From: Eledone cirrhosa
Taxonomy: Eukaryota
NCBI GenBank assembly: GCA_964016885.1
Contig: OZ024743.1
Span: 153,326,001-153,390,000 of the forward strand
Length of the DNA: 64,000 nucleotides
Reading direction: 5' to 3'
The translations under genes were made by a program, and so were the position numbers. Of this stretch, positions 1 through 64,000 are shown piece after piece. The notes under the pieces were generated by a model. It was not told the DNA's origin, did not search any database, and was given only the letters and a program-made list of their open reading frames with translations. The first letter of the stretch is position 1, and every line of letters starts with the position of its first letter.

Positions 1-150
1 GGTGGTGAGAGCTGACCTCAGATCGCTGAAGTTCACAGAGCAGATGACGAAAGACATTGATGAATGGAGAGATGCTGTGCTGAAAAGAACTGGTTCTACC
101 CTTGCAAGCAAGGAAAAGCAGACATAAAATGATGATGATGATGATGATAT
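1..150 (+). mobile_element. 3' end of an RTE-clade LINE with (ATG)n tail
   Basis: Reads VVRADLRSLKFTEQMTKDIDEWRDAVLKRTG, resembling an RTE C-terminus, then acccttgcaagcaaggaaaagcagacataaaatgatgatg. Confidence 0.65.
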
Positions 151-3074
151 AAATATATATGTACAAAATGATAAAAATAACTTTTCTGATGAGCAGTAAA
201 GAGTGAAATGATAATAGGCATTATGAATTTCCAAATATATTAACACTGCTTAGATTTTTTTATGAGCAAGATATGGGTAAGCAAGCAAGCTAGTCTCAGA
301 CCATGACAATCAGCCAAACCCTTGAAAGCATGGAAAGTGGACATAAAATGATGATAATGATTATAATGATATGTTGGTATAATCAATGCATGAACTAACA
401 CATCATTATAATTGGTTTCATGGTAGGGTTAAAAAAGACAAGCAATTATTGGATGATATAGAAAGAAGGGTGCATAAACTCATATACATATCTTTGAGGA
501 AGATTATCGGTATTATATGCTGAATCTATGAATAACAATGTGTCAGTTCAATCATTGACTATACCAACTGTGTGTGTGTTAGTGTGTCCATGTATTTTTT
601 ATGTGCTTGACATAACAATGATTGTAAAAACTGTTGTCATCTCAAAAGACGTAACTTATCGATATAAAAAGATGATGATGAAATATGTATGAAACTAAAC
701 TATGCTCTAGCATTGTTCTGATCGACTCAAACCCTTGAAGAAATTGCTCCAGCATGGCTGGTTCTTTTTTAATAAATGGAACCAGCAACAAATTGTCTTA
801 TTCGTGTGTGTTTATACAAATACAGTTAATATGTTTGTCTTTTTTTCTTTCTGTGTAATCTAGTATCTGTGTTTGTTCAACTTTATATAAATGTTCACTT
901 ATGTGAAAATCTTAATGCATGGACGAAGGTGTTAGGAAATGATAGCATTACATTGATGTGAAATTAGCAACGTTTAAAGACAATAAGATTCTTTTGGGCT
1001 GTTAATTCTCTTTAAATTAGCACCTAATTTCATTTCTTGTTCACTACTCTTATTGCAGTGGACTGGTCATTAATACACATGGTTGCACAGAAACTAATTT
1101 CTAAAAGACTGGATGAAATTCCATACCAATTTAAAATCCATCTTATCAATACCAAAACAGATTGAATTCTTCATCATCATCAGCAGCATTACGAGTGTCA
1201 ACATCATCATCAACACTTTCACCATCAGCACAACCAGCTACCAAATCCATTACTACTGCTACAAATACCACTACTATGATTACTATCATTACACTCACTA
1301 CCATCTCCACTGTGTTATTGTCATTAACATTGCCAAATCAATGACATTCCAGCTATTGCAAATTCTATGTACACTCTATTCAGTGTCTTACCAGACAGTA
1401 CTTAATCAATGTCCGTCTAGATACTGCCAAACCAATACCACACTAGATATCACCAAGAAACAGAAAATGTATTCTTGTTAATAGGAGTAGGTACCTTGAT
1501 GGAAAGATTTAAATGTTTGCAATCATTCATTTAGGTATTTTCATTAATCATGATTCAGCCAACAGAAGTGGCACGGATCGTTTGGTATATTAATGGTCTG
1601 GGAGTTAGTTGTGCTTGGAGTATTGACAGAGAGAAACAATTGAGTGGTCATATGGACAATGGGGGATGGTGTTTGATTAATTATAATTTAAGCAACATCT
1701 CTTGTGTATGTCACTTGCCTGACTTCTAAGAGATATTGTGTGAAGTTGTTTTTGTTTAAGTTCAGGCCAACTTGAGTTAAGCAGGCCTATGATAAACACC
1801 ATTCCAACTGTGACCAGTTCATCTATTTTTGAGATAGATCTAGAACTATATTATCCATTATCTCCTTTTTCTTTAAGACTGCAGGTCAGTGGTTCCCAAA
1901 TTGTTTTATTCATGGTGAACTTTAAAGCAAATACAAATATTTTGGCTTACATTGCACATAAATGGCATTAATCTATTTAATCTATAAATATGAACAAGTT
2001 AAACTACAGAAAATTAAGTACTTATTTATGCAATAAAGTGTATATTTTTCACATTTTCATACTTGCAGAATTTTTGTGGTATACCAAGCTACATCGTGCA
2101 GCACCCCAGTTGCAGCATACTGTTTGGGACCCACTGCTGTAGTATGTAATTTAAATTTACTTTGGCTGTTATTTTTAGTAGATTGAAGGATGACTTAGAA
2201 ACTCCCTCCTTTGCCTGTATCCCATATTAATATATGCTGAAGCTTATTCCAACTTTCTTGATACCTAAGCAGCTGAGAAGCAGCTCTCTCTCTCTCTCCC
2301 CTTCCCCCCTTCCCCCTCTCCCCCTCTCTCTTTCATGATATGAATGGTAGTCTGATTTGAATTCAGAACAAGCTAAAGATCAAAATGTTTGATACATGTG
2401 ATAGGAAAATGTAATAATTTATTATTAGCATTATTATATCACTGAAGACTTGGTTTTGAATTCATCTGTGCTATATTTCTGTCAATAATGTTTATTAGCT
2501 CCTCTCTAATCCTTCTTTCTTTAATTCTAGTTAAGTCTCATAAAAACAGATACTTTAATGCCTGACTACATTATGACAAGGGTGAGATGATAAGTGTCTT
2601 AAACAACTAATGTATTGAAGAAAGAAATTGAGAATTCACTGTCAATATGTTTAGAGGCATTAGCAGATGGAATACTGAGTAAATCTACAATGAGATTTTC
2701 ACCTACAATAACTAATATATAGAACACCATGTATGTAATGCAGCTGGTGGTGTGATTAGAATGGATATTTCAGTAGAAGAAAGCAAATGTTAGAAGTCAG
2801 CCTGGTCATATATAACACATCCACAACTGATGATGATAATTCTGCTGAAAATATTTCTTAACCATGGGTGAAATTTTAATGAAATCAAATTCCTTAGCTA
2901 ACTATATTACATATGTTAGCATTGACCTGACCTTATCATTTGGTTTTCTTGCAAACTTTGTACGTGTGTACACTCCCATAGTCACTCTAAAAGTTATTAT
3001 GACACATTCTCTCCTACAATCTCTCTTTTTTCTCTCTCTCTCTCACATCATCTTTGATATAAATATCAACTTGT

Positions 3075-3710
3075 GTTGAACAGAACCATGACTCATCACC
3101 AATGACGATTCTCCTCAGCAAGTCTGGTTCTGTTTCAAGATGCTCAAGGATGTCCAGACACACCTGCATGCACCGCTCCTTCTTGTCATTGCTCAGTAGC
3201 GTTAGCACCATCTTCGTGCAGATCTTCTGCAAGCAGAAGTCTTTGGTGATAATCTTCTAAATGCTGTCATGGTTCCTGCCCAGCTCACTTGCAATCAGTC
3301 AAACAATCAGCCAATGATTGCCATGCACCATCTTCTACACATGCTAAACATTGACCTCAGTCTTGCTCATTGAAACCCTTCAGGTCCTGGGGTTGTCTTC
3401 TACTTTTTTGTCACTCAAAAACCTATGAGTGTACAGTTGCTGCAGTATTCCAAGTTCTTCTGATGGAGTTTTCCGCAGCTGGACTAGTAATTTCTGGTTC
3501 ATTCATTGGTCTGTGCCCATTACTCAATGGCCTAAAATTGAGGAGCTGTTAACAAAAGCATGAGAAACGTATAATGGCTACAGAGAGCTGTGATTGCAGT
3601 TATGTACTCCCCAGATATGATATCACACAGTTATGCAACTCACTAATCCCTACCCCACTCATAGCTCACACAGAAAACTATGTCCTGTTACTTTTTTGAC
3701 ACACCTCGCA
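3075..3710 (-). mobile_element. Truncated mariner (Tc1/mariner) transposon remnant
   Basis: ORF 3014-3232 KICTKMVLTLLSNDKKERCMQVC...RRIVIGDESWF resembles the mariner WVPR/TGDE region; TIR-like end tgcgaggtgtgtcaaaaaagtaac at ~3687-3710 next to TA. Confidence 0.8.
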
Positions 3711-5410
3711 TATATATATATGTACCAAGATTTTTGTGTGACAGTACATGTAAATCTATGCATTATTGAAAAGATCTAAGCAAATTGAAACTTGTCTCAC
3801 TCATACCCAACCTGCACTGACCATATTCAATTTTAATTAATTAAAATTGATTGACTCATTATGTTAAGTATACTAGCAACAACCATAAGTTTATTTTCTT
3901 TTTGCCAGACTTAATGTAACTCATAACTTATTTCCAGCATCTTATGCTTGCTAATGTATTGCATGATTTACAGTTAGGAATCAAACAAGTTGAAAAGAAT
4001 CTTAAATTCACCACATATGAATCTGAGCAAATAAATCAATAAATGACAAATATAGTCAGAAACCCTACGTCCAGCATTGAAGATGGTGCATATCTCATTC
4101 CATAACATAGTGGTAGTGAATGGATGGAAATTGTCATTGATGAGAATAAGATGAAGATGAAAGCTTTATTTCGCAATATCATTTCTTACTGAGGCACAGC
4201 CTTAATTATGGAACTAACCTTCGGTTGATTTCACATTAATTCTGGATGTGACCTTGGTAATTGTAATATGATATAAAATGGTCATGATTAAATGGAAAAT
4301 AGATAAATTTTATTTAGGTTTATTTGCTAGGCAAATGACATGACCTGAGACTGTATGTTGAAATTCAAATAATTACAGCTTATAGATTCATTAGAACCAC
4401 ATGCATATGCTGTTATAATCATTTAAAATTTATTTTGAAATAGTTATATAAAATGTTTAATATCACAATCTTTCACTGTGAATCTACAATGCTATTTTTC
4501 CATGCTAAAATAACAGTTTATTGAATTTAAATAATTTTCCTCAATTGCCAAACATGATGGTTTAGACAAAGATACTGTTTCCAATGGTAAAGGACTGTCA
4601 TTTCTCGTTGTAATTCTATGAGCAGCTAACAGTTTTACTGTCCTAATTTTCAAGATTTCATATATACATGTATATATGGAGTACTCACATAAACAACAAA
4701 GTTGGCTTGGCCTGCTGCATGTGCTTCTGCATTCTCAGAACTTACAAGTCTAGAGAAATTCAGGACATCATCCTATTCTACTCCACCTTTACCTGATTCC
4801 ACCTTGAATACTGTTGTCTACTATGGTTTCCATGCATGAAACAAAGTATTATGAAAACAGAAGAACCCCTGAAGTCAATTAGAAAAAAAAGATAGACAGT
4901 ATGATAGGCTTTGACTATTATAGTCGACTAGAAACATTCAAACTCTACCTTCTCCGTTAATATTATATCATCTGTATGATGTCGAAAATATTACACCAAT
5001 ATTGCCCAAATGATGTTAGTATCAGCTTTAAAATCCGTCCAAGGCTTGGTCCCCATGTTATTCGCATCTCATAGCAATGATACAACACAGTTACTTCATC
5101 TCAACTGGTGCTGCTTTCTTTAATATCTTACCAAAATACATCAAGATAAAAATAGATCCATAATATTCAATAGCTACGTGGTCAAATTTCTCCAAGAAAT
5201 CCTGAATAAACCCCCAACACCCAAATCTGTCTCCAAAATAGCAACTCTTTGCTAGAGTGGGCCACACTGTCCAAAATGTGACAAGGTTGTAAACCCATAA
5301 TCAGAAAATCTTCACCAAGTTGTGGTATTAAATTAGACATGACCTGTGCCAACACTGGTTGAAACCTATCAGTTTTATATATGCTGGCCTTGTGCCTAAA
5401 GTAGAAACAG

Positions 5411-5411
<1 letters not shown>

Positions 5412-5495
<84 letters not shown>

Positions 5496-5522
5496 CATAT
5501 ATGTATATATATACATATATAC

Positions 5523-5617
<95 letters not shown>

Positions 5618-5621
5618 CACA

Positions 5622-5675
<54 letters not shown>

Positions 5676-5723
5676 CATATATACATATATATACATATAT
5701 ATATACATATATATATACATATA

Positions 5724-5799
<76 letters not shown>

Positions 5800-5832
5800 C
5801 ATATATACATATATATATATATACATATATAC

Positions 5833-5863
<31 letters not shown>

Positions 5864-5870
5864 CACATAT
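5412..5870. repeat. (TA)n/(TACA) microsatellite
   Basis: Direct reading; source of the spurious YI-rich ORFs. Confidence 0.99.
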
Positions 5871-5890
5871 TGTTCAACACTGACAAAGGA

Positions 5891-5933
5891 ACGCTCTTCT
5901 AGTTTCAAGCTTATTAGCTATCGTCAGCAACGT
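5891..5933 (-). ncRNA. Degenerate minimal hammerhead motif
   Basis: Minus strand acgttg CTGACGA tagc-taataa-gctt GAAA ctag aa gagcgt; a related partial copy at ~56497-56545 reads GAAACTAGTA. Confidence 0.5.
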
Positions 5934-6223
5934 ATACCTTCCTGCCACATTGTTGAACGTATATACTTACCTTATGCATATTAACGGCTGAGTAGCCCAA
6001 TTTGCATATCGAGTGGGTTAATCGGCCGGGTGCACCGAAAACGATAAACGGAAAAAATGAAACGAAATTTCATTTCCCACTCTTAGTACGTCTAAAACTT
6101 AAATATAAGTATGTACACGTACATACATATATGTATACAGACGTACAGTAGTATGTATATATATATACATACATGCACACATATATATATGTACGTATGG
6201 ATTCACCGAACATTTATTATAAT

Positions 6224-6253
6224 ACATATATATATATATATATACATATATAC

Positions 6254-6316
<63 letters not shown>

Positions 6317-6432
6317 CACATATATATATATACACATATATATATATACATATATATACACACATATATATATATATATATATATACATATATACATATA
6401 CACACATATATATATATATATATACATATATA
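6224..6432. repeat. (TA)n-type microsatellite
   Basis: Direct reading. Confidence 0.98.
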
Positions 6433-6434
6433 CG

Positions 6435-6761
6435 AGGTACATGGCTTAGTGGTTAGAGCATTTGCCTTGCAATCGAAAGGTTGTGAGTTCAATTCTCAGA
6501 CAGGGTGATGTGTTGTTTCCTTGAGCAAGACACTTTATTTCACATTGCTCCAGTTTATTCAGCTGTAGAAATGAGATGATAGGGCCTGGGGTCCCTATCA
6601 TCCCACTGCAAAGTGGTTGTGGAGGTGCCACGGCAAAAAAAGCACCCAGCACTCACTGTAAATGAGGTTGGTGTTAGGAAGGGCATCCATCTGTAGAAAT
6701 CAAGCCAGAATCAGTTCCCGTCCCACCCTTGCAAGCAGGGAAAAAGCGGACGTAAAATGAA

Positions 6762-6797
<36 letters not shown>
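6435..6797 (+). mobile_element. tRNA-derived SINE (family B) with RTE-like 3' tail and (ATG)n
   Basis: A box tggcttagtgg, B box gagttcaattc, ccttgagcaagacactt core, tail cccttgcaagcagggaaaaagcggacgtaaaatg(atg)n; close copy at 51217-51562 (-). Confidence 0.85.
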
Positions 6798-6799
<2 letters not shown>

Positions 6800-7106
6800 G
6801 CAAGAAAGTGTTGGTAAAATCCAGTACTTCAGTATGCGGATAGGGAGCTCTCAACGGTACTTCAGTATCCGGAGTTATAATAATGACGAAACTGCATAGG
6901 AATTCTCAAGAACTCACAACCTAACTAAGGAAACCTCTTGTTGAGTCAAACAATGTCATACGTTAAAACTATCCACAATACGGTGTACTCACAACCTCTA
7001 ACTGGATTACCTATAACGATAATTTGTTATATATACATATATATATATATATATGTATATAGTGATGAAACATAAGTCAATTGCATGAACTCATAATCTT
7101 TTATTT

Positions 7107-7162
7107 ACTGCTATATATATTTCGATGATAGCCATTGTATGGCTATGACCTCATCAGGCAGT
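7107..7162 (-). ncRNA. Type I hammerhead ribozyme
   Basis: actgc CTGATGA ggtcatagcca-tacaa-tggctatcatc GAAA tatata TA gcagt; 5-bp stem I, palindromic stem III. Confidence 0.85.
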
Positions 7163-7945
7163 TAGTCAGTTCTTAGATATGCCAGCTCTGTGTTTTTGGT
7201 GTTGATGGTTTCTGAGCCTTGGGACATAGGAGCTTGTTAGGGATAATTAAATGTTGTCAGCAGGAATAATCTTAATTCTCATTGGTCAGTTTGTAGATGC
7301 TAGTAGGGTTGGTATTTGACCTCAAAGTGGTCGGTGGTGTTGTAAACTTCAAACCATCAGGCAAGATGACAATAGTTCCATATGACTGATTTTCACAAAT
7401 ATCAGCAATATCTTTTCCAAACACCCATTTTACTTTTCTTTAAAAATAACACCTCGTTTTATGTCTGCCATATACTTGGATACTAGATACAATGTGTATG
7501 TGTGGATGTGTGTGTGTGTCTGTGGGGTGGGTGTATGTGCAAGTCAACCAACATAAGTCTTTTTATATGTAACCTTTCTAAGTATTTGACTCTAATCATA
7601 ATTTTCAGTAGTACCACCCCACATAAATTCCTCAATTTATGAATGCCCTGTAGTATCGAATTTCATACTATAAACCTCAATTGAATATATATCTGACCAG
7701 GAATGCTTTTTGTGAAAATCAATCATATGGAACTATTGTCATCTTGCCTGACGGTTTGAACTTTACAACACCACCGACCACTTTGAGGTCAAATACCAAC
7801 GCTACTAGCATCTACAAACTGACCAATGAGAATTAAGATTATTCCTGCCGACAACATTAAATTATCCCTAACAAGCTCATATGTCGCAAGGCTCAGAAAC
7901 CATCAACACCAAAAACACAGAGCTGGCATATCTAAGAACTGACTA

Positions 7946-8001
7946 ATTGCCTGATGAGGTCATAGCCATACAATGGCTATCATCGAAATATATATAGCAG
8001 T
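7946..8001 (+). ncRNA. Type I hammerhead ribozyme (other arm of the foldback)
   Basis: attgc CTGATGA ... GAAA tatata TA gcagt, followed by aataaa. Confidence 0.85.
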
Positions 8002-8348
8002 AAATAAATGATTATGAGTTCATGCAATTGACTTATGTTTCATCACTATATACATATATATGTAGTGACCTACATTCCGCGGGCTCACATACATTCTCTG
8101 TGCGTGATTTGGCTCAGCTCAGCCAATCAATGCCAGTAGACGAGGATGTATCCCTACGCGCCCTGAGGGAGAAATTCCCCGCGAAGATTTGAAGAATCTC
8201 TCTCTCGCACCTGGAACTTCGAACCAGCAACACGTACAACATGTGACGGTGAGATTTTGCACTTTGGCCTGCCGGCTTTCCGGCACAATTCCTTTTGTAA
8301 CCTCATTTTATGTGTAACTTCAACCATACAAGTTAACAAACATTATTT

Positions 8349-8463
8349 GAGTTCAAATCCCGCCGAGGTTGACTTTGCCTTTCATCCTTACGGGGTCGAT
8401 AAAATAAAGTACCAGTAATGCACTGAGTAATTGCTGGCCTTGTGCCTAAAGTAGAAACAATTA
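8349..8463 (+). mobile_element. SINE family A (Nin-domain-like), 5'-truncated
   Basis: gagttcaaatcc B box + gactttgcctttcatccttacggggtcgataaaataaagtaccag + gctggccttgtgcctaaagtagaaacaattatt. Confidence 0.85.
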
Positions 8464-8801
8464 TTTGTGCTACAACAAAAATAAACATACATTTCATCTC
8501 TAATTTCTGCTGTTGACATCATTATTATGTTACTCGTGTCTCAATAACATTTATACACCATGCTGCTAAATATATATATATATATATGGGATAACAAATT
8601 ATCGTTATAGGTAATCCAGTTAGAGGTTGTGAGTACTCCGTATTGTGACTAGTTTTAACGTATGGCGTTGTTTGACTCAACAAGAGGTTTCCTTAGTTAG
8701 GTTGTGAGTTCTCGAGAATTCCTATGCAGGTTAATCTTGGAGTAATACTAGTGAAAGAGTGAACAATAACATGGTCAACAGTACAGAAAGGGTTTTATTT
8801 A

Positions 8802-8914
8802 CAGTATTAAAAATTGTTTCATTGATCAGTGTGTCTAAAAATTGCTAATCACTCGAAGTTGTGTCACTCAATTTTAAATACAATGTACGCGTAATCCAAT
8901 CATCAGAATAACTG
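8802..8914 (-). ncRNA. Decayed hammerhead with 79-nt stem II
   Basis: Minus: cagttatt CTGATGA ttgg...tcaat GAAA caattt TT aatactg, then aataaa; the downstream tail 8591-8728 matches 6892-7030 inverted. Confidence 0.6.
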
Positions 8915-9391
8915 ATTACAATTATACACGGCGTTTGTAATATACTACGAAAATTCAAATCACAACATCAGTAATAAAGAAAGAAAAAAGAAAAAGCGAG
9001 AGAAAAAAAATATAATAAATAAGTTAGAATGAAGATGATAAAAAATGACTAAAAAAATATATATGTGTGTGTAAAAAAGTGGACATAATATGATTGTTGA
9101 AAATAGTTGTTGGTGGTGGTTGTTAAAGTATAACGATGTGATGGTATAAATATGAAAATATTAAATATATACATATATGTATTGGTTAACTTACAGAGGG
9201 TTATATTATGAAGAAATAGTACAGCGCTAAATAAAGGATAAATTAATAAATTGGAAGTTATGTGAGAGGTGAAGAGAACATGATAGGATATAATGTAAGA
9301 CTTGAAATAGTTTTAGGGAAAGAGAGTGAAAGAGAGAAAGGTTAAGGGGTTATGATGTTGATTCAGTCATTAGTTGTTCTATTGGCAGTTA

Positions 9392-10412
9392 ATAATAATT
9401 GTTTCTACTTTTGGCACAATGCCAGTAATTACCCAGTGCATTACTGGTACTTTATTTTATCGATCCCGTAAGGATGAAAGGCAAAGTTTACCTCGGTGGG
9501 ATTTGAACTCAGGCGATAAAGGACTGTAACTCTATGCTGCAAAGCATGGTGTCCAACTCTCTACCGATGCTGCCAATCCACAATGGGTTATTATAATAGA
9601 CTCTAAGTGGTTCAGTTTGAATTATGGGATTGTTGGATCGAATCATGTTGGTTTGAAAGTAGCAAATTTCGTAGCTGCTTTATGCCTACAGAAAATTGAC
9701 AGTTCTATTTTGCTGTTAAGCAGCATTTTGTCATATTTTGTGAATTGGCAGTATCGGTAGAGGGTTGGACGCCATGCTTTCCAGCATAGTTACGTCCCTT
9801 TACAGTCTGAGTTCAAATCCCGCCGAGGTTAACTTTGCCTTTCATCCTTACGGGTCGATAAAATAAAGTACCAGTAATGTACTGAAAAATTGCTGGCCTT
9901 GTGTCTAAAGTAGAAACAATTATTATTATTAGTAGTAGTACTGCAGTGGACTGGCAGAATCAGTAGATTGTCGGACATCATGTTTTGCTGCATAGAGTTA
10001 CAGACCTTTACGTTCTGAGTTCAAATCCCGCTGAGGTTAACTTTGCCTTTCATCCTTACAGGGTTGATAAAATAAAGCACCAGTAATGCACTAGGGTCGA
10101 TTTAATCATCCCCCCCCCCGCCCCCTTGTGCTTATACTAGAAATTATTGCAGCAAAGAGTTACGGCCCTTTATGTTCAGAGTTCAAATCCCGCCAAGGTT
10201 AACTTTGCCTTTCATCCTTACGGGGGTCAATAAAATAAAGTATCAGTAATACACTGGGATAATTGCTGGCCTTGTGCCAAAAGTAGAAACAATTATTATT
10301 ATTATCCTTACAGGGTCGATAAAATAAAGCACCAGTAATGCACTGGAGTCGATTTAATAAACTTTCCCTTCCCCTTCAAATTGCTGGCCTTGTGCCTAAA
10401 GTAGAAAATTAT
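9392..10412. mobile_element. Cluster of five SINE family A copies: 9392-9580 (-); 9740-9930, 9945-10145, 10150-10300 and 10304-10412 (+)
   Basis: Repeated gagttcaaatcccg..actttgcctttcatccttac.gggtcgataaaataaag core. Confidence 0.9.
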
Positions 10413-11199
10413 TTTATTTTCAAATACTGATGATCGTTAATTGTTTTTGTGTAGTCTCATGTTAAAATTGATTGTGCAGTCCTTTGGCACACAGATAATT
10501 AGCCAAATGACATAGTGTGGGCCAGAGATTCATAATTCATGATTATACAATGTCTTTAATAAGTGAAGAACCATACTTCCCATTTCAATATTCAGTGATG
10601 AATTGCATAAGGTGCTGTACCTTTACTAATACTTTATGTCGGAGATATGATAAGCTATTTCATGAGATAATCAGAATTTATTATTTGTTAAGGTGGCTTT
10701 GAGTAATTCTTGTATGAGTGGATTTCAATGAAAAGAATCAAAAGTTTTGATGCTGATGATGATAGCTAATATGGTATATTGAAGAACTATTGTGTTGTTG
10801 CTGTTGAAACCATTATTGTTATGTGTGTGAATAGTATGGGGGTTGAGTTTTGGTTAGATCCTGCATTGTTAGACTAGATTATAAGGATCTCTAAAAGAAT
10901 GGTATCACAATTAATAAGAAACAGATTTGCTTTAGGTTAGATACAGTATGATATGGGCATATGATGCATATGAAGGATGCAAATAAATAATAGGACAAAT
11001 AAACCTCTCAATAAAGATGACAAAACTGTAATGATCAGTAACACAGTGCTGGAGAAGACTCACCCACAAATGCAAGCATGGTGAAATGAATATTAAAAGT
11101 ATAGTAGAGTTGGAGACTGGGAAATATATCTTCCTTTGGGTTATTCATCCAATATGTCCTCCTTAATGATGCTCACTTATTGGATCTTGTCTCATTTCC

Positions 11200-11760
11200 T
11201 TGATTCTCACTCAGTCTCATATTAGCAGTACTGTACTGCCTACATCATCTGTAGAAAGGTCCCTGTGTTGTGACCAGTCCAGTATTTGATGCTGTCAGAC
11301 CAGGATTTTCTTTGTCTGCCTCTCATTCGCCCTGCTTCAACTGGGCCATGTAGGATGTTTTTAGACTTCTTTTCACCATTGCAAGGAGTGGTTCCTATCT
11401 GCCAGCATATTTGTGAAGTATTGCCTGACGAAGCTGTTTGTTTTGTGCTCTGTGTATAAGATGTGTAGCAGCACTTGTTCTCAAATGCCTCGATTCTTTG
11501 TTCCATGTTAGCTGTGAGAGTCCAACTCTCACATCCATACACAAGGGTCAAAGTCACCAAGGACTTACATAGTTTGAGCTTCTTTGGAAAACTAATGGGC
11601 TTGCTTTTCCATATGCCATTCAACTTTACAATGGCAGATGTGGCCAGGCTGAGTTCTGTCAGTATCTCCATTTGAGATTTGTTGTCTTTGGTCATAGTGG
11701 ATCCTAGGTACTTGAAGGTGTCAACTTCTTCAAGACTTCCTCCATTCCAATAATACACGC
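11200..11760 (-). mobile_element. RTE-clade LINE 3' ORF remnant
   Basis: LEEVDTFKYLGS...LVYGCESWTL...GRMRGRQRKSWSDSIK in ORF 11240-11821. Confidence 0.85.
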
Positions 11761-11965
11761 TACATCCTACTATCACCTTCCTTATACAGCTAGCCAATAC
11801 AATCCTTTCTCTTAAGACCATATCTTAGAGAAAGAAGACACCCCTCACTTGCTCTCTGTCATTCACCAATAGGCATTTAACTACTACTCCTGTGATATAT
11901 CCTTTCTCTGGCTTCCCACAACACTGTCTCTTCCATTATACTCTCATTTCCTTCTTGTATTATTG

Positions 11966-12222
11966 TTTAGTGAGTTGGTCACAGGGTTATTTATTTCAGT
12001 AAACACCACTGCATGCCAACTACTAATTTAATTAGATAACAGATATAGAAAAACTTTTGTGTATTTTCGCTCCGTGTGGTCAGCTCAAGAGCCTGTTGCC
12101 AAAGAGAGGAAGATTGCTCTTTGCTCCCTCCTTTATAATTCCTAGAACGGAAGTTCAAGGAATACTCTAGAATTCTACGGGAAGTAACTCTAGCTACTTC
12201 CCTTTGTCTAGAGAGCGCTACA
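11966..12222 (-). repeat. 3' LTR of the Gypsy element
   Basis: Matches 16563-16817 with about 6 substitutions and 2 indels counted by eye; purine tract gagagggggag lies just upstream on the minus strand. Confidence 0.95.
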
Positions 12223-12576
12223 AGACTCCCCTCTCAGACGAGAAGGTCATCGTAGCGAGAACCCGTAAGAAATGGGGAGCAAAGCAAAGGTACAAGAAAG
12301 TGCATGAATAAAACATGAGCTCGCAACAGAAGCAAATAGCAAAAAGGTATAAAACAAGTAAATGCATTTTACAAAGAAAACATTTTGGCTGCACAAGGAT
12401 GATGCAGAAAAATGTAAATGTCACAAAACTGATAATTCAAATTTGAGAAAAATTAATGCTCAATGGTTAGTTCAAAGTTTCTTCAAAATCAAATAGTTCA
12501 TACATCACCAGTGTACAGACTTTTCCGACACTAATTTTATATGGACCTGAAAAGAGTTTGTTGATGCCACCAGGGG

Positions 12577-15500
12577 TTAAATGTATATAGTTTTTGACAA
12601 TTTACTTGGCCATTTTACTGTTCTGCCACTACGTGTGACATAAGGTTGTGTGGTATGTGCTGTTTGCGGTGGAGGTGAAGGTGTTGGTTTACGAGTGAAT
12701 GTACGAGGTATGTCAGGCCATGTAATGAGACTTTCAGAGAAAGCCCTCTTTGCTCTGTCAATGGATATTGTCTCTTTTCGACCATTGACAGCCACTGTGA
12801 AATGTGTTGGGTGTGCGAAAGCACACGAAAAGATCCATTATAGGGTGACATAAGCGGTCCCTTGACGGAATCATTCCGTATAAAAATGTGTGTCCACGTA
12901 GAGATGTCCGATGGAACAGCAGAAGAAATAGACTGGTCACGAGGGTTCATTGGTGGAAGATCCGAGAAGTAAGAACGAATCCTGGTGATATATGATGTTG
13001 GATCAAGATGCGATGAATGAACCGGTGCTAGCATTTGACCGGGAAGAGTCGAGGTGGTACCGTAAATAAGTTCAGCTGAGGAGAAACCCAAATCTATTTT
13101 AAAGGCAGAACGATAACCAAGAAGCACGATTGGCAAAAGTTGGGCCAACGTTGCGGATCAGGAGTAGCGCAGAGTGCAGCGTTCAACTGTCTGTGAAACC
13201 TCTCCACCATTCCATTGGAGGCTGGGTGATAGCTGGTCGTATGAATGTGATGAACACCCAAAAGTCGTGATATTTCACAAAATAAGGATGCCTCAAACTG
13301 GCGTCCTCGAACTGACGTCCTCGATCCGTGGTTATTTTAGAAGGAACACCAAAGCGAGCAATCCAATTGGAAATGAAAGCTCGAGCAAGGGACTCTTCTG
13401 TTATGTCCACTAGGGGTATGGCTTCAGGCCACCGAGAGAAACGATCTATACAGGTCAATATATATGTGAACCCACGACTAACGGGCCATGGACCAACAAT
13501 ATCCATGTAAATGTGACGGAAACGAGCGTCCGGCGGGCTGAATTTACCAAGAGGAGCGCGAACATGCCGATGAAACTTGGAGCACTGACACTGCAAACAA
13601 GAACGTGCCCAACCGGTGATTAAACAACGCATGTTAGGCCAGAAAAATCGGGCCGTGATGAGCTTCACCATGGCAGCTATGCCGAGATGCGACAAAGAAT
13701 GAAGTGCATCAAAAATGGTACGATGACAATCTGGAACAAGTGGTCCGGGTGAGCCAATAGAAATGTCGCAAAGAATTTTCTCTTCAGCAGACAGAAGAGG
13801 TAAATATTCAAATTTACAGCAGGAAAACTGGGTAGAAGAAGTATCCAGATAATCCAAAGAAGGTTGGTCAGTCGCAATGGCAACCAAATCAATATGTGCA
13901 GGAGACACAAGGGAGCACACAGGGAGTTGAGACAGTGCGTCCGCGGGTACGTTGGCAGCTCCAGCTACATGACGAATGTCACTGGTGTACTGGGAGATGA
14001 AATCCAAATATCGCTATGCCCTCGGAGAGTATCTGTCTGACTTGGTTTGAAGAGCGAATGTGAGTGGTTTATGGTCTGTGAATACCGTGAACTCCCGACC
14101 TTCAAGAAGATGGTGGAAGTGTCTCACAGCAAGATGAACTGCTAAAAGCTCTCTGTCAAAAGTACTGTAACGTTGCTCTGCTGGTTTTAGTTGGCTTGAG
14201 AAAAACGCCAGTGGTTGAAACTGGTGGTTGATTGTATGTTGCAAGACTGCTCCGACAGCATGGTCGGATGCATCGATAGTTAAGGATAGCCTCGCGTTCG
14301 CAAAAGGATGAGCCAGAAAGGAAACTTTAGCTATTTCAGTCTTGACGGATTCAAAAGATTGCAAAGCATCGGCAGAAAGTGAAATGGGAGCATCTTTCTT
14401 TTTCGCGGCCTTTAAAAACTATGTCAAGGGAAACAACTTGTCCGCACAGTTAGAAATGAAACGACGATAAAAGTTTATTAATCCTAAGAAATGACGTAAC
14501 TGTCTCAATGAGGTGGGGGGTGCGATTCGCTGAATCACTTCCACCTTAGATGGCAGAGGGCGAATGCCTTCTGAATCTATCAGATGTCCTAGGAATTCCA
14601 GTGAAGCTGTACCAAACACATTTAGCTGGGTTGATTCTGACCTGGTATGATTGAAGACGTTGAAATAACTGAGATAGATGTTGCTCTATGATGTTGATGA
14701 TGTTCAGCTGTGTCGCTGGCTATTAGAAGGTCATCCACATAAGCAAACACGAAATCCAATCCACGCATGACTTCATCGATAAAACGTTGGAACGTGCTAG
14801 AGGCATTCCGCAAGCCAAAAGGCATGGACAAAAATTCAAACGAACCAAAGGGGGCGGTCACAGCTGTTTTTGGTATGTAATTCTGGATTCATGGGTATTT
14901 GATGGTAAGCCCGTACCAGATCTATTTTAGAAAATATTGTGCATCCGCGTAGAACGGATGAGAAATCCTGTAAATTTGGTAAAGGATAACGATCCGGTGT
15001 AGTGGTGGCATTAAGTCTTCGGTAATCTCCTACCGGTCTAAAATCCGCATCACCCTTTCGAGCCAAGTGCAGTGGAGATGCCCATGGGCTGGTGGACGGT
15101 CGTATAAGACCGAGCTGGAGCATGTGCTCGAACTCGTTTCGTGCTTTATAGTCTATCCGGAGACAACCTCCGTGGACGAGAGAAAACAGGAGGACCAGTC
15201 GTTGTAACGAAGTGTTGAGTCGAGTGGACTGCCTGGGTAGGTTTAAATGAAATATCCGTTAACTCTGGAAACGAAGTAAGGAGTGCATGAAACTGGTTTC
15301 CAGCAGCAGCCACAAAAAACGAGTAGACGTATATAAGGATGTGGTACTATCCACAAGTTTTGGTTACTGACATCTACCAAAAGTGAATAGTGCTGTAAGA
15401 AATCCGCACCGCGAATCGGATGAAGTAGGTCGGCAATGACAAAAATCCATTTAAAATCTCGACGCAAAACTAGGTCCAGTGATAAACATATCTGTCCATA

Positions 15501-16520
15501 GGTTTTTATAGGAGACTGGTTTACTGCATACAAAGAAATGCCGGAGAGAGTTGGCTTGGTAGAGTTGAACCGTAAGGCCCAAATACTGCAACTTGATCCT
15601 GTGTCGACCATGAATGATTTGTTTGAAACTCGGTCTCTGATGAAGAAAGCACGATAAGGTGAATTGTTAAGGGCCTGCCATGCTCATACTCTCCAAAAGT
15701 AGTTTTTTCGATGCCCCAAAAGAGCAGGGCTTGATACAATGTTGTGCCTTATCACTGAAAGGCCCATGGTACCAACACAATGAAGAACTGTTGGCGGTGG
15801 AGTTGTTACGTCCACGAGAAGGAAAATACTGAGTTTGTGAACTCCGGCTATATGGCGCTCGATCACGACACAGTTTAGCTACTTGACGCGTTAACTCGTC
15901 AATAGCTTTCAACATGGCTTCCTCACTAGGCTGTTCTTTTTTAAATTAGAAGAGGCAATGACCGAATCAGCCGAGGTAGGTTTCCTAGAAAACTCCATAA
16001 TTCTGTCCGCAGAGGCAGCAATTTGTTCTATCGAACTGGTGTCAACCGTATTCGCCAATATGGTTTGCACATTGGTTGGCAAACGGGAGAAGAATAACTT
16101 TTTTACGAAGGAACTGTCTTCGGGCGCAGCATCACTGAGTTCACGGATACGCCGTAAAAACTCTGTAGGAGTTCTGTCCCCCAGATTTTCATCCTCTAAA
16201 AAGGAACGAAATCTACTCTCAGACTACCTACTGTTCCTACGCAGTACCTCTGTCTTCAGAGACTCGTAGGAAACGCCTTGTGGAGGGTCCGTGATTTTGT
16301 CTTTTACTGTAATTGCTAGCGAAGCGGGAATTCCACTGTTTAGCACGTTTAATTTTTGCTGTTTTTCCTGGACTCCGTTGACCGCAAAATACGCATCGAG
16401 CTGGGCGAACCACAATTTGGCATCGCCAGAATACGCTGGTAACGATGTGTTGCTCATTATTGTGACACGGTGGATGCTCATAGACAAAATTTGGTCGAGA
16501 GAGATGATTTTCTTTTTCAA
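12577..16520 (-). pseudogene. Fragmented gag-pol of the Gypsy element
   Basis: ORF pieces 16224-16520, 15667-15915, 15243-15611, 14836-15123, 14622-14861, 14419-14619, 14014-14364, 13183-14007, 12615-13148, 12577-12795. Confidence 0.93.
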
Positions 16521-16545
16521 AACGTCGGGAGAAATTATATGTTAA

Positions 16546-16561
16546 AACGTCTGGGTCACCA
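16546..16561 (-). promoter_or_regulatory. Primer-binding site, tRNA-Trp type
   Basis: Minus strand tggtgacccagacgt next to the 5' LTR; matches the tRNA-Trp 3' end with one mismatch (tRNA sequence recalled, not searched). Confidence 0.75.
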
Positions 16562-16562
16562 C

Positions 16563-16817
16563 TTTAGTGAGTTGGTCACAGGGTTATTTACTTCAGTAAA
16601 CACCACTGCATGCCAACCACTAAATTAATTAGATAACAGATATAGAAAAACCTTTGTGTATTTTCGCTCGCGTGTGGTCAGCTCAAGAGTCTGTTGCCAA
16701 AGAGAAGATTGCTCTTTGCTCCCTCCTTTATAATTCCTAGAACGGAAGTTCAAGGAATACTCTAGAATTCTACGGGAAGTAACTCTAGCTACCTCCCTTT
16801 GTCTAGAGAGCGCTACA
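16563..16817 (-). repeat. 5' LTR of the Gypsy element
   Basis: Minus strand TGTAGCGC...CACTAAA, a direct repeat of 11966-12222. Confidence 0.95.
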
Positions 16818-17649
16818 ATTGCATCTCTCCTCTAAACATGGTGTCGCTCACATTACTCTCTGATATGTCAGCCCCTTGCACTGATTTAATCAGTCTTTCT
16901 CAGTATACACTAGCACCTCTGTTCCACTCATCATGGTCCTTCTGTTATTGCTCATTCTTCTATTCACTCTTTGTTATGTTGTCTTGAATGAATTGAGGCA
17001 ACACAAGGTCGTGAATATTCGTTAGTCTTGAAGGTGAAAGGCAACTTGATAAAATGTACCAACAATAACCTGTAAAGTGCTTTCTGTTAGGATGGGTACT
17101 CAGCTGTAGAAACCACACCAAAAGAGAAATGTACTTGCAAAACCAGAGGTGGCGAAGCTTTTCATTTTGAAAGGCCACATTATGTTACTAGTAATATAAT
17201 AAGGCCCCATTCAAGAAACCATAATTACATATTTTTAAAACCTACATAATTTATAATTCTTGCTGTCTATCAGTGTGGATTATTTTGTTGAATTTTCTTT
17301 TACTCTTTGGTATTTAAAATACATTCATCTTATTGTTTAAATTAAAATAGTAAGAGGTAGATAAAAACAACAAAAAATTAAAAATTGTTGTAAATTTTTC
17401 ATTCTTTCAAAAGGTTGCACAGAATGGCATAGAAGGCCACATGTGGTCCTAAGGTTTCTCATCTCTGGGCAAAAAGTTGTTCTTCAATCCATCTAGTCAC
17501 AAACCATGATTACATATCCAACCCATGCTTCCATGGAAGGCAGACATGGAATAATAATAATTATGATGGTGATTTTGGCGCTTGATGAAAAAAAGAGTCA
17601 AAATCATGGTTAAGTTGGGTGATGCATATTTAGTGTTTCGGTCTTGTGG

Positions 17650-18430
17650 GGGCTGATTTGCAAGCAATGTCTGATAAAGCTGTTTGCATAGGTTTGCAGT
17701 ATGTATTGGTAAATAATGTGTGGGTTTTATTGTAACTAGGTGTAATGTAATCATTGCTGTTGGTGATGATGCTATTAATTCCAGAAAATGTTTTGATGGT
17801 AATTTTGTGGTCTATATTTGACTGAAATGTTTGACAGTTTCCTGTTTTTTATGGTTTATTTATGTGTTTTGTTATTTTCTTGTTTAGTTGCTTGGAATAG
17901 AAACTTTTTTCGGTTGTATGTAGATATTTCTGGTGTGTATTTGGGTTTTTATATTTTTCTGTGGCCTTGTGGGACTTGATTTTATGAATCAATAATAATT
18001 TTATGTCTATTTTGATGATTGTCGTATTGAAATCCGAAAACTGAAAGTCTCTTTCTCAATGGAAATTTTTCATATTCTTGAAGTTAGTAAAAGTGTATTT
18101 TGCTGTTTATATTGATGTAAAGATTATTGTCATGATAATTCCTAGGTGGTCTGAGGAAAGTTCAGGAAATGTATGCCATGTGTTTGTGGTAACTAGGTGC
18201 TTGAAATAGGTGATTTCTGAAGAGGTGTTGCAGTTGGCTTGGTAAGTTAAGTGTGTGTGTTGATGTTGATTGTTTACACTGTTAAGTGGGGTTAGTTTTG
18301 ATGCCATTACGTTAAGACCTTTGGAGGCATCTGTACTATCTGAAAACCAAAAACATAAAGTCTCCTCCAATTTTGGTGTTTGTGAGAATGTTGAAGTTTA
18401 CTTGTGTGGGTGTGTATCCTTTTGGGAAGT
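17650..18430 (-). mobile_element. Old LINE remnant (AP-endonuclease C-terminal region)
   Basis: ORF 18107-18370 ...WHTFPELSSDHLGII contains an APE SDH-type motif; boundaries approximate. Confidence 0.5.
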
Positions 18431-18596
18431 TTGGAGAGGTCAGTTGTTATATATATATATATAATAAACAAGAAAGACTGTTTCATCTGTCCATCCCTAT
18501 TTATTTTGTTATACATACTGTAGTGTGCGTATTGGTTTTATACGCAAATATATATGCTTATAGATATATGTAAATTGAAAAGTAAATTGACAATAT

Positions 18597-18915
18597 CTTC
18601 TTCTTCGCCCACTTATTTCCAGTTAGTCTGTCAGAAGTAAACATCTCTAACTGATCCAGCTGGATCCCAAAGTATGACCAGCCAAGCTCATAGATGTTAT
18701 TCAACTATCTTGCTTGGGGTCTACCTCTGGGTCTCTTGCTGGTTGGTTTTGCCGGTAAAATCTGTCCAGCGATTCTTTCCTGAGACATTCTAACCACATG
18801 TCCATAGTATCAGAATTTTGAACTCTCAATCCGGAGATGTAGTGGCTCTACCAGGAGTGACTCTTTGATCTCTGAGCTATGCCCTTTATCAAGTAACGTT
18901 ACTCCAAAGACCCTT
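18597..18915 (-). mobile_element. RTE-clade LINE 3' end with (AAG)n tail
   Basis: Minus translation ...YGHVVRMSQERIAGQIL...KRPRGRP... Confidence 0.75.
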
Positions 18916-18992
18916 ATTTTATATCAGCCTCGCTTTCATTTGTTTTAGGTGTTGTTTTGAAATCCATATCTCACTTCCTCTTCAAATAAAAT

Positions 18993-19512
18993 TTCATTCT
19001 GATGAACGATTTCCGACGTCTGTGTCGAGCTCATCTGTGTCGAACTCATCTTGTGGAGCTCCTCTGTGACGAGCTCGTCTGTGTCGAGCTCATCTGTGTC
19101 GAGCTCATCTGTGTCGAGCTCATCTGTGTCGAGCTCATCTGTGACGAGCTCATCTGTGTCGAGCTCATCTGTGTTGAGCTCATCTGTGTCGAGCTCATCT
19201 CTGTAGAGCTCATCTGTGTCCAGCTCGTCTGTGTTGAGCACATCTGTGTCGAGCTCATCTGTGTCAAGCTCATCTGTGTCCAGCTCATTTGTGTCCAGCT
19301 CATCTGTGTTGAGCTCATCTGGGAAGAGCTCATCTGTGTCAAGCTCATCTGTGACGAGCTCATCTGTGACGAGCTCATCTGTGACGAGCTCATCTGTGAC
19401 GAGCTCATCTGTGTCGAATCCATCTGTGTCAAGCTCATCTGTATCAAGCTCGTCTGTGTCGAAATCATCTGTGACGAGCTCGTCTATATTCGTGAAACCT
19501 TTGGTAAATGGG
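18993..19512 (+). ncRNA. Hammerhead core enclosing a minisatellite in stem II
   Basis: ttcatt CTGATGA acga [array] tcgt GAAA cc-ttt-gg TA aatggg; flanks homologous to 34834-35005. Confidence 0.65.
19015..19485. repeat. 15-bp minisatellite (GAGCTCATCTGTGTC)n, about 31 units
   Basis: Direct reading; each unit is a near-palindromic 12-mer plus TGT. Confidence 0.98.
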
Positions 19513-19621
19513 ATAATTGTCTTATGTTGTTTATTACATAAGTAAATACCTCTGTAGCCTACATAGAGCACTAGCCTTTCCTTTACCTTTCCTACGGAAA
19601 CACTTAATATATATGCGTATA

Positions 19622-19797
19622 GGCGCCACAGAAGAAAAGCACCCAGCACTCACTGTAAATGTGGTTGGTGTTAGGAAAGGCATCCAGCTGTAGAAATCAA
19701 GCCAGAATCAGTTCCCGTATGAGCAAGACATGGTCAGCCGACCGGCTACTGTCCACAGCAGGACAAACTGTCTAACCCATGCCAGCGTGGAAGATGA

Positions 19798-19800
<3 letters not shown>
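19622..19800 (+). mobile_element. 3' part of SINE family B
   Basis: aaaagcacccagcactcactgtaaatgtggttggtgttagg...aacccatgccagcgtggaagatgatga. Confidence 0.75.
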
Positions 19801-19849
<49 letters not shown>

Positions 19850-20219
19850 TGGTGGTGGTTTGGGCGATATACTGGAATTATTGAAATTTGAATCTTTTAA
19901 AAGAAGTGAATCTTGAAATATGCAATATAATTATTTATGATTAATTATTTGTTACTAAATTGAGTGGATAAATTATGTAATATTCATTCATTATCTATTC
20001 AAAATAATCCAAATTATTTTACTAACGACATTAAAAAATATATTCTGGATGCTGTCCCGCACCGCCCCCCCCCCCTTTATTAGAGTTAAGATTTCAAAGA
20101 TGTATGGCAGTTGTATAACATCTGCCCTATGTGTTCTCTTCAGAAAAAAATCTACATGATATATAAATATCCATTGATATGTTGCAGATTTTCAATCAAC
20201 CAACTTTAATTGAGTATAT

Positions 20220-21490
20220 ATACTTATCCCCCACTAACACCACTAACACACCCCTCCTTTTCACCGCCCACCCCACAACTAACAATACTAACACCTCCAC
20301 TCCACTCCACCCCTCATCCGACCACCCTTCCCCAACTAACATACTAACATCCCTCCCTTCTTCTCCTCCTCCCCCTCCTTATCACACGCACACACCCACC
20401 GGCACATATATACACGCGCTCACACTATACACACACCCTACTACCACCACTAACCCTCACCCCCACACCTCCATCCCACCACCCCGCAACTAACCTCACT
20501 AACACCCCCTGACCCCAAGCACACGAACACACGCACCCACTTACACCACCCACCCCACACGCAACTAACATCACTAACACCCCCAACCCCACGCACACGT
20601 ACCCACACACCCTCGTACACCACCAACTCTACACACCCTACCACCACTAACCCCCACTCACACCTGCATTCAACCCTTCCCCACCTCCCGTATACTAACA
20701 CCCCTTCATCAAACTACACACACACCAGTACACCACACTCCCTCCATAGAACTACACACACCCTTCTCTCCCCGCTCCACCCACACCCTCGCTCCACACT
20801 CACTCATCCCACTAACACCTCTACTAATACACACACACACACACTCTCCTCACTCCAACTTTCACACCTACCCATCCTCGCCCCTTTACCATTCCACCGA
20901 CTGCTGCTGTGCCTTCTGACCACCTCCCAGCACAAACAGACACGCAGCAATCCCACTGCTTGACCACTCCCTGTTGCGCACGCACCCCACATCTCTCCTC
21001 TTCCGACCATCTCTTCATGGAATAATCGTATGCTGAACTTGACCACCACATAGTCCACTAAAGACCATAGGATTTTACCAACTTTTCAACCATCCTCTTA
21101 CGGAACCACCTATATAACTCACCCACACACACACCCCCAAAAAATGTTTTTCTCCACGCGCCACCTACACCCACAACACGCTTAAACCCCACACACACGT
21201 GCTTTCCACCACATATTTACACCCTCAGCCTCCTAATTCCCCCCCCCCTCGATCCACACACGCACAAACACTCCAACCTACAACCCCCCCCCACACACAG
21301 CTCTTCCTGAACATGCAACCCCGTTCTTCCCCCAACGCTTACTTTCACATCCACACACACACACACACACGTACACCTACACACACACACCACCTTCAGC
21401 CCTCCCCGCTCGGACACCCTGTCTCCCTCTCCCCACTCCACCCGTCACCACCCCTACACACCCCACACCCTTCCACCACCTGTTTTACCC
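20220..21490 (+). repeat. C/A-rich low-complexity tract, probably the body or 3' UTR of the HHR element ending at ~21810
   Basis: Strong CA skew, ccactaac-like motifs, directly upstream of an HHR motif. Confidence 0.6.
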
Positions 21491-21683
21491 CCCTTTTTAT
21501 TTCAGTTAATTTTGATCATGCTTTTATATTTAATTTTATTTCATTCCTTGTATTTTGATCATGCTTTATTTTTATTTTTATTTTTATTTTTATTTTTAAT
21601 TTCATTCGCACCGTTTCCTTTCGCTATATGTCTCTCCACCACTCCCCTACACACCCTTTGAACTCTGTTCCCACACACTTCCC

Positions 21684-21715
21684 ACCTGAGGAAGGGCTTA
21701 TGCCCGAAACGTCGT
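21684..21715 (+). ncRNA. Minimal PLE-type hammerhead motif
   Basis: ac CTGAGGA agggc-ttat-gccc GAAA cGTC gt, then aataaa and (TA)n; stem I is only 2 bp. Confidence 0.65.
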
Positions 21716-22010
21716 TCCCCACCACCACCCCACTCTCTAGAGCGTGAAATTAATAAACATTCGTTGTACTGCCTCTCTGTTTTGTTCCTGTTCAAATTTT
21801 TCCATTATATATATATATATAAAAAAATAATAAATATAAAAAAAAAATAAAAAAATGATCCGGGAAAGACTGCCCTAACACCGGCCAGAGTTACCTCCCT
21901 TGACCTGCTGCAAAATCAAAACAAGATATTTTTGCGAGCAATGAATCTTGATGTAGATTTAACCCCCAAAACTCTTTCCGAACTATATATGGAACACTTG
22001 TGATTATTTA

Positions 22011-22050
22011 TGCCCTTGAGAAGCCCAACTGGGCGAAACGTACGTAGGTG
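22011..22050 (+). ncRNA. Hammerhead variant with U3-A8 core
   Basis: gccc TTGAGAA gccc-aact-gggc GAAA cgtacg TA ggtg, then aataaa; palindromic stem III, weak stem I. Confidence 0.65.
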
Positions 22051-22263
22051 ATATTTTAAATAAACATGTTTTAACGGTCTATTCTCCGATTTTTTACTTT
22101 CCCACGTGCTTACGCTCTGCTAACTCTCTAGCCCACTAAATATTAACACTTCGAATATTTAATACTGCCGGCACTAGTATCGAGCACCTTTGGCATACGC
22201 TACTTGGCAAATAACTATATGTATCACCTATCCCTCCTTTTTCTCTCTTTCTCGATACGTAAA

Positions 22264-22326
<63 letters not shown>

Positions 22327-22500
22327 CAATATCGGAGAAAACTTTTTAGCGATAATCCGGCCAAATTCCAACTCACTTAACAAACATTAGGAAATAAGTG
22401 ATTATATTCCCAATTATGCGTGTGGGGTGCTAACTAAAAGTATTGCGCCGAAAATTGGCTGTATTATTTCATATGAGACATATCGAATATTTCTCTTCCT

Positions 22501-22625
22501 AGACGGACGTCTCGTTTCATTATAGGATTCCTACAATTTTGGTGAGATTATACCAATTTATGTAGGAGCTTGTATACCATAATAGATATATATTCAAGTG
22601 GGCTCCTATAATTCATCAGTGGGTT
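22501..22625 (-). ncRNA. Hammerhead core with 94-nt branched stem II; stem I not pairing
   Basis: Minus: CTGATGA attatagga...tcctataat GAAA cg-aga-cg TC; perfect 9-bp base of stem II. Confidence 0.6.
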
Positions 22626-22661
22626 ATATATATATATATATTTATTAAAATAACAGATTAA

Positions 22662-22712
22662 AGTTTAAGCAAAGAATCCCTGCTTTCACCCTTAATGGGA
22701 TCTTCTGAAACT
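22662..22712 (-). ncRNA. Hammerhead-like motif with CAGAAGA (U4A) core in the PLE pseudo-LTR
   Basis: agttt CAGAAGA tccc-attaa-gggt GAAA gca...tgc TT aaact, then aataaa. Confidence 0.7.
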
Positions 22713-23769
22713 AACAAAGTCAATCTGTGAACGCAGAAGTAAATATTTCAAAAAACGTTGCAACCGGAGGAAGACAGGAGGACGATACTTTGGTTCGAGG
22801 AAATGGTCCCTGGCAAAGAAGGGGAAAAAACGAATATAATACGTCCTTATTTGGAGCGGTGAAAAACAATTAGACGCAAAGACAAAACCACGTTTATGGT
22901 ATAAAGGAAGTCGTAGACTAATATTCTATTAGGTGGTTCATAGAGACGTTCTCTGGCAATGAACGGAAAAAACGAAGATAATACGTCATATGTGGAGCGA
23001 GCAGAACAATTGCACGCACAGACAAAACCACGTAAATGGTATAACTGAAGTCGTAGACTAACATTCTAACTAGGAAACCGAATGATTCCCGGCTTCAGAG
23101 TTAAGAATAAAGTAAATAAAATACAGAGGTAATTTAAATTAAATAAATACATACACTCATCCATACACATACATACACAAGCATACGCGAAAACACTCGC
23201 CATATATATACAAATACACGCACGTACACCCCACAAAGAAAAAACCCGCACGCACATACAGAACCCACGCAACGCCTGTACCCGTATGCATACGAATGTA
23301 TACACCAAATACACATAAAAATATATATAAAATATATATATATATGTGTGTGTGTGTGCGTGTATACATATAATTAAATAAACGTATATAAATAAATCCG
23401 TATATATCAAGCGCACACACATACCTACATGTAAATACACATATGTTCGGAGACGTACGTCAACCAAAACACAAAGTACACATCTACACACACCCTACAT
23501 ACGTACGAACCCGCATACTCACACAGACGCAAAACTCACGTATACACATAACCAAAAGCATATGTCCCAGAATATATAATATATACGCCATAACATATAA
23601 AATCAAATATACGTACGAGAAAGTATACGTACCTTCACAAAACATACAGGTAATATATACTTACCTATACAAATAAGTAATGGTATAAACATAACATATA
23701 CTTAGCTACCACATCAAGACGTAAAGTATCCGCGTATAGTTCGTACTATCCGTTAGGGTATAATGTGGG

Positions 23770-25750
23770 GCCGTAATACAGGAAAGTTTTGTGCAATTTA
23801 TGTTTACAAGCCGAAATGGCCTCAGATTTTTTGTTTAAGATGTGGTCTTTGGCGTAGAGTATTTCCAGGGCCTCAGCGGCGCAGAGGTCACATGGTCTTT
23901 TATTTCCGTTATACTATCTAGCCCTAGCTAGGATCTCCCAGTGTAACTTATATTGGGTGTGGTTGTCTTTTAGACTCCAGATATAAGCTGAAAGTGACGC
24001 CATATTCCTTCTTAAAGTGTTACAAAAAGAATAGGTATGCATCTAAAGACGCTATTGAATCTATTGGCTGTTAACCCTATGTAGGCCCTACGGGACATGA
24101 GTGTTTCAACCTTACATTTGTAGACAACGTTACTACAGAGGCATATCCCGGATATGGGACAGTCAACCCGATTCCTACAATTACAGTTAGGACTAACTAC
24201 AGGGTTGCACGTGTTCGTACAGCTAGGTAGTTTAGCTAAATTTGGAGCTGTGATGTTATGTGCAAGTTTAGGAGTCGTAGAGTAAGACATTTTAATAGTA
24301 TTTCTATTAAAAATGTTACTATATTTATGTTGTGGGGGAAAATGCTTCATAATAAGGGAGAGAAAGATCTTAGCTAATGGTGTAGCCACCTCCATATTAT
24401 ATGGTGGGTTATACCATATAATGCGTCGGGATCTATTTCTTCTAGGTCTATTCTCGTACTCTGTATATGCTACTTTATCGACAAATCCACTCCGAGCAAG
24501 AGCTTCATTGTAATATGTGGAATGGTCGTTGAAAATATGCTCATTAGTAGATAGACGGGAAAGCCTCAAAGAAACGTTTCTTACCAGGTTCTTGGTTATG
24601 CTGGCAGGATGTTTAGAATGCTTACTCATGTAACCAAGCGTATCATTCGGGGTTTTTTCCGGGTAATGCAAGCCATTCGATAAATTGAGGATAACGTCGA
24701 AGTAATTAACGACCGAGTGGTTGGCCTCCACCTGTATGGAGAGGTTGAAGCCTTTAAAGAAGGCTGTGAGTTCTTTTCTGAACCTGTCGCAAGCACGTGG
24801 GCCGCACATAGTTATGGTCAAAAGACCATCTTCACGGTACAAACCACCGCCCACGTTGGGGAATTCTTCCTTGATAGAGAAAAGAAGGAAAAAGGCCGAT
24901 AAGTTCAGTAATCTCCGCAGAATCGCTGGTGCCCATACTCACGTCGAATGGAGTACTATTATATTTGTTTATCCAAATAGAGTCGTCGAAATTAATCACC
25001 GACTTACGGGCATTGAGGATGACATCAACTTCGAAATCCTTAACCAATGTGAGTGTTTTAGCGAAATTGATAGCTCTAAGGAGAAGTGGTAAAGTGATGG
25101 AGGAGTAGTAATTATTGATGTCGAATTGGATAAAACGGCAATGTTCCTTGTTGCATATGCCGTTGAACCAATCAATCACCGTGAAAGAATTGTTCCACAG
25201 TGAAAGAGGGGCCAAACTTCTTATTTCAGGTATAATTCTATCAAGAATCCTTTTACTAAGTCTACCTAGATCGGACTTCGTAGGGTTAATAAGCCGAATA
25301 GAGGGGTTGTTCGGAAATTTGGATTTGTGATCCTTCAGGGTAAAGTGGGTAGAAATAGGGTCCAGGGGTTCAGTCCGGTCCAGGATGTTGCGATCAGAGG
25401 TAATTTTAAACCCAGCATCTTTGATTTCATTAATGACGCTCCGATTAGTTTTACGGTAATCCTTAGTTACAGCATTATGTAGCAGTTGATGGTAAGTACT
25501 GCACTCCACTTGATATAGATTGTCAGTTTTGTCGGAATGGACGTGCACGGCATTAGATTCCTTAATAGAACGAATTCTATTCTTCAGGTCCTGCTGGAAG
25601 GAATTGCTCCTATTCCGAAATTTGATACTCCGTATGAGTTCCAAGACATCATTTTCGAAGGGTAGCAAAGCTGGGTTTCTCGGATGGCTATTATAGGTTT
25701 TAAACCCAAATTAATCCTGTTTGTTCTCTGCTTTTCCTTGATTATCAAAA
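23770..25750 (-). pseudogene. PLE RT-endonuclease ORF with frameshifts and a stop; resembles the Hydra clade
   Basis: SDKTDNLY, LKDHK, RLINP, QFDINNYY, GLYREDGL, CNC..CPISGIC, VVYK..YIG, then W.IL...CDLC..E...LNKKSE..ACKH in the unannotated downstream frame. Confidence 0.9.
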
Positions 25751-26568
25751 TAAAAGGCACACATGAGTTTTGCGTCTGTGTGAGTATGGGGGTTCGTATG
25801 TATGTAGGGTGTGTGTATATGTCTACTTTGTGTTTTGGTTGACGTTCGTACATGTAGGTATGTTTGTGCGCTTGTTATATACGTATTTATTTACTCATAT
25901 ACGTTTATTTAATTATATGTATACACGCACACATACACATATATATATTTTTTTTATATATATTTTTCTGTGTATTTGGTGTATACATTCGTATGCGTGC
26001 GGGTACAGGTGTTGCGTGGGTTCTGTATGTGCTTGCGGTCTTTTTTTGTTTTTTTTTCTGTGCACATGCGTGTATTTGTATACATATGGCGAGTGTTTTC
26101 GCGTATGCTTGTGTATGTACGTATATAGATGCGTGTATGTATTTATTTAATTTAAATTACCTCTGTATTTTATTTACTTTATTCTTAACTCTGAAGCCGA
26201 GAATCATTCGGTTTCCTAGTTAGAATTTTAGTCTACGACTTCAGTTATACCATTTACGTGGTTTTGTCTTTGCGTGCAATTGTTCTCCCTGGTCCACATA
26301 TGACGTATTATCTTCGTTTTTTCCGTTCATTGCCAGAGAACGTCTCTATGAACTACCTAACAGATATTAGTCTACGACTTCTTTTATACCATAAACGTGG
26401 TTTTGTCTTTGCGTGTAATAGTTTTTCACCGCTCCAATTAATGACGTATTATATTCGTTTTTTCCCGTTCTTTGCCAGGGAACGTTCCTACGAACAAAAG
26501 TATCGTCTTCCTGTTTTATTCCGGTTGCAACATTTTTTGAAATATTTACTTCTGAGATTGACTTGGTT

Positions 26569-26619
26569 AGTTTCAGAAGATCCCATTAAGGGTGAAAGCA
26601 GCGATTCTTTGCTTAAACT
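26569..26619 (+). ncRNA. Hammerhead-like motif with CAGAAGA (U4A) core, inverted pseudo-LTR copy
   Basis: Same architecture as 22662-22712. Confidence 0.7.
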
Positions 26620-26731
26620 TTAATCTGTTATTTTAATAAATATTTGCTCTACGGTTCTTATATATTTGATATATATTTATCCTTATCGAGCCCTCTTTGG
26701 ATTTTAGTCTTCAAATTTATTATTATTACTA

Positions 26732-27048
<317 letters not shown>

Positions 27049-27090
27049 ATAATAAACGGAGAATCAGTGGTGCGACGAATAACATTTATT

Positions 27091-27187
27091 AGACATATAA
27101 CAATCGTTTCTCTGGCCACCAGCTCGAGGCACGATCGATACAATGATCGAACCTGTCTCTGAAATCGCAAGATCCTCAGATACGTCT
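27091..27187 (-). ncRNA. Type I hammerhead with 62-nt stem II, inside a small foldback (27044-27116 / 27212-27285)
   Basis: Minus: agacgtat CTGAGGA tct...aga GAAA cgattg TT atatgtct aataaa; 8-bp stem I. Confidence 0.8.
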
Positions 27188-27500
27188 CGATTCTTCGAAG
27201 CAGAGTTTGTCGCCAGAGAAACGATTGTAATATGTCTAATAAATATTATTCGTCGCACCACTGATTCTCCGTTTCTTATGTGATATTATACTCTGCTCTG
27301 TAAGAGCATCGAGTGCTCAAACCGCCTACCGCTTACAAATGCTTTAAGCATCCCACGCCAATTATTTATATATACACACAAATATACATATATTGATTTT
27401 CTTGGGGATTTCATATGAATGAAACAGTTCTAGTCCTGTAGAAGTCGTTTCTATATAAAATAAAGATATTTACAACAATGTGTGTGTGTTTATTATATTA

Positions 27501-27692
27501 GGGCGGTAGATTGGCAGTATCAGTAGAGGGTCGGACCCCATACTTTCCAGCATAGTTACGTCCCTTTACGATCTGAGTTCAAATCCCGTCGAGGTTGACT
27601 TTGCCTTTCATCCTTACGGGGTCGATAAAATAAAGTACCAGTAATGCACTGGGTATTTGCTGGCCTTGTGCCTAAAGTAGAAACAATTATAT
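27501..27692 (+). mobile_element. SINE family A, near full length
   Basis: ggcggtagattggcagtatc head, B box, Nin-like core, aattat tail. Confidence 0.88.
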
Positions 27693-30600
27693 TAATATGC
27701 ATTTCTAGTGTAGTGTCATTTTCTTTTAGTTTACAGTTATTCTTTATGTATTTATTATGTAATGAATGTCATTTTTATATAGTATATAAGATCACTCCCA
27801 ATATAAAATTGCTTCACTAGTGTGATTTGAATATAATTGGAATGCTGGATATTCTGGAGCCTTGTAGTAAGAATCTTTCCAGAATTATAAATTATGTGTG
27901 TTAAGCATTTATTTTAAATGTATTCTGACTAGATGAAGTTTGGAATGGAGGCAATAGTAATGTGTTCTGATTCCATTGATTCCATTACTGTCAATGTTAT
28001 AGTTGTTATTCCTGTGAAGTTGTGCCTTTTTTTTTTATATTTGTCAATGATGCTGTTTGGGGGAATTTGATAATTTTGAAGCATTTTAAAGACACCTTTT
28101 TGGATATTTTAGAATCTGGTTCCTGTAAATTTGTGTTTACTATCATTCTCTGGTGGTGTTTGCACATATAGTGAAAAATGATAGAGAACATATTATTCAA
28201 TCATGCCCATCTTGTCTTGTTTCCTGGATAAATTTATTTTGTATATTTAACCATTTTATAATAGTAAGGTAGCATTTGAGGAAGATTTGGCTGCAAATTC
28301 TTCTCTGGCTTGTGAAATTGTTCTGTTTTTTAACATGGTTAGCACATTTAATGTTGCAGAAGTTAATGACACAAAAAATCGTATTAAGGTTTTGTGCACT
28401 GTTAAACATTTGGAGGATGAATTGGGAAAAAATCTGATACATTGTAATACAATTTCATTCTGAACATATTACAAGCATTTCTATTTTACCTTATTAGGAA
28501 ACAGTAATTTTTGACAATTCACATTAGCTTTACACTCCCTTTTCTAGCTGGTTAATAAGAAATCTTTAATAAAAGAAAAATATCTTTTCAATATTTCCTT
28601 ACATAAACAAGGAAGATTTTCATCGTTCGTTTCTATTTTTGTTGGGCATATCATGTAAAAATTTATTCACTACAATCTCAAGAGATAAAAATTCGGGATA
28701 TAGAAATTTGCCTGAATAGAAAATGTAAATAATGTTCATCTAATTCACGAAACAAATTCAAAATTCTTCCGTAGAGAAACAGAAAAAATTGCAATAATTT
28801 AAAAAATGGAAACAAAAACAAACTTTTTTAGGAATAAAATATCATATTTTGCACATTTGCCAGTACATGGTAACAAGCAATGAAGAAAGAATTATTGTTC
28901 ATTCACAACATCATGCATTTATTTCCTTTTGTCAGGAATATTTTTCATCTTTGTTTCTTATATTTCTTATTTCAATGTGAGTAGTGGTAAAATGCTAATA
29001 TATAACAAACTATTTTTTTCTAAGATACAGGTAGCTTCACATTCTGGACAAATTATTACAAATATAAAAGTTGATAAATTATTTTCCTTGTTATATATCT
29101 GATTTTTCCATATTCACATGGTTAGTCTATATTTTTATTTTTGTTTTCATTTTGAGAGCTGGACACCAATCCTTCCAATAAATATTTAACTGTGAAGATG
29201 TTATTGTTATTGCTGTTATTTCCACTCTACTTAGCAGATCTGAACAGATCTATATTCAAAGTAATTTCAGCCATGACTATCCCCATCCTGTATTTTTATC
29301 AGATTTACATGTTCTAATGCAAACTTCCATTTTTAAGGTAGTAAGATGTTACTGTTATTTTGAAGCAGAGTACTTCATCCATGATCAAGTACACATATGG
29401 TATATAGATACTAGGGAAAACAACCTGGGACTATCAGGGCCATGCAAAGCCAGTAATAACCTCAGGCCAGATGTAAAACATAAAACCCTAAAATTGGCCT
29501 GAAATCTAGGCTTCATTACATATTTTTCATTAAGTGTTATAATAAACAGTGATAAATACAAATGATAATGTGTATGAGTCATTGATATCTACATGTAGTG
29601 CACATTATGTACGCATGAGTAACATAATAATATAAAAGAACTTAAACTTGGAGCAATTACCCCACCCAATTTGTAGGCCCATTCCAACTGTTTCACCTGC
29701 TCCTCTCCCTGTTCATTCAACATGGGTGAAATCCATACATCCAGTACTACAAATATGCAGACAACACTGTACACTCTTACATACATAGGTTTATCATGTG
29801 GGGAACTGTGTAGCAGTATGAAATGTGAGTTATTATATGCCTGTAAATTCGGGTTATAGCCATTGAGAAAGTGGGTATGCTGCATTTAATGAAAGTATAG
29901 AGATCACTGATTTTAAGCAGTTATTTTATAGCCTTAGGTATATTTTATTTGAGCAGACTTATAATCAAAGACATTTCATTCAGCTAATAATGTACTTAGT
30001 TTCACATTATTCAATGTGTTGTTTTCAAGTTTTAAGACAGAAGAAGGCCCAGGGAGATTTGGCATCTATTTCTAACAGGATGATAGAGTGCATAGAGGCC
30101 TTCCTTTCTGGCTTTCCGGGATTGTGCAACCCAGCACAATGTTACTCTTGTTTTTGAGAGTATCTGTTTTTTTATGTTTATTCTATTTACCTGATATTGT
30201 TCTAGTACTGTTCAATGCTGCTGGTGATATGTCTGCGTGTTTAAATGTGATTGAACCTGTAGTGACAGAGTAAATGTGCAATGGAGTTCACTAAAATGAA
30301 TTGTTACCCCTTGCATGTCTTTCATTTTAAATATTTTTGTTGTCTAGGAATGTAGGTACAGTTTGTGAGAATGCCAAATATGCCATTTCTGTTTACTGTG
30401 TTTTTTGATCTGTAGTAGAATGGTCAAGGGTCTAAGCAGGATTAATTTAATCAAGGTTGAATCTAATATTTTGTTTTGTCCACTTATAGTGTTTCACTGT
30501 ATTTGTAAATATGGTACATGTGTAAGGGCTCTCTGTACATTGTTTTGATTTCTTCAAAATGTATTTTATATTTGATGTGATGTATGTGGGAGGAAGTTGA

Positions 30601-31224
30601 CTATATCCAAGGTTGTATCTTTCCATTTTAGATAAATTATTCAGACTGTAAAGCTAGTTATAATGAGTTTATAGTTTTGCTTTGCATGTTTATTTTAGTA
30701 TTTGATGACAGATTCGCAGTAATGAGTTTATTGGAGAGATTTAAGTTGAAGGCACACTAAGCATATAATGGAGCATTTTTTTCCTAGATATATTTATTTT
30801 ACTAATATTCTCCATATAAAGATATGAACATGTCTCTCCTTTAAAATCTTAGACTTTCTGCTTGTGTTGCTAATTAAACAGTATATCATATAATAATCAA
30901 CAGAATTGGTTTTAAGTATTTAATTAACTCATCAGAATTAAAATCTTGCTGAAGTTAAGTTTGATTTTCCTTACTTTGTGGAGCAGGAGCTGTTAATGAA
31001 ATATATACTGTTACGTAATCCCTTTAATTATCTACACATTTCTGTCCCTGTATTCATGTTAGATATTAGTATGAGATCTTAGAACTACACACTTTTGTTA
31101 TATCTTTGTAATTAAAATTTCTGATTAGTATTTCTCTTTAAAATAGCATATCTGTTTCCAGAAATAGTTGATCATAACTCTGCAATAAACTGTTCACAGA
31201 AGCACTAGAATAGTTTCCTATTTG

Positions 31225-31810
31225 TTATCATCATCATCATCATCATCTTCATGTGTCTGTTTTTCCACGCTTGCATGGGTTGGTTAGGTCTTTTCTAGCA
31301 CAGCTTCTTTCTACAGGGAAAGTTGGGCAGTTCTTCATCCAATTATAATCATCTAAGCATTCAAGCCAGGTCTTTGGTTTCAGGATATATTCCTCTCCCA
31401 CTAGCCCTGGAGGCCCTGAAAACATTCATGGGGATTGCCATTATCTTCAAACAGAAAAAAATGTCCATACACATCACATGTCGATACCAGCACAATCATC
31501 TATTTTGCATACTACATCAGATTTCTCTTATGTCCAATTTCTCTCTTAGCTCATCCAATTTTTTATATTCCTACTCACTAACATTATACATCCAATGGTG
31601 CATTTCTTTATCTCCAGACTTTGCATATCTGCTGCATTCACTGTCCATGTCTCACTGCCTAGCAACATCACACATTGTATGCAGGCATAATACAGCATGC
31701 CATTTGGTCAGAGAGGGAATCCTTTGTCATTAAAAGAAGTAGTAGCTCCCTGAACTTTTTCAATCCTGTTCTTACTCTGGCTACTATACATTCAGAGCAA
31801 CCCACATCTC
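31225..31810 (-). mobile_element. Decayed RTE LINE 3' portion with (ATG)n tail
   Basis: Homologous in reverse to the 33330-33780 region; (cat)n tail at 31227-31250. Confidence 0.55.
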
Positions 31811-33830
31811 AGGAAATGTTCCAGAAAATGGAAGGTGTCATGGGGATAGAATGATAGGGTAGATAGAGCGATAAAAACAAAAACAAAAAGCCTGCAAAGA
31901 TGAAAGGAGGAAACAGAGCAATACCAAATATCTAGAAGAGAGACCAGGTACCAGGCATACTTCACAACGGAAGAAGCAGAAACATTTTTTTCACATATTT
32001 TCATCATGAGGAACAGAAGCATAAAGTATTCTGGACTGCAATTCTGAGACAGTATTCTAAAGAATATTATGACATAGATGGGGAAAAGTGTGTCCAAAAT
32101 AATAGTGGAGCACTTGCCTTGATAGATGCCAAATAGAAAGTTGTATGGGACATTTACTGGGAGAGACTGATGAATGAAGAGAAGAAAAGAAAGAATGAGG
32201 GACTATCCTATGTAGACTTAACAAAGGGACCAGCCATAAAAGTTGACAGCAGTGTGATATGCAAAATGATTGTGAGTATATGAAGGTAACGAAGACAACT
32301 GGACCATCTCGTATTGTTGCTGAGAAGCTAAAATCATCCATCCAGCATGATAGTCTATGACCTAATCAGATGCATAATTAATCAAGTTGTACAGGATGGT
32401 GCTATATCCAAAGACTGGTACAGCAGTGTCATTGTGAACTGCTACAAGGAGACATACTTGAGAAAGAGAACTACAGCAGCATCAAGGTAATGAATGAAGC
32501 CATAAAAATTATGGAACGGGTTATAGCATAACTAATTAGGGATAGAATTAAGTTAGATAAGATGCAGTTTGGCTTTATGCAGGTAGCAGTACAGTAAATG
32601 CCTTGATTCTGGTGAGACAAACACAGAAGCACTTGTCTATGTGTAAGCATTTGTAGATCTGGAAAAAGACTTTGAGAGTGTTCCCTGCTCTGTAATCTGG
32701 GGGAAGGTGGGGTCAAGGAAGCTAGACATAGATGAATGGTTCACGAGGGCTATTAAGGCTCAACCAGTAAATTGAGAATTGGCAATGAATAGAGTGATGA
32801 ATTTGAAGTATACAGTTGGGATTCAACAAAGGCTCAGTCCTCAACCAACTTTTGCATTCCATTGACTTTTAAGCCATAACAAGAGTTTCAAACTGACACC
32901 CCATAGTAACTTCTGTACACTGATGATTTAGTCCTTATAGCTGAATCTGTGGGGGAGTTGGAGGCAAAATTCAAGTCATGGAAGAAACATCTAGGATAGA
33001 AAGGCCTAAAAGTAAACTTGGCATATTCTAGAGTTTTAATAAGTAGAGAAGAAGAAAGGAGGCTAATATTGTCAAGGACATGACCTTGGCACATATGTCA
33101 ACAAGATGTGGGAAGAAATTCCATAAGGGGCACACAGTGCAATCTATGGATGCACAAGAGATGTTGTGGAATTGCTGGCAGGTTAATGGAGAAGAGAGAC
33201 TTTATATGCAACAGTACAGGAAAGTAGTATATGCAAAAGAACACACATGACATTGAATAACTTAGCTGCATGGAAGTTGACAGTTTTGCTGCCTAGGGAA
33301 CCTAAGCAGAAGTTGGGGAGAATGCTCTGAAAGTGTGAGCGTGGTGTAAGAATAGACTGCAAGATGTTTAGAGAAGCTGGTACCTCTGCTGACAACAAAA
33401 AGTTTTTCTCTGAGAGTAAGGGGTAGACAGTATGATGCTTGCATGTGAACTGAAATGCTACATGGTGGTGAGACATGGGTCTTGACTAAAGAAGACCAGC
33501 AAAGGCTAGAACGAAATGACATAAGCTGGCTCTGACGGATGTGTAATGTTAGTGTGTCTGAATGATGTAGCATAAGGAACCTGAGAGAAAAACTTAGCGT
33601 AAGAAGAATTAGATGTAATGTGCAAGTGAGAAGACAGCCTTGGTAAGGACATGTGTTGAGTATGGAAGATGATAATTGTATAAAGAAATGCAGTGAAATT
33701 TTAGTGGATGGGACAAATGGAAGTGGCACACTCAGGAACCCATGTGATTAGTTAGTAAGGACTCATCGTAAGCAGCTGAACCTCAAAGACAACAAAGAAT
33801 TGGCATTATGTTTACTGGGAGTAAACCTAC
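31810..33830 (+). mobile_element. Decayed RTE-clade LINE (RT domain to 3' end)
   Basis: Plus-frame fragments KIMERVI..LIRDRIKLDKMQFGFM, AFVDLEK.F, LLYTDDLVLIAES, MLHGGETW, with many stops. Confidence 0.8.
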
Positions 33831-34833
33831 CTACCAGCATAAAATGTGATCTGACTTGACTAATGCATGGAACCCGTCCACTTGCACTTCTTAGTATCTA
33901 TTCTTATAATCCCTGTATACTCCTACCTCTAATCTAACTAGAATTACATCCACTTCATTTAAATGCTAATTCTCACATTCTATCAAATATCATCCCCACT
34001 TCTTTCCCACTCTATGCAGGATTACCCCCTTCTAAAATATGGACACACCAGTCATATCTCCTTTGTTGTTGTTGTCATCCTAACACCTCCCACATTATAA
34101 AAGGTTACTCCTCCTCTCATACTCATCACTCTGTCAGCTGTCACCACCTCATGTTTCTTGTCATACACCATGGCATCATACTTATACTTCTTACTCCCCT
34201 TCATCCTATTCCCTCCTACCTCTGGAGTAGAGAGGGCTCTTCAGTTGAGCCAATGGCTGTCAACCTTTTAAGTGTTGGCATCTTACAAAATGCACTAACC
34301 ATGCCTAACAATGTTACAAGCATCAAAAAGACTCTTTTGTTGTGTCAATGGCACAGCAACCTGCCTAATATTTGTCATCTAGAAGACAAATGCACCCAGT
34401 ACACTCTGTAAAGTGGTTGTTAATAGGAAGGGCATGCAGCAGTAGAAAACCTGCCACTCATAAGATCAAGTGGACTCTCCTGTTGTGTCAAAGACATGAC
34501 AATCTCTCAAGTGTTGGTGATTTGCATAATAAATGCAACCAGTACACTCTGTAATGTGGTTGGTGAAAACTTGCCAAACAAAGGGTCATGGTAATTTACC
34601 TAGTGCAGATGCTATGATAAATTCTACTCAGTAAAGCACAAGAAAGTAAGTGAAATGTGAGCTTCCGGCCTATCTTATCATTTGGTAAAGTGAACGAGAT
34701 GCAGTCAACCAGTTCATCTGAGAGCTCAGTAGCTCTACTTGAGTATTAACTCAATCTGTGATGACTTGCTCAATCCTTCACAGGGAAAATGGATGTTAAA
34801 TTTTGCTGATGCTGATATATATATATATATATT

Positions 34834-34902
34834 TTCCTTTGATGAACAGGCTGGATGTTTCTGTAAGAATCATCTAGTTTCTTGAAACCTTTAGTAATGG
34901 AA
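34834..34902 (+). ncRNA. Decayed hammerhead; array-free homologue of 18993-19512
   Basis: ttcct TTGATGA acaggctggatg...catctagtttctt GAAA ccttta GTA atggaa; the following ~100 nt align with 19513-19607. Confidence 0.55.
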
Positions 34903-36449
34903 TAATTATATTGTGTTGTTTATTATGTAATTAAATGTAATTAAATAGCTCTGTACAACACATAGAGCACTCTTCTTTCCTTTACCTTGTCTATGGAAAT
35001 ACTTAACAAACACACACATATATACAGTTTCTTACAACATAGATATGATGGTTCAGCAATATAATTTTCGGCACATATATATACCAGGTAATGAAATATT
35101 CACATATTTTGCTCTGCTTTCTGTGTCTACAGCAATCAATTGTAGCCTGAGGTCCTTAATCAGGAAGTGGATTGAAAAAGCACACTTACTGATGATGCTT
35201 TCTGGTGAACTAATTAAGGTTGATATGTATCTAACATATTTGTTGTTGAGGTTGGCATCTAATTTTTTTCTGTTATTTTTTTATTTCTTTTTACACAACT
35301 GTTGATATTGCTGCAAATGGTAATGGTAGGAAAACATCATTGGTGCTCACCAAAATTATGGTTGAATATGAAAATTGCAATAATAGCCTTAAGAGCAGAC
35401 ACATAATTTTTACATAACAGGCTCAACATTAGAAACTTTAATGTTTTGTACTTATTTCCCAGATGAACCAACAAAGAAGTCCCTACATCATTGCTTAGCT
35501 TGCTAGGAAAGTTATCAAATCTTCCTCAAATTACATTAAACCATTTTAAAAAAGATACTTTGTATAACATGAACATTGGTTCCATGGGTATAGGAATAAG
35601 ATGTGATGCTTATAGTTGGAATGCTTTTATCATAAATATAATTAATCAGGGCTTGCCTTTGACCAGCAACAACAAGATGTCTTGATCTGCTAAAAATAAT
35701 AACCAACATTCCTCAAATCATAATTTAGATGGTCATGACTGGAATGCCTTTTATCATATGCTTGCTAAATAAGAGTTGGCTGGGGGCTAAACCACAATAA
35801 TAACTCACCTACCAGACAGACATAACATGATGGACTATGATAACAAATGAAGAGCTAAAGAACTAAGCAAAAAAAGGAAGATGACAAGAAAATAGGATAA
35901 AGAAAGTGATGTCATAAGCATTGTAGCTGTCAAGTGAAAGGTTTGGCTTAATAACATCTCTTAATAAATAATACTTCTCAATCTGGTGCTTTGTTGATAT
36001 TAAAAAGAAAAAGTCTTGGTCATAGTAACAAACCCAGGAGACAGCATTGACATCAGGATGATTAATGATATGATATAGCGGAATATTTATGTCTGTGCTT
36101 GCAGAGATTGGAATTAATGCCTAAATGACTCCTCTACTCCACAGAGATACTTTTGTTAAAATTGATTTTATGAAAAAATAAAAATGAAAATAAAAATATG
36201 AAAAAAAAAAGATAGAGAGTCAAAAAGAATAAAAAAGTAGTATAAACTTTACTGAAAATGATGATGGTGTGCAGAATTTGCTGCAGGCAAATATCTTTCA
36301 GACTGTTATAGTAAAGTAAAGAAAGGCACCCACGAGTGGAGTCCAAGTACTTGACACTGTTACCAGAAATCTAGATGAAATATTAGCTAAAATTATGCAT
36401 AAAATACTATAGCTATTTCATCTATTTATTTATATATTTTCTGATCCTC

Positions 36450-36790
36450 ATCATCATCACCTCCGTTTAATGAGCATCTTTCCATGCTAGTATGGGTTAG
36501 ATGGGTTTGTCTCATTTGAGGCAAGTTTGGTTGGGTGACCACATCTTTCTTGTATAGAACCGATTTTGGCCTAGTTTCTACAGCTGGATGCTCTTCCTAG
36601 TACCAACCTCATTTACAGTGAGTGCTGGGTGCTTTTTGCTGTGACACCTACATGACCACTTTACAATATGTACTGGGTACTTTTTGCTGTGACACATACA
36701 CGACCACTTTACAATGTGGACTTGGGACTTTTTGCCGTGACACCTACATGACCACTTTACAGTGTGCCCTGGCATTTTTTTGTTGTGCTG
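36450..36790 (-). mobile_element. SINE B-type 3' portion with an internal 48-bp tandem repeat (~3.5 units, 36622-36790)
   Basis: ttttgc(t/c)gtgacac recurs at ~36633, 36681 and 36729; (cat)n tail. Confidence 0.7.
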
Positions 36791-39700
36791 CCATCACAAT
36801 CACTTCACTGTATAATGTATAAATATATATTAATTATCAATGTGTTGGAAGTGATTGGGTTTCAACTACAGACTTTTCACTTTATTGTCTGTTAATTTAT
36901 GTACTGCATATATTAGTTTTTGCTTTAGGCCGGTCCTGACTGAGCAGACTAATGATCAAAGACATTTTAGATGTGACCAATTCATCTATTTGTATATTAA
37001 TGCTATGTAAAAAAATTTTACTTTCATAATTTTATGACACTTTGATGTAATTTAAGGGAATTCAGCTGCTATTTCTGACAGGCCAACTGATTATCTAGAG
37101 TCTTCTGGCTTTTGCTGATTGGATACTTTCTGTTTGGCTACTCTGCATAATACTTACTAGCTAAATTCACTTCATTAATGCAGGTACAGCACAAGCATGT
37201 CACAAGTATAGAAGGGATGGAGATTGCTGATAAAGACATTATTAATGTTATGTGATACTTGAAGTGTTTGTTCCAGTTATTTCCCTTAGTTAACATTATT
37301 TCTTTTTTATAATGCAACTAATACAAGGAAAAAATTATTTGTAACATATTCTATCTATAGAAATGGTTTGAGTAACCTGTACTATGCTGATGTGGTTTAC
37401 TATAGTGAAACATGCCCATACTTGTTCTTTGTCTACACACTAATACCAGACTAAGCATGTACATTAACCTGAGAATTTAATTAATAATTTCTTATTTTGT
37501 GAGTGTCACTAATAATTGGTGATAGTTTTTTTTGTTTTCTTTCTGCACCTATGAGGGGAAATTCAATGAAGGCTTTTGTGTGCAGGACATTTGGTACATC
37601 AACTTTTAACTTATTTAGCCTCATCAGCATACAATTCCACAGAAAAAACCCCACAAAAACATCAAAACAATATGACAAAAGAAAAATGATGTCTAAATTT
37701 CATGTACAGGAAAGAGTTTAGAAGATATTCAGAGAATAATTGTAATTTATTTTCAGAAGGATCAATCAAGTGATTTAAATGATCTAATGGATTACCATAT
37801 TCATAAGATTCTTAAACCAATTTTGTACCAAACTGCCTAAACCAATCCCAGGTGTATTGATACGAATTTAATTGTTTTAAAATGTTTATATTTAATTTAA
37901 CCCCCCCCCCCCCCCCCCACATCATTATTTAATGTAAGAATCTTTAAGTTATGTTGCGAAAACCAGCTTAATAATGAGAAAGTTAATTATATTAATAAAT
38001 CTCTCCAAATTCTTGATTATTTTCAAAATGATTTGAAAATCCTAGACAGTATCTTTCCATAGAAATATGGTAATGAAAGGGTTAATAGATTGCCATTTGG
38101 ATTAGACTCTTTAATTTACCTTCCAGAGTTCATTGGTGTGAGGGGGAGATACTTATGTGTCTGTGGGGAAAATTTAATTAGAGTAGATTAGTGTTAAATC
38201 TAGGATGATAATTGTGTCAGATGGTGAGTATTAAAAAAAAGTTATCTAATTTCACTATAAATTCCTGTTATATATGAAAACTAGTTAAAAGATAATCATG
38301 TTCCAAACGTCAAACAGTATTGGTCCAAGGTCTACCCTGATAGAGCAGACCTATGCTTAAGGCATTCTAGCCAGAGACATATAGTATTACATTATTCAAT
38401 GTGCCTGCCCTTATATTTGATAGTAGGGTGTGGTTTCAGGGGGATTTGAGGTTTCAGGGGGATTTGATTGCTATTTCTCTTGTAGAACATTCTTTGTTGG
38501 ATCATAAATTAAAAATGCTTCATGGATCGGGCGTTTAAATCTTCAGCTTCCACAGCATTAAGCTGATGACAACCAGAATGAAGAATTAAACTTGGTTCTG
38601 TAAACTAATTTCACAGCAATGAATTATACCAACTTTGAAACATGTTGACAATGGGAATTGTAAATAGTTTCTCTACCTTCTAGAAACAGTAACCATATTT
38701 CCCCTGATTACACCCTACCATCTTAACCCTTTAATATCAACCTGCTTGGGACTACTCACATAATAGTTAATATTTAAATTCAAAATGCAGCCAGAATCTC
38801 ATTACTACATGAATAGTAATGAGATTTCTGCTCATCAACAATATCCATGATATGTAACAATATATAATTGTTCCTACTTTTAAAGTAACAATATATAATG
38901 TTAGATATTTTACTAAAACTGCTCCAAAATCTTGATTATATAAAATATAATCAAAACACATAGGTAGCTTGCTTATTATAAATATGTGTATGAAAGTATT
39001 AGATAAAGGATACATTTAATAAAGAATACATTGAATAAAGAATTCTCTAATGTACAAAGTTATCTGATGATTATCACTGAAATGTCTTTCTGAATAGGTC
39101 TACATAATCAGAATCAAACTAGAGCTAAACTACAACAATAACGACCAATTTAATTCTATTGAAAATGGTGGTGGTGTAATCAGTCATAGAGAGCTAAAAA
39201 CCTTTGTTATGAACTTGTTGGTGATATGAACTGATAATGCATTGGCTAGTTATTCAGTACTGAACTGATTCAGTCATCTGTTTTGTCGTTCATTGGAAAT
39301 ACTGAACTTATTTTTAAATATTTCTTTTCAAATTTAAGAAGTTGTTTATAAAGAATTTTGAGAATGGCCATTTTCTTGAAGTATACATGACAATTCTTGT
39401 ATATCTGGAAATAAATATATTTGTTTTCATGCCTCATATACTTGTATAGTCAGATGCATAAGATTATTAGCTTGAAATCAAACCTCTTATATTAAATCGT
39501 TAATATTGGTAATACTTTCATGTCTTTTCTGAACTACTGGAAGCCAATTGTCACAGCTGATGATTCAGGAGAGACATGAAAGAATTACAGGCATTACAGA
39601 TTTAACATGGCTGGTTACGTCTCATTCTAATAATACTTTGGTCAAAGCTTCAAAAACATCAGAGAAAATGTAGATTACACATGTGTCTTAAATCCATTAT

Positions 39701-40078
39701 CTATCAGAAGTCAAGATATATAGGTTTTATTTGTCATTGTATGCAGCTAACTGAAAAATGGGCTGATGTACCAGATGGCCAGTTCATAGATTGTTGTGAA
39801 TGCATATTCCAAAGTAGCTATTGCATTTTAAAGCAAATCTATTAACATAAATTGACTTGTATAAACTTAATTTAATTCATATGTTGTTGTTGTTATTGTT
39901 ATTTAACCAGAGGAAGAGACAACACATAACACATTCAGACAGTTTGAATCGAAGCAGACTGCTATAGTTTGAAGCTATCACATGCTTTATGGAATGAAAC
40001 TTTCATATACTCAGATGTGTGAGTGACTGAATTGGTGGAAACAAGTTGCATGCCTTACAGTGTAACTTTAGTAATATA

Positions 40079-40648
40079 CTAGCAGAATGACCCGGCGTTG
40101 CCCGGGCTTCTAAACATAGATAGGCATGTTTATCCCTCCTTTCTGAAACAGTTTCGTCGTATGTTCATCAATTGATGCAGAAGTCCTAATAAAAAGTGAA
40201 GTTGCCTTGGGTGAATAGGCAAATAATTTGCCATTAAGACTTTTCAAAAGCATGTAATTGCGTTCCCTCGCTTTTTTGTTGTTGTTTTTGCTGCTGTTGG
40301 TGTGACAGCAGCCGTTGGTCGTACTACTAACACAGTCTCGTCCTTCTTCAGCCAATCGTGTATATCCCCTTCTGCCTCGTCAGCAATGAGAACACTATTT
40401 GCTCTAGGGTTCTTATATATTTGATATATATTTATCCTTATCGAGCCTCGTGAGATAAATGCGTTTGTTTACATTTTGTTATTGTGTATGCAAAAATATC
40501 TGTACACGAATATATAATTATATATATTAAAATAACAGATTAAGAATCGCTGCTTTCACCCTTAACGGGATATTCTGAAACTAAAAAAATCAATCTGTGA
40601 ACGCAGGAGTAAATATTTCGAAAAACGTTACACTATATATACATATAC

Positions 40649-40690
<42 letters not shown>

Positions 40691-40983
40691 TAGCGTCATT
40701 ATGATGCAGACACAGACATACAGACATATATTATAAGGGTACAACGTTATATCTATGTATCTATCTAAAAAGACAGACTAAGAGAGAGAGAGAGAGATCG
40801 CTTTTTCGCCTAATGCGGTCCCTAGGGCATTGAAAATTTGAAATATCTTTTGCTCAAAACACTCACAGGACCATAAGTATTACATGTGTAAAGTTAAAAA
40901 AAAATCGGTTGGGCGGTTCTCGAGTGTTAGGGAGTCAGACAGACAGACAGACAGACACACATTCTCTGTTTTAGATAAATAGA
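40079..40983 (-). mobile_element. Non-autonomous Helitron with (GACA)n near the 5' end
   Basis: Minus strand starts a|TCTATT and ends with hairpin cccgggcaacgccggg followed by CTAG|t. Confidence 0.75.
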
Positions 40984-41027
40984 TATTGAAACAAATCAGA
41001 CCAAAATATAAATATTTTAAATATATA

Positions 41028-41145
41028 ATAATTGTTTGTACTTTAGGCACAAGGCCAGCAATTACCCAGTGCAATACTGGTACTTTATTTTATCGACCCC
41101 GTAAGGATGAAAGGCAAAGTCAACCACGGCGGGATTTGAACTCAG
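41028..41145 (-). mobile_element. SINE family A fragment
   Basis: Reverse complement of the Nin-like core and tail. Confidence 0.85.
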
Positions 41146-41340
41146 ATCGTAAAGGGAAATATATAATAATGAAATATGGTAATAACCATAAACAAATCAT
41201 AACTGATCCAAGTTTACTATGATTAAAAGGCGACAAAAAATTTCCTGGTAATACTGCGACAATTTAGCTAATGAGAGAGTCTTTCTGGGCTGCTCAAACG
41301 GCTAGAAATAGATGAATCCCTTTCAAATTACACTTAATCA

Positions 41341-41514
41341 TCTATATATAATATAAAAGAAAGATGTTTCTTGGCTGGTTGGTTTAATCACACGAAAGTT
41401 ACACAGACACGTACATACACACACATGTACATACACACATACATCTAAAGAGAGAGAGAGACACAGAGGGAGAGGCAGAGAGAGAGAGAGAGATATATAG
41501 ATAGATAGAGAGAA

Positions 41515-41588
<74 letters not shown>

Positions 41589-41814
41589 TGTTATACAGAG
41601 AGATATACAATTAAAGTGCTAGAGATTCATATATATATATAGAGAGAGAGAGGGGGAATGGCAACGAACGGTGGTTTTTACACACACACACACATATACA
41701 TATATATATATATATAAATATATAGAGACATAGACAGAGAGACAGATCTGCATGTTCTTGATTGTTTTGCGGGCAACATCTCTAATGCCAATGAGTGAGT
41801 CAGAGGGGGGAGAA

Positions 41815-41848
<34 letters not shown>

Positions 41849-43171
41849 TGAAAGAAACAGACATAGAGACTAAAAGAGAGAATGAGTTACAGAGGGTGAG
41901 AGAGAATGTGTGTGTGTGACAGAGAGAGGGAGAGAGAGAGAGAAACACAGAACTGTGTGAGACAACTCTGTACTATACAGAAAAGGGGGGGGGGCGAAAG
42001 TAACTATTAGCAGAGAAAGTAAAAGAGAGATGCTGTATGTTTGTTTTGTGTGCATGTTTGTGTGCATCAGTGTAGATGTGTGTGTGTGTGTGTGTGGCAT
42101 CTCACAATAGATCAAAGTATCAGCTGAAGGTTCATCGTTTTACACCAGTCATTGAAAGTTAGGTGATACTAATTACAACACAAACCTATTTTACAGAACA
42201 CAGAAAAAATTGATACTATTTGAAATTAATCTATGGTGTATATTAATTTAGCTTTTTGAGGATAGTGTCATGTTATTTCGCAAAACAGCTAATTACAATG
42301 GGTGATGGTAATCTGCAACAAGATGAAAATGGAGAAGTCAGCCTTACATTTGGAAATATCTGTAATACAACAAATGAACTAATTGATCAAGTATTTCCAA
42401 ATGTTGCCTCAAATTATATCAATCAATCATGGCTGTTTGAGTGAGGAATTTTAGCGCCAAAAAATAATATGGTAAATCAGATCAACCAATGCCTACTGGA
42501 TAGGCTCCCAGGGGAGGTCCATACATATGTCTCCATTGACAAGATTGAAAAGGATGACAAAGCTGTTAATTATCCTGCAGAGTTCCTTAATAGTTTGGAA
42601 CTACTTTGACTTCCTCCACACAAATCAATGCTAAAGATTGGAACTCCCATCATCCATTTGAGAAACCTGGACCCACCACGTCTATGTAATGGCACATGCT
42701 TACCAGTGGGGCAGATGATGAAACATCTCCTAGAGGTCACTATTCTTGGAGGCAATCATTAAGGCGAAAATGCATTTATTCCAAAGATTCCACTTATACC
42801 TTCCTCTACCGAGCTGCCATTCAAATTCCCAATGCTTCAGTTCCCTGTTAGAGCCAGTTTTGCTAAGACCATAAATAAAGCTTAGGCTCAGAGTCTCAAA
42901 GTTGTAGGATTGAATCTGAGAGAATCAGCTTTTACCCATTGACAATTATATATAGGTTGTTCACATGTGGGAATTGTCATATGCTATGCACGAATGCTAA
43001 AACAAAGAATCTGGTGTATCTGGAAGTTTAACAGATTTTATTTTGTCACCCACACGCCATGGTCTTGCCTCATACTTTAAATCAGACAATGCATCCAATA
43101 CAGTCGTTTTCTTTTCTACCTGTCTTCTCTTATCAACTGTTCACCTGGGCAAAGGTGGGTACCTCATCTAG
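41341..43171 (+). mobile_element. Internally deleted Helitron with PIF1-helicase C-terminal remnant (42256-43030)
   Basis: a|TCTATATATA start; ILAPKN, YPAEFLNSL, LRNLDPPRLCNGT, QFPVRASFAKTINKA; imperfect hairpin + CTAG|t at 43142-43172. Linking the 5' end to this 3' end is inferred. Confidence 0.8.
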
Positions 43172-45059
43172 TCTTAAATAAACAAAGAACACGTTGGGTT
43201 ATGTAGTCATAGATAAACGTAGAAAGACAGAACGGTCAACCAGAGTGATTTCTTTCATGTGTCTGATTGATAAGGATTGACCTGGAATTATAGGACAATA
43301 GTTACAATGGTGTTTAGTGTTGGGTCAGGGAATTATGGTTAGTACTTATGAACCTTTATTTTTTTCATGGTCTTCAAGACTGATGGGGAGCTGGAAGGAA
43401 CTTATTTTCCTCAAACTGAAGGCATGACCCAAAATCTTGCAATGTAGTGGACCAGGCGATGGTGTTAAATGGGTGATTAATTAAATACACCAATGAAGTG
43501 GGTTAGAAACAAATACCATATATTAACCTCATCTGATGCTCTAACAATTTCACCAATCCCTTACAGATATTTTATTTTGTCCAAAAGTAGAAGAATGTTA
43601 AGTGAGCACTATAAGAACTGAAACATTCTATGCATATTTTCTTCTGCAATAGGTTCAGAATTCATAAATGTAGAAGAATAGCTTTGAACAATATTTGATG
43701 AAGTGGCAGTAGATTGGTAGAATCAGAAAAGTGACTGAAATTTGATTTGTGATATGTTATTACAACTCTTTATGATTTTAGTTTGAATCCTTCTAACATA
43801 TTGCCTTTTACCCACTGTCGGTGAAATAGAGTACCAGTCAAGTGCTAGGGTTAATTATACGCCTCCTCTCACTAGTTCACTTGTGCTTTTGTAGCTATGT
43901 TAAAAATCAATGACATTAGAAGCATAAAACATTCTTAATGTTATGTTATTTACTGAGTGTTATTTTTATATCACTACTAAAAAATAAGAACTACATTTTT
44001 GATGATTTTTATGACTAAGTTATGACTACTTGTGGAGGATTGTGACAGTAATGCATGGAATGAGGCATCAATTTATTTTAGCCAATGGGAGGACCGTTAT
44101 ATAGTTACTTTGGCTGCTATAAATAACAGCTAAACTTCCTCGAGATCGTATACTAGACTCTTAAAATAGGAAGAACACACTAGACATCATACTTCAAGAT
44201 ATTTACAAAGAAATGGGATGGTGATGGCTGAAGCACCTTTAAGCTCAATTAGGAAAGACCTGTATTTAAACATTAACTTCTTTTTCACTAAAATGGTATC
44301 AAATGAATATATCTGCCTGCTTTAAGATTATACCCTACTTAAATACAAAGGTTATGTTGAGCACACAAACTATCGAAATCACATGAAGAAGTAATATGTT
44401 AAAGTAATTCAGAATCCCTAAATATAAATTAGAATAAAGCAATTGAGTTACAAAGCCTCAGGAAATCTGCAAACATGTAAAGTAAAACATTCTATTTAAT
44501 GTTTGTACATTTGTATATTTGTTCTATGGTTGAAGTCCCTATTTTAAGCACTGCCTTTGGCTAACTCATCCGACTTCACAGATTAGTAATAACCATTTCC
44601 AAATACTATATGTTAAAAAAAAAGGAAAATTCTCCAAAATTGAAAAATCTTGAAAAATCTTGAAAAATCTGATGAAATTTATGAGTTAGGGAGTATATCA
44701 CCCATAGATCTAATTACACATACTGTAGCACATGCACACATACACACTCACAGCCAGTTCCATCTATATTATGAGCATATAACGTTTCATCACCTTATAA
44801 CTAAAACCTAGCTAAACTACGTGCATCTTTATTAGTGTAGATGCATGAATTATTGTTTGAGATTATATAATCCATTATTTCTTCACTTCTGTTTAAAGCA
44901 AGTGTTCATAAATTATATCCTGTCCATGCTGTAAAGTATTTACTGATAGGAATGTTAGCCTGCAAGTAAAACCATGTAAATATCAAAATCATGAATATAC
45001 ATTTAGGCGAAGACAGCTTATAAGCACAAACATGACCGAATGGCTAAAACCACCCCAAA

Positions 45060-45775
45060 ACAGAAAATGTGCAGTTACAAGGAAAATAATAATTATAAAA
45101 ACATAATAAAAGAGAATGCATTAGAAATATATAAACTGGTTTTATTAATTTAATTACCTTAAAGATGAGATGATTTGTGCACAAGGAAGACGATGGAGTG
45201 GGGAGGAGGAAAATACCCTTCCATTAAGACATCAGGAAGAACAATTTCTGGTGGTCTCTCTCTCACTTAGAAACATATCAAGAAAAGTCTTGCTTTTTCC
45301 TGCTTTTCAAAATGTGCCAGAGCATGTCATTAAATAAAGCAGCTGCACTACCTGTAGATACTTTTTCAGGATGATATTTTTCTCGAAATTTAGAAATATT
45401 CTGCCACTTTGCCAACACTGCCATTATGTCACTCATAGAGATAGCCATCTCCGCTACAATGTCCTCCACCAGGGAACCAATCTCTTCCATTAATCATTAT
45501 AAAATAATAGCAAAAATGCATAATACTAAAAACAAAAGACTGGATAATCACAATAGGGATGCTGCCACAATGAGATAAACACGTGAACTGAGCGGCCAGA
45601 GGCTGCACTTGTTGGGAGAGCGTGTGCGAGCTCAGCACCAACTAGTGGTCGCTTGTATGAAACTCGCACGTACTGTGGATCTCCACTTGTACAACAAGAC
45701 AAAAATTTGCATGAGCCTCAGCTCGTACAGCAAATTACTCGTACAATGGGGCACTCACACTGCAAGGTTCTACTG
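45060..45775 (-). mobile_element. Tigger/pogo-like DNA transposon remnant
   Basis: KFREKYHPEKVSTGSAAALFND..ILKSRKKQ; terminal cagtagaaccttg on the minus strand at 45763-45775. Confidence 0.6.
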
Positions 45776-45932
45776 TGTATATATATATATATACCCTCAC
45801 ATGTATACTCATACATGTTTCTCCAAAATGGGGGACTGAGTATGCATGAGTGTTTTTTTCTCAATTTTTGTTTTCTGTTGCTTCCTCTTCTCCCTCCCTA
45901 TCTTTCTATTTAATTTTTTATTTCTTATTCTA

Positions 45933-45968
45933 TCTTCTGATGAAGGAAAGTGTCTGAAATGTTAAGAC
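45933..45968 (+). ncRNA. Degenerate minimal hammerhead motif
   Basis: tctt CTGATGA agga-aagtg-tct GAAA tgtt aaga. Confidence 0.4.
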
Positions 45969-46927
45969 TCTTTTCCTATTATTTCAACTAATATATTTCT
46001 TCATTGTTCTATGTTGTTTGCTTTGTTGTTTCTGGTTACTTTTTACACACGCACATACACACATATATATACATGTGTCTATATGTGTAAGTATAATAAT
46101 GTTTGTGTGTGTGTATGGTCACTTTCCACCTATAAATATTAACTGCTCCAAAAAAAAACATTTTACTTCTGCAAGTATAGGAAATCTAAATAATAATTGG
46201 AAACAATGTCTATGGAGACATGACAAATAAATCTACTTCAACTGTACCAAAATCATACATATCAAGGAATAAACATATACAACACTACAAACTTTCTACT
46301 CATCAACAACTTATAACTAAAACCTTCACACACTTTATGAATGCTAGAGTTCACAAAGTTTGATAATCATTCATAGTATCCAACTCATATCAATATCTTA
46401 AACAAAATTGCAAGTTAAAGACTACGAATATTTTTCAAAACGTTAAACTACACCTGTTCTAAAAGCTGTTAACTCTATAAAAAACGATATGTCAAACTCT
46501 TGAGTTTTACCTAATAGTATGGGGATGAATCAATTATTTTTCTAGGTTCTCTCCCTTGATTTTTTTTTTCAATCCCGAATTTGCCGTTTAGTTTACATAT
46601 TGAGACCCCCAACCCATCCTATTTATTTTATAACGTATGGGATTTCTTGAATTTTTTAATTTTTTATCGTGTATAATGTTTTTTAATGTCGAAAGAATAT
46701 TAATTAGCAACATTTAATAAGCAAGGAGGTTGGAAAAAATCTGAAAAATTAATGAATGGGAGGGAGGAACGATTATTTGAGACCTGAAAATGGAACAGTT
46801 CCTACACACATACAAACCTCCTAGGCTCTATGACTGATTGAGAAGTTATCACTCATCAACATACTACAATCACTTGTATTTCTATGCAATGTATCTTCTA
46901 TCTGTCTCTTCACACATTATTATAGCC

Positions 46928-47077
46928 TTTCCAGCATAGTTACGTCCCTTTATGATCTGAGTTCAAATCCCGCCGAGGTTGACTTTGCCTTTCATCCTTA
47001 CAGGGTCGATAAAATAATGTACCAGTAATACACTGGGTAATTGCTGGCCTTGTGCCTAAAGTAGAAACAATTATTAT
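46928..47077 (+). mobile_element. SINE family A copy
   Basis: Same core and tail as 27501-27692. Confidence 0.88.
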
Positions 47078-48284
47078 AACCTTTTATACTACTCTAAACA
47101 AGAACATTCTATACTTCCCACCCCACTAGCATAACCACCACTGTCACCTGTGCCACAGCTTCTACCCTACCACCACAAATCCTCTTGATTCACACTCTTC
47201 TCTGCTCCTCCCATATTTCCCCTTTAAAATTATTTACAGAACTCTGTAACTGTAACTCTCTTGAAATGTATACTACCGCTTCAACATTTCTTTACAGGCA
47301 TTAGCCTTTTCAAATATAACTAACTCAACATCATTTCCATGTATAACACCTGTTTGGTAGGACTAGCAGATGTTATAATTACTGTCTCCCCACTCATGAT
47401 GAACCTGCTATATAATTTGGTTATCACATACACATATACAAAATCTACCTGCTTCCAGTATGGAGAAGTATTTCAGAAAATACAATAAATATATACATAT
47501 GATAATATCATTATCCTTCTTATCATCCTTATCATTAGTATGATAATGTTGGGATCATGCTAATGATGCTCATCATCACCGTCTCCAGCATGATGACAAA
47601 CATCATCACAATCATCATCCTCAACATTTTAATGTTCACGTATTCGTCCCATGTATGTATTGTCTAAATCTGTAATTTTCTCATCAATGAAGCTTCATAT
47701 CCTGATATCTGATTTTACTCCTTCTTTGCCTATCATTTTCTTTTTCATATACACTTTCTGATAATATCTGACACAGTTTAATGTACCACAAATCCTGCAG
47801 TTACATAAAGTGCTCATGTACTGTTATCTCTCTTGTAGTATTCTTTTATTTCATGTGCAAACTTCTGGAATATTAAATGTCATCATTACTACTCAGCCAC
47901 ATTTATCGGTCAGTCATACTCTTCCTTGATGCAACTAAAAATAATACATTCAAGAGATAATGCTCTTCCCATTTTTTCCAACAAACATTATAACCAGGCA
48001 GTATTACACTTATTTATGCTTTACATAGTTTACCTTTGGGATGAAAGTAGAAAGTCTATTTTGTCATGTAGTTTTTAAATTGGTCCAAGCTGTATATTTC
48101 ATTGGATCATTCATGTTAAAGTTCTCTGGTTTTATTGGACAATTTTGGTAGCAGGGTGGATAAAAAAGGGTTTTAGTAGCCACTCATTGGACACTCCTCT
48201 GTTTCTTAAAGGAACGTGACACTGAATTTTATATCATGACAGTGCAGTGTAACTTAATCTGAAAGAGAGAATATATATATATAT

Positions 48285-48960
48285 ATTAAAATAGAATCGC
48301 TCCGTTCACCCTTAATGGGATCTTCTGAAACTAAACAAAATCAATCTGTGAACGCAGAAGTAAATATTTCAAAAAACGTTTGCAACCGAAGGAAAACAGA
48401 AAGACCATACTTTGGTATGTGAAGACGTTCCCTGGCAAAGAACGGAAAAAAGCGAAGATAATACGTCGTTATGTGGAGTGGTGAGAACAATTACACGCAA
48501 AGACAAAACTACGTTTATGAATAAATGGAGTCATTAGACTACTATTCTAATTAGGAAACCGAATGATTCTCGGCTTCGGAGATAAGAATAATGTAAATAA
48601 ATTAGTTGAACGAAAATGACAGAGTTTATTAAAATCATAAAGGTAATGATTAAATATATATATATACACACATCTATATACGTACATACATGTGCATATG
48701 TGAAAACACATGCACGTATACATAAACATGCGCACACATACGTAAACCGGCGTGATGCATATACCCACACACATACAAATGTTTACACCAAATACACATA
48801 TAAATATGTGTGTGTGTATACATATAATTATATATACATATATAAATATAGACGCATAAATGCGTATATAACACACACACATACTTACAGGTAAATACAC
48901 ATACGTTCACCAAACGTTCATATATGTACACGTATACACACTATACGTACGTGCAATCAC
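48285..48960 (-). mobile_element. Solo 3' fragment (pseudo-LTR) related to the PLE at 22641-26730
   Basis: cacccttaatgggatcttctgaaact...ggaaaccgaatgattctcggcttc homology; abuts (TA)n. Confidence 0.85.
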
Positions 48961-51216
48961 ACATACACACTCATACATACCCATATATACACATATACGA
49001 ACATACATATATGTGTGTATAAAAGGAGAGCAAGAGAGAAAGTGAGTTAGTGACATAGATAAAGCATGAGAGATGAATTGCATCCTATTTAAGACTTGTA
49101 TTTTATTTATCAAACTTTGAAACATGAAACATAAAAGGCAGAGTTGACCAACAAGATTTGAACTTAGAAGGCAAATGTCCTGAACAATTACCACAAAAAA
49201 ATTTTACGAATCAACCATCTTTGTTTTGCCATACTGACCTTATAATATATTGCCAAATTAAATCTAGCATCGTATAGAGATATCTCCATCATCATCTGGT
49301 GGACTTTTGCTTTTCAATGATCATCACTACAGTTTTCATAGAGCTAGAATACTGGAAACCTATACCAATAATCTGTAGCTTTTATGAATTTCAGTGAAAG
49401 CAATTTTGTTGCCTGCTTATGGGATCCATTACTATCTAAACTTTTATATCAGAGGTTCCCAATAAACCACAGTGACCTATTTTCTATCAAATCTAGTGTT
49501 CCTAAAGGTTTGGGTTTTTTTTTCACAGTCTTCTGTTTAATAAAGATCTTGCAGTTTCTTCTTATGAGATATGCTCTTTACACATGTATAATTCATACAT
49601 AACCTAGACATCCCACTCTCATATGTATTGCTTCAATAAGCAGAGACTTCAAAAATATTCTTCAATAGAAACATGATAACCTAGTCTCTCTTTCAATAGT
49701 ACCATGACGAAATCATAACATAGATAATGGGCTGGCAAACACTTTGGGTAATAAGCCGGCTTAGAAATGTTTTCTTCTTGTGGGCCAAGGAGAATAAAAG
49801 ATGAAGCCATGATCATACAAGGCTATGGAACAGCTTCTTTTTTAATTACTTTAATATTTTTCATTACAGGTGTTTAATTGACAAATATTTTTCATTACAA
49901 ATATTTTTCATTACAGGTGTTTAATTGACAAATATTTTTCACCAGTGACAATGAATAAAACCAGAAAAAGCAGGAATTACTTAATATTAAAAACACAGTT
50001 TAATTATGTTAATAAAAAAAATATTTCTTTTGCTAAACCACTGCAGGCTCAGAAATTCAACACTATGTATATGAATGAATTTGAACAGTGAAAATAACAC
50101 AATACTAGAGTTATAACAAGTCATAAGAACATAGTAGGCGAAAATAAATAACTAACAGACACAATTAGTGTTATTTAAAGTAATTCAAAACAAATGTTTA
50201 GTTTCAGTATGTTTTTTTTAAATGACATGAAACATTGCTTCTTTCGAGACTGCTACAAAAATGAGAATTATGTGATACATAAGTTTATAGTTAGATGACA
50301 ATAGATTGATAAGGAAAACAAAGAATTTTGTATGCAATCTCACATATTCAATAAAGTCTCTGGGGCAGGTGAAATGAAACTATGTGACAAAGACTCCCAG
50401 TCACTCACAGAAATCAAAGTAACAGACATACACTACCATTATCCCATTCAGGAATAATACACAAATGTTAACCCTACACATATACAACATTTTGAATCTG
50501 CATTCCAAAGCATAGACTTCTCTTCTCAAAACAGAAATATAAAATACACTGGAGTATTGCCCATACATTTGGGATATACTTTCTGCTGCAAGCACAAACA
50601 ACTTAGACTGTAATTAGCTATTCAATTGATAGGTAAACATGAACTCCTCAGCTTGCCATAAACACAATTATACATTATTGGCTTTTCTATTGTTTCTACA
50701 TAACAAAACTGTTCTTAATCTTCTGAATTAACAAACTACCTACTATCTCTTCCTAAAACACCTGATACCTATACAAGATATCCTTACATTATCTGCATTA
50801 TGTCACATACTCAAAACACACATTAAAACTTTCCAAATCATGTATTTTTTTTCCAGAACCAAAGTATCCTGTATTTCTCACCAAACCTGATTCACTTATA
50901 TTCTTTAGGTCTTAATCTATATTGTCATATGAATGCCTATGTGGTTACAATGTTTGCTTCACAACTACATAGATTTGGGTTCAGTCCCACTGTGTGTGAC
51001 CTTGGGCAAATGTCGTTGTAGAGTTTCAGGTTGACCAGATCTCAGATCAGATGATAACATCCTCCCTTTCTCCTACTTGACATAGAGGCCCTGAAACGAA
51101 AGGTTTTGTGTGTGCCGCCCTTCTTCCTTTGACCGAGCGATAAAAAAATAAATCATCAAGTTTAACATCAATCATAATAACAGGACTTGTCTGAGAGGAT
51201 CTGCAAAACATACATT

Positions 51217-51562
51217 ATCATCATCATCATCATCATCATTTTACGTCCACTTTTCCCTGCTTGCAAGGGTGGGACGGGAACTGATTCTGGCTTGATTTCT
51301 ACAGCTGGATGCCCTTCCTAACACCAACCTCATTTACAGTGAGTGCTGGGTGCTTTTTTTCTGTGGCACCTCCACAACCACTTTGCAGTGGAATGATAGG
51401 GACCCCAGTCCCTATCACCTCATTTCTACAGCTGAGTAAACTGGAGCAATGTGAAATAAAGTGTCTTGCTCAAGGAAACAACACATCACTCGGTCTGAGA
51501 ATTGAACTCACAACCTTTCGATTGCAGGGCCGATGCTCTAACCACTAAGCCATGTGCCTCCA
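51217..51562 (-). mobile_element. tRNA-derived SINE family B
   Basis: Reverse-complement close copy of 6435-6797. Confidence 0.88.
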
Positions 51563-51614
51563 TATATATATTATATAAACTCATTAAAAGCAAATAAACA
51601 AATGTGTAACACGT

Positions 51615-51627
51615 GTATGTATATGTG

Positions 51628-51700
<73 letters not shown>

Positions 51701-51718
51701 ATACATATATATATATAC

Positions 51719-51749
<31 letters not shown>

Positions 51750-51838
51750 CACATATATATATATATACATATATATATATACATATATATATATAAACAT
51801 ATATATATATATATACACATATATATATATATATACAC

Positions 51839-51914
<76 letters not shown>

Positions 51915-51960
51915 GTATATACATATATATATATATACATATGTATATATATATATATAC

Positions 51961-52008
<48 letters not shown>

Positions 52009-52087
52009 GTATATATATATATATATATACATATGTATATATATATACATATGTATATATATATACATATGTATATATATATACATA
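51615..52087. repeat. (TA)n-type microsatellite
   Basis: Direct reading. Confidence 0.99.
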
Positions 52088-52136
52088 TTAAGAGAGTAAA
52101 ACAAAGAATCCTTTAATACATCAAAAGTTTTTATTA

Positions 52137-52174
52137 GCCGACAATGTTTCGTGCTATTAAGGACTCATCAGGGC
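52137..52174 (-). ncRNA. Minimal type I hammerhead
   Basis: gcc CTGATGA gtcct-taat-agcac GAAA c-att-GTC ggc, then aataaa. Confidence 0.75.
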
Positions 52175-52960
52175 AATCAAAACAACAAGAGGTAATATCG
52201 GCAGATACAAGCCGGAAACTCTGAAGAATATGGAGTGTACATACACTAAAGTCTTACAAAGATATATGATAATAAAAATGAAAATAAAGATAACAATAAT
52301 AAAAATATATAATAAGAATAACTAAGGATGTAGATAACATTAAGAACCATATTACAAATATAGTCCAAAGCAACTAACCTAAATCTAAACAAATTTGGTT
52401 ATATAGAGCAGGAATTATATATAACACAATGTAATACATTATAATAATAATATACTTTTACCAACATTAAAATTACAAATTAAAAATCAAAAGGTACAAT
52501 ATATACATGTATATATGTGCGCGCACACACACACACACATATATAACAACACACACATGTATGTTCCACTACACAAAATTAAGCCCTATTAGAAGTTTGA
52601 ATATAAAAATAAGCATGCTAAGAGTGAAAATAATACTAATACATCTACCCAATATACATGAGGCAATAATATGATATAATTACAAGAAACACATATAACA
52701 AATAATAAACAACAAAATTATATAATTCAATATAATATAATAAAATAGATAATCCCCGGGTAATTTACAGAAACAATATAGATGTCACAATAAAATACAA
52801 TGATAATACGTTAACAGTGTACTAATATTTACCATAAACAATATATACAAATCGATTCATACTGGGTTACAGAATAAATGAGGAAAAATAAATTATATAA
52901 TACTCAAAAAAACACTATAATGGTACAGGGAAAAATTACGATGTTACAGAAAAAAATATA

Positions 52961-53141
52961 CAGACATCATATATGATATGTAAAGTCTAAATATCATAAT
53001 GTTACATATAATGAACAGTAAGTAATAAGGATCAATATTACAATATTACAAAATTCCAGACATCTTACATGATATATAAAGTTTAAATATCATAATGTTA
53101 CATATAATGAACAGTAAGTAATAAGGATCAATATTACAATA
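52961..53141. repeat. ~96-bp tandem duplication
   Basis: cagacatc...aaatatcataatgttacatataatgaacagtaagtaataaggatcaatattacaata occurs twice. Confidence 0.9.
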
Positions 53142-53427
53142 CAATATAATATATTATAAATTGACATAAAATATATAAATACTTATAATTACAAGGTTAG
53201 TAGACAGACATATGTGGATGAGTAAGTAAAGCCAGATAGTGAATAGTAAATAGAATATAGAATAAAATAAATAAATACAATCAACCGGAAATTACAAAAC
53301 AAAAGCAAATATATACACACTTAGGCTTCGCGTGCATTTAAGAAATTAGGTAAACACTAAGGAAAACAATCATTTTAATTGACTCCAAACCCTATTTGAT
53401 AAATTAATATTAAAAATATCAAACCCG

Positions 53428-53828
53428 TCCAGTAAGGTAGTATAATATTAGCTGTAGTTTAAGTCATTAAAGTATATAAACTTTAATGTATCGTTACAAA
53501 TGTTTACAAACAGGAATGAAAATTTTATACTATCATATACGCAACGATATCTAAAAAACTGACTTAAGTAGAATTAAGGTAGGCTAATGGGGACAGAATT
53601 GACGAAATATATGGAGGGTGCGAAGTGGCACTTCGCACCCCCCATATATTTCGTCAATTCTGTCCCCATTAGCCTACCTTAATTCTACTTAAGTCAGTTT
53701 TTTAGATATCGTTGCGTATATGATAGTATAAAATTTTCATTCCTTTTTGTAAACATTTGTAACGATACATTAAAGTTTATATACTTTAATGACTTAAACT
53801 ACAGCTAATATTATACTACCTTATTGGA
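53428..53828. repeat. ~400-bp near-perfect palindrome with a 1-nt centre
   Basis: ...gggtgcgaagtg G cacttcgcaccc...; arms of ~200 bp with about 3 mismatches. Confidence 0.97.
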
Positions 53829-54046
53829 GTAATAGGGTTTAATTTTAAGTTTAATCGTGATTACTCTGGTTAATTACTCCTATTGGTTGTGGTTCCTCTA
53901 TTACTGTGAAACTGTATTATCTGTGACCAGTGAAAACACCTGTTATGGGTTTATGACTTTTGATAGCTGGGTAAGACACTTTGTGCACTATATCCGCGTA
54001 AATTTGGGTGACCGGTGATATGTGTGTATGTGTGTGTGTGTGTATA

Positions 54047-54137
<91 letters not shown>

Positions 54138-54848
54138 TGTCTCTGGGCTAACCCTATTGTTGCGTGCCTTCTATCTATATTCTTGTGATGCCAGCGACGT
54201 TACTCAGTGTTGTGATTTTGAGAGGTTATCGGCTTTGAAAGCTATTTGCTATGCACGTTGTTGAGTGTTAAATTTCCCACTTGTATTTTGTATTTAGTAT
54301 TTTATATTAAGTGGTATGCATAATAATAACCTGCTTCACCTAACCGTATTGAACCATCTGCTTTTGCCTGCTTTTATTCACTGATATGCACCTCAATTGT
54401 TTGCCTTTTGATGTTCGCATTGCTATTTAAGAATTTGCCTGCAACCTTCCCAGCATATGTTCCTGCTTGAGATATGTTTATGGATACATCTTGTCAACCA
54501 ATAATTTTTGCCTGAGTGCTCAACTTTATGTATGCACATCTGCGGATTGAACTTTGAAGTATGAACTTTTGGGATTGTCTAACCTAGGAGTATTCCATTA
54601 TATTGTAATAGTCCACTCATCTAGTGTGGACACCGCATCTGTTTATAAAGGTCTCATTCGAACACTCTATTGTTGGACTGCTGCTAATTGCAACACCTAA
54701 CATTTTCTTGTATTCCTGATATATTCCTTATATCACCATGAATCAATATTAGTGTCACCTTATAATTTCTAAATTTTCTTAAAACATTATGAGTACTTTA
54801 TATTAGTATTTAACAAAATTTTTATTTTTATTTTTATTTTTATTTTTA

Positions 54849-54879
<31 letters not shown>

Positions 54880-56002
54880 AACTCAATTTACTGACATTAT
54901 TTCCAATATTAGGAAACTAGCACCTATACTACTATTATTATTATTACATGCCTTCATTATCATCCTTATTATCCTTATTACCTTATTTACCCCCAGTTAT
55001 TTTTATAAATATGTATTATTTTGACTGATATATGTATATATCCTTATATATATGTTTCTTTTATATATTTTATATATTTTACGTATATCACTTGTTGCAC
55101 ATAGCTTGATAACTTATACCTTTGCCAGTTTCATCTTTATTCACACCTTCCTTTATGGTGTATATTTTACTTTATATTTTATCTATTTTTTATCTATTTT
55201 TTATCTATTTTTATCTCATAACTTCTTTTAAAAAATTTTTTTTACCATGCATTTTATACTTTTTATATTCTTATTCCTTTATTGTTTATTTCTCATCTAT
55301 TACGGTGTACTCCTTTTGAGTTTCCTACCATGTATGTTCCTTCCGTTATATGTCCTTATGTTCCAATATTTTTATACGTTTTTATAATTTATTATATTTC
55401 TTTATATTGTACTCCTCCATGTTATATGTCATCGTTTCTACTGTTATTGCTATATTTTGTCACAGTATGGAGTATGTGCCCATCTGTTTTTGATGTTATT
55501 TGTATTAGTGTATACTTTCTGTATTGCATATGGGTGCTTGCATGTAGGTGCATGCGGGTGCTCATGCTTATACGTATACTTTTATGTGAGTGTATGCATA
55601 CGTAGCTGTGTGTTAACCAATCACATCATTGCTTCCATGATTGCCGGTCATAATATAACCCTACCCAACTGTGAGTGATAACATTTTAGATCCATATCCT
55701 TATTAGTATTAGTATATTCCTCATATTCACTATCTTTTGCTTGATTTTTATTTTTTTTTATTTTTTTTATTTTTTATTTTTTATTTTTTATTTTTTATTT
55801 TATTTTTTTTATTTATTTTTTTATTTATTTATTTATTTATTTTTTTTTAATATTATTATTTTTTTATTTTTGTTATCCTTTATTCGTTAATCCTTATCTT
55901 GTACATGAACAATACTTTAAATTCCTCCCACCTTATGATATCCCCACATTATATTCTGTTTTGGATTTGTTAATACTTCTATACTCTGTATCTACTCTTT
56001 AA

Positions 56003-56046
56003 GCTCTGAAGAGTCCCACTTTTAGTGTGGACGAAACATTGTCAGC
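56003..56046 (+). ncRNA. Minimal type I hammerhead
   Basis: gct CTGAAGA gtcccac-tttta-gtgtggac GAAA c-att-GTC agc, then attaaa. Confidence 0.8.
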
Positions 56047-56184
56047 AATTAAATATATACCTATGTTCTAAGCGCTCTTTGTTGTTAATTGTATTACGGC
56101 TCTGTCTTCAGACATTGAGCTAACCATATACTGCCTATCTGATAAGTTGAGTGTTACACACTCTCAATTTTCTCCTTTATATAT

Positions 56185-56294
<110 letters not shown>

Positions 56295-56299
56295 AGTTG

Positions 56300-56679
56300 T
56301 AATATAATGAAACGAAATTTCATTTCTCACTCTTAATACGGCACTTACTTAAATGGAAGAATGTATTATACGTACATACATATATGTATACAGACGAACA
56401 GTAGCATGCACATATATATATATATATACACATATACATACAGGTACACATATATATATGTACGTATCAGTTTAGTGAACGTATATTATAACGCCCGCTA
56501 ACAAGCTTGAAACTAGTACATCCTTCCTGTATCAGTGTTGAACAAAAAGGTGACGTAGTTGCCTGAACACCGTATGGCATAAATCAGGCTGTTCGCTTGT
56601 TTACAAACGGACAAAGCGGGCGTTATAATAAACGTTCGCTAAACTGATACGTACATATATATATATATGTGTACCTGTA

Positions 56680-56763
<84 letters not shown>

Positions 56764-56810
56764 CATGCTACTGTACGTCTATATACATATATGTATGTAC
56801 GTATACATAC
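56300..56810. mobile_element. Foldback module (arms ~56368-56497 / 56617-56803), same family as 5871-6225
   Basis: Inverted arms; shares tgaaacgaaattttcattt with ~6060 and tgttcaacactga..ctagtttcaagctt with ~5871 (inverted). Confidence 0.75.
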
Positions 56811-56821
56811 ATACTTACACT

Positions 56822-57767
<946 letters not shown>

Positions 57768-57835
57768 ATGAAGAGAGAAGAAACATTTAGATATAATTAG
57801 TAATAAAATGTATCATACCTAAACTGTTCATAAAT

Positions 57836-57923
57836 TCCTCGACTACGTAGTTTCGTGGCATAAACAAAAACAATATATCAAAGATATAGAGTCCTTGCGA
57901 GGTCTGCCGACTTATCAAGAGGA
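57836..57923 (-). ncRNA. Hammerhead with U3-A8 core and 57-nt stem II
   Basis: tcctc TTGATAA gtcggca...tgccac GAAA ctacgtag TC gagga. Confidence 0.8.
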
Positions 57924-58426
57924 TACCTCATTTTACTAGTCTCAAGAACGCGTCTACACGACGTGAGAAAGAATCCCAAAAGGCGGAGGGGGAGATAGTC
58001 ACGCGATATAACGGTCGAGAAACAGAGCTAAGCCTCTTATAACCACGAAGAAAATACCACGGAGGCGGAGGGGGTATTCATATCGAGGCCGTAGAAGAGG
58101 TAGTGAAGAAGGCGAGAAGTATGAGTAATGGAAGCTTTCCAGTTGTCCCCACACCTCAAAGATTGCTCGACCAGAGGGAGTTATTAATATATTTAGAAAC
58201 ACACAGATACATGCGGACACACACATATATACATGAATGCATCCGCACCCAACTGTGAGTTAAGGGTGCCAACTTCACCGATCTTGCTCAATGAATGACT
58301 GGGACAGACCAATTCAGTTTGAACTAGACTGAACCAGTATCAGAGTTAAAAATACATTATGAAGAGAGAAGAAACATTTAGATATAATTAGTAATAAAAT
58401 GTATCATACCTAAACTGTTCCTAAAT

Positions 58427-58514
58427 TCCTCGACTACGTAGTTTCGTGGCATAAACAAAAACAATATATCAAAGATATAGAGTCCTTGCGAGGTCTGCCG
58501 ACTTATCAAGAGGA
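58427..58514 (-). ncRNA. Second copy of the U3-A8 hammerhead
   Basis: Same sequence as 57836-57923. Confidence 0.8.
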
Positions 58515-58704
58515 TACCTCATTTTACTAGTCTCAAGAACGCGTCTACACGACGTGAGAAAGAATCCCAAGAGGCGGAGGGGGAGATAGTCACGCGATAT
58601 AACGGTCGAGAAACAGAGCTAAGCCTCTTATAACCACGAAGAAAATACCACGGAGGCGGAGGGGGTATTCATATCGAGGCCGTAGAAGAGGTAGTGAAGA
58701 AGGC

Positions 58705-58814
<110 letters not shown>

Positions 58815-58815
58815 C

Positions 58816-60680
<1,865 letters not shown>

Positions 60681-60876
60681 TAGATAAATCTACCAAGAGT
60701 TTACGGTAGTGTCCAATCCGTATGAAGAACTCAATGTAATCTGGATATCATGGAAAGAAGAGATGCAATGAAAAATCACTTTCGGTGAAAGATAAACGGA
60801 ATACAGAGTGAAGATAAAATATAAAAAAAATAATGAATAAAACAATGACACAGTTCCTTATATTAAACAAAAAAAG

Positions 60877-61031
60877 TTCATTATTTAACGATCGTTTCTA
60901 GGATATATATGTATTAGAATTGGCATGCATATTCAACAGATCTATGTACAAAATTATACAAAATTATACAAACTATCAAAATTAAATATACATACCAAAC
61001 ACATATATATGCCGTCTTCAGAAATAATGAA
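60877..61031 (-). ncRNA. Hammerhead with 10-bp stem I and 116-nt stem II
   Basis: Inverted copy of 61815-61969. Confidence 0.82.
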
Positions 61032-61814
61032 ATATATTTATTGATAATAACAACAATTCAAAATTACAGGTCTGTTTGGGAACAGAGTTCAAATTGACCA
61101 ATGAAAATACAAAAAGTTTATACAGTTAGGTGTGTGTATATATATGTAAGTAACTTCGTTCACAGATATGCATACAGTTATATGTTCACATGCATACGCA
61201 TGCCAAAAAGATGTATGTAAATACAAAAATTCAAGGCTAATGTCTCTGTATATTTATAATCTACAGATAAAAATACGTATACACATATAAATATAAAATA
61301 AATATATACACACATTCATATACTCACACATATACGTACATTCACACACACACGCGCGTATACGCATAAACATACACACAACCACGAACATACATACACA
61401 CATACACCCCCACACACATATATATGTGTATATACTATTATCATAAGGATATGGACATTAATGCGCGCACATAAACACTGCCACACATATTTAGATGTGT
61501 GTGAATGTACGTATATGTGTGAGTATATGAATGTGTGTATATATTTATTTTATATTTATATGTGTATACGTATTTTTATCTGTAGATTATAAACATACAG
61601 AGACATTAGCCTTGAATTTTTGTATTTACATTCATCTTTTTGGCATGCGTATGCATGTGAACATATATCTTTATGCATATCTGTGAACGAAGTTACTTAC
61701 ATATATATACACACACCTAACTGTATAAACTTTTTGTATTTGCATTGGTCAATTTGAACTCTGTTCCCAAACAGACCTGTAATTTTGAATTGTTGTTATT
61801 ATCAATAAATATAT

Positions 61815-61969
61815 TTCATTATTTCTGAAGACGGCATATATATGTGTTTGGTATGTATATTTAATTTTGATAGTTTGTATAATTTTGTATAATTTTGTAC
61901 ATAGATCTGTTGAATATGCATGCCAATTCTAACACATATATATCCTAGAAACGATCGTTAAATAATGAA
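61815..61969 (+). ncRNA. Hammerhead with 10-bp stem I and 116-nt stem II
   Basis: ttcattattt CTGAAGA cggcatatatatgtgtt...aacacatatatatccta GAAA cgatcg TT aaataatgaa. Confidence 0.85.
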
Positions 61970-62051
61970 CTTTTTTTGTTTAATATAAGGAACTGTTTCA
62001 TTGTTTTATTCATTATTTTTTTTTATATTTTATGTATATATATATATATTT

Positions 62052-62109
<58 letters not shown>

Positions 62110-62113
<4 letters not shown>

Positions 62114-63060
62114 TCATGTTATCAATAATGTAGTGATAATATATCGTCACGTTAGAGATGAACAGCGTACGTGTAGGTTTGCTCAACGAGTATAAATTAT
62201 ATTCCGGAGAAAATGTAGAAAAGATGAATATAAAATGAAAGTGCTTTTACAAAGGAATTTATTAGGTATTGACATATGTTTCTGTAACAGACGGAATACC
62301 TATGTATCGCTGCTTGCGTAATCATATAATGTTAGCAAGTATTCGATAGCAAATGTATAATCAGTTGTCACTTCTTCAGAGATATTGGATAAATTGGAAA
62401 AAATCAGAAAAATTGAAGAATTTATAATAGTTGTAAGAAAGGAAGAAGAGAGGGGATAGTATATGACAGATAGCAATTCGATTTACTGGTAAACAAGTAT
62501 ATAAAAGTTTTCTAATGAGAATACAATGAGTATATGGTTTATTTTATCTAAATAAGAATTTTTGGGAGTGCCTATTTTAATCTATACTTGACCAATTGAA
62601 CAATGGACAGGGCTGGTCGTTTGGTGTAGTAGTATTAATAGATATAAAGTGTCAATTAAGGAAGAGGGAGATTTTCACTGCTACTGAATAACAACAATGC
62701 TGGTAGCCTGCTGGTATAGGCATTAGGGAATTGAATTAAGAAATCTCATTTTATCTATAGCAGTTTATATTAAATGGTAAAGAATAGAAGTGTTGATAGA
62801 ATTAAGACTAATAGAGAATGTTAATATGTATTTTGACAATCAAACGGAGATGGAGACAGGCGTTCAATCCTGGTAGTGTTTGTAATATGAAAATGTAGAT
62901 TTCAAGCGATGGTTACAGTATAACGATCGCTCTATTCTGTTATTTAATAAAATATTTTTGGATTTCGTAATACAAAATAATTCCATATTACACAATTTAC
63001 AAAATTCCTGTCCGTGGAAATGCAGGGGCAGATGCTATTATATCCCATTTTAGGTTAAAT
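62110..63060 (-). mobile_element. Second PLE, heavily 5'-truncated: GIY-YIG C-terminal remnant plus 3' UTR with HHR
   Basis: Minus 62880-63060 reads FNLKWDIIASA../CKLCNMELFCI...LLNNRIE..YCNHR, paralleling the C-terminus of the first PLE. Confidence 0.7.
62265..62385 (-). ncRNA. Hammerhead with 90-nt stem II and decayed stem I
   Basis: atatct CTGAAGA agtgaca...tgttaca GAAA catatg TC aatac, then aataaa. Confidence 0.65.
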
Positions 63061-63061
63061 A

Positions 63062-63930
63062 TACATATGATGTATTATCTTCGTTTTTCCGTTCATTGTC
63101 AGAGAACGTCTCTATGAACCACCTAATAGAATATAAGTCTACGACTTCTTTTACACCATAAACTTGGTTTTGTCTTTGCGTGTAATTGTTTTTCACCGCT
63201 CCAAATAATGACGTATTATATTCGTTTTTTCCCGTTCTTTGCCAGGGAACGTTTCCACGAACCAAAGTATCGTCTTCCTGTCTTCCTCCGGTTGTAGCGT
63301 TTTTTAAAATATTCACTTCTGCGTTCACAGATTGACTTTGTTAGTTTCAGAAGATCCCGTTAAGGGTGGAAGCAGCGATTCTTTGCTTAAACTTTAATCT
63401 GTTATTTTAATAAATATTTGCTCTACGTTTCTTATATATTTGATATATATTTATCCTTATCGAGCCCTCTTTGGATTTTAGTCTTCAAATTTATTATTAT
63501 TACTATATATATATTAAAATAACAGAGTTATGTTTAAGCAAAGAATCGCTGCTTTCACTTTTAACCGGATCTTCTGAAACTAAAAAACCAATCTGTGAGC
63601 GCAGAAGTAAATATTTTGAAAAACGTTGCATCCGAAGAAAAACAGGAAGACCATACATTGGTTCGTGAAGACGTTCACTGGCAATGAACGGAAAAAACGA
63701 GGATAAAACGTCGTTATGTGGATCGATGACAACAAATACACGCAAAGACAAACCACGTTTATGGAAAATGAAGTCAAAGACTACTATTTAGGAAACCGAA
63801 TGATTCTCGGCTACAGAGTTAAGAATAATGTAAATAAATCAGTAGAACGAAAATGACAGATGTTATCAAAATCAAATAATTAAATACATACATCCACGCA
63901 TCTATATACGTACATACACAGGCATACGCA
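63062..63930. mobile_element. Two pseudo-LTR fragments of the first PLE family, tail-to-tail across (TA)n: 63062-63505 (+) and 63512-63930 (-)
   Basis: Homology to 26100-26730; both carry the CAGAAGA motif (63343-63393 + and 63532-63581 -). Confidence 0.88.
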
Positions 63931-64000
63931 AAACAGATTCAACATGCACACCCATTCTTTTCTTAACCCCGAGAATTGGGTTTGTTGATGCATTGTGGTG

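Follow-up and report, generated by a model that had tools for sequence, protein, structure and literature searches.

The minisatellite in this stretch of Eledone cirrhosa DNA lies inside stem II of a hammerhead ribozyme motif, and the locus as a whole represents what is left of a Hydra-clade Penelope-like retrotransposon, namely its 3' end, truncated on the 5' side. Very probably, the native stem II segment was multiplied 31-fold at this one locus, likely after the element had inserted, through mispairing of two 7-nt repeats and duplication at the DNA level. Hammerheads in the pseudo-LTRs of Penelope-like elements and minisatellites seeded by direct repeats within transposons are both already known, and the array at this one locus is a well-documented accident that shows no sign of function. 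In a literature search restricted to main texts, no published case of a hammerhead stem with a tandem array in it came to light. In what follows, the window is the whole 64-kb stretch of DNA that was analyzed, and comparisons beyond it were made with the 3.0-Gb genome assembly, in which the window occupies G000:C4:153326001-153390000.

A complete type I hammerhead motif surrounds the 31-unit array on the plus strand (Table 1), with CUGANGA, GAAA and NUH following one another in order and with stems I, II and III all present. When stem II was permitted to reach 600 nt, a type I descriptor matched the window only once, at the array locus, where stem II has 488 nt, stem III has 2 bp and a 3-nt loop, and stem I has eight pairs. 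The same descriptor gave any match in only one of 100 block-shuffled windows. TRF reports 31.2 copies of period 15 at 86% matches across 19019-19485, and the units carry 38 differences from the array majority over 465 positions. The preliminary description had placed a minisatellite of about 470 bp inside stem II, bracketed by CTGATGA-ACGA on one side and TCGT-GAAA on the other, with a paired stem I, and sequence and descriptor bear out this layout.

Several details of the locus bear on how it should be read. Only one core is present, and the repeated 15-nt unit has none. The 5' arm of stem II differs from the family form by a single substitution (CCGACG for CAGACG). A 139-nt short-read contig from run X1 matches 19001-19066 without differences and continues into the next letters of the array; this agreement speaks against an assembly error only, and X1 may be the assembly's own sample. 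None of the short-read contigs spans from the flank to the array. Rfam matched no hammerhead family either in the window or in a native copy of the family (L126), an outcome for which the long stem II is a likely cause.

Table 1. Features of the array-bearing locus and of its relative in the same window.
Feature	Positions	Strand	Remarks
Remnant of element 3' UTR / pseudo-LTR, T-rich, 5'-truncated at about 18914	18914-18990	+	Up to 19000, collinear with family copy L012 for 87 nt at 93%
Hammerhead stem I, 5' strand	18991-18998	+	8 pairs with 19507-19514
Core CUGAUGA (C3-A9)	18999-19005	+	Sequence, descriptor match
Stem II, 5' arm	19006-19018	+	4-bp base ACGA (19006-19009), 3-nt internal loop, CCGACG
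5' CGTCTGT, 7-nt direct repeat proposed to seed duplication	19017-19023	+	Native copies have two CGTCTGT 15 nt apart
Minisatellite, native 15-nt stem II segment in 31 units	19019-19482	+	Unit 3 has 14 nt
3' copy of the direct repeat, as incomplete last unit	19481-19487	+	CGTCTAT here, CGTCTGT in the family
TCGT, 3' base of stem II	19490-19493	+	Sequence
Core GAAA	19494-19497	+	Sequence, descriptor match
CC-TTT-GG, 2-bp stem III with UUU loop	19498-19504	+	Sequence, descriptor match
TA of the GUA triplet	19505-19506	+	Predicted cleavage after 19506
Hammerhead stem I, 3' strand	19507-19514	+	G in place of the family's A at 19512
Rest of pseudo-LTR to the short end (about 19543), then 64-nt tail to the long end	19515-19607	+	TATATAT follows
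Older, decayed relative	34834-35006	+	38-nt stem II (34846-34883), (TA)n on the left

The identity of the element emerges from longer copies elsewhere in the genome. In L126, an inverted 3' piece is followed by a truncated ORF with YRDD, a long TA-rich 3' UTR, the family hammerhead, a tail and (TA)n. The same order is found in L125 and L128, where the hammerhead lies downstream of the RT-endonuclease ORF on the same strand. The T-rich stretch that precedes the hammerhead in the window is also present between ORF and hammerhead in L126, and short-read contigs of the family start near 18911. A search of the genome at the protein level yielded 139 scored matches; many of them have an open frame of 714 aa. 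These frames belong to a young sister subfamily arranged as hammerhead, ORF, 3' UTR and hammerhead, which shares an identical stem I with the studied family, has another, perfectly paired stem II, and has a tail that is 78% identical.

A structure model of the sister ORF has a mean pLDDT of 93.8, and its top nine fold matches are all telomerase RTs. SIVYE...YVG motifs were found as well, and Atlas neighbors carry GIY-YIG and RVT_1; searches of Pfam and of PDB by sequence and profile did not recognize the ORF. The sister protein (P0001) bears RWK, DKT, CxCX5C, CxxC-E and N-CxH. In the L125 and L126 ORFs, which are linked to the hammerhead type studied here, CxCX5C, CxxC-E and N-CxH are present though partly decayed, and the positions of RWK and DKT fall outside these truncated frames. 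The family therefore has what defines a Penelope-like element, namely an ORF that joins a telomerase-like RT to GIY-YIG, a pseudo-LTR hammerhead, tandem and inverted arrangement, and two 3' ends. Its placement in the Hydra clade rests on motifs (RWK, DKT, a CxCX5C linker, and CxxC and CxH around a conserved E and N) and on (TA)n targets; RWK, DKT, CxCX5C, CxxC-E and N-CxH are the marks given for this clade (Craig et al. 2021; PMC8557442).

Abundance and structure of the copies agree with this placement. The 3' part has 1742 candidate places in the 3.0-Gb genome, of which 40 were scored, and the best 30 are 93-100% identical to it. The hammerhead had previously been described as part of a mobile family, and this holds; the element, left unnamed at that time, can now be called a Hydra-clade Penelope-like retrotransposon. 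Copies are 5'-truncated, often have an inverted piece in front, and sit in (TA)n. Two classes of 3' end lie about 64 nt apart, with 51 of the 109 examined copies reaching the long end, 24 ending at the short one followed by TA, and 34 ending otherwise. Truncation, inverted pieces, (TA)n sites and two ends are all known for Penelope-like elements (PMC8557442), and the two ends have been tied to two RT start sites (PMC11167929). No target-site duplication that would fix the ends of the element was seen by eye.

As far as the portions of Craig et al. (2021; PMC8557442) drawn on here extend, the family shares with other Hydra-clade elements a C-terminal endonuclease ORF with RWK, DKT, CxCX5C, CxxC and CxH, a canonical pseudo-LTR hammerhead, (TA)n insertions, an inverted 5'-truncated piece and a tail. 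It differs from them in unit length (about 4.4 kb from hammerhead to hammerhead in L138 of the sister subfamily, as opposed to "generally <3 kb") and in tail length (about 64 nt versus 30-40), and the studied copy, unlike theirs, consists of a 3' fragment whose stem II holds an array. The family may already figure in the supplementary lists of that paper.

Two further subfamilies deserve description in their own right. The young one (L135, L137-L139, L141 and L142; for example, L138:1236-5730 and G000:C28:46941500-46950000) contains many intact 714-aa ORFs in copies that are 97-100% identical and occur in both tandem and inverted arrangement. Some 500 nt past its stop codon, each unit has a second hammerhead-like motif, in which G occupies the cleavage position; to judge from this base, the second motif is probably non-cleaving, and it could act as a dimer partner. 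A third subfamily, on the minus strand of L143 at about 3260-3370, has a perfect 10-bp stem II whose 3' arm is common to the studied family. Among the three subfamilies the stem II sequences differ and yet each pairs, while core and stem I are constant. Within the family, stem I is paired in 89% of cells across 68 distinct copies; overall 91.7% of cells are paired, with no excess over shuffles. The case for the structure thus rests on the motif and on the comparison between subfamilies.

The repeat unit is native to the family. A pattern that sets the two core halves 25-50 nt apart has 342 exact matches; reversed as a control, it has none. Of the best 30 loci for the 3' part, none of the 29 other than the array locus has an array in the 200 nt upstream, and stem II, where these have one, contains a single 15-mer between two CGTCTGT. 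Stem II lengths were counted from 109 examined 3' halves, of which 29 were excluded for want of a 5' half within 120 nt. In 69 of the remaining 80 copies, stem II is 39 nt long with one unit, and two of the 80 lengths (16 and 68) are artefacts of inversion junctions; copies were de-duplicated by 300-nt context, so that some duplicates may remain in these counts. What lies between CTGATGA and GAAA in these copies is most often the single-unit stem II.

Searches with two-unit patterns place the array at this locus only. All nine exact matches fall within the array at 19019-19482, as do all 23 matches with up to three mismatches, and a degenerate pattern places 27 of its 29 matches there; this uniqueness holds for the 3.0-Gb assembly, and the patterns would pass over arrays whose units had diverged much further or that had collapsed in assembly. 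The two outside matches (L093 and L094) also belong to the family, and each has exactly one additional unit. Within each of them the two units are identical, and each pair has its own locus-specific variant, which makes the duplications independent. One of these copies has lost stem I to inversion and the other has a broken core. A reciprocal 15-nt deletion is seen in L127. In only four copies are the core motifs 34-64 nt apart, the extra lengths being 4, 7, 12 and 15 nt. Those of 12 and 7 nt are smaller stem II duplications at CGTC/CGTCT repeats (G000:C14:44248979-44249049 and G000:C23:7669446-7669511), and they suggest that the stem II hairpin is generally prone to slippage.

The older relative at 34.8 kb in the window had been regarded as a homologue of the array locus with a similar core and a short stem II. 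Homology is confirmed (19489-19607 against 34879-35006, 75% over 129 columns, E 7e-20), as is the length of stem II; the core, however, is not intact, since it reads TTGATGA with C3 changed to T at 34839, stem III has a C-A mismatch, and the 3' strand of stem I lacks one base at its start. Judged by these lesions, this copy reads as an older, broken relative rather than as the best empty allele.

Native copies contain CGTCTGT twice, 15 nt apart, an arrangement in which a 5-10-bp repeat recurs one period away, and minisatellites have been described to arise at direct repeats of 5-10 bp, mostly of 7 bp (Ahmed and Liang 2012; PMC3389668; Haber and Louis 1998 and Jurka and Gentles, as cited there). 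The pattern of variants among the units argues for duplication of the units themselves. Unit position 15 is A in 26 of the 31 units, against G in 57 of 69 native copies, and G also stands at this position in the array's 5' flank and in its last unit. A second variant, T7A, occurs in eight of the 31 units and in none of the 69 native copies. Under independent origin, P is 2e-20 for A15 and 3e-4 for T7A (corrected for 15 positions). Independent mutation cannot yield such counts, and thus mutated units must themselves have been duplicated. Neighboring units show only a weak tendency to have derived variants in common (lag 1, p 0.19; identical neighbors, p 0.035; a run of four T7A units, p 0.051). 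Divergence within the array is 5.9% at non-CpG positions, similar to that of the right flank (3/57), which puts the array at about the same age as the copy that contains it. Of the two origins considered earlier, expansion from stem II is upheld, in that the unit is native, single in family copies and marked by variants common to many units; insertion of the array is contradicted by the same native origin of the unit.

A plausible course of events can be outlined from these observations. The first duplication would have resulted from mispairing between the two CGTCTGT repeats at a single locus, and units would then have been duplicated stepwise at the DNA level until 31 were present. Slipped-strand mispairing or unequal exchange is the chemistry that might account both for the first step and for later growth. 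Growth probably came after insertion rather than during it, the intact core would be neutral, and the array-bearing copy, which lacks an ORF and has no intact hammerhead partner within the window, would be a passenger. Within the portions of Ahmed and Liang (2012; PMC3389668) considered here, transposon-derived minisatellites share with this locus a 7-bp direct repeat flanking the unit, an incomplete last unit, and confinement of the array to one locus where local duplication enlarged it. The present case differs in that the host is a Penelope-like element, the unit lies within a ribozyme stem, and loss, single, double and 31-fold states all occur in one genome.

Two other classifications of the locus were considered and rejected. 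Animal non-LTR retrozymes likewise combine Penelope-like terminal sequence, hammerheads and local tandem amplification, but, in the part of the report used here, they repeat the whole hammerhead-bearing unit (bioRxiv 10.64898/2026.07.22.740005), whereas here a coreless 15-nt piece is repeated within one hammerhead and the core is single. A coding repeat was also dismissed. Two frames cross the array (18945-19649 on the minus strand, 234 aa, and 18990-19541 on the plus strand, 183 aa), and the unit is stop-free in them; it comes from a non-coding stem.

The alternative that survives best, though it is improbable, is that the locus is a working discontinuous ribozyme, whose array folds up alone into a stem II of 488 nt and whose core, once the locus is transcribed, cuts at GUA. 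In its favor, the core bases, stem III and all eight stem I pairs are in place, stem II varies freely between the three subfamilies while core and stem I are retained, and a constrained fold exists with the array as a separate domain. Furthermore, there is precedent for cleavage across several hundred nucleotides in the hammerhead of Clec2 mRNA (Martick et al. 2008, as summarized in the review PMC6765202). An intact core is weak testimony to retained function, however, because among 30 copies selected on the 3' UTR alone, with the core disregarded, 21 also have one, so that no selection is needed to explain it. The earlier statement that the core stayed intact therefore stands for the bases themselves and not as a sign of function.

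Folding predictions also disfavor a working ribozyme. The hammerhead conformation lies 6.5 kcal/mol above the ensemble at the array locus, compared with 3.0, 3.3, 5.3 and 5.7 in four native copies, a modest penalty from a calculation that is imprecise for 550 nt. The predicted probability of pairing at the base of stem II is 0.04-0.05, compared with 0.38-0.99 in the native copies, and three substitutions (19014, 19486 and 19488) weaken the stem II arms. It had been suggested that the self-complementary GAGCTC units fold on their own and hold the core halves together. The units do pair mutually, but in the predictions they also take the stem II arms, and with the array a smaller fraction of molecules is predicted to adopt the hammerhead fold.

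Known requirements of related ribozymes add to these doubts. The 2-bp stem III is predicted to need a dimer partner; Penelope-like hammerheads with such a short stem III cleave poorly, as dimers (Cervera and De la Pena 2014; PMC4209133), and one Penelope-like hammerhead cleaved only with the protein of its element (PMC11167929). The copy itself, from about 18914 to 19607, has no ORF and no upstream pseudo-LTR, and the window contains just one further copy of the family, the broken one 15 kb away. Given the missing ORF, the want of an intact partner in the window, the 2-bp stem III and the lowered fold share, these models make it likely that the locus cleaves little or not at all. Where the sections of Cervera and De la Pena (2014; PMC4209133) used here allow comparison, the motif shares with Penelope-like type I hammerheads the type I order, a short, near-palindromic stem III, a stem II longer than usual and occurrence mostly as single motifs from truncated elements; it differs in having no G10.1-C11.1 pair (A-U or G-U here) and in a stem II of 39 nt in native copies and 488 nt at the array locus.

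A somewhat less likely variant of the functional reading is that the locus represents a natural discontinuous hammerhead with a VNTR as its stem II, which would cleave if transcribed together with a partner or the protein, with array length tuning cleavage between individuals and the first 15-nt gain perhaps owed to a slip of the RT. The halves are several hundred nucleotides apart here as in the Clec2 hammerhead, which, as presented in the consulted portion of the review (PMC6765202), lies in an mRNA 3' UTR and has demonstrated cleavage, whereas the present case is a transposon fragment with a tandem array and is known from its sequence only. If cleavage were shown, this would be a second natural hammerhead split by hundreds of bases.

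It is very unlikely that the array was made at once during insertion, by a telomerase-like RT that realigned the cDNA end on the direct repeat and repeatedly recopied a 15-nt template. The RT fold is indeed closest to telomerase, an alignment repeat and a short segment inside the hairpin would make up the template, and the similar divergence of array and right flank suits synthesis along with the copy; the identical unit pairs in L093 and L094 fit either route. What decides the matter is that recopying one template cannot propagate new variants such as A15 and T7A. On the strength of these shared variants, RT reiteration is dismissed as the source of the array in its entirety, and at most the first duplication would be RT-made.

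Least credible of all is the proposal that a ribozyme element carries and spreads a satellite, or that an independent satellite or MITE landed in stem II: a family as mobile and abundant as this one could in principle transport an expanded copy, but the two-unit patterns match only the array locus and two unrelated single duplications, they reveal no second hammerhead-bracketed array and no array copy with its own ends or target duplication anywhere in the 3.0 Gb (within the assembly and patterns used), just the four copies mentioned above have an enlarged spacing, the native unit means that nothing was inserted, and the array copy lacks both ORF and upstream pseudo-LTR.

The surroundings of the locus are rich in other repeats. 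To the left, a very high-copy repeat at about 18600-18915 is cut where the Penelope-like fragment begins, and contigs suggest an internal tandem structure within it at about 18755-18880. Immediately after the 3' end of the element, a SINE-like repeat occupies 19621-19796, with more copies at 6623-6721, 36475-36650 and 51274-51371. A frameshifted ORF of a more distant Hydra-type element lies on the minus strand at 23800-25758; it is 32-43% identical to P0001 and has DKT, CxCX5C, CxxC and CxH, and the descriptor scan of the window matched no canonical hammerhead near it. This ORF is flanked by a 140-nt two-copy repeat (22810-23068) and an apparently related inverted stretch (26195-26623), which may be the terminal repeats of that element. 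Broken LTR-retroelement-like pol fragments are found at 12615-15683 on the minus strand, with translated frames that we take to be protease, RT, RNase H and integrase.

There are a few implications of these findings for the element family and for the study of hammerheads more generally. Searches in which the length of stem II is capped pass over loci of this kind. A Hydra-clade family that is abundant and has young, intact ORFs is present in the Eledone cirrhosa genome. The array is not evidence for a new route of satellite spread. It belongs instead to a natural series for the birth of a minisatellite, in which one and the same 7-nt repeat has accompanied a 15-nt loss, the single state, two independent single-unit gains and expansion to 31 units, and this series permits a rough estimate of rate, with three gains among at least 342 copies, and probably well over a thousand.
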